From assembly GCA_945861645.1 (NCBI GenBank), contig CAMAVZ010000004.1:12051-76050 (forward strand): a stretch of 64,000 nt of DNA. Direction: 5' to 3'. This stretch comes from Opitutus sp. GAS368 (GTDB lineage Bacteria; Verrucomicrobiota; Verrucomicrobiia; Opitutales; Opitutaceae). Positions 1 to 64,000 of this stretch are shown piece by piece; the first letter of the stretch is position 1; each line of letters opens with the position of its first letter. The position numbers were made by a program, and so were the translations under genes. Below the pieces are notes generated by a model that worked only from the letters and a program-made list of their open reading frames with translations, was not told the origin of the DNA and made no database searches.

Positions 1-1
1 G

Positions 2-805
2 TTCACGACCGAGGGCGTTAAAGCAATGATCAGCGCGGCGCGTGATTTTTTTGCCCGCTTGGAGAAAAGTGACCGTGAAGCCGCGTTTATCTTGGCGAAT
101 GTGCTGCAATTGCGTGTTCGTGAATAGTCGGATGCCTTCAGCCACTAAAGCTTGCGCGACCACCTGAGCCGACTCCGCTGAGCAGTCGCGTAGAATATGG
201 GGACTCCGTTGGATCATGGTGACCTGACTGCCGATACGGCGCAAAAATTGGGCCAGCTCGCAGGCCACGATCCCGCCCCCCAGCACCAAGACGCTCTTCG
301 GCACGAAATCGAGCTCGAGTACCTCGTCGCTACTCCAGCAATTGACGTCGGCTAATCCGGCAATCGCGGGCACACTCACTTTCGAGCCGGTGCCGAGCAG
401 AAATTTTTTCCCGCGAAGCTGACGGCCGTCGGCTAATTGCAAAGTGTGGGAGTCGATAAAAGTCGCCGTCGTTTGATAGAGGTCATACCGGCCTGATTTT
501 AGGGCCTGCTGGCGATAATGAGCAAATTCCCCGATGATTTTAATTTTCCGCGCGTGCACTGCTTTCATGTCGGCGCTCGCTCCGGTAATTTTAAGGCCGA
601 AGCGTTTGGCGTGCTGGGCCTGGTGGAGTACTTCCGCGGCGTAAATGAGAGTTTTAGAGGGCATGCAGCCCCGCAAAATGCAGAGCCCGCCAAGTTGTGG
701 GGCGCCATCAATGATGGCCACCTTCAGGCCGAGCCCAGTCGCTACGCGGGCGGCATTAAAGCCGGCACTGCCGCCACCAATGCAGATAAAGTCGTATGTT
801 TTCAA
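2..805 (-). CDS. Class I pyridine nucleotide-disulfide oxidoreductase (dihydrolipoyl dehydrogenase/MerA-like family), truncated by the window start
   Basis: Not in the ORF track. Manual translation from TTG at 805 gives LKTYDFICIGGGSAG (FAD GxGxxG), GGLCILRGCMPSK (redox disulfide motif) and VLGGGIVACELAQ (NAD-binding). Confidence 0.9.
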   Translation of the reverse strand, partial: MKTYDFICIGGGSAGFNAARVATGLGLKVAIIDGAPQLGGLCILRGCMPSKTLIYAAEVLHQAQHAKRFGLKITGASADMKAVHARKIKIIGEFAHYRQQALKSGRYDLYQTTATFIDSHTLQLADGRQLRGKKFLLGTGSKVSVPAIAGLADVNCWSSDEVLELDFVPKSVLVLGGGIVACELAQFLRRIGSQVTMIQRSPHILRDCSAESAQVVAQALVAEGIRLFTNTQLQHIRQDKRGFTVTFLQAGKKITRRADHCFNALGRE

Positions 806-1108
806 GGAGAGGAACCCGGCGCCGCGAGAGTCGCGGCGCCACGTTTCACCAACATACTGATTCTGGGTTGCCGCGCAATCCGGAGATTTATCCCCGTAAC
901 GGCCTTGGTTTCATAATCTAGATCGAATCCGTGCTTAGCCGTGGTGACATCGGTTGGTGGGATGGAGGAGTTTAGTTTTAAGCCAATTGCGGCCCTTGAG
1001 AATTTGCGAAGGAGCAACGCTCGCTCGAGGAAGAGGGCTTATCGATGCAGTTAATTCGCATTATCGAATTAGGTTGGGTTGCTTTGATCCGGTCGCATTT
1101 TGGCGCTC

Positions 1109-2011
1109 ATGCATCTCGCCGGAAAGCGACTGGTTATCTTCGGTTGCGGTTATGTGGGGTCAGCGGTGGCTCGAACCGCGCTCGCGGCGGGAGCGCAGGT
1201 TGCAGCCGTCACGCGCAACGCCGAGAAAGCGGCCGCCTTGCGAGCGGAGGGTTTAGCCTCGGTCGTGGTAGCCGAATTGGCTTCGTCTGACTGGCATCGT
1301 CAGATCACGCCTGGGGCCGATTTTGTGGTCAACTGCGTGAGCGCCAGTGCGCCGGGCATCGCGGGCTATCGGCAATCTTATGTCGCCGGCCAAGCGTCCA
1401 TCCTCGCTTGGGCGCAGACAGGGCGAGTCCCCGTGGGTACGTTGATTTATACCAGCAGCACTTCCGTTTATCCTCAAGGTGGTGGCGCCGTTGTGGATGA
1501 AACAGCTACCACCGTCGGAGCATCGCCGACTGGGGCTATTATCAGAGAGTCAGAAATTATTTTGGAGCAGGCCTCCGCCTTAGCCTGTCGCCGCTGGTTT
1601 ATACTTCGTCTGGCAGGAATTTATGGTCCGGGTCGGCATCACTTGCTCGACCAACTGCAAGCCGGCGCGACCGTGTTCAGCGGGTCGGGGGTGTCGTCTT
1701 TGAATTTGATTCACCGAGATGATATCGTGTCAGCGATCATGGCGGGCCTGGAGGCGCCGGCCGTTTTTGGTAATGAAATTTTTAATGTGACAGATAACCA
1801 TCCTGCTCGCCGAGCTGAGGTGGGGGCGTGGTTAGCCACGCAGCTGGGCCGGGCCGCGCCCATATTTGATGGCACTTTGCAGACACTGCGGGGAGGCGGG
1901 CTGACGCCTGATCGTCAAATCAGTAGCCAAAAAATCCAGCAGAGGCTCGGTTGGCAGCCGCAATTTCCTGACTATCGGGCTGGCTATCGCGCCATTCTCG
2001 GTCGCCCTTGA
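1109..2011 (+). CDS. NAD-dependent epimerase/dehydratase (atypical SDR)
   Basis: IFGCGYVG Rossmann motif, YTSSTSVY, LRLAGIYGPGR, IHRDDIV. ATG at 1109 preferred over TTG at 1100. Confidence 0.85.
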   Translation: MHLAGKRLVIFGCGYVGSAVARTALAAGAQVAAVTRNAEKAAALRAEGLASVVVAELASSDWHRQITPGADFVVNCVSASAPGIAGYRQSYVAGQASILAWAQTGRVPVGTLIYTSSTSVYPQGGGAVVDETATTVGASPTGAIIRESEIILEQASALACRRWFILRLAGIYGPGRHHLLDQLQAGATVFSGSGVSSLNLIHRDDIVSAIMAGLEAPAVFGNEIFNVTDNHPARRAEVGAWLATQLGRAAPIFDGTLQTLRGGGLTPDRQISSQKIQQRLGWQPQFPDYRAGYRAILGRP

Positions 2012-2133
2012 GGCAAATTTTGCTCCGGGCCGCAGGGGACGGAAGGCGGGGCTAATTTTTTTAGGAAATTTTGCGTGATTAGTGTCTATTAGTCTTCATT
2101 AGTTGGCCTCACTTAATTCAACCCCCTCACACT

Positions 2134-2442
2134 ATGGCCGGCGTAGGCACTCTCCTCAAACAAGCTCAGAAAATGCAAAAGCAGATCGAGTCGATGCAAG
2201 CATCGCTCGAAGCGCAGATCATCGATGTTTCCAGCGGTGGGGGCGCCGTGCAGATTAAGATTAACGGAGCCGGCAAATTTCAAGCGTTCACGTTGGACGC
2301 CGACTTCCTCCAGGAGGATAAGAAATTTATTGAGGAAACTATTTTGCAGGCGGTGCAGGAAGCCGCGCTGAAGTCCAAGGCCCGCCATGAGGCCGAGATG
2401 CAGAAAATTTCTACCGGTTTTCAGCTGCCGGGGGTGCTTTGA
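2134..2442 (+). CDS. ybaB: YbaB/EbfC nucleoid-associated protein
   Basis: LLKQAQKMQ...SSGGGAV signature, 102 aa, immediately upstream of recR (canonical pair). Confidence 0.93.
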   Translation: MAGVGTLLKQAQKMQKQIESMQASLEAQIIDVSSGGGAVQIKINGAGKFQAFTLDADFLQEDKKFIEETILQAVQEAALKSKARHEAEMQKISTGFQLPGVL

Positions 2443-2521
2443 TTTTAACTGAACGATTTTTGAGCCAAATGTTTGGCGTCGCTCCACTCGCTGATATCTC
2501 TCTGGAAGTTTTAAGCACCCC

Positions 2522-3115
2522 ATGACCCCCGCGCTCGAGATTTTGCAGAAGCAATTAAAGCAGTTGCCTGGCATCGGTTTTCGTTCGGCCGAGCGCATTG
2601 CCTTACACTTGTTGGTGGAAAAGCCGGCCCGTTTACCGGAGTTGGTGGCCGCGCTCGAAGTTGCGGCCAAAAATGTCCGCCGTTGCACGCTCTGCGGTAA
2701 TCTCTCCGAAGAAGAGTTATGTCCCATCTGCGCCCACGACCAACGCCGTAACGGTCAGGTGTGTGTGGTGGAATATGTGCAGGATCTCGCCGCGATTGAG
2801 CGTTCGGGGGCTTATCGGGGGCGCTATCACGTCTTGCACGGCAAACTCTCGCCGCTGCGCGGCGTGGCTCCCGAGGATTTGAATTTTGCGGCTTTATTTG
2901 CACGGATCGCCGCGGGGGAGGTGAGCGAAGTTATTTTAGCTTTGTCCAACGACGTCGAAGGCGAAGCTACCTGCCATTACCTCTTGGCGCGGCTGCCGGC
3001 CGCCGGAGTGAAGGTGACGCGGATTGGGTTCGGGTTGCCGAGTGGGAGTGGCGTGCTCTACGCCGATGCGGTAACGCTGAAAAGCGCTCTCGATGGGCGG
3101 CGTGATTATTCGTGA
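2522..3115 (+). CDS. recR: Recombination mediator RecR
   Basis: LPGIGFRSAERIA HhH, C4 zinc finger CTLC...CPIC, Toprim CVVE, YHVLHG, VEGEAT. Confidence 0.97.
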   Translation: MTPALEILQKQLKQLPGIGFRSAERIALHLLVEKPARLPELVAALEVAAKNVRRCTLCGNLSEEELCPICAHDQRRNGQVCVVEYVQDLAAIERSGAYRGRYHVLHGKLSPLRGVAPEDLNFAALFARIAAGEVSEVILALSNDVEGEATCHYLLARLPAAGVKVTRIGFGLPSGSGVLYADAVTLKSALDGRRDYS

Positions 3116-3158
3116 TTGCCGTCAGGCTTTTTTCCGCTTCTGGTCTCGACCGCAAGTT

Positions 3159-3232
3159 GCGGGCGTAGTATATCGGTATTATGCGTGCTTCCCAAGCATG
3201 AGAGGAGGGTTCGACTCCCTCCGCCCGCACCA
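3159..3232 (+). tRNA. tRNA-Gly(CCC)
   Basis: Acceptor stem GCGGGCG/CGCCCGC, anticodon arm CGTGC-TTCCCAA-GCATG, T arm GAGGG-TTCGACT-CCCTC, discriminator A, encoded CCA. Confidence 0.95.
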
Positions 3233-3252
3233 ATTCCAACCCCAAAATCCAT

Positions 3253-3468
3253 ATGAAGTTCTCTAAAATCCTGTTAGTTGTCGCGGCACTCTTCGGTGCT
3301 AGCTTTGCTTCCGCTGCAGATGCTCCGGTCTCACAAAAAGCTAAGTGTGACTTGAAGGCTGAAAAAGCTGGTAAGGTCTGCGATCACGCCTGCTGTGTTG
3401 CGGCAGCTAAAGAAGGCAAAAATTGCGAGAAATGCGGCGGCACCAATATCGCCGCAGCCAAGCACTAA
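3253..3468 (+). CDS. Small secreted Cys/Lys-rich hypothetical protein
   Basis: Sec signal peptide (MKFSKILLVVAALFGASFASA), 6 Cys in the mature part, followed by a terminator. Confidence 0.85.
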   Translation: MKFSKILLVVAALFGASFASAADAPVSQKAKCDLKAEKAGKVCDHACCVAAAKEGKNCEKCGGTNIAAAKH

Positions 3469-3492
3469 ATTCTGGTAAATTTCCCGCTTGCG

Positions 3493-3523
3493 AGCCGCGA
3501 CCTCTCGAGGTGGCGGCTTTTTT
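3493..3523 (+). terminator. Intrinsic terminator after the tRNA-Gly/small-protein unit
   Basis: AGCCGCGACCTC-TC-GAGGTGGCGGCT hairpin followed by a T-tract. Confidence 0.8.
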
Positions 3524-3606
3524 ATACCCAAAGCCCAAGGCGGCATAACATTATCGCCGGTTATTTTAACTGGATCGGCTACGGGCTGTCATTCTTAGCC
3601 TAAAGA

Positions 3607-5535
3607 TCAGCGGGGCCCATTCGCGGCAACTGGGATGCGCCGGCAGCGATCTTGCACGCGGCGAGCGATATCAGCGGGCGCGAGGTTGTAGGCGGCGCGG
3701 AGAATCGCGACATTGCTGCCATGCTCCACAAATTTATCGGGCCACCCGATGCGTTCGACGGGGGTCAAGCAATCAGCTTCCTGCAATGCTTCCAGCACGG
3801 CGCTACCAAAACCGCCCGCGAGTACATGGTCTTCCATCGTCACAATCAGGGAAACCGCGGCGGCCTGCTTGAGTAATAACGGGCGGTCGAGTGGTTTGAT
3901 AAAGCGGGCATTAACCACGCCGACTGACCAGCCCTCCTCGCGCGCGAGTTGGTCGGCGAGTTGAAGCGCATCGGGAACCATAGAACCGAGGGCCCAGATG
4001 ATGAGTTGCGTGCCTTCGCGCAATACTTCCGCCTGCCCGATCGTCAGCTGGGCGGGGGCGGCTTTAATGGTCGCTCCGGGACCGGCGCCACGCGGGTAGC
4101 GGATGAAACCCGGTCCGGGCAGGTGCAGCGCGGTGTGCAGCATATCAACAAATTCATCTTCATCCTTCGGCTGCATGACCGTGGCGTTGGGAATGCAGCG
4201 CAAGTAGGCGAGGTCAAACAGCCCGTGGTGGGTGGGGCCGTCATTGGGCGAGAGCCCGGCCCGATCGAGGCAAAAAGTGACGGGCAGATTTTGCAGGCAC
4301 ACATCGTGAATCACTTGGTCGTAGGCGCGCTGCAGAAAGGTAGAGTAAATGGCGCAGACGGGGCGAAAGCCCTTGGTGGCGAGGCCGGCGGCAAAAAGCA
4401 CGGCGTGTTCTTCCGCAATCCCGACATCAAAAAACTGCGCCGGCACTGCTTCGGCGAGGCGTGACAATCCTGTGCCGCTCGGCATCGCGCCGGTGATGCC
4501 TAATATTTTGGGGTTAGCTTGCGCGAAGCGCGTGAGGGCGGCGCCGAAAACATCTTGATAATTCAGTGGCGTGCCGGTCGCCGTTAGGATGCTTTGCCCT
4601 GATCCTGGATGGTAGGGAGCCGCGCCGTGAAATTTTTCGGGATGCTCGAGCGCCGCCTCGAGGCCCTTGCCCTTTTTCGTGAGCACGTGAATAAGAACAG
4701 GAACATCGCAGTGTTTGGCGAATTCTAGATTCTTGCGCAACGCGTCCAAATCGTGCCCGTCGACCGGCCCGAGATAGCGGAGGCCGAATTTTTCAAACAG
4801 CGATGACTCGACGAAAAAGTCCTTCGTTTCGCGTTTCCACTTAGTGTAGACGCGATTCATTTTCGCGCCGGCGGGGAAGCTTTTGAAGAAAGCTTCCACG
4901 TCGTGGTGCAATTTATTGTAAGTCGGATTGGTGCTGATGACGTTTAGGTAGCTGGAAATAGCACCGACATTCTTGGCGATGGACCATTCGTTATCATTGA
5001 GAATGACGATCAAGCGCTGGGTTGAGCTCACGACATTATTGAGGGCTTCGAGCGTGATCCCGCAGGTGAAGGCGGCGTCACCGCAGACGGCGACAACGTG
5101 TTCGGGCGAACCGCGTAAATCTCGCGCGGTGGCCATCCCGAGAGCAGCCGAAAGCGCGGTGCCGGCATGGCCAGCGCCGAAGGCATCATGGGGGCTTTCG
5201 GCCCGGTAGAGGAAACCGGAGGCGCCGCCACTCTTGCGGAGTTGGTGAAAAAATTCGCCCTGGCGCCCCGTGAGCAATTTATGCACGTAGCCTTGGTGAG
5301 CGACATCGAAGACGAATTGATCGGTCGGCGTATCGAAGACGCGATGGAGTACGATGGTGAGCTCAACGACCCCGAGGTTAGGGCCGATGTGGCCGCCATT
5401 TTTGGCGGTGACGGCAATCAATTCGGCGCGAATCTCCTGCGCTAGTTGCGGCAGTTGGTCAGCGCGGAGCGCTTTGACATCAGCCGGTCCGGCGATGTGT
5501 GAGAGGAGGGTGGGAACGGTCGGAGAAGTGCTCAT
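3607..5535 (-). CDS. dxs: 1-deoxy-D-xylulose-5-phosphate synthase
   Basis: GGHIGPNLGVVEL, DVAHQGYVHK, GDAA...NDN TPP motif, DVGIAEEHAV, DGPTHHG. Confidence 0.97.
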   Translation of the reverse strand: MSTSPTVPTLLSHIAGPADVKALRADQLPQLAQEIRAELIAVTAKNGGHIGPNLGVVELTIVLHRVFDTPTDQFVFDVAHQGYVHKLLTGRQGEFFHQLRKSGGASGFLYRAESPHDAFGAGHAGTALSAALGMATARDLRGSPEHVVAVCGDAAFTCGITLEALNNVVSSTQRLIVILNDNEWSIAKNVGAISSYLNVISTNPTYNKLHHDVEAFFKSFPAGAKMNRVYTKWKRETKDFFVESSLFEKFGLRYLGPVDGHDLDALRKNLEFAKHCDVPVLIHVLTKKGKGLEAALEHPEKFHGAAPYHPGSGQSILTATGTPLNYQDVFGAALTRFAQANPKILGITGAMPSGTGLSRLAEAVPAQFFDVGIAEEHAVLFAAGLATKGFRPVCAIYSTFLQRAYDQVIHDVCLQNLPVTFCLDRAGLSPNDGPTHHGLFDLAYLRCIPNATVMQPKDEDEFVDMLHTALHLPGPGFIRYPRGAGPGATIKAAPAQLTIGQAEVLREGTQLIIWALGSMVPDALQLADQLAREEGWSVGVVNARFIKPLDRPLLLKQAAAVSLIVTMEDHVLAGGFGSAVLEALQEADCLTPVERIGWPDKFVEHGSNVAILRAAYNLAPADIARRVQDRCRRIPVAANGPR

Positions 5536-5559
5536 CAGATCAGCGGAGGCTCGGTGCCC

Positions 5560-5808
5560 TTATTCCGTCGTACTCGCGGTTAGAGATTCGAAGGCCGCTG
5601 AGCCATCCTTCTGTTTTTTCAATTTCTCGATTTTTAGCTCGGCATCCTTTAACCGGCTTTCACACACCTTGAGTAACTTGCTGCCCTCTTCGTACTGGGC
5701 CAATAGTTCAGCCAGCGGAACTTCGCCTTGTTCCATCGCATCAACGATGGCTTCAAGCTTGGTGAGGGCAGTTTCGAAACTAAGTTTAGCAGTTTTATCG
5801 GAATCCAC
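5560..5808 (-). CDS. xseB: Exodeoxyribonuclease VII small subunit
   Basis: SFETALTKLEAIV...YEEG...C...L...AE pattern, upstream of dxs. Confidence 0.93.
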   Translation of the reverse strand: MDSDKTAKLSFETALTKLEAIVDAMEQGEVPLAELLAQYEEGSKLLKVCESRLKDAELKIEKLKKQKDGSAAFESLTASTTE

Positions 5809-5936
5809 GTCGTCAAGATGCGCGGGGTGTGGGTGATTTCAACCAATCTTTGTGTCGCCAAAATCAGCCGGTGGGGCGGTGTGGGGGTCCGATGCTTAAG
5901 GCTGGCGCGGTCTCCCAAAGCTGTTCTCCATCAGGG

Positions 5937-7175
5937 ATGACTTGGTTATTTTGGTTGGTGGGGGCCCTCATAATTTTACGGCTGAGCGCACAACTCGTGT
6001 TGGAGGCGATGAATCGCGCGGAAGCGCAGCGGCACGTCCAGCAGTGTCCCCCCGCGCTAGCCGCGGTGATGGATGCCGCGACTTATGCTAAATCAGTCGA
6101 ATACACGCTCGCCAAAAGCCGCTTCAGTGCCGTTGAGACAGTTTATGATAGCCTGATGCTTGGGCTGATCTTAGGCAGCGGTGCCTTGCCGTGGTTTTGG
6201 GAGAAATTTAACGCTCTCGCGCCTGGGGCCGCGTGGAGTGGAGCACTTTTTCTCATCGGCACGATGCTGCTGCTCGGTCTGCCGGGCTTGCCGTTCGAGT
6301 GGTGGTCACAATTTCGGCTCGAGGCGAAATTTGGCTTCAATCAGAGTACGCTCCGTCTTTGGGTGACGGATCAACTCAAGTCTTGGCTCTTGGGTTTCGC
6401 CATCGGGTTTCCGTTGTTGTGGGCCTTGCTCGCCTTGGTCGGTTGGGTGGGGGCGCATTGGTGGATCTGGGGTTTTGCCCTCTTGTTCAGTTTTCAGCTC
6501 CTCATGTTTGTGCTCTACCCGAAGCTGATTATGCCGCTTTTTAATAAGCTGACGCCCTTACCGGAAGGTGAAGCCCGCACGCGGTTGATGGCTTTGGCTA
6601 ATCGCACGGGTTTTCTTTGCCAGACGATTGAAGTCATGGATGGCTCCAAGCGCTCCGCCCATTCCAACGCTTTCTTTACCGGCTTTGGCCGTTTTCGCCG
6701 CATTGTATTATTTGATACGTTGATGGCCCAACTCGGGCAGGCGGAGATTGAGGCCGTGTTGGCGCATGAGATTGGTCACTATAAACGCGGCCATATCCCC
6801 AAGCGCTTAGTGACGATGGCGCTGATGCAGTTGGGGGCGTTTGCGGCGATCGCTGGGCTCGCCAACGCGGCGTGGTTTAATACGGCTTTCAATCTCCCCG
6901 CGGGTGTCCTCGCACCGACCTTTTTGCTTTTCAGTTTACTGAGTGGGTTAGTGACCTTCTGGTTTTCGCCCATCAGTCACTGGGTCTCGCGTCAGCACGA
7001 ATATGAGGCGGATGCCTTTGCCAAAGACGCCATGGGCGACGCCGCGCCGCTCGTTGGGGCACTGCGTAAGATGTCGCAAAAAAATCTTTCTAACCTCACG
7101 CCACACCCGCTCTACAGCGCGGTGTATTACTCGCATCCCACTTTGGTGGAGCGGGAGCGGGCGCTGCAGGAGTGA
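5937..7175 (+). CDS. M48 (Ste24-like) integral membrane zinc metalloprotease
   Basis: Multiple TM helices, DGSKRS, NAFFTG, LAHEIGH (HExxH), EYEAD, YSHP. ATG at 5937 chosen. Confidence 0.92.
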   Translation: MTWLFWLVGALIILRLSAQLVLEAMNRAEAQRHVQQCPPALAAVMDAATYAKSVEYTLAKSRFSAVETVYDSLMLGLILGSGALPWFWEKFNALAPGAAWSGALFLIGTMLLLGLPGLPFEWWSQFRLEAKFGFNQSTLRLWVTDQLKSWLLGFAIGFPLLWALLALVGWVGAHWWIWGFALLFSFQLLMFVLYPKLIMPLFNKLTPLPEGEARTRLMALANRTGFLCQTIEVMDGSKRSAHSNAFFTGFGRFRRIVLFDTLMAQLGQAEIEAVLAHEIGHYKRGHIPKRLVTMALMQLGAFAAIAGLANAAWFNTAFNLPAGVLAPTFLLFSLLSGLVTFWFSPISHWVSRQHEYEADAFAKDAMGDAAPLVGALRKMSQKNLSNLTPHPLYSAVYYSHPTLVERERALQE

Positions 7176-7205
7176 AATAATGATGGGGCCAGCAAAAATA
7201 AAAAA

Positions 7206-8213
7206 ATGGCCGTGCGCCGCTCATCCTCGATTTTTTGTGACGCCGGCGCTCAGGTGCTAGTCCCGCGCTCGCTCTGGCGGGGATACTTTGTCGCGCTCAA
7301 TTTAAGTTGGCTGGGCGCGGGGGTACTGGGGTCAGCCGCACTGACGGTCGCCACATATAACGTAGAGAATTACTTGATCGCGGACCGTTTAGTGGACGGA
7401 GTTTTCCGTTCCGCCTACCCTAAACCGGAAAAAGAAAAGGCGGCATTGCGTCAGGTAATTGCGGCGCTCGCCCCCGATATTCTCGCGCTTGCTGAAATGG
7501 GTGGGGCGCCTTTCTTGGCGGATTTTCAACGCGAACTTAAGCAGGCCGGACAACATTATCCTTATACCGCGCTGGTCGCGGCCGCGGATCCTGATCGGCA
7601 TGTCGCAATCTTATCCAAGGTGCCTTTTAAGGAAGTCCGACGTTATAGCGCCGTTCCCCTTACTTATTTTAAACAGCCCGCCAAGGTAAAGCGTGGTATG
7701 CTTGAGGTGGTAATCGCGACTGAGGCCGGTGATTGCTCGATTTTCCTGGTGCATTTAAAGAGTCGCTACACGGAGCGTCAGGATGACCCCCAGAGTGCGT
7801 TGCTGCGGGCGGCGGAAGCGGAGGCGGTGCGGGATTTGGTCTTGGCGCGCCACCCTGATCCGGCTGCGGCCAAATTTCTGGTCTGCGGAGATTGGAATGA
7901 TACTCGCGATAGTCGCCCGGTGCGCGCTTTGCAGAAACGCGGCCGCACCGTGATCGGCGAATTGCTGCGCGCGAGTGATTCGCGCGGGGAGACCTGGACC
8001 CATTATTATCGACGCGAAGATAGCTACAGTCGGATCGACTACATGCTCGTTTCCCCAGCCCTCCGGCCTTACGTGATCGGTGCTGGAGCGACGATCGGCG
8101 ATGGCCCTGGGGTAGCTGGCGCGAGCGATCACCGGCCGGTCTTGGTGCAACTCAAGCTCGAGCCCGTGCGTAAAGATTCTGTCAGTGGTGCGCCGGGCCA
8201 AGGTGGCGGATAA
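7206..8213 (+). CDS. Endonuclease/exonuclease/phosphatase family protein, probably secreted
   Basis: ATYNVEN, HLKS, GDWND, RIDY, SDHRP motifs. Start uncertain (GTG at 7254 plausible, before a signal-like segment). Confidence 0.88.
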   Translation: MAVRRSSSIFCDAGAQVLVPRSLWRGYFVALNLSWLGAGVLGSAALTVATYNVENYLIADRLVDGVFRSAYPKPEKEKAALRQVIAALAPDILALAEMGGAPFLADFQRELKQAGQHYPYTALVAAADPDRHVAILSKVPFKEVRRYSAVPLTYFKQPAKVKRGMLEVVIATEAGDCSIFLVHLKSRYTERQDDPQSALLRAAEAEAVRDLVLARHPDPAAAKFLVCGDWNDTRDSRPVRALQKRGRTVIGELLRASDSRGETWTHYYRREDSYSRIDYMLVSPALRPYVIGAGATIGDGPGVAGASDHRPVLVQLKLEPVRKDSVSGAPGQGGG

Positions 8214-8223
8214 ATACGGCGAT

Positions 8224-8252
8224 AAAAAAAGCGCGCCAAGCGAGGCGCGCTT
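8224..8252 (-). terminator. Intrinsic terminator of the 8293-9210 gene
   Basis: A7-GCGCGCC-aagcga-GGCGCGC-TT on the + strand. A second hairpin CCTCGGC/GCCGAGG lies at 8262-8280. Confidence 0.75.
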
Positions 8253-8292
8253 GAAAAGAAGCCTCGGCGCCAAGCCGAGGTTAAGGCGGGTT

Positions 8293-9210
8293 TTATTTGG
8301 CCGTGACGTTCACGGTAATGGCGCTTTCGCCGGCGCTGCTCTTGAAGAAGAGCGAGCCACTGCCTGGGTTGCCACCTTGGATCATGACGGTGACGCTGGT
8401 CTGGCCGGCGCCGACCATGACTTCAGGCATGACCACGCTGGCGGGAACATCGGTGGTGACATCAATCAGCATACCACCACCGGGAGCGGGGGTGGGGATG
8501 GTGAAGGTGAGCGCCTGTTGTTCCCCCGAGCGCAGCACGATGGCTGACGGGGATACTTGAAAATTGATGGCATCGACGCGGAAGCTGCCCGCGTCAAGAT
8601 TGGCGCCAGCGCCAACGACACTGAGCTTGTAGCTGCGACCAGCATCAACGGCGGGGACGAAAAAGCTGAGCGCGCTGGGCGATTCGAAGACGGTGCGGGT
8701 GGGGACTTGGTCAAAATAGACGACGTCCTGCGGAGTAAAACCGGCGCCAAGTACGCTGACGCGGGAGCCGACGGGGGCGCGGGTTGCTTCCGAACGAATA
8801 ATATACCGGCTCATGATTTTCATCGTTTGGAGCGCGGTATAAACCTCGTTGGACTGCGCGCTGGTCTGATGCTCGATCATGTAGTTACAGATAAAGTAAT
8901 AAGAAGCTCCGGCGCGACCGGCGGGGATCTGATAGTCGAATTCCCAAATATCGGCTCCGACCGAATTTTTGGTCATGGGATAGCTGGTGCTATCGATGAT
9001 AATCCGCGGGGCAATGCTGGCGCGATCGATGCGCTTAGAATCGGGCCGGAAGCTCGCGGTGATCGTATAGATCTGGGAGGGATTTTGTGGGACGGTTTCC
9101 GGCGTCAGGTTCGTGATCGTGAGATTGCAGCCGGTCAGCACCAGCAGCCCGAGGGCGGCGGCGAGGGCGGAAAAAAATCTGCTCGCGTGAAGGAAGGGAG
9201 TCTTATGCAT
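8293..9210 (-). CDS. Lipoprotein with Ig-like (IPT/TIG-like) beta-sandwich domains
   Basis: Lipobox VLTG-C, beta-rich sequence, GSRVSVLGAGF pattern typical of IPT/TIG domains. Confidence 0.7.
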   Translation of the reverse strand: MHKTPFLHASRFFSALAAALGLLVLTGCNLTITNLTPETVPQNPSQIYTITASFRPDSKRIDRASIAPRIIIDSTSYPMTKNSVGADIWEFDYQIPAGRAGASYYFICNYMIEHQTSAQSNEVYTALQTMKIMSRYIIRSEATRAPVGSRVSVLGAGFTPQDVVYFDQVPTRTVFESPSALSFFVPAVDAGRSYKLSVVGAGANLDAGSFRVDAINFQVSPSAIVLRSGEQQALTFTIPTPAPGGGMLIDVTTDVPASVVMPEVMVGAGQTSVTVMIQGGNPGSGSLFFKSSAGESAITVNVTAK

Positions 9211-9273
9211 TTGTTTTATAGATAGCCGAGGCCACGTAGGCTGTTGGCAGGTCGTAAATTGACAACTTTCATA

Positions 9274-10488
9274 ATGGTCGAGTTCCCCTCAGGGCAAGAA
9301 AAAGCGCAGCCGATATTGCCGCCCCCGTCCCCGTCACCGCTGGGCGTCTATATCCATGTCCCGTTTTGTGCGACTACTTGCGACTTTTGTGCATTTTATC
9401 AGACCGTACCCAAAGGTGATGCGGTGCGCCGATATCTTGATGGGGTAGAGATGGAAGCAGGCCTAGTGGCGTGGCAGGGGCGGCGCATCAGCACGGCTTT
9501 TTGGGGCGGGGGCACGCCCGGCTTATTGCGTCCGGCTGAGATCGAGCAATTAGGTCGCACGATGTTGCGGGGCGGCGAGGCGCCCGCGGAGTGGTCGGTG
9601 GAACTGGCTCCTGCCACCGTGACCGAAGATCGGCTCGCGGTGTTGCATGCACTCGGGGTTACGCGAATTTCGCTGGGAGTACAAAGTTTTCGATCTGATC
9701 TGCTTGATGCTTTGGGCCGGCAGCACACGCCGGCCCAAATTTATCGAGCTTACGACCTGATTCGTGCGCGGGGTTTTGCCAGCGTTAATCTTGATCTGAT
9801 GTTTGCGTTGCCCGGGCAGACCGAAACTCAATGGCGGGGCGATCTCGATGAGGCGCTCCGTCTCGCGCCGGATCATCTGTCCACCTACTGTTTAACTTTT
9901 GAGGAAGACACCGCGCTCTGGGTTAAATTATCACAGGGCAAGGTGAAGTTGGACGTCGAGAAGGAAGCCGCGTTTTATCAACACACGTGGGATTATCTGC
10001 GTGCGGCGGGCTATGCTCAGTACGAGGTGTCCAATTTTTCGCGCCCGGGGCAGGTCTGCCAGCACAATCTAAACACGTGGAATATGTATGAGTGGGTCGG
10101 GCTGGGGCCTTCGGCGGCTTCGCAGGATATTGGTTGGCGGAGCAGTAATCCGGCCGATCTCGCTCAGTGGTTGGCTGACGTGGGGCGGAGGCAACGGGCG
10201 ACCAGTGATCGCGTCGCTTTGACGCCCGATTTGCTGGCCGCGGATGCGGTAATTTTTGGTCTGCGGATGAATGCCGGCGTCTCGCTGCCGCATTTACAAC
10301 GTCGCTTTCCGGCGGCGCCGTGGGCGCAGTTGCACGATGCGTTGCCCGAATTTATGGCCGGGGGATTGCTGGAGGCAACGGTGGCCGGACAAATTAGCCT
10401 GACGGACCGCGGTCGCTTACTCGCTGATGCGATAGGCGCGGAAATCCTTGAAGCTTTTGCCGCTTCCGTAAAAACATCATCGCCATGA
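9274..10488 (+). CDS. hemW: Radical SAM haem chaperone HemW (HemN-like)
   Basis: YIHVPFCATTCDFCAFY (CxxxCxxC), GGGTP, RISLGVQSF, YEVSNFS, HNxxxW. Exact start uncertain. Confidence 0.88.
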   Translation: MVEFPSGQEKAQPILPPPSPSPLGVYIHVPFCATTCDFCAFYQTVPKGDAVRRYLDGVEMEAGLVAWQGRRISTAFWGGGTPGLLRPAEIEQLGRTMLRGGEAPAEWSVELAPATVTEDRLAVLHALGVTRISLGVQSFRSDLLDALGRQHTPAQIYRAYDLIRARGFASVNLDLMFALPGQTETQWRGDLDEALRLAPDHLSTYCLTFEEDTALWVKLSQGKVKLDVEKEAAFYQHTWDYLRAAGYAQYEVSNFSRPGQVCQHNLNTWNMYEWVGLGPSAASQDIGWRSSNPADLAQWLADVGRRQRATSDRVALTPDLLAADAVIFGLRMNAGVSLPHLQRRFPAAPWAQLHDALPEFMAGGLLEATVAGQISLTDRGRLLADAIGAEILEAFAASVKTSSP

Positions 10489-10982
10489 TCTCTCGCTATC
10501 CACGATTTCTCGGGCTAGTTTTGCTGCTGGTGGTTGGCGTGGTTGGGTGCCAGTCCCCAAGGCCAGTGGCCCCACCACTGGTGGCGCGATTTTTTCTCGA
10601 AGTCCGGCCGGGTGAAGGCGGCGTGCCACTGACGCTGCCGGTGAGCGGAGTGCTGATCACGGTTAATGCGAAACCCGTGATCGTCGAAAACGACATCGTC
10701 AACGCCGAGATCGCGCAAGTGGATCTAGGGCCCTGTCTGCTGCTCGAGCTTACCCCTGCCGCGAGCCGCGATCTCTATCGATTGTCGGTCGCCCAGCACG
10801 GGCAGCGTCTCGTGTTGGTCTTAAATGATGTGCCGGTAGGGGCGCGGCGGCTCGAGCCGAAGATGGCGGCAGATGGAATATTGATTTTTATTGAGACGCC
10901 GGCGACTGATTTGGCCGAGCAAGTGGCTCGGCTCAAGCGTACCTCAAATGCGATCACGGCGGCGGCGCGATCAGCCCCTTGA
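10485..10982 (+). CDS. Lipoprotein with a stand-alone SecD/F P1-head-like domain
   Basis: Lipobox VVG-C, ATGA overlap with hemW. The DIVNAEI...LYRLS...GQRLVLVLND pattern resembles the SecD head (by eye only). Confidence 0.6.
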   Translation: MISRYPRFLGLVLLLVVGVVGCQSPRPVAPPLVARFFLEVRPGEGGVPLTLPVSGVLITVNAKPVIVENDIVNAEIAQVDLGPCLLLELTPAASRDLYRLSVAQHGQRLVLVLNDVPVGARRLEPKMAADGILIFIETPATDLAEQVARLKRTSNAITAAARSAP

Positions 10983-10985
10983 GTC

Positions 10986-12065
10986 ATGATCGAGCTATGG
11001 TTTAGGGCTAAATTCAGAGTGACCTCGGTCGGGTGGCTTCGGCGGGCCGCTGCTAGCCGCCGCTGTTTGCTCGGACTCAGTTTTTTTGTGGCACCATTTA
11101 GTTTTGCGCAACGCTTGGAGCTGACTTGGCCGACTCCCAATCGAGCTTGGGCGCAAGGTCGCAGTAGCGCGGCTTGGGTACAGCCCACGGTGTCGGGCGA
11201 TCCGGAGTCCGGTCTTTTTGGCTGTGTGCGGAGTGCTGGTGGGCAATTTCACGAAGGGCTCGATATTAAACCCGTGGGTCGCGATGCGCGCGGTGAGCCC
11301 ACCGATAAGATTTTTGCCGCTCTACCCGGGGTGGTGCGCTATCTCAGCATCAAGCCCCGGGAAAGTAATTACGGTCGCTATATTGTCATCGAGCATCCGG
11401 GCGTAACGCCGGCGGTTTTTACTCTTTATGCCCATCTGGCTAAAATTGAACCGGGCGTTGGGGTGGGTAGCCACGTCCAGCTGGGGCAGGTGATTGCGAC
11501 GATGGGGCACAGTGCCGGGGGTGGGGGCATTCCGGCGGAGCGGGCGCATCTGCATTTTGAGATCGGGCTGATGGCAACGACTAATTTTTCGTCTTGGTAT
11601 GCTTGGAAAAAATTCGGCAGTACCAACGAGCACGGACTGTGGAACGGCATGAATTTAATGGGCCTCGATCCGCTTGATTTTCTCCGGCAATGGCGGGAGC
11701 GCCGGGTGGATAATCTTCAGCAATATTTCGCTAATATGCGGAGCGTCGTGCGCGTGCGCGTCGTGACCAGCCGAACGCCAGATTTTATCCGGCGCTATCC
11801 GGCTTTGCTCCGCAAGCCGTTGCCTCTGGGGTTTGTCTCGGGCTGGGAAATTGAGTGCAACGCGACGGGCCTCCCGTTTGCTTGGACGCCGCTCGGTCCC
11901 GCCGAGGTCGCGGGGTTACGATCAGAGTCGGTGCACATCAGGTCGGTCGAAGCGGCGAGCGTCCGGGCCTATCGTTGCAAATCGTTGGTCAAGCAGCGCG
12001 GATCGAGCTACGCGCCCGGCGGAGATTTGCAGACCATGCTGCAGCTAATTTTTGGGCTGCGGTGA
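10986..12065 (+). CDS. M23 family metallopeptidase
   Basis: HEGLD (HxxxD), YGRYIVIEH, YAHL, HLHFEI (HxH). Confidence 0.9.
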   Translation: MIELWFRAKFRVTSVGWLRRAAASRRCLLGLSFFVAPFSFAQRLELTWPTPNRAWAQGRSSAAWVQPTVSGDPESGLFGCVRSAGGQFHEGLDIKPVGRDARGEPTDKIFAALPGVVRYLSIKPRESNYGRYIVIEHPGVTPAVFTLYAHLAKIEPGVGVGSHVQLGQVIATMGHSAGGGGIPAERAHLHFEIGLMATTNFSSWYAWKKFGSTNEHGLWNGMNLMGLDPLDFLRQWRERRVDNLQQYFANMRSVVRVRVVTSRTPDFIRRYPALLRKPLPLGFVSGWEIECNATGLPFAWTPLGPAEVAGLRSESVHIRSVEAASVRAYRCKSLVKQRGSSYAPGGDLQTMLQLIFGLR

Positions 12066-12082
12066 GGCTCGGCCCCGGCGTT

Positions 12083-12457
12083 TCAACTCTGCGGCTTAAG
12101 CTGATGAATCAATTTTTGAAATTCCGGATTAGATTTCAAACCTTCGAGGTCGGGGTCCTGCTGCATCCAGTCGAGATCATCGTAGCCTAAAGAAATTGCC
12201 GTGCGCAGCGCGCGGAGGGCATCGGGGCGTTTTTTGCACAAGGCTAAGCTGCAGGCTAAATTATAATGGGCGGTGGGGTTCGCGGGTTCGAGCCGCACAA
12301 GTTTGCGATCCATGCGTAAGCCATCGACGATGCGGCCGGCTTTCGTGTAGAGCCCGCCGAGCAGACCGACGACCTCGGTGTAGCCGGGGCAGCGTTGATA
12401 GACCGCTTCAAAGAATTGAATTTCAAATTGCGAATCGTGTTTAGCGGGACGGAGCAT
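12083..12457 (-). CDS. Small TPR-repeat protein
   Basis: AHYNLACSLAL...A...L..AI..GY...DPDL TPR/cap pattern, starts 1 nt after the stop of the Fur-like gene. Confidence 0.8.
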   Translation of the reverse strand: MLRPAKHDSQFEIQFFEAVYQRCPGYTEVVGLLGGLYTKAGRIVDGLRMDRKLVRLEPANPTAHYNLACSLALCKKRPDALRALRTAISLGYDDLDWMQQDPDLEGLKSNPEFQKLIHQLKPQS

Positions 12458-12458
12458 G

Positions 12459-12926
12459 TTATTTTTTACGATGGTGAGGGCAGCGGCCGCTCGATTGAAA
12501 GGCGATGCACTGGGCGCTCACTTGCAGACGTTGAGCGATGGGTTTGAGGCCGAGTTTCAAGGCGACGGTGCTGCCATACCATTCCATAAAAGGCGCATTA
12601 ATTTCGGAGATTTTGTGGCAATCAACGCACACCACTTGGGCTACTTCCGTGGCGCCGCTGCTGGTGGCAAAATAAAATTTCTCGCCAGAGCCAATATCAA
12701 CTTCGCGTAAAAGGAGGCAGGCGGTCATGAGAGGCAGCGTGCGGTACACCGTGGCGCGAGAGACGGAATCGTCGAGCGCGCGGGCTTGGTCGAGGAGTTG
12801 TTCCGCGGTGAAATGCTCGGTTTGCGCCAAGGCGGCGGCAAAAATGGCGAGGCGTTGTTTAGTTACCCGGAGCCCTCGGCTGGCCAGATAGGCTTGGAAT
12901 TTTTCGCGGGCAACAACGTGACTCAC
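12459..12926 (-). CDS. Fur-family transcriptional regulator
   Basis: GLRVTKQR, HFTAE, VSRATVYRTL helix-turn-helix, CVDC. GTG at 12926 preferred because the TTG at 12962 is part of a TTGACA hexamer. Confidence 0.88.
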   Translation of the reverse strand: MSHVVAREKFQAYLASRGLRVTKQRLAIFAAALAQTEHFTAEQLLDQARALDDSVSRATVYRTLPLMTACLLLREVDIGSGEKFYFATSSGATEVAQVVCVDCHKISEINAPFMEWYGSTVALKLGLKPIAQRLQVSAQCIAFQSSGRCPHHRKK

Positions 12927-12999
12927 GGCGGCAATGTCGGGGCGGCACTTTCGTCCTGTCAACTCGGAAGCGGGGGACTCGGGGCGGCGGGGGCGCGGT

Positions 13000-14370
13000 T
13001 TACTCTGGGGCGGTGTAACTGGTGTTACCGCCGAACTGTTGCCAGCGACGAGCGACGCTGCGGCTGAGGCCCAGCGCTAACGCTGCGAGCAGACTACTGG
13101 CCAGAAAAGTGTAGCGATAATCACTGCCCAGTCGGTCGAGCATGGCGCCCAGCAGTGGGCCCAGACCCATATTAAAGATGGCCGAGATCAGACTGCCCGC
13201 GGCGGCAAATTGGGCGAATTTTAATTTGGGGTAGAGCATTTGGCCGATGGCCGCGGTCCCGGTGAAGAAAATGCCCGAAACAATCCCATGGGCGAGGAGC
13301 ACGATGCCATAGGACGGCTGATCGTGCACCCAGACGAAACCGGCCAACATGAGGCCGGCATAGAGTAAAAGAGCCCCTTGCCCAACGCGGAGCGGGTGAT
13401 AGCGATCCGCTAGCCAGCCGAGCGGAAAGGATAGGCCAAATGAGGTCAGAAAAGTTATCGCGAGGTATTTACCATAAATCTCCACCGTCATTCCGTAGCT
13501 TTTCGCAGTGTAAATGGCGAACGTGTTGACCGGGAGAAAGGCCGCGTTGGCCAAAGCGATAAAGGAAAAGACCCACAGATAATAAGGTTTGGATAAGCAA
13601 TCGCGGAAATAAGCGCCCATCGCCTCGACCACGAGAGGTCGGCCCGGGGTGGTGGGCGGCGGCGGCGGATAGTCGCCTTCCTTGATCCGCAAGCACATCA
13701 CCGAAAAGCCAACGCCATAAATAAGGCCCACGGTGGCTAAAATAATCGAGTAGTTGGCCTCGGCGTGGCCGATGATTTTCCAGTTAAAGAAAATGCCCGC
13801 CCCAAGCCCCACGGCGCGGAAGAGGCCGTAAAAACGACCGAGCCACGCGCGCGGCACGACATCGTTGATCAGTCCGTTGAAGAGCGCGTTGGAAATGACT
13901 ACCCCGATTTCGAAAACGATCCAGCAAGCCCCCATGGTTAGAAGGATGGTGCGGTTGACATTGGCGGGGTTGCCGCCGCTCCAGTGGTGGATGGCCCGCC
14001 CGATCGCGGGGCTGTAGGCTAGGCCTAACATTGCGAGCGTCACAAAAGGCGTGGGCCATAAAAGAAAAGGCAGACGCCGTCCTCGGCGACTCCGGTGACG
14101 ATCACTCCAATAACTAACGATCGGACCAACAAAAAAAATAATTGCTTGCGGGATCGTGAGGAGAAAAATTCCGGTAACTAAATCGCTAGCCTGATACTTT
14201 TTGAGCATCAGCTGGGTGACGGGGACCGCTGATCTTTCGCGCATCATATAGGCGAAATCACCGAATAGCAGCCAAGTGAACAACAGCGCGAGTCCGGCCG
14301 TCGTGTAGGTCAGGGTACCGACCGACCAGGTTTTTTGGTAAGCGGAAGGTGACGAAGGCGATGGGGTCAT
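13000..14370 (-). CDS. MFS transporter (GPH/sugar-symporter-like)
   Basis: About 12 hydrophobic segments, motif-A-like SDRHRSRRGRR and GWLADR. Confidence 0.85.
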   Translation of the reverse strand: MTPSPSSPSAYQKTWSVGTLTYTTAGLALLFTWLLFGDFAYMMRERSAVPVTQLMLKKYQASDLVTGIFLLTIPQAIIFFVGPIVSYWSDRHRSRRGRRLPFLLWPTPFVTLAMLGLAYSPAIGRAIHHWSGGNPANVNRTILLTMGACWIVFEIGVVISNALFNGLINDVVPRAWLGRFYGLFRAVGLGAGIFFNWKIIGHAEANYSIILATVGLIYGVGFSVMCLRIKEGDYPPPPPTTPGRPLVVEAMGAYFRDCLSKPYYLWVFSFIALANAAFLPVNTFAIYTAKSYGMTVEIYGKYLAITFLTSFGLSFPLGWLADRYHPLRVGQGALLLYAGLMLAGFVWVHDQPSYGIVLLAHGIVSGIFFTGTAAIGQMLYPKLKFAQFAAAGSLISAIFNMGLGPLLGAMLDRLGSDYRYTFLASSLLAALALGLSRSVARRWQQFGGNTSYTAPE

Positions 14371-14684
14371 GGATGAGGGCAAATCCGGAAAATGGGGTCG
14401 GTTGATCTTACTCAGTGCACACTGCTGTGTAGAAAATGGTCAAGGCGAGGTGTGTCCAGCGGGGGTGATGACGTTAAGGCGTGCGGGAAAATATCCTGAC
14501 CGGCAAGAGAGTTGTGGCAGGCGACCACCTTCCCCGTGCGACGATTGTTCGGCGGCGGGCTGCATTGAGAGCCGTTGGCCGAGTCTAGCGGATGGTGCGA
14601 CTGCACGGGGGCAGGCTCCGCTTGCCGGCAGAATATCACGACCGTGCATTGACTCAGTCCCGCGGGCGAACATTCACTTGCAGG

Positions 14685-16916
14685 ATGATTGTGGGAGTTC
14701 AGCCCATGGCCGGTTTCGACAAACTTCTGCACTATAAAGTGCCAGAAGCATTCCGCGCGGAAATACGAGCGGGCTCGCTGGTACGAGTACCGATTAGTTC
14801 GCGTCACCACCTTGGTTTAGTGATGGAGCTTAATGCTCAGCCCGATTGTGCGCTCGAGAAATTGAAATTAATCAGTGACGTCCTGCATGATTATCCTGCC
14901 CTGACTCCCGATCTACTCGGGCTCGCTCGGTGGATGCACACTTACTATGCCGCCCGAATGGAGACAGTATTGGAGGCGATGATTCCCGCTGCCGTACGTG
15001 ATGGGGCGCGGTTGAAAACTGAAAAATATCTCAGCCTCACTCGTATCCTGACCGCCGAAGAGTTAGGCCTGCTCCGGAAGAAGGCGCCTCAGCAGGCCCG
15101 GTTGGGAGAATTTCTCCAAGGGCAGATCCAGCCCGTAAAAAAATCTCTCGTGCTCACGCGACTTGATCTCACCGCGGCGGTGGTGACGGCGTTGCTCAAA
15201 CGGGGTTTAGTGCGGGAGGAAACGCGTTCCGTGGAGCGCGTCGCCTACGCTGATAATTGGACCGGGGGCGAAGTGGTGACGGGCTTGCCCCCTAAACTTA
15301 ATGCCGAGCAGGCCACCGTGGTGCAGGCGCTCAGCGCTAGCCTTACGGCGGGAAAATTTGCCGTTCATTTGCTGCATGGCGTGACGGGTTCGGGTAAAAC
15401 CGAAGTTTACCTCCGCGCGGTCGAGCAGGTCCTAGCCGCCGGGGGCAGTGCAATTTATCTCGTCCCCGAGGTGGCACTCACGCCGCAAACCGTAGCCCGC
15501 TTGCGGGGGCGCTTTGAATCTGCGGGGCACAAAACCGTGGTTTGGCATAGCCACCTCGGTGAGGGCGAGCGCTTGGATGGCTGGACCGCGTTGGCCTCTG
15601 GGCAGGCGCGAGTGGTGGTGGGAGCGCGGTCGGCGGTGTTTGCGCCGGTGCAAGATTTACAGCTGATCGTGGTCGATGAGGAACATGAGCCCGCGTATAA
15701 ACAGGATGAGACGCCGCGTTACCACGGGCGGGATGTGGCGGTCTATCGGGCAAAATTAGCGGGCTGTGTTTGCTTGCTCGGTTCGGCCACCCCCTCGTTG
15801 GAATCCTGGGCGAACGTCCAAGCGGGTAAATATCAGCTCAATATTCTGACGAAGCGGGTCGATGACAAAAAATTGCCCGATATTCACGTGGTGGATATGC
15901 GGATCGAAATCGTGCGGCAACGGGGATTGGTAACCCTTTCGCGTTTACTCGTTGATCACATGCACCGGCGTTTCGAGCGCAAGGAGCAGATTATCCTTTT
16001 TATTAATCGCCGCGGCTATGCCTCGAGTATGCAGTGCCGAAAATGTGGGCACGTGGAGCAGTGTCCGCACTGCAGTGTTTCGATGACTTATCACCGCGCG
16101 GATGAGACGCTGAAATGTCATCTCTGCGGCCATGCCCGCGGGGCGCCGGCGGTTTGTCCGGCCTGTGCGGCCCCCGACATCCGTTGGCGTGGACTCGGCA
16201 CGCAACGGGTGGAGGAGGCGGTCCGGCGGGTATTACCGCGAGCGCGATTGGAGCGAATGGATGCCGATACCATGGCAAAAAAGCATCTCTTCCGGCAAAT
16301 TCTCGGCGATTTCCGGGCCGGGAAAATTGACGTACTTATTGGCACGCAAATGATCGGGAAGGGTTTGGATTTCCCGAATGTTACCCTCGTTGGTTTAGTC
16401 GATGCGGATCTTTCCATGCATGTGCCTGATTTTCGCGCCAATGAGCGGACCTTTCAACTGCTCGTGCAGGTCGCGGGTCGGGCCGGTCGAGGCGATCGGG
16501 CGGGGGAGGTGGTGGTGCAGTCGTTCACGCCTAAGTCAGAGGCGATTCAGTTTGCCCGGCATGCCGATTATAACGGATTTGCGGAGGGTGAGCTCGCGAT
16601 GCGCAAAAAATTTAATTATCCGCCCTACCGCCATCTCATTCACCACATTTTTCGGGGTCCCAATCAGGAGAAAATAAAATTTTTCGCGGAGCACTGGGTC
16701 AAGCAAGTCGAGCAAGCCTTGGGGGGCATCGTGGAAATTCGTGGACCAGCCCCAGCGCCGATTGAAAAAGTGAAAGATGAATATCGTTACCAGATTTGGT
16801 ATTTTTGTGCCCGCACCACGGTGGTAGTCCCCAGGTTAGTGCGCTTGCAGGGCACCGTCAAATGGCCGGACGATGTGATCCAAGTGCTCGACGTTGATCC
16901 GATGAGCCTCGTGTAA
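14685..16916 (+). CDS. priA: Primosomal protein N' (replication restart helicase)
   Basis: GVTGSGKTEVY, DEEH, GSATPS, NRRGY, four CxxC, GTQMIGKGLDF, QVAGRAGR. Confidence 0.97.
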   Translation: MIVGVQPMAGFDKLLHYKVPEAFRAEIRAGSLVRVPISSRHHLGLVMELNAQPDCALEKLKLISDVLHDYPALTPDLLGLARWMHTYYAARMETVLEAMIPAAVRDGARLKTEKYLSLTRILTAEELGLLRKKAPQQARLGEFLQGQIQPVKKSLVLTRLDLTAAVVTALLKRGLVREETRSVERVAYADNWTGGEVVTGLPPKLNAEQATVVQALSASLTAGKFAVHLLHGVTGSGKTEVYLRAVEQVLAAGGSAIYLVPEVALTPQTVARLRGRFESAGHKTVVWHSHLGEGERLDGWTALASGQARVVVGARSAVFAPVQDLQLIVVDEEHEPAYKQDETPRYHGRDVAVYRAKLAGCVCLLGSATPSLESWANVQAGKYQLNILTKRVDDKKLPDIHVVDMRIEIVRQRGLVTLSRLLVDHMHRRFERKEQIILFINRRGYASSMQCRKCGHVEQCPHCSVSMTYHRADETLKCHLCGHARGAPAVCPACAAPDIRWRGLGTQRVEEAVRRVLPRARLERMDADTMAKKHLFRQILGDFRAGKIDVLIGTQMIGKGLDFPNVTLVGLVDADLSMHVPDFRANERTFQLLVQVAGRAGRGDRAGEVVVQSFTPKSEAIQFARHADYNGFAEGELAMRKKFNYPPYRHLIHHIFRGPNQEKIKFFAEHWVKQVEQALGGIVEIRGPAPAPIEKVKDEYRYQIWYFCARTTVVVPRLVRLQGTVKWPDDVIQVLDVDPMSLV

Positions 16917-17110
16917 GTGATTTGCGCAGCGAGCGCCGTCGCGCGACGGGAGCGGGATTAAGCTTTAACCCACTCGGATACTCACTAGCCCGCTTCATTT
17001 CATGGATTGAGGTTATCCTGTTGACGCGATGTTGCACGGTCTAGCGGTGGGGGGTGGGGCATATATTTCCGCGTTGCCAAGAACGAGGGGGTAACCGTTG
17101 CTTCTGCCCT

Positions 17111-18511
17111 ATGGGCAAGCAGGCACAAGTCAGTTGGGGTGGGCGTTTCTCGGCGGGTCCCGCCGAGTTGATGCTGCGTTTTAGCGCATCGGTCAGCTTT
17201 GACCGTCGCCTCGCTCCGTTTGATATTCAAGGAAGCCAGGCGCACGCGGCGATGTTGGCGCACGTGGGTTTGATCACGCGGCGCGAGTGCAAAGCCATCC
17301 ATCGCGGGCTGGAGGCGATTCTCAGTGAGATCAACCAGGGAAAATTTAAATGGTCTCAGCAACTGGAAGATGTGCACATGAACATCGAACAGGCGCTGAC
17401 CAAGCGCGTGCCGGCGGCCGCTAAATTGCACACGGCGCGGAGCCGGAACGATCAAGTGGCGACGGATATGCGGCTGTATTTTAAGGCCGCCTGCGCGGAG
17501 GTCATCGCCAGCTTGCAAGCAGCGCAGCGGGCCATTCTCGCCGTAGTTGAAAAAGATGGGAGCGTTTTGCTCCCGGGCTACACTCATTTGCAGCGGGCGC
17601 AGCCGGTGTATCTGGCGCATCATTTTTTTGCTTACCTAGAAATGTTGGAGCGGGATGCGGCGCGTTTTGCCGTGGTGGCTGACCATGCTAATTGGTGTCC
17701 GCTCGGCTCCGGCGCGATTGCGGGCACAACCTTGCCCATCGATCGGGAATATACGGCTGAGTTGCTGGGCTTTGTGGATGCGCAAGGTCGGCCCCGGGTG
17801 ACTCAAAATAGTATGGATGCGGTCAGCGACCGAGACCTCTATATTGAATTTGCCGCAGCTTGCGCCCTCGTGGGGGTGCATTTTTCGCGGCTCGCGGAGG
17901 ATCTGATATTGTGGTCCAGCCAAGAGTTTAAATTTATCGAGCTACCCGATGCTTTCTGCACGGGCTCGAGTCTGATGCCGCAGAAGAAAAATCCTGACTC
18001 GCTCGAATTGTTGCGGGGAAAATCAGCGCGGCTGCAGGGCAATCTGCACACGTTGCTGACGTTGGTCAAAGGGCTGCCGTTGACCTATAATCGCGATTTG
18101 CAGGAGGACAAACCGCCGGTGTTTGATAGTCATGATCAAACGGTGCTCTGCCTGGCGGTGCTCGCCGGCACCGTGGCGGGTTTAAAAATGCATCGGGCGA
18201 AATGTGCAGCGGCGGTCGCGGACCCCGCCTTATTGGCGACCGATTTAGCGGATTATCTCGTGCGACGCGGGGTGGCCTTCCGCGCCGCTCATCATGCGGT
18301 TGGCACCGTGGTCAAGTTGGCGGAAAAGCAAGGGGTGGCGCTTAATCGACTAACTAATGCCGAGGTGAAAGCCATCCATCCCGCTCTAGGTTCAGACTGG
18401 ACGAGTGCCTTTGATCTTTCGGCCGCCATGGCGCGGCGCACAGGCACGGGTATGCCGGGCCCGGCGCAGATGGCACGGCAGTTCAAACGTTGGCAGAAGC
18501 TCTTGGGGTAA
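17111..18511 (+). CDS. argH: Argininosuccinate lyase
   Basis: [44 protein letters not shown]. Confidence 0.97.
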
Positions 18512-18545
18512 GCGGGAAGGCTCGCGGTCGCGCGTTTTAACCGCC

Positions 18546-20330
18546 ATGTCTGTTATTCATATTCTCACTGACCGAGTGGCCAATCAGATCGCGGCGGGCG
18601 AAGTGATTGAACGGCCCGCGGCTGTGGTGAAGGAATTAGTCGAAAATTCTTTGGATGCTGGCGCCACGCGTGTGGCAGTGGAATTTCGTGCCGGGGGCCG
18701 GGCGCTGATCCGCGTCGTCGATAATGGCTGCGGGATGACCCAAGAAGATGCCTTGCTCTCGCTCGAGCGGCACGCGACCAGCAAGTTAGTGGAGACGGCT
18801 GACTTGGACCGCCTCGGCACTTTCGGGTTTCGAGGCGAAGCAGTCCCCTCGATCGCGAGTGTCTCCCATTTTGAATTACAGACGCGCGTGGGGAGCGCCG
18901 CCGCCGGCACCGAGATTGTGATTAATGGCGGAAAATTTGTGCACGTGCGTGAATGCGGTCTTGCCCCGGGCACGAGCATTACCGTGTCGCATTTATTTAA
19001 CTCCGTGCCCGCGCGGCGGAAATTTTTAAAAACGGATGCCACCGAGTCGGCGCACATTATTCAGACTGTCCGCTTATATGCCCTCGCGTGTCCCGCGACG
19101 GCTTTTGTGTTGATTGAGGATGGCCGCGTGCTGTTTCAGTCGCCGGTTTGTACCACGCTAGCGGAGCGAGTGGGGGAGATTTTTGGCCGGCAATTGGTGG
19201 CCGATTTGCTGCCGGTGGCGATGGCGGAGCCCGGTTTGAAATTGAGTGGGCTGATCGGTAAACCCGGAGTTAATCGATCGACGCGTCACGAATTGCTGAT
19301 GTTCGTAAACCGGCGGCCGGTCGATAGCCGGACGCTTAATTACGCTTTGATTGAATCCTATGCTACGGCCCTGGCGAAAGGCCGTTATCCGGTCGCCGTA
19401 TTATTTCTCGAACTGGATCCGGCCGCGGTCGATGTGAACGTGCATCCGGCCAAGCGAGAGGTGCGCTTCCGCAGTGAAGGCGCCGTGCGCGGTTTTGTGA
19501 TTCGGGCAGTATTGCAGCGATTACGCGAGTGGGGCGCGCCGGCCCCCAGAGTGGAACCGGCCAGCGCGGGACAAGTTCACCCTGCTGCGTCGGAGGTAAT
19601 GCCGGGCGATCCCGTGAGCTTGGCCGCTCCCGCAACCGTGAATCTGCCGTCAACCGCGTTCGTGATTAAGCCGCCCGCAACGCCCTCCGCGCCCGCCATC
19701 GTCAGAACGGCTGCCGGCCCTTTAGCGGTGAGCGCACCGAGGGCCTCTGCGGCGCTGTTGGGCTGGCGCTTTCTGGGGACCGCGCATACCGACTATGCCT
19801 TGTGGGAAACGCCAAGCGGTTTGATGGTCTTGGATCGACGGGCCGCGCACGAACGGGTGTGGTTCGAGCGTTTAGAAATGCAATTTAAGCAAGGAGCGGT
19901 TGCGAGTCAGCGTCTACTCTTTGCGATCCCGGTGGAATTTGACGCCATTGCGAGTGCCTTGTTAACCGACCAACTGACTTTTTTGCAACGCCATGGGTTT
20001 GAGGTCGCAGAATTTGGGCGTAATTTTTTCCGCATTGAGGCCGTGCCGGTTTGGTTGGAATCGAGTGATGCCGTTATTTTTTTGCGCGATATCATCGGCT
20101 TGATGCGCGACGGGCAGCTCGATGGGAAGAACCTTGATTTGGCCCGGACGGCCTTAGCCCAACTCGCAGCCCAGCAAGCGGTACGGTTGCCGAGCAGCCC
20201 TAACGAGACCGAGGCACTGGCGCTCGTGTCCCAACTTTTCGCCTGCACGCAACCCCATGCGAGTCCGGCTGGTCGGCCAACCCACTTTGAATTCAGTCGC
20301 GGTGAATTGCTGCGGCGGTTTCAGCGGTAA
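18546..20330 (+). CDS. mutL: DNA mismatch repair protein MutL
   Basis: NQIAAGEVIERP, KELVENSLDAGA, DNGCG, GFRGEA, DVNVHPAK. The C-terminal endonuclease motif is degenerate (DRRAAHERV; ASPAGRP in place of CPHGRP). Confidence 0.95.
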   Translation: MSVIHILTDRVANQIAAGEVIERPAAVVKELVENSLDAGATRVAVEFRAGGRALIRVVDNGCGMTQEDALLSLERHATSKLVETADLDRLGTFGFRGEAVPSIASVSHFELQTRVGSAAAGTEIVINGGKFVHVRECGLAPGTSITVSHLFNSVPARRKFLKTDATESAHIIQTVRLYALACPATAFVLIEDGRVLFQSPVCTTLAERVGEIFGRQLVADLLPVAMAEPGLKLSGLIGKPGVNRSTRHELLMFVNRRPVDSRTLNYALIESYATALAKGRYPVAVLFLELDPAAVDVNVHPAKREVRFRSEGAVRGFVIRAVLQRLREWGAPAPRVEPASAGQVHPAASEVMPGDPVSLAAPATVNLPSTAFVIKPPATPSAPAIVRTAAGPLAVSAPRASAALLGWRFLGTAHTDYALWETPSGLMVLDRRAAHERVWFERLEMQFKQGAVASQRLLFAIPVEFDAIASALLTDQLTFLQRHGFEVAEFGRNFFRIEAVPVWLESSDAVIFLRDIIGLMRDGQLDGKNLDLARTALAQLAAQQAVRLPSSPNETEALALVSQLFACTQPHASPAGRPTHFEFSRGELLRRFQR

Positions 20331-20418
20331 GCTTAGTCAATGTTCATCCAATCGTCATGTGGGCCCGATATTCCTAACTTGCCTGCCGCAACGGCACGAT
20401 TTGTGATCTATTCTTTCC

Positions 20419-22914
20419 ATGCCTGTTAAAAGCAAAGCGAGTCGCTCGGCTAGTCGTGCTCCCCAGCCAGCAGTAAAACCGCCGCAGGTGGACCTGCGTC
20501 CGCTGATTGAACGGCATTTGATCTCAACCTTGGCGCGGCATCCGGCCTCGGCGACCCCGCGCGACTGGTGGGTCGCGACCGCGCTCGCGGTACGGGATAC
20601 GATTCATGAGCGCATGATTGCGACGCAGCGGCGGCATAATGAGAAAAATGTCCGCCGGCTTTATTATTTCTCGCTCGAGTATTTGATGGGTCGACTATTC
20701 GGAAATAATTTACTCGCGACCGATCTGTTGGATGCGGCGCGCCTTGCGCTCGAAGCCTTGGGGCAGGATTTCGAGCAAATTCGCGAGGCCGAGGCTGATA
20801 TGGGGTTAGGCAATGGCGGGTTGGGTCGTTTGGCGGCCTGCTTTCTCGATTCGCTCGCGACGTTAGATTATCCTGCGCTTGGCTACGGGATTTATTATGA
20901 ATTTGGCCTTTTTAAACAGGCCTTTCAACAAGGACATCAAGTGGAGCGCCCTGATAATTGGATAATTTTTGGCAGTCCTTGGGAAGTGGTGCGGCCAGAC
21001 TATGCGCAAGAAGTGCGCCTCTTTGGTCGCGTCGAAAATGTTTTTGATGACCGCGGAAATGCTCGTCCCCGCTGGGTAGATACGAAGACCATCTTGGGGG
21101 TGCCGCATGATATTCCCATCGCCGGCTACGGGACCACGACCGTTAATTTGCTGCGGCTCTGGGCTTCCAAATCAACGGAAGATTTCGACCTCGAGGCTTT
21201 TAATCGCGGTGGTTACGTCGAGGCCGTACGGGAGAAGGCGATCGGTGAGACGGTCTCAAAAGTGCTTTACCCGAACGATAAAACTGAAAACGGCAAAGAG
21301 CTGCGGTTAATGCAGCAGTATTTTTTTGTGGCGTGTTCATTGCGCGATATCATCCGCCGCCATTTCCGCCAGCCGGCCAACTCATGGGATAATTTTTCGG
21401 ACAAGGTCGCGGTCCAGCTCAATGACACTCATCCCGCCATCGCGATCGTCGAATTGCTGCGGATTTTGTTAGATGAAGAAAATATGGCGTGGGCCGACGC
21501 TTGGGCCATTACGCGCCGGACTTTTGCTTACACGAACCACACCCTTTTGCCCGAGGCCCTCGAGAAATGGACCGTGGAGCTCTTTGAGCGACTTTTACCG
21601 CGTCATTTGCAGATAATCTATGTCCTCAATGAGCAACTGCTGCTGGCGGTCGAACGGCAATGGCCTGGTGATAATGGGAAGAAAACCGTTTGCTCCCTGA
21701 TTGAAGAAAATGGCCATAAGCAGGTGCGCATGGCGAATCTCTCCGTGGTCGGCTCGCATACTGTTAACGGCGTAGCGGAGATTCACACGGCATTATTAAA
21801 GCAGAATCTTTTTCCGGAATTTAACGAACTTTACCCCGGTAAATTTCAAAATAAGACCAATGGCATCACCCCGCGCCGTTGGCTGCTGAAGAGCAACCCG
21901 CGCTTAGCGGCACTTCTCACGCGAACATTGGGGCAGGCGGATTGGGTGCGTAATCTCGATCTGCTGCGCGGCTTGGAGAAATTTGCCGAGGAGCCGGCCT
22001 TTCAGCGCGAGTTCATGGCGATCAAACGGGCCAATAAGGTCGATTTAGCTGCGGTCATCAAAACGGAGTGCGGCCTCGTGGTTTCGCCTGATGCTATTTT
22101 CGATGTGCAGATCAAGCGACTGCATGAATACAAGCGGCAGCATTTAAATTTGCTCCATATCATGACGCTCTATCGTCGCTTGTTGCAAAATCCCGCGCTC
22201 GATTTGGTGCCACGAGTCTTTATCTTTGGGGCGAAAGCTGCCCCGGGCTATGACTTAGCGAAAAACATTATTCGCGCCATTAATGTGATTGGCGCGCACA
22301 TCAATGCGGACGAGCGTCTCGGCGGTAAGCTGAAGGTGGCGTTCCTGCCGAATTATCGGGTGTCACTCGCAGAGAAAATTATTCCAGCTGCCGATCTTTC
22401 GGAGCAGATTTCTACCGCCGGTAAAGAAGCCTCGGGTACCGGCAACATGAAGCTCTCGCTCAACGGGGCGCTGACGATTGGCACGCTCGATGGGGCTAAT
22501 GTGGAGATTCGGGATGAAGTGGGGACCGATAATATTTTTATCTTTGGCCTGACGGTGGAAGCGGTGGTCGCGCTCACGGCTAAAGGCTACTATTCGCAGG
22601 ATTACTATCAGGCGGATGCAGAACTGCGCGCCATCATTGACTGGCTAGGGAGTGATTATTTTACGCCGGGCGAACCGGGCGCTTTTGGTCCGTTGCATCA
22701 TAGCCTGCTGGCCGGGGGCGATCCATTTTTGCTGCTCGCCGATTATCGCAGCTATTGCACCGCGCAGGCTTGCGCCGATCAGGCTTATCGTGATCCGGCG
22801 CAGTGGGCGCGGCGGGCGATCTTGAACACCGCTCGATTGGGGAAATTTTCGAGCGACCGGACGATTCGGGAATACGCGAAGGATATTTGGCATCTCCCCG
22901 CGGTCGAAGTCTGA
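20419..22914 (+). CDS. glgP: Glycogen/alpha-glucan phosphorylase
   Basis: [44 protein letters not shown] (PLP lysine). Confidence 0.97.
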
Positions 22915-23059
22915 AGCCGCGCGGTTGTCTCGGTGGGTGCACCGCGGTTTAAATTGGTCGTCGGGGCGGAATGCATGATTGAATTGCTCGCGGGCTTGGC
23001 GCAACTTACCGAGCGGTTAGTCGCGTTCAGCAAATATTATCCCCACCTGAATTAATTCT

Positions 23060-24322
23060 ATGAATCGTCTCCAAGGTTTAATTGGTATCGCGCTCATCAT
23101 AGGTCTGGCGGTGCTTTTCTCTAATAATCGCCGCCGGATTAATCGGCGACTCGTGCTGAGTGGAATTGCCCTTCAGGTCATCATTGCGGTTTTGATTTTT
23201 CACGTCGGCCCCGTCGCGCAATTTTTTCAACTCGTGGGTCAAGGCATTGGTAAATTAGAGGGGTTTGCCCGCGCCGGCGCGGCTTTCGTTTACGGCGGGA
23301 TTGCGGTGGAACAGGGAGCGGGGCACATCGCCAATTACATGGGGGGCGGGTTCGTTTTCGCTTTTAATGTTACCGCGACGATTATTTTAGTCTGCGCCTT
23401 GGTGGCGGTGCTGTACCATTATGGTATTATGCAGCGCATCGTGGCGCTCGTGGCGCGGGCCATGAATTTTATTATGCGGGTCAGCGGAGCCGAGGCGCTC
23501 AGCAACGTGGCCAGTGCTTTGGTCGGGCAAGTGGAGGCTCAGGTCATGATCCGCCCCTATCTGGCGGGGATGACGAAGAGTGAGTTATTGGCCTCGATGA
23601 GTGGCAGTCTCGCCTGCATCGCCGGCGGAATTCTCGTCGTCTATGTTAATATGGGGGCGCAGGCCGGCCTCGATTTAGCGCCGAAATTAATCACCGCTAG
23701 TTTAATGGCGGCGCCCGGTGCGCTGGTAATCGCAAAAATTGTTTTCCCGGAAACCGAAGAAAGCCAGACGATGGGGCAGGTGAAGCTCGCGGTTAAAAGT
23801 GATTACACGAATGTGATTGATGCTATTTCCCACGGCGCTGGCGATGGGTTCAAAATTGCCATGAACGTGATCGCCATGCTCATCGGATTCATTGCCGTCA
23901 TCGCCTGTATTGATTGGGTGATGGTTTCGATCGGGCATTTTTTTAATCCGCATTTTGATCTCACCCTGAATTGGATTTTTGGAAAATTATTCTACCCGAT
24001 GGCTTGGGCGATGGGCGTGCCCAGCGTTGATCTTAATAATGTGGCGACGCTCCTCGGCCAAAAATTGACAATTAATGAATTCGTCGCGTTTAAGAGTCTG
24101 ACCGATAAAGCGGTCCCGATTATCACCGAGAAAGGGCTGTTAATCGTGAGTATCGCGATCTGCGGCTTTGCGAATTTTAGTAGCGTCGGCATGCAAATTG
24201 GCGGCATCGGCGCACTGGTGCCAGAACGCCGGGCGGACTTGGCTAATTTGGGCATGAAGGCATTGTTTTGCGGCACGTTAGCCTCTTACTTGTCCGCCAC
24301 GATCGCTGGTTTAGTCATTTAA
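23060..24322 (+). CDS. Concentrative nucleoside transporter (CNT/NupC family)
   Basis: SGAEAL...VGQVEA, IRPYL, MAAPG, NEFVA, CGFANFSS. Confidence 0.92.
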   Translation: MNRLQGLIGIALIIGLAVLFSNNRRRINRRLVLSGIALQVIIAVLIFHVGPVAQFFQLVGQGIGKLEGFARAGAAFVYGGIAVEQGAGHIANYMGGGFVFAFNVTATIILVCALVAVLYHYGIMQRIVALVARAMNFIMRVSGAEALSNVASALVGQVEAQVMIRPYLAGMTKSELLASMSGSLACIAGGILVVYVNMGAQAGLDLAPKLITASLMAAPGALVIAKIVFPETEESQTMGQVKLAVKSDYTNVIDAISHGAGDGFKIAMNVIAMLIGFIAVIACIDWVMVSIGHFFNPHFDLTLNWIFGKLFYPMAWAMGVPSVDLNNVATLLGQKLTINEFVAFKSLTDKAVPIITEKGLLIVSIAICGFANFSSVGMQIGGIGALVPERRADLANLGMKALFCGTLASYLSATIAGLVI

Positions 24323-24326
24323 GCAG

Positions 24327-24851
24327 ATGGATCTCCCACGACAACTTGAACGTCACCTCGGTCAAACGCCCCAGACTGGGTCCGCGGCTTTTGTCGCGCC
24401 CAATGCCACGGTGCTGGGGGATGTGACCCTGGGGGCACAAAGCAGTGTCTGGTACGGCGCGGTGCTGCGCGGCGATATCAATTCAATCGTGATCGGCGAG
24501 GGCACTAACATACAGGATTTAGCCGTCATACATTTGGCCGATAATTATGGGGTTACGATTGGCCGCTATACGACAATTGGACACAGCGCGATTATTCACG
24601 CCTGCGCTATTGGTGACGAATGCCTCATTGGCATGGGGGCCACCATTCTGGATGGAGCTAAAATCGGTGATCACTGCATTGTGGGGGCTAACGCGCTCGT
24701 CACCCAGCGCTTTGTGGCGCCCCCCGGTTCGATGATTCTTGGGTCTCCGGCGAAGGTGGTGCGTCCCCTGACTGCATTAGAGAAAAATAGCCTACGGGGC
24801 TGGGCGGAGAAATACGTGACCACGGCGCAGGCGCACGCGGCGCGGGCTTAG
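24327..24851 (+). CDS. Gamma-carbonic anhydrase-like (YrdA/PaaY) hexapeptide protein
   Basis: GDV, LRGD, NIQD...IH, IGHxxxxH, IGMGA, GSPAK. Confidence 0.9.
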   Translation: MDLPRQLERHLGQTPQTGSAAFVAPNATVLGDVTLGAQSSVWYGAVLRGDINSIVIGEGTNIQDLAVIHLADNYGVTIGRYTTIGHSAIIHACAIGDECLIGMGATILDGAKIGDHCIVGANALVTQRFVAPPGSMILGSPAKVVRPLTALEKNSLRGWAEKYVTTAQAHAARA

Positions 24852-24861
24852 GCTTCCGCCC

Positions 24862-25392
24862 CTATCTTTCGAGATTTAAGAAGGTATAGCGATAATGCGC
24901 GTCTCGGCTTTCGCGTCGCCCCGTCTCACGCCAGTGTGATTGCCGCCATTCTGGAAAGTAGGTATCGCCGGGCACCTCGGCGTGCACGAGGGTCATTAAG
25001 ATGCGCTGTGCGATGGGCAGGGTCTCTTCGTAAATGCGTTGGCCGCCGCAGATCATGATATCCCCAGGTAAAGTTTGGGCCAAGGCCAAGGCGGCCGTGA
25101 CATTCGTCGCGAGGTGGACGGGCTTCGCCGCCTCGCCTGGTCGCGTTCGTTGCAAGTGAGCGAGGTGTTGATTAACGCGTTCTGGTTGCGAGGTAATGAC
25201 CACGGACTGACGCCCCTCGGTGAGCACTTGGGGCCACGTTTCAAAACAAATCCGGCCCAGCACGACAGTCTGGTGGGCGGTTTTTTCATGAAACCACTGT
25301 TGGTCTTCCGGGATGCGAAACGGAAGTTTGCCGGCGCGGCCGATGACGCGATTTTCCGCGCAGGCGACAATCAAAGTAAGGAGCTTGGGCAT
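24862..25392 (-). CDS. folA: Dihydrofolate reductase
   Basis: LIVA...NRVIG...LP...PED, GR, ICGG..IY, GDTYFP. ATG at 25392. Confidence 0.9.
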   Translation of the reverse strand: MPKLLTLIVACAENRVIGRAGKLPFRIPEDQQWFHEKTAHQTVVLGRICFETWPQVLTEGRQSVVITSQPERVNQHLAHLQRTRPGEAAKPVHLATNVTAALALAQTLPGDIMICGGQRIYEETLPIAQRILMTLVHAEVPGDTYFPEWRQSHWRETGRRESRDAHYRYTFLNLER

Positions 25393-25535
25393 CTGTGGGT
25401 TAGGCACTAACGGAACGCCCGGATCGATCGGCAAGTATAATTTTAAAGCATGGTGGTTAATAGCCTTGGTTTAGGCTGAACGAACTCAGGGAGGCTCCTT
25501 GTGTTTCCCCCTCTGGCTGCTATGCACAAGGGCCT

Positions 25536-26627
25536 ATGATTATCGGCGTCCCGAAAGAAATTAAAATTGGCGAAACGCGCGTTTCGATGACACCTAGTCT
25601 CTGTCGTCGCGTGACTGCGCTCGGCGGCAAGGTGCTCCTCGAAAAATCAGCTGGCGACAGTGCTGGCTTTACCGATGCGGAATATAAGTCAGCGGGAGCC
25701 ACCCTCGTCGTCACGGCCGCGAAGGTTTGGAAGAACGCCGATGTGATTGTGAAAGTTAAGGAGCCGCTGGCCGCTGAATATCATTTCCTCCAGCAGGGCC
25801 AAACCCTCTTCACCTATTTGCACCTCGCGGCGGGCCCGGCACTGGCCAAGGAATTGTGCCGGAAGAATATTCTGGGTATTGCCTACGAAACGGTGGAAGG
25901 CTCTGACGGAGCGTTTCCGCTGCTCAAGCCCATGTCGCAGATCGCCGGACGGCTTTCGATTCAGATTGGGGCTTATTTTTTGCAATCCCAACACGGTGGC
26001 TCCGGCGTTCTCCTCGGGGGCATCCCAGGCACGATGCCGGGTCATGTCGTGGTGGTGGGAGCGGGTAATTCCGGCGCGCACGCGGTGCAAATGGCGGCGG
26101 GCATGGGGGCGCGCGTGACGGTCCTCGATCTGGATACGCGCAAATTAGAGGCGCTTGATACCGAGTATCGCGGTCGTATTGTCACGCTCATGTCTAATCC
26201 GGCCAATATCGAACAAGCTGTGGCAGATGCTGATCTACTGATCGGCGCCGTACTAATCCCTGCGGCGAAGGCGCCAATTGTGGTTTCAGGGAAAATGGTG
26301 GCGCAAATGCGGCCCGGCAGTGTGATTTGCGATATCGCGATCGACCAAGGCGGTTGCATCGAAACGATCCAAGCGACTTCGCACCAGAAGCCCACTTACC
26401 AAGCGCATGGGGTGATTCATTATGCGGTGCCCAATATGCCGGCGCTCGTCGGGCGCACGTCTACCATGGGCCTGACGCAGGCCACCGAGCCTTTTATCGC
26501 GATGATGGTGCAGAAAGGCGTGGAGCAAGCGCTGAGCGAGCACAAGGGCCTCGCTCGCGGAGTGAATACGCGCAACGGCCGCATCACTTATGAGGCGGTG
26601 GCCAAGGCGGTGGGTTTTGATTCGTAA
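25536..26627 (+). CDS. ald: Alanine dehydrogenase
   Basis: IGVPKEIK, KVKEP, FTYLHLA, AYETV, DIAIDQGGC, VPNMP. Confidence 0.96.
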   Translation: MIIGVPKEIKIGETRVSMTPSLCRRVTALGGKVLLEKSAGDSAGFTDAEYKSAGATLVVTAAKVWKNADVIVKVKEPLAAEYHFLQQGQTLFTYLHLAAGPALAKELCRKNILGIAYETVEGSDGAFPLLKPMSQIAGRLSIQIGAYFLQSQHGGSGVLLGGIPGTMPGHVVVVGAGNSGAHAVQMAAGMGARVTVLDLDTRKLEALDTEYRGRIVTLMSNPANIEQAVADADLLIGAVLIPAAKAPIVVSGKMVAQMRPGSVICDIAIDQGGCIETIQATSHQKPTYQAHGVIHYAVPNMPALVGRTSTMGLTQATEPFIAMMVQKGVEQALSEHKGLARGVNTRNGRITYEAVAKAVGFDS

Positions 26628-26644
26628 GCGCGCAACGTAACCGC

Positions 26645-26679
26645 AAAAAAACCCGGCAGCGCGAGCCACCGGGTTTTTT
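26645..26679. terminator. Bidirectional intrinsic terminator (ald / cyclophilin)
   Basis: A7-CCCGG...CCGGG-T6 between convergent genes. Confidence 0.85.
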
Positions 26680-26721
26680 ATGGCAAGGAATCGGCTGAGT
26701 TAATTCAGCCCTGTGCCGGCC

Positions 26722-27246
26722 TTAGGGCTGAGCGACGATGGTGATGCTTTCGAGGGCGACCCGATCGATCGGGGTGCTCTTCTCGCCACCACCACCGGAT
26801 TGGGTGGGAACGTTGGCGAGTTGTTCCAGCACATCATCGCCCGCGATGAGTTGGCCGAAGCCGGTATATTGGTTATCCAGAAATTTAGCGTCCCCGTGGC
26901 AGAGGAAAAATTGCGAACCCGCGGAATCAGGGTGCGAGGAGCGCGCCATCGAGATGACGCCGCGGACGTGAGATTTTTTGTTAAACTCAGCCTTAATTTT
27001 GTAGCCTGGATCACCGGTGCCGGGCATGCCGGTCTGGCCGGCCTTGGTGTTGGGGCAACCCCCTTGGATCATAAAGCCCTTGATGATGCGGTGGAAGGCG
27101 GTGCCGTTGTAATAGCCGGCGCGGGCAAGCTTTTTGAAATTCTCAACGGTCGCGGGGGCGACGTCGATCCAGAAAGCGAGGGTCATTTCGCCGTAGCTAG
27201 TTTTTAGCACGGCAACTTCAGTGGTGGAGGGGGAGGCTTTGCTCAT
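26722..27246 (-). CDS. Cyclophilin-type peptidyl-prolyl isomerase
   Basis: APATVENF, FHRIIKGFMIQGG, SMAR, SAGSQFF, LDNQYT. Confidence 0.95.
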   Translation of the reverse strand: MSKASPSTTEVAVLKTSYGEMTLAFWIDVAPATVENFKKLARAGYYNGTAFHRIIKGFMIQGGCPNTKAGQTGMPGTGDPGYKIKAEFNKKSHVRGVISMARSSHPDSAGSQFFLCHGDAKFLDNQYTGFGQLIAGDDVLEQLANVPTQSGGGGEKSTPIDRVALESITIVAQP

Positions 27247-27326
27247 AAGGGCGGATCAAAACCTTTCGGTCTGCCAGGCCGCAAGAACCAAATGGACAGC
27301 CGCGACGGCCCTTGCCTGACTAACGT

Positions 27327-28397
27327 GTGCGTTTCACCCAGATCACTTTGCAAGGCTTTCGCAATCTGCCGCTCGTCGCGGTTGAGTTGCGGGGCCCACG
27401 GACATTTTTGTGTGGGGCGAATGCGCAGGGAAAGACGAATTTTTTAGAAGCGGCCGGTTATGTAACCGCATTGCGGTCCTTTCGTGGGGCCGAGACGCGG
27501 GCGCTAATCGGGCTTCACCAGACCCAAGCGGGGTTAGCTTTTTCCCTCGAACATGAACAATTTGGCGCGAGCCGGATCACGGTTATGTTGACGGCGCAAA
27601 CCCGCGAGGTGCAGTGGGAGCAGGGCCGCGTCACGCGGTTGGCCGACTTTATTGGAAAATTCCCTACCGTAGTTTTTTCCTCGCACGATAATCAATTTCT
27701 CCGCGGCTCTCCCGCGCTGCGCCGCCGTTGGTTGGATCTTACTTTGGCGGCGATGGATCCGAGCTATCTCATCGCGCTGCAAGCGTACACGCGCGCCTTG
27801 GCGGAAAGAAATATGCTCTTGAAGCAAGGGGGGCGGGATCTGGGTGCCCTTGATGCGTTTGAGCATGAGTTGTCCGTGCATGCGCTCACTTTATTTGCGC
27901 AACGGGCGGTGGGGGTCACTGAATTGAGCCGCCAGTTTCAGATCGCTCATGCCAAGTTGGGTCCAGTGGGGGAGACGGCCGGTTTGATCTACGCGCCGGA
28001 TGCGGCTCCGGGCACCCGCGAGGAATTTGCCGCCTTACTCCTGAAAAGTCGTCCCCGAGATGGCTTACTGAAAGCCACCGAGCATGGGCCGCACCGCGAT
28101 GATTTGGATTTATTGCTCAATGGTCGACCCGCCAAGCAATTCGCGTCGGAGGGGCAGCAGCGTTGCCTCGTCATCGCTTTACGATTGGCCCAGGCGGCTT
28201 ATTTTAAAGCGAAGAGTGGCGTCACGCCGGTGCTGCTTTGTGATGATGTTTTGGGCGAACTCGATCCCGAGCGACGCGCCCGCTTCTGGGCGTCGTTGGA
28301 GGGCGAGCCGCAGGTCATTGCGACAGGAACAAGTTTACCAGAAGTAACGGCCGATTGGCAGGTGCTCACCGTGGCCGAGGGGAGCATTTCAGCATGA
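27327..28397 (+). CDS. recF: DNA replication/repair protein RecF
   Basis: GFRN, GANAQGKTN (Walker A), RSFR, GPHRDDL, SEGQQR, DDVLGELD. Confidence 0.95.
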   Translation: MRFTQITLQGFRNLPLVAVELRGPRTFLCGANAQGKTNFLEAAGYVTALRSFRGAETRALIGLHQTQAGLAFSLEHEQFGASRITVMLTAQTREVQWEQGRVTRLADFIGKFPTVVFSSHDNQFLRGSPALRRRWLDLTLAAMDPSYLIALQAYTRALAERNMLLKQGGRDLGALDAFEHELSVHALTLFAQRAVGVTELSRQFQIAHAKLGPVGETAGLIYAPDAAPGTREEFAALLLKSRPRDGLLKATEHGPHRDDLDLLLNGRPAKQFASEGQQRCLVIALRLAQAAYFKAKSGVTPVLLCDDVLGELDPERRARFWASLEGEPQVIATGTSLPEVTADWQVLTVAEGSISA

Positions 28398-28455
28398 GAA
28401 GATCGCGGCTAGAATTTATGATTTCGTGGTCGCACGCAAAGCGGAGGATAGACCG

Positions 28456-29202
28456 ATGACCTTTGATCTGGGGCAATGGGTGCTGTTATTTCTCGGGGCC
28501 CTAGTCGTGGGATTAGCGAAGACCGGTATCCCGGGAGTCAGCATTTTATTTGTGGGCCTGCTCGCCAATGCGATGCCGGCCCGACAGGCAACGGGGGTGA
28601 TTTTGCCCCTCCTGATTTTGGGCGATGTTTTTGGGGTATTGCTTTATCGGCGGCATACGGAGTGGCGACATTTGGGGAAATTATTTCCCTGGACGATGGC
28701 CGGGGTGGTGATCGGCTGGTTGGCGCTCGGCCATATTGACGATGGGCAGACGAGGCGATTACTTGGAGCGATCCTCGCCGTGATGCTGATCTTGCATTAC
28801 TGGCGAAAATTTCGGCCCGCTCCCGATGATACTTTGGTCGCACATGCTCCGCTCTGGGTGGCGGCTGGCACCGGCTTGTTGGCTGGGTTCACCACTTTGG
28901 TGGCGAATGCGGCGGGATCGGTGATGACTATTTACCTACTGGCCATGCGCCTGCCTAAGATGGGCTTTCTCGGTACCAATGCGGTTTTCTTTCTCTTACT
29001 CAATTGGTTCAAGGTGCCCTTCATGGTTAATTTAGGGCTCATTAACCACGACAGCTTGGCCTTAAATCTTAAGTTGGCCCCCGCGGTCATCGTGGGTTGC
29101 CTCATCGGCCGTTATGCAGCGGCCAGAATGAACCAGCAGGTGTTCGAGCAGACCGCTTTGCTCTTAACCGGCCTAGCGACGGTTAAATTGCTTATCTTTT
29201 AA
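28456..29202 (+). CDS. TauE/SafE (TSUP) membrane transporter
   Basis: GLAKTGIPG, ANAAG, FLGT..FF...N..KVP, about 8 TM segments. GGAGG lies 8 nt upstream of ATG 28456. Confidence 0.88.
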   Translation: MTFDLGQWVLLFLGALVVGLAKTGIPGVSILFVGLLANAMPARQATGVILPLLILGDVFGVLLYRRHTEWRHLGKLFPWTMAGVVIGWLALGHIDDGQTRRLLGAILAVMLILHYWRKFRPAPDDTLVAHAPLWVAAGTGLLAGFTTLVANAAGSVMTIYLLAMRLPKMGFLGTNAVFFLLLNWFKVPFMVNLGLINHDSLALNLKLAPAVIVGCLIGRYAAARMNQQVFEQTALLLTGLATVKLLIF

Positions 29203-29351
29203 AATTTAGGGTCGAATGAATCAGGGCGTGAGCTCTAGGGGAAGCATGTTAGGGAATTTAGCCACTGAGGGGAAAATCGAGTCGCAAGACACTCCCCCGG
29301 TTAAGGCCGGAGTCTCGCCGCGAATTTAACGATACCCAGCGCCGCGGAGCA

Positions 29352-29388
29352 CGCTCGGTTGGTAATATATTATATTACAAACCGAGCG
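29352..29388. repeat. 37-bp near-perfect inverted repeat
   Basis: CGCTCGGTT-g-GTAATATA-t-TATATTAC-a-AACCGAGCG. Confidence 0.9.
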
Positions 29389-29605
29389 AGGTGCGTTAGC
29401 CTAAAGGTAATGCGCCGTGATCGGGGGTGGGTCCCTGGAGCTTGGTGGGCGGGCGGTGTGGCTGGGGCAGGATTTTAACGGGAGAGCCTAGTGGGGGGGG
29501 AGTTGAACAGTAAATTTCCCCCTCGGCGCTTTGGGTCTGGCTGAATAATTCATTTGTCGGCTTGCAGAAATTGCGGGTGACCGCTCAGTAAAGAGAAAGA
29601 AAATT

Positions 29606-31288
29606 ATGTTCTACCCCCCATTGCTACTCAACAGCTCAAGTTCACGCAGAAATCTGCTTCACCACCTCGCTTGGCTGCGGGTCTTTATTTTTGCCGCCCT
29701 TGGTGGGGTGCTTAATTTTGCTTTCGCGGAGCCCACAAATACGGCCCCAGTGCCCGGTTTGGTTGGGCCGATCTTTAACCAAGATAGCACTGATTTCTTT
29801 TTTGAGCGTTCGCGCGAAGAAATAAGCGGAGAGTTAGTGGATGCTTACATCGACCAACTCGCGCAGGATGGGGTGCGGACCTTCATCTCCTGCGTCAACG
29901 CCATGCGTGCGAATTACGCAAGCCGGGTGTGGGAGTCGGACTGGACGGGGTACGATGAAGCGGGTCCCGACAATCAGCCCATTTTGCGCTATTTAGCCCC
30001 AGGGGCCATTGTCCCGACGCGCCGCCGGTTGGACTCCGCGAAACGCTTAGCGGATCTGGGCGTCAATTTTCATCAACGCGCCTTGGCTCGCTGTCGCCAA
30101 TTAGGAGTGGGGGCTTGGGTCAGCGTGCGGATGAATGACGTCCATGACTGCACCTTGGAAGACTCCCCGCTGTTGAGCAGTTTTTTCAAAGCACAGCGAG
30201 CGGCGGGTCAGTTGCGGGCGCCGCATCGCAACGCCTCGTGGCCTGATCGAGCGCTCGATTGGGAGCGGCCAGAAGTTCAGGAGCATTATTTCAAATTAGT
30301 CTGTGAACAATTAGAAACCCTCGATCTGGATGGGCTGGAATTAGATTGGATGCGCTTTGTTTATCATTTCCGGCCAGGGCATGAATTAGCCGGTGGGCGC
30401 AGCGTGACGGCTTGGCTGCAACGGGTGCGCGCCGAATGCGCTCGCGCGGCGGTGCGCCTTGGTCATCCCGTGCGTTTGAGTGTGCGCGTGCCCTCGCGGC
30501 CGGAGACCGCGCGGCGGTGCGGCCTCGACGCCGTGGCGTGGGCGCAGGCCGGTCTGATCGACTTAATCGTGGCGACACCTTTTTGGGCAACGGCGGAATT
30601 TGATCTGCCGATGCTCGAGTGGAAACGTTTGCTTGCGGGCACGGGGGTGTCGATCGCCGGCGGTTTGGAGATTCGCTACCAACCGGTCCCCAATGGCAAA
30701 GCCACTGCCATGACGCCAGAATTGGCGGCCGGCGCGGCGATGGCGTTGCTCCACAATGGGGGCGATTACGTTTATTTATTTAATTATTTTCCGGGTCGGC
30801 CTGGCTCCAATAAAGTCTGGTCGGGCGATTTGTATCGGACTTGGGGGGCGGAGCGCTACCGCGCATTCGTGCAGGCGCTGAGCACTAGCAAAAAACTTGA
30901 ACCACTCGCGCGCACGCATGCGGTGACGTATCGCGATATTCGTGCCCCCGGGGATCCGATTGAGTATACGTTACCTGGGACGGATCTGCGCAAAGATATG
31001 CCCTGGCCTTCTGGCTGTGCCATTCGCTTACCCACCGGCCCGCAGCCAGTCGGGCGCGCCGTTAAACTGATGATCGAATTTGCACCCGGGACCACGGCGC
31101 CGGAAAAATTAAATGTCTACGTGAATAGCGTGAAATTTACCGCGCAGCCCGGCCCCGCTGGTTTAGAATATAGCTATGTCATCCCGAGCCTGGCGATGCA
31201 GAATGAGGCGCAGGTTATCGAGATCACTGGCGACCAAGGGGCGCTATTCAGTGTGCTGCGCTTAGAAATGACGATCGCCGCGCCGTGA
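29606..31288 (+). CDS. Secreted glycoside-hydrolase-like TIM-barrel protein (GHL10-like)
   Basis: Signal peptide with SRRNLL, IFNQD, SVRMNDVH, DGLELDWMR, YLFNY, beta-rich C-terminal domain. Family assigned by eye. Confidence 0.65.
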   Translation: MFYPPLLLNSSSSRRNLLHHLAWLRVFIFAALGGVLNFAFAEPTNTAPVPGLVGPIFNQDSTDFFFERSREEISGELVDAYIDQLAQDGVRTFISCVNAMRANYASRVWESDWTGYDEAGPDNQPILRYLAPGAIVPTRRRLDSAKRLADLGVNFHQRALARCRQLGVGAWVSVRMNDVHDCTLEDSPLLSSFFKAQRAAGQLRAPHRNASWPDRALDWERPEVQEHYFKLVCEQLETLDLDGLELDWMRFVYHFRPGHELAGGRSVTAWLQRVRAECARAAVRLGHPVRLSVRVPSRPETARRCGLDAVAWAQAGLIDLIVATPFWATAEFDLPMLEWKRLLAGTGVSIAGGLEIRYQPVPNGKATAMTPELAAGAAMALLHNGGDYVYLFNYFPGRPGSNKVWSGDLYRTWGAERYRAFVQALSTSKKLEPLARTHAVTYRDIRAPGDPIEYTLPGTDLRKDMPWPSGCAIRLPTGPQPVGRAVKLMIEFAPGTTAPEKLNVYVNSVKFTAQPGPAGLEYSYVIPSLAMQNEAQVIEITGDQGALFSVLRLEMTIAAP

Positions 31289-31343
31289 GTCTCACAAATG
31301 GTTTTGGTTGCGAGGGCTTTCGTGTATAACTCGAACTTACCAT

Positions 31344-31922
31344 ATGGCGCGAACTTCGGTCCGACAACTTTGGCAGGCAAAACTCGAAGGTAAAATTGCG
31401 CCGGCCGCTTGGCCAGTGGCGCCGATGCTGACGCGCTCCTCTTTTCATGGGCGCGTCCTCGGCATCGATCCCAGCTTGCGCGGTACCGGGTTAGCCTTGT
31501 TGGAGTTTAGTCCGGGTCGTTCCCCGGTGATGTTGCGCTGTCAAACGGTTAAGCTGCCCGCGAAGCATTCGATGGCGCAATGTTTGGGGGAGATTCATCG
31601 GGCGGTGGCGCTTTTTGTGGCCGACTTTGATCCTAGGCATGTGGCGCTTGAGCAGACGATCTACGTGCAAAATTTTCAGACCGCCCAAATTTTAGGGGCC
31701 GCGCGCGGGGCGGCAATTTCGGCCGCGGCGTTGCGCGAAAAAGAAATTTTTGAATATGCCCCGTTGCGCGTTAAACAGGCTGTCACGGGAATGGGCCGCG
31801 CGAGTAAGGAGCAGATGGCGCGGACCGTGATGGCGATGCTGGGGCATGGTCGCACGCTCGCTTTCGATGAAGCCGATGCCGCCGGGGTGGCCCTGTGCCA
31901 CGCATTTACTTGGCGGGCTTAA
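31344..31922 (+). CDS. ruvC: Holliday junction resolvase RuvC
   Basis: LGIDPS, ALEQ, GAARG, YAP..VK..V.G.GRA.KEQ, DEADA. Has an N-terminal extension of about 35 aa. Confidence 0.93.
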   Translation: MARTSVRQLWQAKLEGKIAPAAWPVAPMLTRSSFHGRVLGIDPSLRGTGLALLEFSPGRSPVMLRCQTVKLPAKHSMAQCLGEIHRAVALFVADFDPRHVALEQTIYVQNFQTAQILGAARGAAISAAALREKEIFEYAPLRVKQAVTGMGRASKEQMARTVMAMLGHGRTLAFDEADAAGVALCHAFTWRA

Positions 31923-31940
31923 TGTGCTCGGCGTCTGGCG

Positions 31941-34613
31941 TCACTTGCCGAGGACGGAGCGTAGGCTTTTTCCGAGGTCACCGACTCGGTAGGGCTTGGT
32001 TAAGTAGTCGCAGAAGCCTAAGTCGAGATACTGGCGGCGCATGTCATCATTGTCGTACCCGCTGGTCACAATGGCACAAACTTGGGGGTCGAGTTCGCGC
32101 AGCAGTTTGAAGGTCTCTTCTCCGCCCATCCCTCCGATGATCGTGAGGTCCATGATGACGGTGTCGTACGGCCGGCCGATATTGAGATAGCGCTTATAGA
32201 ATTGGATGGCTTCCTCGCCGTTTTTGGCGAGGTCAGTTTTGTAGCCGAGACTCCCGAGCATCTCACTGGTTAGTGCACAAATCTGGGGATCATCATCCAT
32301 GAAAAGAATGCGGCCGGTGCCAAAGCGCAGACTTGGCGCGCGGCGCGCTTCAATTTCCTCTGGTTTATCCGCTTGGGGTAGGTAGACGGTGAAGGCCGTA
32401 CCGACGCCCACATCTGATTGGACGCTGATTTGCCCATTGTGCTGCTTGATATTGGCCAAAACTGTCGCAAGCCCGAGGCCTGTGCCCGTTTTTTTGGTCG
32501 TAAAAAAAGCGTCGTAAATATTAGCGAAATGCTCGGGCTTGATGCCGCCGCCATTGTCGCGCACTTCTATCGCCACGTAAGTATCGGCCGGCAGCGGCGG
32601 GACTTCGCCTGCCGCCAGTTTGACGTTTTTGGCCCTGATCCAAATGCCGCCGCGGCCCGTGGTCATGGACTGGATCGCGTTGATAATTAAATTTTGAAAA
32701 ACCTGCAGGATTTGTCCGCGATCAACGCAAATGGCACTGAGGTCGGGTTCCACCTGCAGATCGAAGTGCACGGTTGAACCGACCGCCGCGAGGCGGATGC
32801 TATCCTGCAGGAGATCAGCGGGCTTGATTACTTGGCGCACGGTGGTCCCGCCTTTAGCAAAAGTGAGAAGTTGCTTACTGAGACTTTTTGCCGCCAGGCA
32901 AGCGCGCTCACTATTTTCCAGGCCGGCGGGGTCCCGCGCATCCTTGGCCATGGAAATTCCGCCCAGAATAGTGGTGAGTAAATTATTAAAGTCGTGCGCG
33001 ATGCCCCCTGCGAGTTGACCGAGTGATTCAAAGCGGTTGGCGCGTACGAGTTCTTCCGGGGTCAGGGTCATCTCGTCGGGGTTGCGGAAAACGACGACCG
33101 TCCCGATCGCGCGGCCCACTTCATTAATCACGGCGCGGGTACTGAAGGCGATCGGTACGGCTGGAGCGGCGCCGCGGTCAAGGGAGAATTCAGTGTTGAG
33201 GGTGGTGGCTTCGCCGCTGGTGAGCGCTTTCGCAATGGGGCTTTCCCCGGATTGCCCGCTGAGACGATGGGTTAGGCGAAAAAATTCACCCGCGGGTTGT
33301 CCGATAATTTCTTCGGCGGTGCCGCCGAGAAATTTTTCCGCTTGGGCATTGATGAAAATAACTCGCCCAGTGGCATCAGTCAGCAGCACAGCTTCCTGCA
33401 TTTCGCCTAAGAGGGTCGCGAGATGGGCGGCGGGTAGTTCTGGGCTGGGCTCAGTCGACCGCGCAGTCGGGGTGGACCCTTCTGGCATAGGCGCAATGAA
33501 GCCCAGCACGCGCTGGAGTTCCTTCCGGCGTGAGATGTGCCGAACGATGCCCGCGTGGACTAAGAGCTCTCGCCCATCGTGGTGGCGCAGCCGCAAATTA
33601 TCAAAATAGGCTATCTGATTCGGATGCTGGGCGAGAAAATAGGCGGGCAGTCCCCCCGCGGTTTCGTCCATGGGGAGCGTGCGCAAAAAAGATTCGAGCG
33701 AATCAGGTAGCTCATGCTCCGCATAACCGAGTTGAGCGCGAAAACCGGCGGAGAGCCAGGCGAGCCCTTGAGAAAAATTAAGGTCAAACACGCCGAGGCG
33801 TCCGCGGTCGGCAATTTCGAGCAACCGTTCTTCCGCCCGGAGAGTGGTTTCTTCTACTTCCTTCCGCTCGCTGATATCGAGATGCGCGCCGATCACACGC
33901 TGCAACGCGCCATTCGGTCCGTAAATCTGCATGCCGACGCTTTGCAGCCACACGTAGTAACCCGACGCATGCTTCATGCGAAATTCGAGGGCGAATTGCC
34001 GCGAGCCGGTGGCGCCGCCTCGACCTTGCCGGTCGGGCGCCGCGGCGGAGTCATCGGGGTGAATCAGGGTTAGCCAAGTTTCGTAGGTGTTGGGCAGCGC
34101 CGCGTCGGTGTAGCCCAGTAACCGTTTCCAAGTGGGCGAATAATAAACCTCTTGCTTGAGGAAATTGAGATCAAAGAAACCCAGCGGGCTGCGCTCATTG
34201 AGTTGCGCGAGAAAATTATCGGGCACCGGGGCCGGCGTGACCACGATCGGCCGCGGGGGAGCCGTGATCGCCAGGCGGTTTAGCAGCGCGAGATAGCGCC
34301 CCGGCTCATCACTAATTTTTTCGAGGCGCAACCAGACGGCAAAAGCGGGGGTCTCGGTCGGTTGGATTTTCAGTTCGAGGGTTTGGGCCTGCGCGGCGGC
34401 CAGCACCACTTCCCATCGTAAGGCGATCCAGTCCGCTTCTTGGGCAGTCAGGTCAAAGCTGAAAAGCGTGGGCAGGAACGCATTGACCAGCGGGGTAGCC
34501 GTGCCGGCCCAAAGTTCTCGAGCCGGCGCATTAGCAATCTCCACGCGTCCATCAGCCGCGAGCACCAGCACCGCGGTGGCTAGTTCAGCGGTCGTGGGGC
34601 GATGAGTGAGCAT
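31941..34613 (-). CDS. Soluble multi-PAS hybrid histidine kinase/receiver (CckA-like)
   Basis: Several PAS repeats (IHPDD), LAGGIAHDFNN H-box, NLIINA, DNGGG, FTTK, GTGLGL, receiver FMDDD/IMD/KP. No TM segment. Confidence 0.93.
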   Translation of the reverse strand: MLTHRPTTAELATAVLVLAADGRVEIANAPARELWAGTATPLVNAFLPTLFSFDLTAQEADWIALRWEVVLAAAQAQTLELKIQPTETPAFAVWLRLEKISDEPGRYLALLNRLAITAPPRPIVVTPAPVPDNFLAQLNERSPLGFFDLNFLKQEVYYSPTWKRLLGYTDAALPNTYETWLTLIHPDDSAAAPDRQGRGGATGSRQFALEFRMKHASGYYVWLQSVGMQIYGPNGALQRVIGAHLDISERKEVEETTLRAEERLLEIADRGRLGVFDLNFSQGLAWLSAGFRAQLGYAEHELPDSLESFLRTLPMDETAGGLPAYFLAQHPNQIAYFDNLRLRHHDGRELLVHAGIVRHISRRKELQRVLGFIAPMPEGSTPTARSTEPSPELPAAHLATLLGEMQEAVLLTDATGRVIFINAQAEKFLGGTAEEIIGQPAGEFFRLTHRLSGQSGESPIAKALTSGEATTLNTEFSLDRGAAPAVPIAFSTRAVINEVGRAIGTVVVFRNPDEMTLTPEELVRANRFESLGQLAGGIAHDFNNLLTTILGGISMAKDARDPAGLENSERACLAAKSLSKQLLTFAKGGTTVRQVIKPADLLQDSIRLAAVGSTVHFDLQVEPDLSAICVDRGQILQVFQNLIINAIQSMTTGRGGIWIRAKNVKLAAGEVPPLPADTYVAIEVRDNGGGIKPEHFANIYDAFFTTKKTGTGLGLATVLANIKQHNGQISVQSDVGVGTAFTVYLPQADKPEEIEARRAPSLRFGTGRILFMDDDPQICALTSEMLGSLGYKTDLAKNGEEAIQFYKRYLNIGRPYDTVIMDLTIIGGMGGEETFKLLRELDPQVCAIVTSGYDNDDMRRQYLDLGFCDYLTKPYRVGDLGKSLRSVLGK

Positions 34614-34627
34614 GGACTGGCCGAGCG

Positions 34628-35689
34628 TTAGACCGAGCGCGGCGCCAGCTGGGCGGCGCTCAGCGGTTGGCCTTGGGCCCAGCGGCTCACCCGTTGCTCG
34701 AGAAAATCAATCCAAACCGTCTGGTCATTGAGGCAGGGAATATGCTGAAAAGATTCGCCGCCGGCTGCCTTGAAATCTTCGGCGCCCTCCATGCGGATTT
34801 CTTCGAGCGTCTCCAGACAATCGGTCACAAATGCGGGCGTAATAACGATCAGACGTTTTTTCCCCTCGCGCGGCAGGCGTTCGAATTCAAAATCCGTGTA
34901 CGGCGAAATCCAGGGCTCGCCCGCGATGCGTGATTGAAAGGAGATCGACCATTTTTTGGCATCGAGCCCGGCGCGGCGCACAAATTCGTGGGTCGTGCGG
35001 GTGACTTGCGCTTTGTAGCAGGTGGCGTGGGCGGGACTGCAGGTGGTGCAACAGTCGGGCACGATTTGACAATGGGCGTGCGAGGAGTCGGCCTTCGTCA
35101 GGTGACGGACAGGAATCCCGTGGTAGCTGAAAAGCAGATGGTCGTGCGGCTGGCTAAAATAAGGGCGGGCACTTTCGACTAGCGCGTGAATGTAATCCTC
35201 GTCCGCGTAGTAGGGGAGCACGGACTCTATTTTCATCGTCGGGGCGATTTTAGCTGCTTCGCGGTATACTTTGGCGACGACCGTTTCCCAGCTCGACATC
35301 GCATAATGCGGGTACTGGGGAAAGAGCAGGAGTCGATCTACGCCTTGCGCCGCTAGGCGGGTCAGGGCTTCCGCGATCGAGGGGCGGGCATAGTTCATCG
35401 CCAGTTCAATCGGTAGATCGACCCGCGCTTGGAGCTTGGCCTGCGCGTGCTGACTCGTGACGACTAACGGAGAGCCGGCGTCGGTCCAGACTTGCTCATA
35501 AGCATGCGCCGATTTTTTAGCGCGGAACGGAATGATGATGCCATTGACCAGCAGCCAACGTCCAGGCTGGGGGGGGCGATCAATGACGCGCTCATCGCCG
35601 AGAAATTCCCGAAGGTAGCGCTTCACATCTGGGATGGAAGTGGAATCAGGAGACCCGAGGTTGAGCAGGAGGACGGCCGGCTTGGACAT
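34628..35689 (-). CDS. hemH: Ferrochelatase
   Basis: LLLNLGSP, PQYPHYA, FSYHGIP, FQSR, DCLETLEEI, PCLN. ATG at 35689. Confidence 0.95.
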   Translation of the reverse strand: MSKPAVLLLNLGSPDSTSIPDVKRYLREFLGDERVIDRPPQPGRWLLVNGIIIPFRAKKSAHAYEQVWTDAGSPLVVTSQHAQAKLQARVDLPIELAMNYARPSIAEALTRLAAQGVDRLLLFPQYPHYAMSSWETVVAKVYREAAKIAPTMKIESVLPYYADEDYIHALVESARPYFSQPHDHLLFSYHGIPVRHLTKADSSHAHCQIVPDCCTTCSPAHATCYKAQVTRTTHEFVRRAGLDAKKWSISFQSRIAGEPWISPYTDFEFERLPREGKKRLIVITPAFVTDCLETLEEIRMEGAEDFKAAGGESFQHIPCLNDQTVWIDFLEQRVSRWAQGQPLSAAQLAPRSV

Positions 35690-35780
35690 GGTGCTTAAAG
35701 GGTAGTTTTCGTGCCGAATGTCAATCGGTGGAGTAGCATTTTTGATTGCTCGAAGTGAAAGTAAATCGGACAACAACGCC

Positions 35781-37373
35781 ATGACTGCGTTGCGTCCACC
35801 TGTCTTGCTGATTATCCGCGATGGCTGGGGCCAAAACCCTCAGCCTGAGCAAAATAAATTTAATGCAGTGCATTTGGCCCAGAAACCCTGCGATGACCAG
35901 CTGCACGCCCGCTATCCTCGTACCTTAGTGGCGGCGAGTGGATTGGATGTAGGCTTGCCTGACGGCCAAATGGGCAATTCGGAAGTGGGGCATGAAAACA
36001 TCGGCGCTGGGCGCATCGTCGATCAGGAACTAGTGCGGCTGAATAAATTATTTTCCGAGCAGCAACTCGCGTCCAATCCCGTCTGGCGCGCCGCCGTCGC
36101 ACGGGTGCAAGCCACGCCCTTGGCGAAACTCCACTTAATGGGCCTCGTTTCTGATGGTGGTGTCCACGGCATGCTGGAGCATCTCTACGGGATTTTGCGT
36201 CGGGCGAAAGCGGATGGGCTGACGTCAGCCCAGGTGTTTATTCATGCTTTTACCGATGGCCGCGATACGCCGCCGCAGAGTGGGCTCGGCTATATTCAGC
36301 AGCTGGAAGTTAAATTGCGGGAGATCGGCCTCGGGCAGATCGCGACAGTTTGCGGCCGCTTCTGGGCCATGGATCGCGACAACCGCTGGGAGCGCGTGCA
36401 AAAAGCTTATGATCTGCTGACTGGGCGTCAGGCGATGGCGACGGCCCGCAGCGCGGAAGCGGCCATTGCTAATTATTACGCGCAGCCACTCAGTCCGACG
36501 CAGCAAGGCGATGAATTTGTGCCCGCCACATGGCTGGTGGACGCCGCCGGCCGACCGCTCGCCACCATCGGCGATGGTGATGCGGTGCTTTTTTATAATT
36601 ACCGCGGGGATCGTCCGCGGGAAATCACGAAGGCTTTTGTCCTCGATAATTTTAAAGCATTTTCCCGGGGTAAGAAGCTCGATCTCTATTACGCCACAAT
36701 GACCGAGTATGAGGCTGGCTTGCCGGTTCACGTGATCGCGGGTAAGCCGGCCGCTTTAAAAAATATTCTAGGACAAGTCGTGAGTGACGCGGGCATCGGG
36801 CAATTTCGCTGCGCGGAGACCGAGAAGAATCCGCACGTTACTTTTTTCTTTAACAACTACCGCGGCCCGCCGTTCCCGGGCGAGGATCGCGCTGGTCCGG
36901 CCAGTCCCAAGGTGCCGACTTATGATCTGCAGCCTGAAATGTCTGCGGCCGAGGTGACCGCCGCCGCCGAAGCAGCGATCCTTTCTGGTCAGTATGGTCT
37001 CATTGTCGTGAATTACGCTAATCCGGACATGGTCGGCCACACCGGTTCGCTGCCCGCGGCGATCAAGGCCTGTGAAGCGACTGATCGTGGGGTGGGGACC
37101 TTGCTTACCGCACTGGCTAAGATGAAGGGCCAAGCGGTGATTCTGGCCGATCACGGCAATGCTGAGCAGATGTGGGACCCTGTTAATAACGGACCCCATA
37201 CTGCGCACACGCTCAACTTGGTTGAAGTTTTCGTCGTCGGCGCAGGGTTTGTCGCCGGTCAGACTAAGATGCGCGCCGGCGGTCGCCTAGCCGACATCGC
37301 GCCCACGGTTCTCCATCTCATGGGGTTGCCCCAACCGATTGAGATGACTGGTCAGAATTTGATTTTAGGTTGA
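35781..37373 (+). CDS. gpmI: 2,3-bisphosphoglycerate-independent phosphoglycerate mutase
   Basis: IRDGWG, MGNSEVGH, DGRD, AMDRD, AETEK, NPDMVGH, ADHGNAE. Confidence 0.96.
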   Translation: MTALRPPVLLIIRDGWGQNPQPEQNKFNAVHLAQKPCDDQLHARYPRTLVAASGLDVGLPDGQMGNSEVGHENIGAGRIVDQELVRLNKLFSEQQLASNPVWRAAVARVQATPLAKLHLMGLVSDGGVHGMLEHLYGILRRAKADGLTSAQVFIHAFTDGRDTPPQSGLGYIQQLEVKLREIGLGQIATVCGRFWAMDRDNRWERVQKAYDLLTGRQAMATARSAEAAIANYYAQPLSPTQQGDEFVPATWLVDAAGRPLATIGDGDAVLFYNYRGDRPREITKAFVLDNFKAFSRGKKLDLYYATMTEYEAGLPVHVIAGKPAALKNILGQVVSDAGIGQFRCAETEKNPHVTFFFNNYRGPPFPGEDRAGPASPKVPTYDLQPEMSAAEVTAAAEAAILSGQYGLIVVNYANPDMVGHTGSLPAAIKACEATDRGVGTLLTALAKMKGQAVILADHGNAEQMWDPVNNGPHTAHTLNLVEVFVVGAGFVAGQTKMRAGGRLADIAPTVLHLMGLPQPIEMTGQNLILG

Positions 37374-37527
37374 TAGGCACAGGGGCTGGGTGGCCCAATT
37401 TTTTTCGGGCGGGCCACCGCTGTTATCCGCTGGGGCGCATAATAAGGGCGTGCCGTCTCGTGTCATAGGGGGTTAAATTCTGATTGCCCCGATTGGGGCC
37501 GGGCCGTTTGTTTGCGTGTTCTGCACT

Positions 37528-39698
<2,171 letters not shown>

Positions 39699-39726
39699 GC
39701 TCCACCAGCCTGTGCTCGCGGCGATC

Positions 39727-39756
39727 GCCGGTCACTCAATGAGGGCCGGCTTTTTT
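39727..39756 (+). terminator. Intrinsic terminator after P-II copy 1
   Basis: GCCGG...CCGGC followed by T6. Confidence 0.8.
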
Positions 39757-39901
39757 GTGCCCCGTTAGCTGCCCTGCATTGGGCCCGAGCGATCAGTCGC
39801 TTTTGGTGCCGCGGTCGGGGCCTGCTCCGATGCCTTTAGCTAAAGCCTTGGTGCCATGGGGCCGGGAAAAAATAACGGCTACCGCATATATTTTTTATGC
39901 A

Positions 39902-39917
39902 TGGCATCATAGTTGCT
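39902..39917 (+). promoter_or_regulatory. Sigma54 (-24/-12) promoter of amtB-glnK
   Basis: TGGCATCATAGTTGCT = GG-N10-GC, 22 nt before the amtB ATG. AT-rich tract and TTGGTGCC half-sites upstream (39803, 39848). Confidence 0.75.
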
Positions 39918-39939
39918 TAAGAGAAGATGAGCACACTCT

Positions 39940-41391
39940 ATGAAAATAAAATTATCTCGCTTACTCCGTTTCGCCACCTTTGCGGGTCTGGCGTTGCTAG
40001 CGACCCAGACCGCGTTGGCACAAACTAACGTCGTGGCTCCCGCAGCTCCGACTTCTGATGAGCGCATCGCTGCGCTGGAGGCCTATATTAACAATACTGA
40101 TCCGGGCAAATCACTCACCGGCGTAGCTGGTCCGGGTCACAATGCGTGGATGATGACGAGCGCCGCGTTGGTGCTCTTCATGACTCTGCCCGGTTTGGCG
40201 CTGTTCTATGGCGGGTTAGTCCGCACTAAAAATGTGCTTTCCGTCATGGCGCAATGCTTGGGCATCGCCGGTCTGGTTACCATCTTGTGGTGGGCCTTCG
40301 GTTACAGTCTCGTCTTCGGGAAAAATTTCGGGAGCCCATTTCTGGGCGGCTCAGAATTTTTCTTTTTTAAGGGCGTCGAGAGCGCGACGAATACCGATTA
40401 TGCTTATTGGGTCTCGCATAATGTTTTCGCGATTTACCAACTCATGTTCGCGATCATTACCCCGGCCCTCATCGTCGGCGCCATCGCGGAGCGCCTGAAA
40501 TTTTCTGCACTCATGATTTTTGTCACGGTCTGGATGTTCGTGGTCTATTTCCCGCTCGCGCACATGATCTGGGGCGTCACGGGTTATATGAACGGTGTCT
40601 GGAATGCGGGGGCCGCGATTAAGGCCATCGATTTTGCCGGCGGCACGGTGGTGCACATGTCTTCAGGGTGGTCGGCCTTGATTCTTTGCTTAATTTTAGG
40701 GCCCCGGCTGGGTTTTGGAAAAACTCCGATGCCGCCACATAGCTTGGTGCTGTGCATGGTGGGCACTGGCATGCTCTGGGTGGGTTGGTATGGCTTTAAT
40801 GCTGGTTCGGCCGCCGCCGCCGACGGCGTGGCGGCGAATGCCTTCACCACAACGACGCTCGCGACCGCCGTGGCCTCGTTCACGTGGGCGACCCTCGAAT
40901 ATTTTACCCGCGGCAAAGCGAGTGTTCTCGGCTTTTGCTCCGGGGCGGTCGCTGGGTTGGTGGTGGTGACCCCGGCGTGCGGTTTCATCACCAGCACCTC
41001 TTCGGTTTGGGTCGGCCTGCTGGCTGGTGCGATTCCGTTTCTCGCCTGTACTAAATTGAAAGGCTGGCTCAAATATGATGATGCGTTGGATACCTTCGGC
41101 GTGCACGCCGTCGGCGGCACCTTGGGGGCTTTGCTCACCGGCATTTTCGCCACCGCTTCGGTTAATGGTAACCTCACTACGAATCTCAAGGATATCGTCG
41201 GCCACTCCCTCTGGTTGGAGCAGCTGAAGGCCATGGGGCTGACGGTTATTCTTTCGGTGGTTTCAACGGTGATCATTGCGTACGTGATCAAAGCCACGAT
41301 CGGTCTGCGCCCTGACCTCGAGGATGAGCAAACGGGCCTCGATCTTACTGATCACGGCGAGGAAGGCTACATCTACGAAGCCAAATCATAA
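39940..41391 (+). CDS. amtB: Ammonium transporter
   Basis: Signal peptide, LFMT.PGLALFYGG, FAIIT, DFAGGTVVH, GWYGFNAGS, DDALD..GVH. Confidence 0.97.
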   Translation: MKIKLSRLLRFATFAGLALLATQTALAQTNVVAPAAPTSDERIAALEAYINNTDPGKSLTGVAGPGHNAWMMTSAALVLFMTLPGLALFYGGLVRTKNVLSVMAQCLGIAGLVTILWWAFGYSLVFGKNFGSPFLGGSEFFFFKGVESATNTDYAYWVSHNVFAIYQLMFAIITPALIVGAIAERLKFSALMIFVTVWMFVVYFPLAHMIWGVTGYMNGVWNAGAAIKAIDFAGGTVVHMSSGWSALILCLILGPRLGFGKTPMPPHSLVLCMVGTGMLWVGWYGFNAGSAAAADGVAANAFTTTTLATAVASFTWATLEYFTRGKASVLGFCSGAVAGLVVVTPACGFITSTSSVWVGLLAGAIPFLACTKLKGWLKYDDALDTFGVHAVGGTLGALLTGIFATASVNGNLTTNLKDIVGHSLWLEQLKAMGLTVILSVVSTVIIAYVIKATIGLRPDLEDEQTGLDLTDHGEEGYIYEAKS

Positions 41392-41399
41392 GCCCTTAA

Positions 41400-41750
<351 letters not shown>

Positions 41751-41773
41751 TTTTTGGGGGTAGTAGCCAACTC

Positions 41774-41803
41774 AGCCGGTCTCCGCAGGGAGGCCGGCTT
41801 TTT
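41774..41803 (+). terminator. Intrinsic terminator after glnK
   Basis: AGCCGGTCTCC-gcag-GGAGGCCGGCT followed by T-tract. Confidence 0.85.
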
Positions 41804-41845
41804 CTTTGATAAATGCCGCGCGCTGCCCATGATGAACTCCTCGTA

Positions 41846-42778
41846 ATGGCTTCATCATTGGCGCTTAAAATTTTAGATTCCCATACTGGAGGTGAGCCGA
41901 CTCGGCTCGTGCTCGCGGGTGGTCCAGAGCTGGGCCCAGGTCCACTGGCGGAGCGCGTAAAAATATTTCAGACCGACTACGACTCCTTTCGATCGGCGAT
42001 TGTCAACGAGCCCCGCGGTTCGGCCGTGGTGGTAGGCGCGCTACTCTGCGCCCCCCACGATCCTAGCTGCCAGTTTGGCGTTATTTTTTTTAATAATGTC
42101 GGCTACCTCGGCATGTGCGGGCACGGCACGATGGGCCTGGTCGTGTCACTGGCTTATCTGGGGCGGCTCCAGCCTGGCCTGGTGCGGATTGATACGCCCG
42201 TGGGCCCCATCGAGGCGATCCTGCACGCTAATGGCGAAGTCTCGGTGACTAATGTTGCGAGCTACCGTCGCGAGCACGGGCTCAAGCTTACTTTGCCCGG
42301 CGGTGGGCACGTGACGTGCGATCTCGCTTGGGGCGGCAATTGGTTTTGCCTCATCGAGCAGCACGGACTGACCCTCGCCTTAGCTAATCTAGCTCAACTG
42401 ACGGATTATTGTTTGCGCATTCGGGAAGCACTCAGCGGCGCAGGGTTTCCTGAGGTTGATCACGTCGAATTGTTCGAACGTTCAGCGCGCGCGGGGGTTG
42501 ATAGCAGAAATTTTGTCCTGTGTCCTGGCCTCGCTTACGATCGTTCCCCCTGCGGCACGGGTACGAGTGCCAAACTCGCTTGCCTCGCCGCTGACGGCAA
42601 GCTGGCCCCCGACGTGGAGTGGGTGCAGGAGAGTATCGTCGGCAGCATCTTTCGGGCAAAATACTCGCGGCGCGGGGAGGAAATTATCCCCACCATTACG
42701 GGATCAGCTCATGTCATGGGGGAGGGCACTCTGATCTTGGATCCACAGGATCCTTTTTGCTGGGGCCTTCCAGCCTGA
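41846..42778 (+). CDS. 4-hydroxyproline 2-epimerase (proline racemase family)
   Basis: DSHTGGEPTR, EPRG, both catalytic Cys present (GMCGH, DRSPCGTG), operon context. Confidence 0.88.
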   Translation: MASSLALKILDSHTGGEPTRLVLAGGPELGPGPLAERVKIFQTDYDSFRSAIVNEPRGSAVVVGALLCAPHDPSCQFGVIFFNNVGYLGMCGHGTMGLVVSLAYLGRLQPGLVRIDTPVGPIEAILHANGEVSVTNVASYRREHGLKLTLPGGGHVTCDLAWGGNWFCLIEQHGLTLALANLAQLTDYCLRIREALSGAGFPEVDHVELFERSARAGVDSRNFVLCPGLAYDRSPCGTGTSAKLACLAADGKLAPDVEWVQESIVGSIFRAKYSRRGEEIIPTITGSAHVMGEGTLILDPQDPFCWGLPA

Positions 42779-42807
42779 TTTTCGTAATTATCCATTCTAT
42801 TTAAGTT

Positions 42808-44070
42808 ATGCGTGAATCAAAATCAGTAATCGTCTGCGGCGGAGGCGTCGTGGGCCTCTGCTGTGCGTATTATCTAGCCCGTGAGGGTCGCGCTGTCACC
42901 GTGCTCGAACGCAACGGGGAAGTGCGTGATCATTGTGCGCTCGGCAGTGCTGGTTATGTTTCGCCGAGTCACGTCATTCCCCTCGCGGCGCCGGGCATGG
43001 TGTGGCAGGGCCTGAAGTGGATGCTTAATCCCCGCAGTCCTTTTTATATCAAGCCGCGGCTCGATAGCGATCTGCTCCGCTGGAGTTGGCTTTTCATGCG
43101 CTCCGCCAATCGGGCACACGTGGAGCGCGCCGCGCCAATTTTGCGTGATCTTTGTGTGGCCAGTCGCGCGCTTTTCGAAGAATTGGACGATATTACCGGT
43201 CATGCTTTTGAGTTTAAAAAAGAGGGCCTGCTCAATCTTTGTAAAACAGCGGCCGGCCTAGATCACGAAGCCCACGGCCTCGCCCGCCTTGCCAATGAAC
43301 TCGGCGTTGAGGCCCAAATCTTAAATGCCGCGCAGACTGCGGCCCTGGAGCCGGGCATTAAACTGGATGTCGCGGGTTCAGTATATTTCCCGATCGATGC
43401 TCACCTGACGCCGGGGCGTTTCGCGCAAACCCTGACGGCTTTGCTCAAGGAAATGGGGGTGCGCTTCCAATGGAATACGACAGTTTTTGGTTGGCGAACT
43501 GAAGCCGGACGGATTGCCGCGGTGCAAACTACGGCGGGTGATTTACTCGCCGATGAATTTATTCTCGCGGGCGGTTCGTGGGCCCCTGCGATGCTGACGG
43601 GTTTGGGCCTGCGGTTGCCGTTGCAAGCCGGCAAAGGCTACAGTCTTACTTTGCCGCAGCCGCGCTTTAAAGTTACTAAGCCCATGATTTGTACGGAGCG
43701 CCGGATCGCGGTAACGCCCATGGGTGACACCCTGCGCTTTGGCGGCACCATGGAGTTAAGTGGGATTAACCACCACGTGCGGCTGGAGCGGGTGCAGCAG
43801 ATTATTGATTCTGTGCCGCTTTATTTTCCCGAACTTACGGCCGCAGATTTTTCCGGGATTCAGCCTTGGCAGGGTTTGCGGCCAGTGGCCCCCGACGGCA
43901 TGCCTTATCTGGGCCGCTTTAATCGTTATCGAAACCTGACGGCGGCTTGTGGCCACGCCATGTTGGGGGTTACGATGGCGCCCATCAGTGGCTTGCTCGT
44001 AGCTGAAATTCTCGCCGGTCGTAAACCCTCGGTAGCTTTGCAGCTGCTCGACCCTAATCGATACGCCTAA
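42808..44070 (+). CDS. FAD-dependent D-amino acid (D-hydroxyproline) dehydrogenase
   Basis: GGGVVG FAD motif, GKGYS, GGTMEL, GLRP..PDGMP, GHAMLG. Substrate inferred from neighbours. Confidence 0.82.
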   Translation: MRESKSVIVCGGGVVGLCCAYYLAREGRAVTVLERNGEVRDHCALGSAGYVSPSHVIPLAAPGMVWQGLKWMLNPRSPFYIKPRLDSDLLRWSWLFMRSANRAHVERAAPILRDLCVASRALFEELDDITGHAFEFKKEGLLNLCKTAAGLDHEAHGLARLANELGVEAQILNAAQTAALEPGIKLDVAGSVYFPIDAHLTPGRFAQTLTALLKEMGVRFQWNTTVFGWRTEAGRIAAVQTTAGDLLADEFILAGGSWAPAMLTGLGLRLPLQAGKGYSLTLPQPRFKVTKPMICTERRIAVTPMGDTLRFGGTMELSGINHHVRLERVQQIIDSVPLYFPELTAADFSGIQPWQGLRPVAPDGMPYLGRFNRYRNLTAACGHAMLGVTMAPISGLLVAEILAGRKPSVALQLLDPNRYA

Positions 44071-44123
44071 CTTTGCTAAATCCACCCCGAGAGAGGACCG
44101 CGGTAGCTCAAAATAAAACGCTT

Positions 44124-45017
44124 ATGAATTGGAAAGGTGTTATCCCTGCCATCACGACTAACCTCGCGGCTGACTTGACGGTCGACCATGCCGCCCTCGC
44201 AGTTCATTGCCGTTGGCTGATCGATAGTGGCTGTACCGGGCTCGTCGTTGGCGGTTCGCTCGGAGAGGCCGCGACGCTCAGTTTTGAGGAAAAAATTGCG
44301 ATTGTTCGTACGAGCGTTGCGGCCGTAGCTGGGCGTGCGCCGATCGTGCTGGGCATTGCCTCCCTAAGCACGCTGGAAGCGGTGGCGTTAGCGCAAGCGG
44401 CGGAACAGGCTGGCGCGCAGGGTCTGATGGTCTTGCCGCCTTATGTTTATTCCAGTGATTGGCGTGAAATGAAAACACACGTCAGCGCCGTCATTGCCGC
44501 GACCAAGCTTGCTTGTCTGCTGTACAATAATCCCCCCGCCTACAAAACTGATTTTCTGCCAGAGCAGATCGCCGAACTAGCGAGTCTGCATCCTAATTTG
44601 CACGCGGTGAAAGAATCCAGTGGTGACACTCGCCGGGTCACCGCAATTCAAGCGGTGGTTGGCCCCCGCTTGGCGGTCTTAGTGGGTATGGATGACGCCA
44701 TTGTTGAAGGCATCTACGCTGGGGCGGTGGGCTGGATTGCTGGGTTGGTTAATGCGTTTCCGGTTGAATCGGTGGCGCTCTTTAATTTGGCTAGTCGTGG
44801 AGAGAAGGCGCGGGCGGCGGCGCTCTACGCTTGGTTTCTCCCGCTGCTCCGCCTCGATACAGTGCCCAAATTTGTTCAGCTGATTAAATGGGTGCAGGCC
44901 GAAGTTGGCCGCGGTACGCCGTTTGTTCGCGCTCCGCGCTTGGCCTTGGCCGGGCCTGATCTGGCCGCGGCGCGGGCGGTGTTGACAGCGGCCTTGCAAC
45001 ATCCTCCGGCTTTGTGA
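44124..45017 (+). CDS. DapA-family enzyme, probable pyrroline-4-hydroxy-2-carboxylate deaminase
   Basis: GV.PAITT, GSLGE, YNNP, VKESSGD (Schiff-base Lys), GWIAGLVN. Confidence 0.82.
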   Translation: MNWKGVIPAITTNLAADLTVDHAALAVHCRWLIDSGCTGLVVGGSLGEAATLSFEEKIAIVRTSVAAVAGRAPIVLGIASLSTLEAVALAQAAEQAGAQGLMVLPPYVYSSDWREMKTHVSAVIAATKLACLLYNNPPAYKTDFLPEQIAELASLHPNLHAVKESSGDTRRVTAIQAVVGPRLAVLVGMDDAIVEGIYAGAVGWIAGLVNAFPVESVALFNLASRGEKARAAALYAWFLPLLRLDTVPKFVQLIKWVQAEVGRGTPFVRAPRLALAGPDLAAARAVLTAALQHPPAL

Positions 45018-45071
45018 AGGGGCCTTTTGACTCGCCGGGTGCCGAGTTGAGGGTCACCATTAGCGTCGTTT

Positions 45072-46667
45072 ATGAAACCTGATGGAAGTTCACTGATTGG
45101 TTTCGGTTCCAGCGCGCCTGGTGGGGCGGAATTTTTGGCGTTTGATCCCGCCCGCGGAATCTTCTTAGAGCCAACTTTCTGCTCGGCAACGGGCCGCGAT
45201 CTCGAGCGGGCCGTACAATTAGCGGCCGCCGCTGCGCCGCTTTGGGCCAAGCTTTCTGGGGCGCAGCGCAATAAATTTTTACGCACCATTGCGGATAATC
45301 TTGAGAAAAAATCGGCGGATCTCGTCGCACGGGCCCAACAAGAAACCGCCTTACCGGAAGCGCGCTTGAAAGGAGAAATTGCGCGGACGGCTGGTCAGTT
45401 GCGTCTTTATGGCGAAACCGCTGAGCGCGGCGATTGGCTCGATGCACGCATTGAGACGGCGCAGCCAGAGCGTCAACCGCTGCCCAAACCAGATCACCGC
45501 TCTTTGCTGCGACCCTTGGGCCCCGTCGTGGTATTTGGTTCTAGTAATTTTCCGTTTGCTTACTCGGTGGCCGGGGGCGACACCGCATCCGCTTTTGCCG
45601 CCGGTTGCCCAGTGATTGTGAAGGCGCATTCCGCTCATCCGGGCACCAGCGAACTCGTGGGACGCTTGATTCTCCATGCGGTCCGAGATTGCGGCCTACC
45701 GGAGGGCACATTTTCCCTGCTATTTGATGCTGGCTTGACCGTCGGGCAAGCGCTCGTTCAGCACCCTTTAGTCAAAGCGGTTGGTTTTACGGGATCCTTG
45801 CGCGGCGGTCGTGCGCTGACGGATCTGGCCGCCGCCCGCCCCGAGCCAATTCCCGTCTATGCGGAGATGGGCAGTATTAATCCTGTTTTCATTTTACCGG
45901 GCGCGTTGGCCGAAAGATCGGCTGCGCTCGTAGATGGACTGCATGCGTCCGCTACGGTAGGGGTCGGCCAGTTTTGCACTAACCCCGGTTTGATCGTGCT
46001 GGTCCGTGCGCCGGCGGCGGAAGATTTCTTAAAAAACCTAGGGGCGAAATTAGCTGCGACTCCCCCCGCCGCGATGTTGACGGCCGCAATCTGTGCTAAT
46101 TTCAGGAAAGGAGTGGCCGCCCGCGCTCGCATCACTGGGGTTCGCCCGCTGCCTGCCCCGTCGGCTGATGACGCGCGGCTGTCGACGGTCGCCGCTCCGG
46201 TTTGGTTTGAAACTTCGGCGCAGGATTATTCGAGTAATCCAAATTTGACCGAAGAGATTTTTGGCCCGAGCTCTTTAGTGGTGTGGTGTAAAAATTCTGC
46301 TGAAATGTTAGCGGTGGCGCATGACCTTTCCGGCAATCTCACGGCGACTCTGCACGCCGGCGTGGCGGAAGTCGCCGCGCAAGGGGCGCTACTTGATATT
46401 TTAGCGAACAAAGCCGGCCGGGTGATACTTAACGGATTTCCGACGGGGCTCGAAGTGAGCCCTGCTATTGTCCACAGTGGACCGTATCCTGCCACCAGTG
46501 ATGGTGGCCGCAGCACCTCAGTCGGCACACGGGCCCTCACCCGCTGGGTGCGGCTCGTCTGTTACCAGAATTTTACCGAGGAATTGCTGCCGCCAGAATT
46601 GCAAAATGCGAATCCCCAGGGCCTGCGTCGGTTGGTCAACAGCGCGTGGACGAACGGCGCAATTTGA
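45072..46667 (+). CDS. Alpha-ketoglutaric semialdehyde dehydrogenase (NADP+)
   Basis: SNFPFAYS.AGGDTASA, FTGS, EMGSINP, GQFCTNPG, EEIFGP. Confidence 0.88.
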   Translation: MKPDGSSLIGFGSSAPGGAEFLAFDPARGIFLEPTFCSATGRDLERAVQLAAAAAPLWAKLSGAQRNKFLRTIADNLEKKSADLVARAQQETALPEARLKGEIARTAGQLRLYGETAERGDWLDARIETAQPERQPLPKPDHRSLLRPLGPVVVFGSSNFPFAYSVAGGDTASAFAAGCPVIVKAHSAHPGTSELVGRLILHAVRDCGLPEGTFSLLFDAGLTVGQALVQHPLVKAVGFTGSLRGGRALTDLAAARPEPIPVYAEMGSINPVFILPGALAERSAALVDGLHASATVGVGQFCTNPGLIVLVRAPAAEDFLKNLGAKLAATPPAAMLTAAICANFRKGVAARARITGVRPLPAPSADDARLSTVAAPVWFETSAQDYSSNPNLTEEIFGPSSLVVWCKNSAEMLAVAHDLSGNLTATLHAGVAEVAAQGALLDILANKAGRVILNGFPTGLEVSPAIVHSGPYPATSDGGRSTSVGTRALTRWVRLVCYQNFTEELLPPELQNANPQGLRRLVNSAWTNGAI

Positions 46668-46716
46668 GGTCGGCGATTTAGCTGACACGCTCGGCCCCGA
46701 GTTCAAGCTGGGTTCA

Positions 46717-47214
46717 TTACAGCTTGGCGGCGGCGTGTCGAATCGCGCGCTGGTAGGCGGTGAGGCCCGGATCTTCCGTCGTGGCGCAGAGAGTTTCCAA
46801 GGCGAGCTGCAGCGCTTCAGTCTGCCGGCCTTGGGCATGAAGGGTTAGCGTCAGAAAAATCGCAAATTCTGGATTAGCGGGAAATTGGAGTTGGCCGGAA
46901 CGGAGCACATCAGCGGAGCGCGGTAATTGACCGAGGAGGCGCAACGTTGAGCCTAAGCCCAATTGGGCGCCTGATAGTTCGTTGGGTGACAGACCGAGGG
47001 CGATTGCTTTTTCGTAGTAGGGCAGGGCCTCGGCTGGGCGATCGAGCACGTCACAGGTCCAAGCTAATTGGAAATTAATCTCGGCGACATTCGGGTAGCG
47101 CTCGTCGAGTGCGGTTAGTCGCGGGAAAATTTCCTGCGATTGCCCGTGGGCTCGCGCGCCAACGATGGCGTCGAGTTCAGGTTTCCAATGAGGGATTTCT
47201 GAAGCGGGGGACAT
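46717..47214 (-). CDS. TPR-repeat protein
   Basis: AW.CD.L....EA.PYYEKAI, LGLGSTLR.LG. ATG at 47214. Confidence 0.8.
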   Translation of the reverse strand: MSPASEIPHWKPELDAIVGARAHGQSQEIFPRLTALDERYPNVAEINFQLAWTCDVLDRPAEALPYYEKAIALGLSPNELSGAQLGLGSTLRLLGQLPRSADVLRSGQLQFPANPEFAIFLTLTLHAQGRQTEALQLALETLCATTEDPGLTAYQRAIRHAAAKL

Positions 47215-47281
47215 GCAACAAGACTTGGCGGCGAGTGGAGGCCCCGCTGGATCCCGCCCAGCGAGAGCGGGATTTGCTGGC

Positions 47282-49222
47282 TTAGGCCTGGGGTGGTTGC
47301 TGGTTGGCTGGCGCCGCCACGACCTTCTTCTCGGGCAGTGCACGGGTGGCGACCTCCTGTTTGAAGCGGGCGATGACCTCTTCGACTTTTAGGATGCCTT
47401 CGTCGCCTTTGGCGCGGGAGCGGACCGATACGCTCTGGGCTTCGGCTTCCTTTTGACCGAGCACAAGCACGTAAGGAATTTTTTCAAGTTCAGCCCGGCG
47501 GATTTTTGCACCGAGCTTATCGGAGTGCGCGTCAATCGACACCCGAAGGTCGGCGGCGAGCAGTTGCGTATGCAAAGCCTGCGCGTACGCGATAACCTTA
47601 TCACTGATGGGGACGATCCGGATTTGTTCGGGCGCGAGCCAGAGCGGGAAATCTCCACCGAAATGCTCGATGAGCACGCCGCAGAAACGCTCCATCGAGC
47701 CAAAGGGCGCGCGGTGAATCATGACGGGACGGTGCGAGGCGTTGTCGGCTCCGATGTAGGTAAGGTCGAAGCGCACGGGTAAATTATAATCGACCTGCAC
47801 GGTGCCGAGCTGCCACTCGCGGCCGATGACATCTTTAATCACGAAGTCGATTTTTGGTCCGTAGAAGGCGGCTTCGCCGGGCTCTTCCGTAAAAGGCACG
47901 CCCAATGTTTGGGCGGCCTCGCGGCAGGCGTTTTCGGCTTTATCCCAGTTAGCGGAGTCCCCGGTGTATTTCTGGGAGTCAGGGTCGCGGAGGCCAACGC
48001 GGACGCGATAATCGGCCATACCTAACGTGGTGAGAACTGTTTTTACCAGAGAGAGACAGCCAATAATTTCTTTGGGCACCTGTTCTTCGGTACAGAAAAG
48101 ATGGGCATCATCTTGGGTGAATCCACGGACGCGAGTCATGCCGCTAAGTTCACCCGACTGTTCCCAGCGGTAAACGGTACCAAATTCCGCCAGTCGCACC
48201 GGTAAATCGCGGTAGGAATGTGGCTGCGAAGCAAAAATCTTAATGTGATGCGGGCAATTCATCGGCTTCAGCAAAAAGCCATCGATGAGTTGGTCGTCAG
48301 GAAGCACGCGATCCTTCGTGATCGTTTCTTGCTTGGTGAGTCGGTTAACTTTTTCCGCAAGATGGCTGGAGACCGCTTCAATGCGATTCGACATTTCCGC
48401 GCAGGAGCAACCGGCCGAGGTCAGTTGTTCGAGAAATTCTCGCTCCACGACGGGTGGGAATTGGGAGTCTTTGTAGTACGGGAAGTGCCCGGAAGTTTTA
48501 TACAGTGAGAGTCGACCAATGTGGGGCGTGAAAACTTGCGAGTAACCCTGCTTGCGCAGCTCACCCATGATAAAATCCTGCAATTGCTGCCGCAGAATAG
48601 AGCCGTTGGGTGTCCAGAGAATTAGGCCTTGGCCCACATCTTCATCGATGTGGAACAGTTTTAATTCTTTACCAAGTTTGCGGTGGTCGCGCAATTTGGC
48701 CTGTTCCATCTGGGTGAGGTAATTAGCGAGTTCCTCTTTGGTCGGGAAGGCGGTGCCGTAGATGCGCTGGAGTTGCTTGTTGGTCTCATCGCCGCGGTGG
48801 TAAGCACCCGCGATGGAAAGGAGTTTGAAAGCCTTCAGCTTCGCCGTGTAGCGGACGTGGGAACCGGCGCAGAGATCCGTGAACTCACCGTTGGTGAAGA
48901 AGGAAATTTTCCCATCCGCGGGAATATCCGCGAGGCGGCCGAGTTTATAGCGTTCTTGGCCGCGGGACTTGATGATCTCAATCGCTTCCTCGCGGGAGAC
49001 TTCTTTGCGGTCGAAGCGCTGATTCTCCTCAGCAATTTTTTTCATTTCAGCCTCGAGCTTAACCAGATCATCGGCGGTGAATTTGTGCTCCAAGTCGATG
49101 TCGTAGTAGAAACCGGCATCAGTGGGCGGCCCGATATCGAGTTTGGCCTCAGGGAAAAGGCGGAGAACGGCAGTCGCAAGGACGTGCGAGGCCGAGTGGC
49201 GGAGTTCTTCGAGCGGAGACAT
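47282..49222 (-). CDS. thrS: Threonine-tRNA ligase (no TGS domain, internal insertion)
   Basis: LRHSASH, DLCAGSH (editing domain), RDHR, KPMNCPHH, RVRGFTQDD, AAFYGPK, IHRA..GS.ERF. ATG at 49222. Confidence 0.97.
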   Translation of the reverse strand: MSPLEELRHSASHVLATAVLRLFPEAKLDIGPPTDAGFYYDIDLEHKFTADDLVKLEAEMKKIAEENQRFDRKEVSREEAIEIIKSRGQERYKLGRLADIPADGKISFFTNGEFTDLCAGSHVRYTAKLKAFKLLSIAGAYHRGDETNKQLQRIYGTAFPTKEELANYLTQMEQAKLRDHRKLGKELKLFHIDEDVGQGLILWTPNGSILRQQLQDFIMGELRKQGYSQVFTPHIGRLSLYKTSGHFPYYKDSQFPPVVEREFLEQLTSAGCSCAEMSNRIEAVSSHLAEKVNRLTKQETITKDRVLPDDQLIDGFLLKPMNCPHHIKIFASQPHSYRDLPVRLAEFGTVYRWEQSGELSGMTRVRGFTQDDAHLFCTEEQVPKEIIGCLSLVKTVLTTLGMADYRVRVGLRDPDSQKYTGDSANWDKAENACREAAQTLGVPFTEEPGEAAFYGPKIDFVIKDVIGREWQLGTVQVDYNLPVRFDLTYIGADNASHRPVMIHRAPFGSMERFCGVLIEHFGGDFPLWLAPEQIRIVPISDKVIAYAQALHTQLLAADLRVSIDAHSDKLGAKIRRAELEKIPYVLVLGQKEAEAQSVSVRSRAKGDEGILKVEEVIARFKQEVATRALPEKKVVAAPANQQPPQA

Positions 49223-49243
49223 CGAGATAGTGTAGTTGGGTTT

Positions 49244-49267
49244 AGTCCTCCTTACGAATGGAGGGCC
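49244..49267 (-). promoter_or_regulatory. Candidate thrS translational operator (Thr anticodon stem-loop mimic)
   Basis: The mRNA strand reads GGCCCUCC-AUUCGUAA-GGAGGACU, with CGU at -34..-32 from the AUG. TTGACA at 49305-49300. Confidence 0.6.
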
Positions 49268-49354
49268 GAAAAGCGATTTGGCCACAGGGCGTGGTCGGGT
49301 GTCAATGCCGGGCTCAGACCTAGGTGATTGGCCACAAAAAGCGCCGAACGCGCG

Positions 49355-49385
49355 AAAATTAAGGGCCGGTAGAGAGACGGGCCCT
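49355..49385 (-). terminator. Possible cysS terminator
   Basis: Minus strand AGGGCC...GGCCCT followed by TAATTTT, just after the cysS stop. Confidence 0.45.
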
Positions 49386-49391
49386 CCCGAT

Positions 49392-50765
49392 CTACAGCTT
49401 CAGCGGTTCGAGGCGGTAGCTGTCTTTGGCATCTTTCATATTCCAACCAGCAGCCGTCAGTTCCTGGCGAAAGGCATCAGCCCCCGCGAAGTCCTTGCTT
49501 TGCTTCGCGGCCCAGCGTTTCGCGGCAAGCGTCACGATAGCGGCCGGTACATCCACTGGCGGTAAATCGAGGGCATCTAACTGGAAGCCGAGCGCAAAAA
49601 GCACGCGATCAAAGGCGGCTAGATTAACGCCGGCCGGACCACGATTCACAATCGTGAAGAGGGCGCCGAAGGCTCCGGGTATATTCAGATCATCAGCGAG
49701 CGCGGCAAAAATGGGGACGAAGATCGTCGTGGCCTCAGCCCTGCTGCGCCCGTCCAAGGCTGCGCGATAAGTGCGCAGGGTTTTGAGGGCGCTTTCGGCG
49801 GCGTGCAGCGAGTCGAGGGAAAAGCTTAATTGTTTACGGGGGTGCCCCATGAGCAAGGCGTAGCGGAGCGCCATCGGGGAAAATCCTTTGGCGACCAATT
49901 CATCGAGCGTGTAAAGGTTGCCGAGGCTCTTGCTCATTTTCTTGCCGTCGACTAAGAGGTGCTCGCTGTGATACCAATGATGCGAAAAGGGCGTGGCGTT
50001 GCAGCATTGGCTCTGGGCAATTTCATTTTCGTGGTGAGGAAAGAGTAGATCCACTCCGCCGCTGTGCAGGTCGATCGTCTCGCCGAGATGTTTTTTACTC
50101 ATCGCACTGCATTCGATGTGCCAGCCGGGGCGACCGCGCCCCCAGGGACTATCCCACGCATTGGTGCCATCCTCGAGTTTGTGCGCTTTCCATAACGCAA
50201 AATCACTGACGTCTTCTTTTTCATCGGCATCCGCCGCCATGGCCTTGAGCGCGCTCCCTGTTTGGAGCTCGCGTTCTTTGACGCGCGAAAGCGCGCCGTA
50301 AGCCTCGAAGGAGTTTACTTTAAAATAAACCGACCCATCCGCCGCGCGATAAGCGTTACCTTTTTTCATGAGCACCGCGATCATATCCACTTGCTCGGGG
50401 ATGTGCCCCGTGGCGGTCGGTTCCACGTGGGGTGGTAAGCAATTCAAGCTCGCACAGTCGGCGTGAAATTTAGCGGTCCATTGTTGCGTAACGTCGGCGA
50501 GGGGGCGCTGTTCATCCCGGGCGCGCTTGATGGTTTTGTCATCAACGTCGGTTAAGTTCCGCACATGTTTTACTTTATTTGCCCCAAACTCCAACTCCAG
50601 CAGTCGGCGAATAATATCATTCACAACAAAGGTGCGAAAATTTCCGATATGGGCCGGGGCATACACCGTTGGCCCGCAGTTATAGAAGCGAAAAATACCA
50701 TCCGGTTGCGCGGGCCGGAGCTCGCGCAGGCTGCGGGTGAGGGAATCGTAAAGGCGGATCGGCAT
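49392..50765 (-). CDS. cysS: Cysteine-tRNA ligase
   Basis: CGPTVY, HIGN, DFALWK, GRPGWHIECS, FPHHENE, KMSKS. Confidence 0.97.
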   Translation of the reverse strand: MPIRLYDSLTRSLRELRPAQPDGIFRFYNCGPTVYAPAHIGNFRTFVVNDIIRRLLELEFGANKVKHVRNLTDVDDKTIKRARDEQRPLADVTQQWTAKFHADCASLNCLPPHVEPTATGHIPEQVDMIAVLMKKGNAYRAADGSVYFKVNSFEAYGALSRVKERELQTGSALKAMAADADEKEDVSDFALWKAHKLEDGTNAWDSPWGRGRPGWHIECSAMSKKHLGETIDLHSGGVDLLFPHHENEIAQSQCCNATPFSHHWYHSEHLLVDGKKMSKSLGNLYTLDELVAKGFSPMALRYALLMGHPRKQLSFSLDSLHAAESALKTLRTYRAALDGRSRAEATTIFVPIFAALADDLNIPGAFGALFTIVNRGPAGVNLAAFDRVLFALGFQLDALDLPPVDVPAAIVTLAAKRWAAKQSKDFAGADAFRQELTAAGWNMKDAKDSYRLEPLKL

Positions 50766-51026
50766 GCAGCAGGCTAAGTTGCGTCCAACAGGCGCAAAAA
50801 GTGTAAAATGATCAATCTCGGATTACCTCACTAGCTAGAATCAGCTGCCGCGGGACCCGAATGGCGCAGTGCGCATCGGACAAATTTTGTGCAGAAAAGC
50901 GGCGAGCGTAAATCTGCTCTACCCGCTCGCAGAGAGTATTAGGCCGGCGCGGCGGATAGTCTGAGCCGTAAAAGATTAGCGTGAAATAATGCCAATTAGT
51001 GGTTTAGTCTTAGTCTTTCTCTCGCC

Positions 51027-52040
51027 ATGGCCAAAAAATCCAAACTTGCTTTAACGCATCGTCCTCGTCGTCTCCGTCGGCAGCCGACGCGACGTGCGCT
51101 CGTCGCCGAGACGGTGCTGCGCGTGGATGATCTCATCGCTCCTTTATTTGTGGTGGAGGGGAAAGGGCGGCCTCAGCCCATTGCCTCGATGCCGGGGGTT
51201 AACCGGTTTAATCTGGTTGATCTCGTGCAGGAATGCGCGGAATTGCACGCCTTAGGCGTGCCGGCCGTAGCGCTATTCCCTAAGCTAGAGGCTGCGCTTA
51301 AAGATGCGACGGGCACCCAAGCGTTGAATAAAAATACGCTTATTCTTCGCGCTGTGCGTGCGGTGAAAAAAGCACTACCGACCTTAACCGTGATCACCGA
51401 CGTGGCGCTCGATCCGTATACGAATCATGGGCACGATGGCGTGCTCACCGCCCAGCAGGATGATGTGGATAACGATCGGACCGTAGGAATTCTTTGCCGC
51501 ATGGCGGTCCTGCAGGCCGCGGCGGGGGTGGATTTCGTGGCGCCCTCTGACATGATGGACGGGCGGGTCGGCGCGATCCGCCAAGCGCTCGATGCGGCCG
51601 GCTATACGAGCACGGGCATTCTGGCTTATTCCGCTAAATATAATTCAGCCTATTACGGGCCCTTTCGTGATGCGGTCGGCAGCGCCCAGGCCGCGGGTAC
51701 GCGTTTACTGAGCAAGGCGACCTACCAGATGAATCCGGCGAATCGTCGCGAGGCTCTCAGTGAAGTGGCTCTCGATGAAAGCGAAGGGGCGGATATCGTC
51801 ATGATTAAACCGGCGGGCCCCTACCTCGATATTATCCGGGAGGTGCGTAATGCTTCAAAAAAACCGATCGCGGCGTATCAAGTATCGGGCGAATACGCGC
51901 AAATTCATGCCGCGGCACGGCTCGGCTGGCTCGATCTCGTGCGTTGTCGTGATGAATCGTTGTTGGCCATCAAGCGGGCGGGGGCGGACATGATTTTAAC
52001 TTATTTCGCGAAGGATGTAGCAAAGGCCTTGGCGAAGTGA
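51027..52040 (+). CDS. hemB: Porphobilinogen synthase (Mg-type, no Zn-binding Cys triad)
   Basis: RPRRLR, DVALDPYTNHGHDG, APSDMMDGR, YGPFRDA, MIKPA, YQVSGEY. Confidence 0.97.
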   Translation: MAKKSKLALTHRPRRLRRQPTRRALVAETVLRVDDLIAPLFVVEGKGRPQPIASMPGVNRFNLVDLVQECAELHALGVPAVALFPKLEAALKDATGTQALNKNTLILRAVRAVKKALPTLTVITDVALDPYTNHGHDGVLTAQQDDVDNDRTVGILCRMAVLQAAAGVDFVAPSDMMDGRVGAIRQALDAAGYTSTGILAYSAKYNSAYYGPFRDAVGSAQAAGTRLLSKATYQMNPANRREALSEVALDESEGADIVMIKPAGPYLDIIREVRNASKKPIAAYQVSGEYAQIHAAARLGWLDLVRCRDESLLAIKRAGADMILTYFAKDVAKALAK

Positions 52041-52127
52041 CGCCAAGCCGAGGCGCTTTTTATTGGATGCTTCGCGTTAGCGGCCAAGTGAATCCCCGCG
52101 CAGTACAGCGGGGGATCTGCGCTGCCC

Positions 52128-53576
52128 TTAGCGCAGCTTGCTGTGCTGGCGACTATAGCCGAAGTACACCATGAAACCGAGGGCCAGCCAAATCGATAGA
52201 TTGAGCCAAGTGATGGTGGGTAGCGCGAACATTTGGGCGATGCAGATCACAATACCTAAGATGGGCACAAAAGGCACCCAGGGTGTCCGAAATGAGCGCG
52301 CGGCCTGGGGTTCGGTGCGGCGGAGGACCAGCACGCCGGCGCAGACGAGGGCAAAGGCCAGTAACGTCCCGATCGAGATCAGTTCGCCCAGAAGGTTCAG
52401 GGGAAATAAACCTGAAATAATCGCGCACGCGATACCGGTGATCCACGTGGTTACGTGGGGGGTGCCGTGTTTTGGATGGATCTTCGCAAAGGTCGCGGGG
52501 AGGAGTCCATCCTTGGCCATCGCAAAGAAAATGCGGGGTTGGCCGAGGAGGGAGACCAGAATGACGGACGTAAGGCCCGCGAGCGTGGCTGCTTCGATTA
52601 AGTAGCGAAAGAAAGCGGGCGCTTGGACCTGCTGCAGGGCGTAGATGAAGGGGGCGTCGACGTTGAGCTTGGAGTAGTGCACGAGTCCGGTGAGCACCAA
52701 CGATACCGCAATGAAGAGAAAAGAAACGATGAGCAGGGTTCCGAGTAAGCCAATTGGAAGATCACGTTGCGGATTTTTTGTCTCCTGGGCGGCGGAGGAA
52801 ACGCAGTCAAAGCCCACGTAAGCAAAAAAGATCGCCCCGGCGCCGCGGAAGATGCCACTCCAGCCATGTTCGCCGAAGACGCCGGAATTTGCGGGGATAA
52901 AAGGAGACCAGTTGGCGCGGACCAGTTCGCGGTGTCCGCTGAAATACCAAATCCCGTATCCAATTAACGCGAGCAGGACCCCGACCTTGATCAGCACCAT
53001 CAGATTATTGAAATTGGCCGATGCTTTGATCCCGATATAAAGGACGTAGGTTAGGACGAGTGAGATAAAAACGGCGGGAAAATTAATTAACGCCCCCGTG
53101 GTTACGAGCTTGCCGTTGACCACGTCAAGCGGGGCGCTGGCGATGCTCGACGGCAGCACCAGATTAAATTCTGCCAGGATGTGACGCGTCGCGCCGGACC
53201 AACTGACCGCCACCGCGGCGCCCGAAAAAAGATATTCTAAAATTAGGCACCAGCCGACGATCCAGGCAAAGATTTCACCTAAGCTGCCGTAAGCATAGGT
53301 GTACGCGCTCCCCGAGACGGGGATCATTGCGGCCAGTTCAGCGTAGCAAAGTCCGGCCAAGAGGCAGGCGAGGCCGGAGATGACGAAAGAAATGGCGATA
53401 GCCGGGCCGCCGTAGAGAGCGGCCGCCTGGCCCGTTTGCACAAAAATACCGGCGCCCACCACGGAGCCGATGCCCAAGCTAACCAGGCTGAGTGGCCCTA
53501 AGGTGCGTTTATAGCCGTGATCAGCCGCGGCTTCGGCTTGCAGGGCCGCGAGGCTTTTAGTCCGCAGCAGGCTCAC
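52128..53576 (-). CDS. APC-family amino acid permease (paralogue 2)
   Basis: GIGSVVGAGIF, CYAELA, SGSAYTY, FFAYVGFD, PRIFFAMAKDGLLP. Confidence 0.93.
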   Translation of the reverse strand: MSLLRTKSLAALQAEAAADHGYKRTLGPLSLVSLGIGSVVGAGIFVQTGQAAALYGGPAIAISFVISGLACLLAGLCYAELAAMIPVSGSAYTYAYGSLGEIFAWIVGWCLILEYLFSGAAVAVSWSGATRHILAEFNLVLPSSIASAPLDVVNGKLVTTGALINFPAVFISLVLTYVLYIGIKASANFNNLMVLIKVGVLLALIGYGIWYFSGHRELVRANWSPFIPANSGVFGEHGWSGIFRGAGAIFFAYVGFDCVSSAAQETKNPQRDLPIGLLGTLLIVSFLFIAVSLVLTGLVHYSKLNVDAPFIYALQQVQAPAFFRYLIEAATLAGLTSVILVSLLGQPRIFFAMAKDGLLPATFAKIHPKHGTPHVTTWITGIACAIISGLFPLNLLGELISIGTLLAFALVCAGVLVLRRTEPQAARSFRTPWVPFVPILGIVICIAQMFALPTITWLNLSIWLALGFMVYFGYSRQHSKLR

Positions 53577-53577
53577 G

Positions 53578-55038
53578 TTATCGGCCCGATTTGTTCAGTT
53601 TGCTGTGGTGGCGACTGTAACCGAAGTAAATCGCGATGCCGATCGCCATCCAGATGGCCAGCCGCCACCAAGTGTCAGCGGGCAGGGCATACATTTGCAG
53701 CAAGCAAATACCCGCGCCGAGGATGGGCACGAGCGGCACCCACGGGGTCCGGAACGGCCGCGGGGCATCGGGCCGAGTTTTGCGCAGCACGATGATGCTG
53801 ATGCAGACGATGACAAAAGCGAAGAGCGTTCCGATCGAGACCATTTCCCCGAGGATGGAAAGCGGCATCAGCCCACCGAGAATCGCAGAAAGTACGCCGG
53901 TTATGATCGTGGTCACATAAGGGGTCTTAAAGCGTGGGTGCACCTTGGCAAAGAACGCGGGGAGTAGGCCATCATTAGCCATCGAGAAGAAAATGCGGGG
54001 TTGGCCCATGAGCATGACCAAGATAACCGAGCTCAGGCCCGCGATGGCCGCGATTTCCACCACAAAGCGAAGGGCAAATGGGGCGCCGGCGGCTTGCAGG
54101 GCATTCACGACGGGGGCGGCGTTATTTAGCTCCGTATATTTCGACATACCCGTTAAGATGACCGAGATCGTGATGAAGAGCACGGTGCAGATGAGCAAAG
54201 AGCCGACGATGCCCATGGGCATATCTTTCTGCGGATTCTTGGCCTCCTGCGCCGCCGTCGAGACGGCATCGAAGCCGATGTAGGCGAAGAAAATAACGGC
54301 CGCGCCTTTAAAAATTCCACTCCAACCGAATTCACCGTAAGTCCCTGTGTTGGCGGGAATGAAAGGGGTCCAATTTTTTACGGCTAGGTCGTGGTGGCCG
54401 AGGAGATACCAAATACCAAAGCCGATAATGGCCAACAGTATAGACACCTTAGTGACGACCATGTAATTATTAAAGGTGGCTGATTCTTTGATGCCAATCA
54501 CCAAAAGCCAAGTCAGCACGGCAATGATCCCGACGGCGGGAAGATTGACGAGGTGGCCGGTGCTGACGAGCTGGCCGTTGACATAATCGAAAGGCGCTTG
54601 GGTCAAATGGGCTGGCAGGATGATATTAAATTCCTTTAAAAAAGCGACGAGGTGGCCGGACCAGCCGACGGCGACGGTGGGAGCCACAAAAAGATATTCC
54701 AGGATTAAATCCCAGCCAATGATCCAAGCGAAAAATTCGCCGAGGGTCGCGTAAGAATAGGTGTAGGCGCTGCCGGAGATCGGAATCATGGCGGCAAATT
54801 CTGCGTAGCAAAGTCCGGCAAACAAACAGCCGAGCCCTGAGATCACAAAAGAAATGGCGATAGCTGGACCCGCATATTGCGCGGCCGCTTGACCGGTGAG
54901 GACGAAAATTCCAGCGCCAATAATTGCGCCGATGCCAAGGCTAACGAGATTCATCCGCGAGAGGCTGCGGCGAAGGCCGACATCCGCCGCGGCTTCTTTT
55001 TGGAGGGACTCGATCGATTTAGTTTGGAACAGACTCAT
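53578..55038 (-). CDS. APC-family amino acid permease (paralogue 1)
   Basis: GIGAIIGAGIF, CYAEFA, FFAYIGFDAV, E.KNPQ, PRPFRTP. Confidence 0.93.
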   Translation of the reverse strand: MSLFQTKSIESLQKEAAADVGLRRSLSRMNLVSLGIGAIIGAGIFVLTGQAAAQYAGPAIAISFVISGLGCLFAGLCYAEFAAMIPISGSAYTYSYATLGEFFAWIIGWDLILEYLFVAPTVAVGWSGHLVAFLKEFNIILPAHLTQAPFDYVNGQLVSTGHLVNLPAVGIIAVLTWLLVIGIKESATFNNYMVVTKVSILLAIIGFGIWYLLGHHDLAVKNWTPFIPANTGTYGEFGWSGIFKGAAVIFFAYIGFDAVSTAAQEAKNPQKDMPMGIVGSLLICTVLFITISVILTGMSKYTELNNAAPVVNALQAAGAPFALRFVVEIAAIAGLSSVILVMLMGQPRIFFSMANDGLLPAFFAKVHPRFKTPYVTTIITGVLSAILGGLMPLSILGEMVSIGTLFAFVIVCISIIVLRKTRPDAPRPFRTPWVPLVPILGAGICLLQMYALPADTWWRLAIWMAIGIAIYFGYSRHHSKLNKSGR

Positions 55039-55087
55039 GGGGTAGTGGGTTAATTTTCAGCCGAAGATTTAGGCGAATAAGTTTAAA

Positions 55088-55693
55088 TTAGAAGGCTGAG
55101 CGGGGAACTTGAATCGAATCCCCGGGAAAGAGCAGGGGGTCTTGCTCGGGTTGGCGTTGGGCCAGTTGCACATCAAAATCAGCCGCTTTACGATCGCGCG
55201 TGAGGGTCACGCGCGATTCTTTCGCGTAGAGCGTGAATCCGCCGGCTGATTGCACCGCTTTCGCGAGCGTGAGGTCAGGTGACCAGATAATCCGGCCCGG
55301 CCGCTGCACCTCCCCGCCGATGTAAATATAGCGTTCGGTAACGTTTACTGAGACGTCGAGGGCTTGATAGAATTTTTTGTTAATGTAGGCGTCGCGAATG
55401 CCCTGGGATAGTTCGGAGGCGGTTAGCCCAGCTGCGGTGATGGCCCCGATGTACTGCAGGCGGATGCTACCTTGTTCGTCAATTTGGACATTGTTGTTGC
55501 TGGGCTCGGGAATGCCGAGCAGCGAGACCAGCATGGTGTCACCCGGCCGCAATTGGGCCGAAAGGATGGGCGCGGCTATCTTGGGATTGCCGAGCCGAGC
55601 GCTGGTCTCTGGGCTGGGCCCAGCGGTTGCGCAGCCTCCCACCGCCAAGGTGAGGAGAAATAACGGAAGGCGTTTCCAGCAAAGCGGCGGCAT
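55088..55693 (-). CDS. Polysaccharide export (Wza/OPX-like) lipoprotein with SLBB domain
   Basis: Lipobox VGG-C, LRPGD, IG.I.AAGLT, GEVQRPG, AGGFT, PGD.I.VP. Short form with no adjacent wzc. Confidence 0.85.
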   Translation of the reverse strand: MPPLCWKRLPLFLLTLAVGGCATAGPSPETSARLGNPKIAAPILSAQLRPGDTMLVSLLGIPEPSNNNVQIDEQGSIRLQYIGAITAAGLTASELSQGIRDAYINKKFYQALDVSVNVTERYIYIGGEVQRPGRIIWSPDLTLAKAVQSAGGFTLYAKESRVTLTRDRKAADFDVQLAQRQPEQDPLLFPGDSIQVPRSAF

Positions 55694-55803
55694 GCGTGAA
55701 ACGTAACTGATTGATCGCCCTCGGTGTGGCAACAAACCTTTTAGTTGGGCTGACCCTAAGATGATCAGAGTGAGATTTCCTCGGTGGGGGTCACTCGACT
55801 AGA

Positions 55804-56568
55804 TTAACCCCGGCTACGTTTACCGCGGCTAGGTTTTTCCTCGGCATCGTCGCCGTCATCGTCCTCAGAATCTTTATCTTCTTTTTCCGGCTTGGCCTCG
55901 CCTTCTTCCTCATCGTCATCCCATTTCAGCGAGGCGTCGCCCTTGAGCTTAGCTTCTTCGCCTTCTTCCACCTCAGGGAGATCATCATCCTCATCTTCCG
56001 CGGAACGCTTTTGGGTTTCGTCTTCATCATCGCCGTGGCCGGCCGGCATGAAATCGAGGATGGCCGTGATTTCCTGAAACAGATGGACGGCTTTGCCCTC
56101 GATGAAATCATTATTTTGAGCTTCGCGGAGTTGGTCTTCCACCTCGTCGATGGTGAGTTTCTCTTCAAAATTGAGGAGATCGTTGAGCAGCTTAACGCGG
56201 AGGCGGGTAATGTGGTCGAGAAAATCGGCGTAGGGCCCATTTTCTTCATCGATCACATCGGGCAGGGCAAAAAGTTTTTCTTCGGACTCGAGTAAAGGTT
56301 GTTTGGTCCGAGCGAGCCGGACGCGGCCTTTGCCGAGATCCTTGTTAATGCGAAAGGGAATGAAGGCGCGTTCGAAAAGATTGGCGTCGAAGCCGTATTC
56401 GCGGAGCGGTTCAACCAGCTCAATAATATGATCCACTTGCCGGGGATCGATAATGCTGAGGCCGTCTACGTCCCAGTGGACGGGATCACTCGTTTCCCCG
56501 ACCCACCAATTATGGTCTTCGCCGAGCCGGACAATGCACCATTCAAGAAGAGGAGTTCCTTTCGCCAT
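55804..56568 (-). CDS. Hypothetical protein with highly acidic C-terminal tail
   Basis: Long ORF with protein-like composition. TTGACA lies 48 nt upstream of ATG 56568. No recognisable family motif. Confidence 0.85.
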   Translation of the reverse strand: MAKGTPLLEWCIVRLGEDHNWWVGETSDPVHWDVDGLSIIDPRQVDHIIELVEPLREYGFDANLFERAFIPFRINKDLGKGRVRLARTKQPLLESEEKLFALPDVIDEENGPYADFLDHITRLRVKLLNDLLNFEEKLTIDEVEDQLREAQNNDFIEGKAVHLFQEITAILDFMPAGHGDDEDETQKRSAEDEDDDLPEVEEGEEAKLKGDASLKWDDDEEEGEAKPEKEDKDSEDDDGDDAEEKPSRGKRSRG

Positions 56569-56780
56569 ATAGTTAGAATTCGCTGCACGAAAACGGTTCG
56601 GTTCCATCCTTGTCAAATCTTGAAACGCATAATCGCATAAATTCTTTTACCGCCGTGCTCGTAAAGAAATTTTTGGCGGCAGGGTGGGCCGGGGGGCTGA
56701 AATAACAAGATCAAAGATTTTGCCCCCGGGTCGCCGGCGCGCGCTTGTAACTTAGCGCATCAATGCCAGCGTTTTCGCCC

Positions 56781-57842
56781 ATGGGTTGGCTTTATCAAAA
56801 CGCGATCAAACCAGCGCTCTTCTGCCTCGATGCAGAGCAGGCGCACGAGCTGAGCGTGCATGCGCTCGCCTTACTGGGGCGGGTGCGTCCGCTTTGTGCT
56901 GCCCTCGAGCGGCTCCACCAACTGCCCGCGGCGGCCTATCGACCGATTGATTTCTGTGGGCTGCAATTTCCTAACGCCGTTGGCCTGGCCGCCGGTTTTG
57001 ACAAGAATGGCTGGGCTTGGCCCGCGGCGGCTGCTTTGGGCTTTGGGCATGTGGAAATCGGGACGGTTACGTGGCACGCGCAGCCGGGTAATCCGCGACC
57101 CCGGGCTTTTCGCTACCCCGCCGAGGGCGCCGTGATCAATCGTATGGGTTTCAATAATGCGGGAGCGGCCGCCTTGGCGGCGCGGCTGGCTCGATTGCCG
57201 GGGCCCGGCCAACGACCAATTCCGCTCGGGATTAATTTAGGTAAAAGTAAAGTAGCCACGCTCGATCAAGCGACCGAAGATTATCTCGGTAGCTTTCGCT
57301 TACTTGCCGATCACGCCGATTACCTCGTCGTTAATGTAAGTAGCCCGAACACTCCAGGGCTGCGCGAATTGCAGGATGCAGCTTGGCTGAAACCGTTGCT
57401 CGCGGCGCTGGTGGCCGAGAATCAAGGGCGCGGCGCGGCGGGTAAAATGCGGCGCCCCTTGTTGCTGAAGATCGCGCCGGATCTCACTTTTTCGCAAATC
57501 GATGCCGCTTTGGGCGTGATCGATGAGCTGAAGCTGGATGGTATCATTGCGACCAACACCACGCTGGCGCGACCCGGCGCACTCGCCACGGTTAACCAAG
57601 CGGGCGGGCTGAGCGGGTGGCCGGTACGGTCGCGCTCCACCGAGATTATTAATTATATCGCGCGGACCACGCAGGGACGTCTGCCCATCATCGGGGTGGG
57701 TGGCATCATGGACGAGGTCTCGGCCGGCGAAAAAATGGATGCAGGGGCGTCGTTAGTGCAGCTTTATACTGGTTTGATTTACCGCGGGCCATTTTTTGCC
57801 GCGGAAGTGGCCCGCGCCCTAGCGGAACGGCAGCGAAAGTAA
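56781..57842 (+). CDS. pyrD: Dihydroorotate dehydrogenase (quinone, class 2)
   Basis: GLAAGFDK, GNP.PR, INRMGFNN, NVSSPNTPGLR, KIAPDL, TNTT, GGLSG. Confidence 0.96.
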   Translation: MGWLYQNAIKPALFCLDAEQAHELSVHALALLGRVRPLCAALERLHQLPAAAYRPIDFCGLQFPNAVGLAAGFDKNGWAWPAAAALGFGHVEIGTVTWHAQPGNPRPRAFRYPAEGAVINRMGFNNAGAAALAARLARLPGPGQRPIPLGINLGKSKVATLDQATEDYLGSFRLLADHADYLVVNVSSPNTPGLRELQDAAWLKPLLAALVAENQGRGAAGKMRRPLLLKIAPDLTFSQIDAALGVIDELKLDGIIATNTTLARPGALATVNQAGGLSGWPVRSRSTEIINYIARTTQGRLPIIGVGGIMDEVSAGEKMDAGASLVQLYTGLIYRGPFFAAEVARALAERQRK

Positions 57843-57922
57843 GCTGTTCTTCGTCGGTCCGGCGGTTCCGCGCCGGTGTGCGCGATCAATTTTTTGGTTC
57901 TTAAAACCGAAAGGCCCCGCCA

Positions 57923-58840
57923 TTAAATCATCCAATCGCTGGCATCCACGCCGAGCGGATCTTTTTTCTGGCGGGGACGAATCACGAGATCTTCACCTTT
58001 ATAATAAGCGATGCTGTGCGCCGGGACAGATTCGAGTAGCCAAACATTGCCGCCGATCACCGTATGCGCCCCGATGCGCGTGTCGCCGCCGAGGATCGTG
58101 GCATGCGCATAGATGGTCACATGATCTTCAATGTCGGGATGGCGCTTGCCGCCTTTGATGGGGAGACCGGCACCATCGACCTCGAATGATTTGGCGCCCA
58201 GGGTTACTCCTTGATAAAGTTTTACGTGGTGCCCGATGGTCGCAGTCTCGCCGATGACGACCCCCGCACAGTGGTCGATAAAAAAATGTGTAGCGATTTG
58301 GGCGCCCGGATGAATATCCACTCCCGTGCGCTCGTGCCCGTATTCGGTGAGCATGCGGGGCAGCAGCGGGACTTGCAGTTGATAGAGTTCATGCGCAATG
58401 CGCTGGAGGGAGATGGCGAGGACGCACGGGTAGGCGACAATGATTTCTTCTACGCTGCGAGCGGCGGGGTCGCCTTCGTAGGCCGCGGTGACGTCCGTTT
58501 GCACGACGCGGCGGATTGCGGGTAATTGGGTCAGGAGATCGGTGGCGATCCGCCGGGCGCTGCTGGTGGGGTCAGCATCACGCGAGAAGCGCAGGCTTTT
58601 TTCTAATTCCGTGGTTAGGCGCTGGTCGATCTTGGCCAAGAGACGATCCAACCAGGCCGGGACATCTTTTTGGGCTAAGCTGCTTTGTTCGAAATAACCG
58701 GGAAACAGCAGATGCATAAAATCACGGGCCAACTCCGCCACGCTGTCTTGGGATGGCAAGTTGACTCCATCGAGATGGTTGATGCCCCCATCTCGCGCAT
58801 AAGATTCCAGCAGGGCTTGTTTAATCGAGTGGGGGTTCAT
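57923..58840 (-). CDS. cysE: Serine O-acetyltransferase (EpsC-type)
   Basis: GDPAA, RIAH, TGVDIHPGA, FFIDH, YQGVTLG, KRHP. Confidence 0.93.
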   Translation of the reverse strand: MNPHSIKQALLESYARDGGINHLDGVNLPSQDSVAELARDFMHLLFPGYFEQSSLAQKDVPAWLDRLLAKIDQRLTTELEKSLRFSRDADPTSSARRIATDLLTQLPAIRRVVQTDVTAAYEGDPAARSVEEIIVAYPCVLAISLQRIAHELYQLQVPLLPRMLTEYGHERTGVDIHPGAQIATHFFIDHCAGVVIGETATIGHHVKLYQGVTLGAKSFEVDGAGLPIKGGKRHPDIEDHVTIYAHATILGGDTRIGAHTVIGGNVWLLESVPAHSIAYYKGEDLVIRPRQKKDPLGVDASDWMI

Positions 58841-59029
58841 GGCTGAAAGGCGTTAAACACTATCAGGCGATTTAATCCACCGGTCAAATGTGTTGGGGCG
58901 GATCTTCGTCATATCTAGCCCAGCGACTGGCCGGTGTGATCTTCGCCGTAAAGAATCAAAGCCCCCGCTGAGCGTGATAGCTTCTACTGGAAAATGTTTA
59001 CAGATGCCGATTTCCTCATCGAGGAAAAG

Positions 59030-59114
59030 TGGTGCTCGGGACAGGACTCGAACCTGCACGCCTTACGGCACACGCACCTCAAACGTGTGTGTCTACCAAT
59101 TCCACCACCCGAGC
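59030..59114 (-). tRNA. tRNA-Leu(GAG)
   Basis: GCTCGGG/CCCGAGC acceptor, CACGT-TTGAGGT-GCGTG anticodon arm, long variable arm GCC-GTAA-GGC, TTCGAGT loop, ACCA end. Confidence 0.96.
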
Positions 59115-59298
59115 GTTCCAACTCTGGAAGGGTGAGATAGGTAAATCCATTCCGGCTTGTAAAGCCCCGAAATGCGCTTGCTTCGAGGTTTCTTCTATGG
59201 GCAAACTAGGTACTTCTCGCACATCTGACCTGATGCTGCGGATCACCAAGCACACCTCCGCAATTACACGGGTTAACTACGCCCGTTTTCCGCCCTTC

Positions 59299-61218
59299 AT
59301 GGACGATATCAAGCCTGCCAACGAATCCAACGACTCTGGTTTAAACAAACTTGACCTGAGTCAGTTGCAATCTTTCAGCTTCGGCACCCAGTGGTCAGAA
59401 GTTAAGCCCGTGTCCCCCGCCGGACGCCGTGAACGCGATTTCGATCGCCCCGGCCGCCGCGATGACGCAGGTGGGCATGGGGCGCCGCCTCGTGACCGCC
59501 GCTCGTTTCAAAAACCGAGTGGCCCCGGCCCCACTCCTGCTGGAGCTGGTTTTGCCCCTGGCGCTCCGAGTCGGGAAGGTCAGCCTCAAGGTCTCGACCG
59601 TCGTCGCTTCGACCGCGGAGCTCCTCAAGCGGGTGACCGTCGGCAAGATTTCCATGGTGAAGATCGCCGCGAGGGCGGTGGTCAGTCATTCGATCGGGGT
59701 CCTTACATTAGTCCCTATTTTGTGGCGACTTGCTATCCCGAGGACACCGGCTTTGCGGCCATGGTGAAAGCGGTTCGCGCCTCCTGCCGTACTTATCAGC
59801 TGTTCGAGATCACGAAAGCGGTCCTAGAGAAAAATGATCGCTTCATTGTCGTGCTCCAGCGCGCTCGCGCGGAGCGGCCGATGCGTCAGAGCCGCGCCCC
59901 AGAAGGAGCGGCGGTCGCCGAAGGTTCGACGGAGTCGGCGAGCAAGCCGGCGCAGGAAAAGCTCAACCCGATGTACATGTCGCAGCCTGATCATCTGCCT
60001 TTCGATACGGAAGAGGCGGCGATCCAACACGTCTTGAGTAATAATCTCGGCGCATTTTTCGACCTGCAGGAAGTGGAGATTGAAGCCCCTAAGGGAAATT
60101 TCCCCATTATTAATAAATGTGGAATTACCGGTGAATTGCTCGGGCCACCGAATCATCATCGGTATCAGCAAGTTTTACAGCAGCATCATGAGGCTAAACT
60201 CAGCCGCCTGCCGTTTGAGCGCTTTAGGGAAAGCATTATCTCAGCGCGCGAACCTGAGGTGCTCGCCGCTTGGATGGAAAAAATGAAAAAAGCCACGCGC
60301 TATACGTGGAAAACGCCGGCGGCCAAAGTCCCCGTCGTGGCCGCGAGCGAAGCGGCGGCTCCCGCTGAGGCTAACACTGCAGCGGCTGCCGCACCCGAGA
60401 CGGTGGTCCCAGTGGCGGAGACTCCCGCGCCGGACGCTCCTCCTCCGATCAGTTTCGACACCGTCGAGGAAGCTCGCCTGCATCTGCTGGCTAACGTTCG
60501 CGACAAATTAGTGCGCGCCGTCGAGAATGTGCGTTTCCAAGGCAAGTTGATTGAGAAACTCCCTGTGGGTGAAATTCGTCGCGCGCTGGAGGGCCACGTC
60601 GAACGCCAGCGGCGTTTCCCGCTCGACACCGCCAACGCGCTCCGCGGTCGTCTGCGCCGCGAGAGTTTTACGATCTTTAAGAAAGGGTCCCGCGGCGTCT
60701 CCTATGTTTGCGCCGTTAAACGCCGCTTCCGGATTCCAGGCCAAGTATTCTCTGAGACCATTACTAAGCTCATCGATTTTATTGAGAAAAATCCGATGGT
60801 GCACATCAAGGATCTGCCTAAGAGTTTTTTTGCTATCGAGATTCCCGTAGCAGCACCGGTTGCCGCGGTTCCGGCCGCCGAGCCCGTAGCGCCAGCAGTT
60901 GCTTTGACGTCTGAGCAGTCAGAAAAGCTGCGCAAGATGAGCAATGATCTTCGTTGGCTCGTCATGGAAGGCTACGTCACCGAGTTCTCGGACGGTAAGC
61001 TATTTGCCCCGCCGCCCATGGCGCCCCAAGCCGCGAAGCGCGCTGAGGCCGGCGAAGACGAGAACGACCCGGTGGATTTCCCTGAGGCCCCGAGTGCCGC
61101 GGCGGCCCCAGTTGCGGTCGTCACCGCTCCGGCCACGGTAGTTGCTGCGACGGCTGCTGAGCCAATCGCGGCCGCCGCAGTTCTGGTGGCGCCAGTGATT
61201 GAAGAGCCCAAGCCGTAA
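59299..61218 (+). CDS. Large hypothetical protein with Arg/Gly/Asp-rich disordered N-terminus and Ala/Pro linkers
   Basis: Long ORF followed by a terminator. ATG at 59299 chosen because the longer start overlaps the tRNA. No family recognised. Confidence 0.85.
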   Translation: MDDIKPANESNDSGLNKLDLSQLQSFSFGTQWSEVKPVSPAGRRERDFDRPGRRDDAGGHGAPPRDRRSFQKPSGPGPTPAGAGFAPGAPSREGQPQGLDRRRFDRGAPQAGDRRQDFHGEDRREGGGQSFDRGPYISPYFVATCYPEDTGFAAMVKAVRASCRTYQLFEITKAVLEKNDRFIVVLQRARAERPMRQSRAPEGAAVAEGSTESASKPAQEKLNPMYMSQPDHLPFDTEEAAIQHVLSNNLGAFFDLQEVEIEAPKGNFPIINKCGITGELLGPPNHHRYQQVLQQHHEAKLSRLPFERFRESIISAREPEVLAAWMEKMKKATRYTWKTPAAKVPVVAASEAAAPAEANTAAAAAPETVVPVAETPAPDAPPPISFDTVEEARLHLLANVRDKLVRAVENVRFQGKLIEKLPVGEIRRALEGHVERQRRFPLDTANALRGRLRRESFTIFKKGSRGVSYVCAVKRRFRIPGQVFSETITKLIDFIEKNPMVHIKDLPKSFFAIEIPVAAPVAAVPAAEPVAPAVALTSEQSEKLRKMSNDLRWLVMEGYVTEFSDGKLFAPPPMAPQAAKRAEAGEDENDPVDFPEAPSAAAAPVAVVTAPATVVAATAAEPIAAAAVLVAPVIEEPKP

Positions 61219-61239
61219 GCTCGGGGTGCATTCATTTGC

Positions 61240-61268
61240 AAAGCCCGCTTTTACGAGCGGGCTTTTTT
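61240..61268 (+). terminator. Intrinsic terminator (probably bidirectional)
   Basis: AAAGCCCGCT...AGCGGGCTTT with T-tract, between convergent genes. Confidence 0.85.
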
Positions 61269-61286
61269 ATGCCCACGCGGCCTCCA

Positions 61287-61721
61287 CTAGCGCAGCACCA
61301 GATGATGCCGGTCGCCGGCCACAATCGACAACGTCAAGTGCCAGGCATGGGCTGGCAGCCAATCACCGGTTTTATCCGGCCATTCCACGGCCAAGCACCA
61401 GGGTGTCTGCAGAAATTCTTCGAGCAGGAGTTCATCCAGAGCAGATTTTTTTTCCAAACGGTAAGCGTCCAAATGCACCAGGGTGCACTCGCTGCCTTGA
61501 TAGATGGAATAAATCGCAAAAGTCGGGCTCGTCACATGTTCGCTCACGCCGAAGCCCTGCGCGAGGCCTTGCACGAAAGTTGTTTTGCCAACGCCCATCT
61601 CACCATGCAGCGCCAGCGTCGTGTCCGGCGGCAGCGCGGCCGCTAATTCGGCCGCGAGGGCTCGAGTTTGTTCCGCTGACTCGGTGGTGATACCAGCTTT
61701 AAGTTTTTGGAGTATGGTCAT
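61287..61721 (-). CDS. tsaE: t6A37 biosynthesis ATPase TsaE
   Basis: GEMGVGKTT, VTSPTF, HLDAYRL, VEW. Confidence 0.95.
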   Translation of the reverse strand: MTILQKLKAGITTESAEQTRALAAELAAALPPDTTLALHGEMGVGKTTFVQGLAQGFGVSEHVTSPTFAIYSIYQGSECTLVHLDAYRLEKKSALDELLLEEFLQTPWCLAVEWPDKTGDWLPAHAWHLTLSIVAGDRHHLVLR

Positions 61722-61736
61722 GGCGCGAGGGCTCGA

Positions 61737-62696
61737 TCAGCGCAGATGCTCATAGCCGCAATAATTTTCTAGCCGCAAGGCCTTGCGCGGGAATTCCGCG
61801 CAGCGTACAAAATCCCCTAGGAGCGATAATTTAGTTTGAGGGAAACGTTGCTGCCAAGCGCGGGCGAAAAGAGCGGCGTTGGCGCGGGCCCGCACCACGA
61901 TCAGCAACTCATAATCTTCGCCGTCACTGAGGGCGTGAAAGAGCGCGCTTTTTTTAGTGGTGCGCGCCCGCTGGCGTGCGGCGGCGCTGAGCGGAATGGC
62001 GGCCGCGCACAGGGCGGGGGTGAGCCCAACCGGCGTGAGTGCGTTGAGGTCTTGAGCAAGGCCGTCGCTAACATCCATCATGGCGCAAACCTCCGGTCGC
62101 TTCGCCAGCCAGGCCCCTTCGGCCAAACGGGGGGAGAAATTATAGTGCTGCCCGAGTAAGCTGCCGCCGAGTTTTCCCGTGACGTAAATGCGGTCGCCGC
62201 GCTGCGCGCCCACGCGGGTGACAACTCGCTGGCCGGTGGCCTCACCATGTAGCGTCAAAAATGCTCCAAAAAAACCAGCAGGGCCCTGCGTGATATCGCC
62301 GCCGACAATTTTTACCTGATATTTTAGTGCGCAGCTGGCGAGTCCGCGGTAAAAAGATTTTAGCCAAGCGCGGCTCGTTTCGGGGGCGAGAGCGAGCGAG
62401 ACCACGGCGGCGCTGGGCCGTCCGCCCATCGCGGCGATATCGCTGAGATTACGTTTGAGCAACTTAGCCCCGACAGCGCGGGGGGCGACGTGCTGATCGA
62501 AGTGTTGACCGTAGATGACGGGGTCGGTGGTGACGAGTTGATGGCGTCGTGTCGGGGGTAGCACCGCGCAATCATCGCCGATGCCAAAGGGGGCGGGCGG
62601 GGAAGCCGGGCCGAGCCACCGACGAATCTCTGTAATGAGGCGTCGCTCGCCGTAGGCGCTCACGGCTTGGCTGCGATCGGAGGTAAAAGGCGTCAT
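61737..62696 (-). CDS. thiL: Thiamine-monophosphate kinase
   Basis: GIGDDCA, NLSDIAAMGG, GGD, DVSDGL, GEDYELL. Confidence 0.95.
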   Translation of the reverse strand: MTPFTSDRSQAVSAYGERRLITEIRRWLGPASPPAPFGIGDDCAVLPPTRRHQLVTTDPVIYGQHFDQHVAPRAVGAKLLKRNLSDIAAMGGRPSAAVVSLALAPETSRAWLKSFYRGLASCALKYQVKIVGGDITQGPAGFFGAFLTLHGEATGQRVVTRVGAQRGDRIYVTGKLGGSLLGQHYNFSPRLAEGAWLAKRPEVCAMMDVSDGLAQDLNALTPVGLTPALCAAAIPLSAAARQRARTTKKSALFHALSDGEDYELLIVVRARANAALFARAWQQRFPQTKLSLLGDFVRCAEFPRKALRLENYCGYEHLR

Positions 62697-62698
62697 GA

Positions 62699-63556
62699 TT
62701 ACTGCGGCAAACCGGAGAGCACGATGAGGACGGTATTTAAGTTGAACAGCCCGTGAGCAATTATTGGAGCACGAATATCGCCAGTGGTTTCGTAAATCAG
62801 CGCAAGAATTATGCCCAGCAGCGCGAGGGGCAGGAAGCTGGCCCAGTTGGCGTGGACTGCCCCAAATAAGGCGCCACTTAAAATGAGAGCGGTGGTGCGA
62901 CCGAGATGCTGCCGGCAGAAGCGATAGAGTCCGGCCCGGAAAAGTAATTCTTCGTAGAGTGGGGCGAAGACGCAGGCGACAAGCAGCATTCCTGCGATCA
63001 CGTAGGGCGATTTAGTTTGGGCGAAAATAGCGATGAGATCCTGCGGAGCGGCGGGTAAACCCAAGGCTTCAATCAGTAAGGTCCAAAGCCAATTAGCGGC
63101 GACGATGAGTGGCAGGGCGGTTAATAATGCCGTGCTCGCGGTGAGGGTCAATTGGCTCCACGAAAGCGTGGGTGTCGGCGTTACCGGGGTCGGGGTGCTA
63201 GGGCTGGCCCACGTTGCCTGGATCCAGCGGAAGAGGCCCCAACCGAGCAGGCCGCCGCCGTCAAAACTGAAGCCGTTCACGCAAAGTTGCAGTCCTTCGC
63301 GGTCGACTGATTTTGCGATGATCGTTTTAAATATACCTTGCGCGGCCAGCTGACAAAACGCCCCCGTGCCCAGGATAAAAAAAATAAATAGGCCAAATTC
63401 TGCCAGGGTCAGGGGCCACGGGGGTAGGGTTTGGGGCCTGAGCCAGCGCGTGCGCTGGGCGGGCTGGGTTACGAGGCGTTGAAAAAAATAAAGACCGGCC
63501 AGCAGCAAGGATAGCTCGAAGAGCACTAAGATTTGCTGGAGGGGTTCGGTCGGCAT
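62699..63556 (-). CDS. CPBP (Abi/CAAX-II) intramembrane glutamic protease
   Basis: EELLFR, FGAVH, H..FN motifs, multiple TM segments. Confidence 0.9.
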   Translation of the reverse strand: MPTEPLQQILVLFELSLLLAGLYFFQRLVTQPAQRTRWLRPQTLPPWPLTLAEFGLFIFFILGTGAFCQLAAQGIFKTIIAKSVDREGLQLCVNGFSFDGGGLLGWGLFRWIQATWASPSTPTPVTPTPTLSWSQLTLTASTALLTALPLIVAANWLWTLLIEALGLPAAPQDLIAIFAQTKSPYVIAGMLLVACVFAPLYEELLFRAGLYRFCRQHLGRTTALILSGALFGAVHANWASFLPLALLGIILALIYETTGDIRAPIIAHGLFNLNTVLIVLSGLPQ

Positions 63557-63686
63557 GGCGTGGCTTTATCTTTGGCGGTCTCGCAGCAAAAAACCAATCA
63601 GAAACACCCGATGACCAGCCGCCCGCTCACGCGATGGCGACTCGCCTTTATTCTCAGCCAATGAAAGTAGCGCTAGCCCCGCGCGC

Positions 63687-64000
63687 TTAAACCATCTTGC
63701 CGTTAGCGTAGACGATCTTGCCGGACACGATGGTGGTCTTCACGCAACCGGTCAGTGATTGCTGGTTCCAAGGCGAATTGATCGATTTGCTAAAAGCGCC
63801 GTAGGTATTGTAGAGCCACGTCTCATTGGGATCGAAGATACAAACATCCGCGACTGCGCCAGCCGCGAGCGTGCCCGCCGGGAGTTTTAGGATATTCGCG
63901 GCCTTGCGCGTCATGAGGTCGATGACTTGAGTCAGCTTAAATTTACTTTTCCGCACGAGGACATCGAGGCAGATGGGCAAAGCCGTCTCGAGCCCGATAA
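63687..64000 (-). CDS. pyrC: Dihydroorotase, C-terminal part (truncated by the window end)
   Basis: IGLETALP, GTL..G..AD..IFDP, SKS.NSP, TIV.G. Confidence 0.85.
   Translation of the reverse strand, partial: IGLETALPICLDVLVRKSKFKLTQVIDLMTRKAANILKLPAGTLAAGAVADVCIFDPNETWLYNTYGAFSKSINSPWNQQSLTGCVKTTIVSGKIVYANGKMV

What the first reader, a model, noticed from the sequence alone, without database searches (positions are those of the whole stretch)
49223..49305. tRNA-Thr anticodon mimic in the thrS leader: candidate autoregulatory operator
Seen: the mRNA strand reads GGCCCUCC-AUUCGUAA-GGAGGACU, a 5-bp GC-rich stem whose 8-nt loop contains UUCGUAA, a tRNA-Thr(CGU)-type anticodon loop. CGU lies at -34..-32. 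TTGACA at 49305 would put the transcription start near 49270, so the leader is little more than this hairpin plus an A/C-rich single strand. The GGAGG is 24 nt from the AUG, too far to be a normal Shine-Dalgarno. Established: E. coli ThrRS represses its own translation by binding an anticodon-like hairpin centred near -32. Inference: a minimal single-hairpin version of that feedback operates here. I know of no description in this lineage, and many neighbouring genes appear leaderless.
Basis: partly seen in the sequence, partly recalled or inferred. Interest (0 to 1): 0.72.

Follow-up and report, generated by a model that had tools for sequence, protein, structure and literature searches.

The report
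Threonine-anticodon hairpin before Opitutaceae thrS
A small RNA hairpin whose loop copies the anticodon loop of threonine tRNA sits just ahead of the threonyl-tRNA synthetase gene and is conserved in many related Verrucomicrobia, so the enzyme likely binds its own message and limits its own synthesis, in a simpler form than the E. coli switch.

Summary
The hairpin at 49267-49244 (minus strand) extends to 8 stem positions with one mismatch. Its loop is identical to positions 31-38 of this genome's tRNA-Thr(CGU). It is conserved upstream of thrS in 55 of 93 protein-anchored loci of the family (inferred Opitutaceae; 17 of 48 genera). Six of 8 pairs show two-sided changes, and G35-U36-A37 is constant in 76 of 76. 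Of 107 exact pattern matches across 185,579 species genomes, 104 lie directly 5' of thrS. It was not found in 142 genomes of other Verrucomicrobiota families.

One correction: 75 of 76 loci have an earlier in-frame ATG that this strain lacks. The usual position is therefore -28/-29, and the match to E. coli's -32 is incidental.

The most likely mechanism is ThrRS autorepression, which is inferred: binding, repression and the transcription start are untested. Unlike E. coli, there is one hairpin, no Shine-Dalgarno sequence, and the enzyme lacks its TGS domain. No homology to the E. coli operator was detected. This scan has noted similar leaders in other lineages, but not in this one.

The parts
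49300..49305 (-). TTGACA, putative -35 box of the thrS promoter
   Evidence: TTGAC is present upstream in 51 of 55 hairpin-bearing and 1 of 38 hairpin-less family loci; TTGACA lies 48-51 nt before C34 in 83 of 104 pattern loci.
49267..49273 (-). Predicted transcription start, about 49270 +/-3 (inferred, not mapped)
   Evidence: Genome-wide peak of -35-like hexamers 35 nt before ATG; RNA contigs were uninformative.
49260..49267 (-). 5' arm of the stem (GG-C-CCUCC)
49252..49259 (-). 8-nt loop AUUCGUAA = tRNA-Thr(CGU) positions 31-38; anticodon mimic CGU at 49256-49254
   Evidence: Identical to this genome's tRNA-Thr(CGU); G35, U36, A37 in 76 of 76, C34 in 75 of 76 with one U34
49244..49251 (-). 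3' arm of the stem (GGAGG-A-CU); not a conserved Shine-Dalgarno sequence
   Evidence: The second base is C in 56 of 76 (GCAGG), pairing with a compensating G
49223..49243 (-). A/C-rich, G-poor single-stranded spacer (likely ribosome landing site); contains ATC at 49228-49226 where relatives have ATG
   Evidence: Spacer has 42 G in 1169 nt over 76 loci, SD-like word in 2 of 76, and is predicted unpaired; ATG in close strains
47282..49222 (-). thrS, threonyl-tRNA synthetase, 646 aa; lacks the N-terminal TGS domain, keeps the editing (SAD), catalytic and anticodon-binding domains
   Evidence: Pfam PF07973, PF00587, PF03129, no TGS hit; aligns to E. coli ThrRS from about residue 68
49392..50765 (-). 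cysS (upstream neighbour, context)
   Evidence: Pfam PF01406; also upstream of thrS in many family loci

Best explanation
The thrS message carries one conserved hairpin that displays a tRNA-Thr anticodon loop about 15-21 nt before the start codon, and ThrRS likely binds it and represses its own translation. Shown: the hairpin, its covariation, the constant G35-U36-A37, its specificity for thrS and its near-fixed distance to the ATG. Inferred: when ThrRS exceeds its tRNA-Thr pool, the anticodon-binding domain of one subunit docks on the loop as on tRNA. The enzyme, probably through the editing domain it retains, would then block the 30S subunit from the adjacent A/C-rich, SD-free landing site. 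tRNA-Thr would compete the enzyme off and restore translation.
For: Loop identical to own tRNA-Thr(CGU) 31-38, which is the best match of 39 tRNAs to the window hairpin. In alignment A1 (50 distinct sequences), 6 of 8 pairs show two-sided changes, 0 of 500 shuffles reach any measure, and slid registers pair 25-53% against 86%. The second pair flips G-C/C-G at least 4 times on starred branches of a quick ThrRS tree (my count), with no C.C or G.G state in 76 loci; G.U wobbles occur. Positions 32, 33, 34 and 38 vary (one locus reads UGU, another Thr anticodon) while G35-U36-A37 does not; the E. coli operator loops likewise keep a G and a U as tRNA-Thr identity elements (PMC7373986 passage). 104 of 107 pattern matches in GTDB are directly 5' of thrS, and there is one copy per genome here. 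C34 lies 28-29 nt before the first ATG in 68 of 76. It keeps its distance to the ATG when the promoter is displaced by about 35 nt (L020, L023, L033) or when cysS ends 65-69 nt upstream with no TTGAC (L236, L237, L244). The enzyme keeps R583, E600 and R609 equivalents (their role in anticodon reading is recalled). E. coli precedent: PMC11088916, PMC9976931, PMC3858243.
Against: No binding, repression or start-site data exist here. E. coli uses two hairpins for the dimer; this has one. In E. coli, deleting the N-terminal region abolishes control (PMC7373986), and this enzyme lacks the TGS part of it. 70 of 76 loops have 8 nt, not the canonical 7, though the upstream E. coli hairpin also folds with an 8-nt loop. 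For the majority variant, stem similarity does not single out Thr: four tRNAs tie. 38 of 93 family loci and 24 of 24 other-family loci lack the element, so it is dispensable. The hairpin co-occurs with a promoter (51 of 55), which a 5'-end stabiliser would also show. The search that defined the 76 loci required GUA, so that invariance is partly built in. A loop-free stem search of the 62 remaining loci returned only 2 loose hits (L042, L103), which by eye are not homologous. Kin are not independent.
Confidence: 0.72

Rival explanations
1. ThrRS binds the loop, but the outcome is not block of initiation. It may alter mRNA stability or stimulate translation, or give only weak control with a single hairpin and a TGS-less enzyme.
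For: The hairpin is predicted at the very 5' end, where decay control acts. The second hairpin and the TGS domain are missing.
Against: The distance is fixed to the start codon rather than to the promoter. Negative feedback is the established outcome in E. coli.
Confidence: 0.12
2. A generic 5'-terminal stem-loop that stabilises the transcript or positions the ribosome on an SD-less message, with a loop conserved only by descent.
For: Strong co-occurrence with the promoter (51 of 55 against 1 of 38). SD use is scarce in this genome and in some Verrucomicrobia (PMC10783764).
Against: It does not explain why G35-U36-A37 stay fixed while stem pairs and flanking loop positions change, why the loop matches tRNA-Thr, or why the element occurs before no other gene. 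The loop is not a conserved UUCG tetraloop: position 32 is A in 55 of 76.
Confidence: 0.08
3. A DNA operator (imperfect palindrome just after the transcription start) for a transcription factor, or an RNA site for another anticodon-loop-binding protein such as a tRNA-modifying enzyme.
For: The inverted repeat lies at a near-fixed 48-51 nt from TTGACA, and two-sided changes also fit a palindrome.
Against: G.U substitutions in 8 cells of pairs 2-3 fit RNA pairing, not a DNA palindrome. The constant bases are the asymmetric loop. The element persists when the promoter moves or is missing. Position 38 is A in only 22 of 76, against a t6A-type U36-A37-A38 site (that requirement is recalled).
Confidence: 0.06
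4. Chance hairpin, a distant Shine-Dalgarno sequence, or part of an N-terminal coding extension from GTG 49285.
For: Single-sequence fold z = -0.56; the frame from GTG 49285 is open in the window.
Against: Conserved with covariation in 17 genera. GGAGG becomes GCAGG in most loci. The spacing to the aligned Met alternates between 34 and 35 nt, which breaks frame.
Confidence: 0.02

Closest known systems
Escherichia coli thrS translational operator (domains 1-4; ThrRS autorepression by anticodon-arm mimicry; PDB 1KOG among hits)
   Same: Hairpin in the thrS leader with a Thr anticodon-like loop (UUCGU in both; E. coli CGU at -33..-31), just 5' of the initiation region. The upstream E. coli hairpin folds with an 8-nt A..U-NGU..G loop closed by G-C and C-G pairs, like the majority variant here.
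   Different: One hairpin, not two. Predicted 48-nt leader with about 3 nt before the stem, so no domain 3 or 4. No SD sequence. ThrRS lacks the TGS domain and has a 52-aa insertion in the catalytic domain. C34 is usually at -28/-29. Model R1 does not match the E. coli leader, so common descent is not shown.
Yeast aaRS self-mRNA anticodon mimics (AspRS, HisRS; PMC6542539, PMC9976931)
   Same: A synthetase reads an anticodon-like loop in its own mRNA.
   Different: Eukaryotic, other enzymes; the HisRS element lies within the coding region.
T-box riboswitch (thrS control in Firmicutes; recalled)
   Same: Couples thrS expression to tRNA-Thr.
   Different: A T-box displays a codon and binds tRNA in a leader of more than 150 nt; this displays an anticodon in about 48 nt. 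No Rfam match.

Membership tests
E. coli-type thrS operator | Stem-loop in the thrS 5' leader with an NGU anticodon-like loop | tested here: met
E. coli-type thrS operator | Conserved structure with constant G35-U36 next to the initiation region | tested here: met
   6 of 8 pairs with two-sided changes; G and U in 76 of 76; C34 at -28/-29 in 68 of 76
E. coli-type thrS operator | Two anticodon-like hairpins (domains 2 and 4) for the two subunits | tested here: not met
   Scan of 150 nt upstream in loci L001-L118: only L014 has a second NGU-loop hairpin, at -141, upstream of its promoter; the extra hairpins of L020, L023 and L033 lack the loop
E. coli-type thrS operator | Bipartite ribosome-binding site: SD in domain 1 and a single-stranded domain 3 upstream of the hairpin | tested here: not met
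   SD-like word in 2 of 76 spacers; predicted start about 3 nt before the stem (inferred)
E. coli-type thrS operator | ThrRS anticodon-binding domain with the anticodon-reading residues | tested here: met
   PF03129; R583, E600, R609 kept, N575 is Ser (residue roles recalled)
E. coli-type thrS operator | N-terminal region of ThrRS that clashes with the 30S subunit | tested here: inconclusive
   Editing (SAD) domain present, TGS domain absent; the primary paper separating the two was not held
E. coli-type thrS operator | Detectable homology to the E. coli leader | tested here: not met
   Model R1, filters off: no match in L119 at E <= 5
E. coli-type thrS operator | ThrRS binds, competes with tRNA-Thr and blocks 30S binding | not testable with these tools
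   Needs gel shift, toeprint and reporter
T-box riboswitch | Rfam T-box match, specifier codon, antiterminator | tested here: not met
   No match in window 49000-49600 apart from two chance hits; none at gathering score in 5 loci

The most novel reading that the evidence does not exclude
An independently evolved minimal ThrRS operator: one anticodon hairpin at the 5' end of an SD-free leader, read by a TGS-less enzyme. It would show that neither a second hairpin, nor an SD, nor the TGS domain is needed for synthetase autorepression, and that anticodon-mimic feedback arose convergently outside the Proteobacteria as a promoter-plus-operator cassette gained or lost as a unit.
Probability: 0.5. 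Interest if true: 0.65.

Novelty: new variant of a known kind. Interest (0 to 1): 0.5.

Why it matters
In bacteria, synthetase autorepression by anticodon mimicry has been worked out for E. coli thrS. I found no description for Verrucomicrobiota in searches, and Rfam has no model that matches even the E. coli leader. A 24-nt single-hairpin version in a lineage that rarely uses SD sequences, with an enzyme lacking TGS, is a natural test of which parts of the E. coli mechanism are essential. Natural variants supply the controls: a UGU loop, 7-nt loops, an inverted stem, and close kin without the element. It also gives a compact part for feedback control of SD-less messages.

Tried and rejected
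Single-sequence folding: not significant. Sigma-70 scan: no full promoter. Rfam: no match; uninformative, since the E. coli leader is also unmatched. Stem-only pattern over 201 family genomes: swamped by chance matches, no use as a loop-independence test. Start site from RNA runs (6 RNA runs, contigs only): two RNA contigs end inside the hairpin (49255, 49261) and two of another strain run from the leader into cysS; contigs cannot show a start, so there is no conclusion. Two Chloroflexota pattern hits (L138, L143) have no thrS within 250 nt and are treated as chance. One model hit (L239, E 1e-4) is not at thrS and its loop lacks A37. Four weak model hits (E 0.01-0.03) were not fetched. Other synthetases: among hairpins with own-tRNA anticodon loops before 1529 predicted genes, none besides thrS looked like an aaRS (judged by eye from the first 20 residues, not by Pfam). 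N-terminal extension, distant SD and UUCG tetraloop were rejected. The careful tree did not finish and the quick tree was used. No 16S 3' end was found in the assembly. Primary E. coli papers were not held.

Full report
Observation. The sequence is as described. On the minus strand, TTGACA lies at 49305-49300, a CCUCC/GGAGG stem (49264-49260 with 49251-49247) closes the loop AUUCGUAA, CGU is at -34..-32 from the ATG at 49222, and 24 nt separate GGAGG from that ATG. The gene is thrS (PF07973, PF00587, PF03129) and the upstream gene is cysS. The stem extends to 49267/49244 through a C.A mismatch. Alone, the fold is no better than shuffles (z -0.56). Only 4 of 1529 crudely predicted genes of this genome have a >=5-bp hairpin with a Y-N-G-U-A loop in register in -70..-9. 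The loop equals positions 31-38 of the genome's tRNA-Thr(CGU), the best of 39 tRNAs for the window hairpin. For the majority variant in relatives four tRNAs tie.

Conservation. I anchored loci on the ThrRS protein, not on the motif. I fetched upstream DNA for 93 loci of the family (38 of the genus, and 55 more chosen as about one per genus among those with listed coordinates), 24 loci of other families of the order, and one second copy. The hairpin is present in 55 of 93 (36 of 38 in the genus; 17 of 48 genera) and in 0 of 24. The 50 distinct 36-nt sequences give 85.8% paired cells and 6 of 8 pairs with two-sided changes. None of 500 shuffles reaches any measure, and slid registers pair 25-53%; RNAalifold returns the same helix. 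Shuffles ignore kinship, so I checked a quick ThrRS tree of 36 proteins (the careful search did not finish). By my count the second pair flips between G-C and C-G at least four times on starred branches. Recombination of leaders could mimic this. A covariance model finds one significant copy in this genome, matches in 55 of 149 family genomes (three of those genomes are known or likely non-thrS hits), and none in 142 genomes of other families of the phylum. Of 20 model hits fetched that were not in the training set, 19 are directly before thrS. An exact pattern over 185,579 species genomes gave 107 loci: 104 are directly 5' of thrS on the same strand, 1 is cut by a contig end, and 2 are Chloroflexota sites without thrS nearby. 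Record titles name Opitutaceae, Lacunisphaera, Oleiharenicola, Opitutus, Didemnitutus and Nibricoccus, so I infer that the family is Opitutaceae.

Anatomy over 76 genomes (55 protein-anchored plus 21 model-found). G35, U36 and A37 are constant. This is partly built into my search, but a loop-free stem search of 62 motif-less loci gave only 2 loose, non-homologous hits. Position 34 is C in 75 and U in one (UGU, also Thr); 33 is U in 70 and C in 6; 32 and 38 vary. Loops have 8 nt in 70 and 7 nt in 6. The five inner pairs hold in 70-76 of 76, with G.U wobbles. One genus carries a largely inverted stem (L078, L234). The spacer to the first ATG is 15-16 nt in 68 of 76, has 4% G, and holds an SD-like word in 2 of 76. 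SD words are also scarce genome-wide, in line with the SD-scarce Verrucomicrobia of PMC10783764 (passages).

75 of 76 loci have an in-frame ATG earlier than the aligned Met, usually 6 nt, which puts C34 at -28/-29. The window has ATC there. One DNA run matches the window letter for letter, while close strains in three other runs read ATG, so the loss looks real in this population. Agreement with E. coli's position (CGU at -33..-31 in the fetched leader) is therefore incidental. Which ATG relatives use is unknown.

Promoter. No consensus -10 box was found. TTGAC accompanies the hairpin in 51 of 55 loci and occurs in 1 of 38 without it (kin are not independent). -35-like hexamers peak 35 nt before ATGs in this genome, which fits many leaderless genes and predicts a start near 49270. 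RNA runs are held only as contigs and gave no start. The hairpin stays at its distance from the ATG when the promoter is displaced by about 35 nt (L020, L023, L033) or when cysS ends 65-69 nt upstream (L236, L237, L244). This points to a role in translation.

Mechanism. In E. coli, ThrRS binds two anticodon-like hairpins, blocks the 30S subunit, is competed by tRNA-Thr, and needs its N-terminal region (passages of PMC11088916, PMC9976931, PMC3858243 and PMC7373986). The primary papers were not held. The enzyme here keeps the equivalents of R583, E600 and R609 (roles recalled) and the editing domain, but lacks TGS, as do nearly all the other-family enzymes of the order that I read. I infer autorepression through one hairpin beside an unstructured landing site (0.72). 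Rivals: ThrRS binding with another outcome (0.12), a generic 5' stabiliser (0.08), a DNA operator or another ligand (0.06), and chance (0.02).

Comparison and novelty. It likely works like the E. coli operator but fails three membership features: the second hairpin, the bipartite SD-containing site, and detectable homology. I therefore do not file it as a member. Rfam has no match, even for E. coli. Searches (listings) showed no description in Verrucomicrobiota, and a 2026 preprint on intergenic features has no mention of thrS or synthetases (term search of main text). Most subscription papers and all supplements were unseen, and motif catalogues in supplements could list it. Other passages read: PMC6542539, PMC13148393, section 27 of PMC9976931. 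This scan has unchecked notes of similar thrS, glyS and ileS leaders in other genomes, and none on look-alikes of this locus. Verdict: real conserved RNA element, new variant of a known kind, interest 0.5.

Noticed in passing
window 49226-49229 (-): This strain has lost the upstream ATG (Met-Ser-Met start of relatives; ATC here). It is the only such case among 76 loci, and close strains keep the ATG.
   Followed up: yes
window about 48284-48439 (-), ThrRS residues about 262-313: 52-aa insertion in the catalytic domain relative to E. coli, with a Cys-Ser-Cys motif. Most other families of the order lack about 30 residues of it. It is present with and without the hairpin.
   Followed up: no
L020, L023, L033, about 40-85 nt before thrS: A second, upstream copy of the stem whose loop is replaced by a CCCGC-N4-GCGGG hairpin, followed by an intact anticodon hairpin. 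It looks like duplication after a repeat-like insertion.
   Followed up: partly
family loci L059-L118: Hairpin-less genomes mostly lack the TTGAC box too and often place thrS 21-100 nt after cysS, so promoter and hairpin seem to be gained or lost as a cassette.
   Followed up: partly
L057 (G001:C177): A second, divergent thrS (42-45% identity) with a longer N-terminus and no hairpin match, in a genome that also has the usual copy.
   Followed up: no
whole genome G000: SD-like words are rare before starts (GGAG 41 hits at -10..-13 among about 1530 genes), starts favour C at -1/-2, and -35 boxes peak 35 nt before ATG.
   Followed up: partly
window 42808-46667 (+) and 52128-55038 (-): A three-gene run resembling an FAD oxidoreductase, a DapA-family lyase and an aldehyde dehydrogenase, and two tandem amino-acid permease-like genes (labels recalled, not tested).
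   Followed up: no
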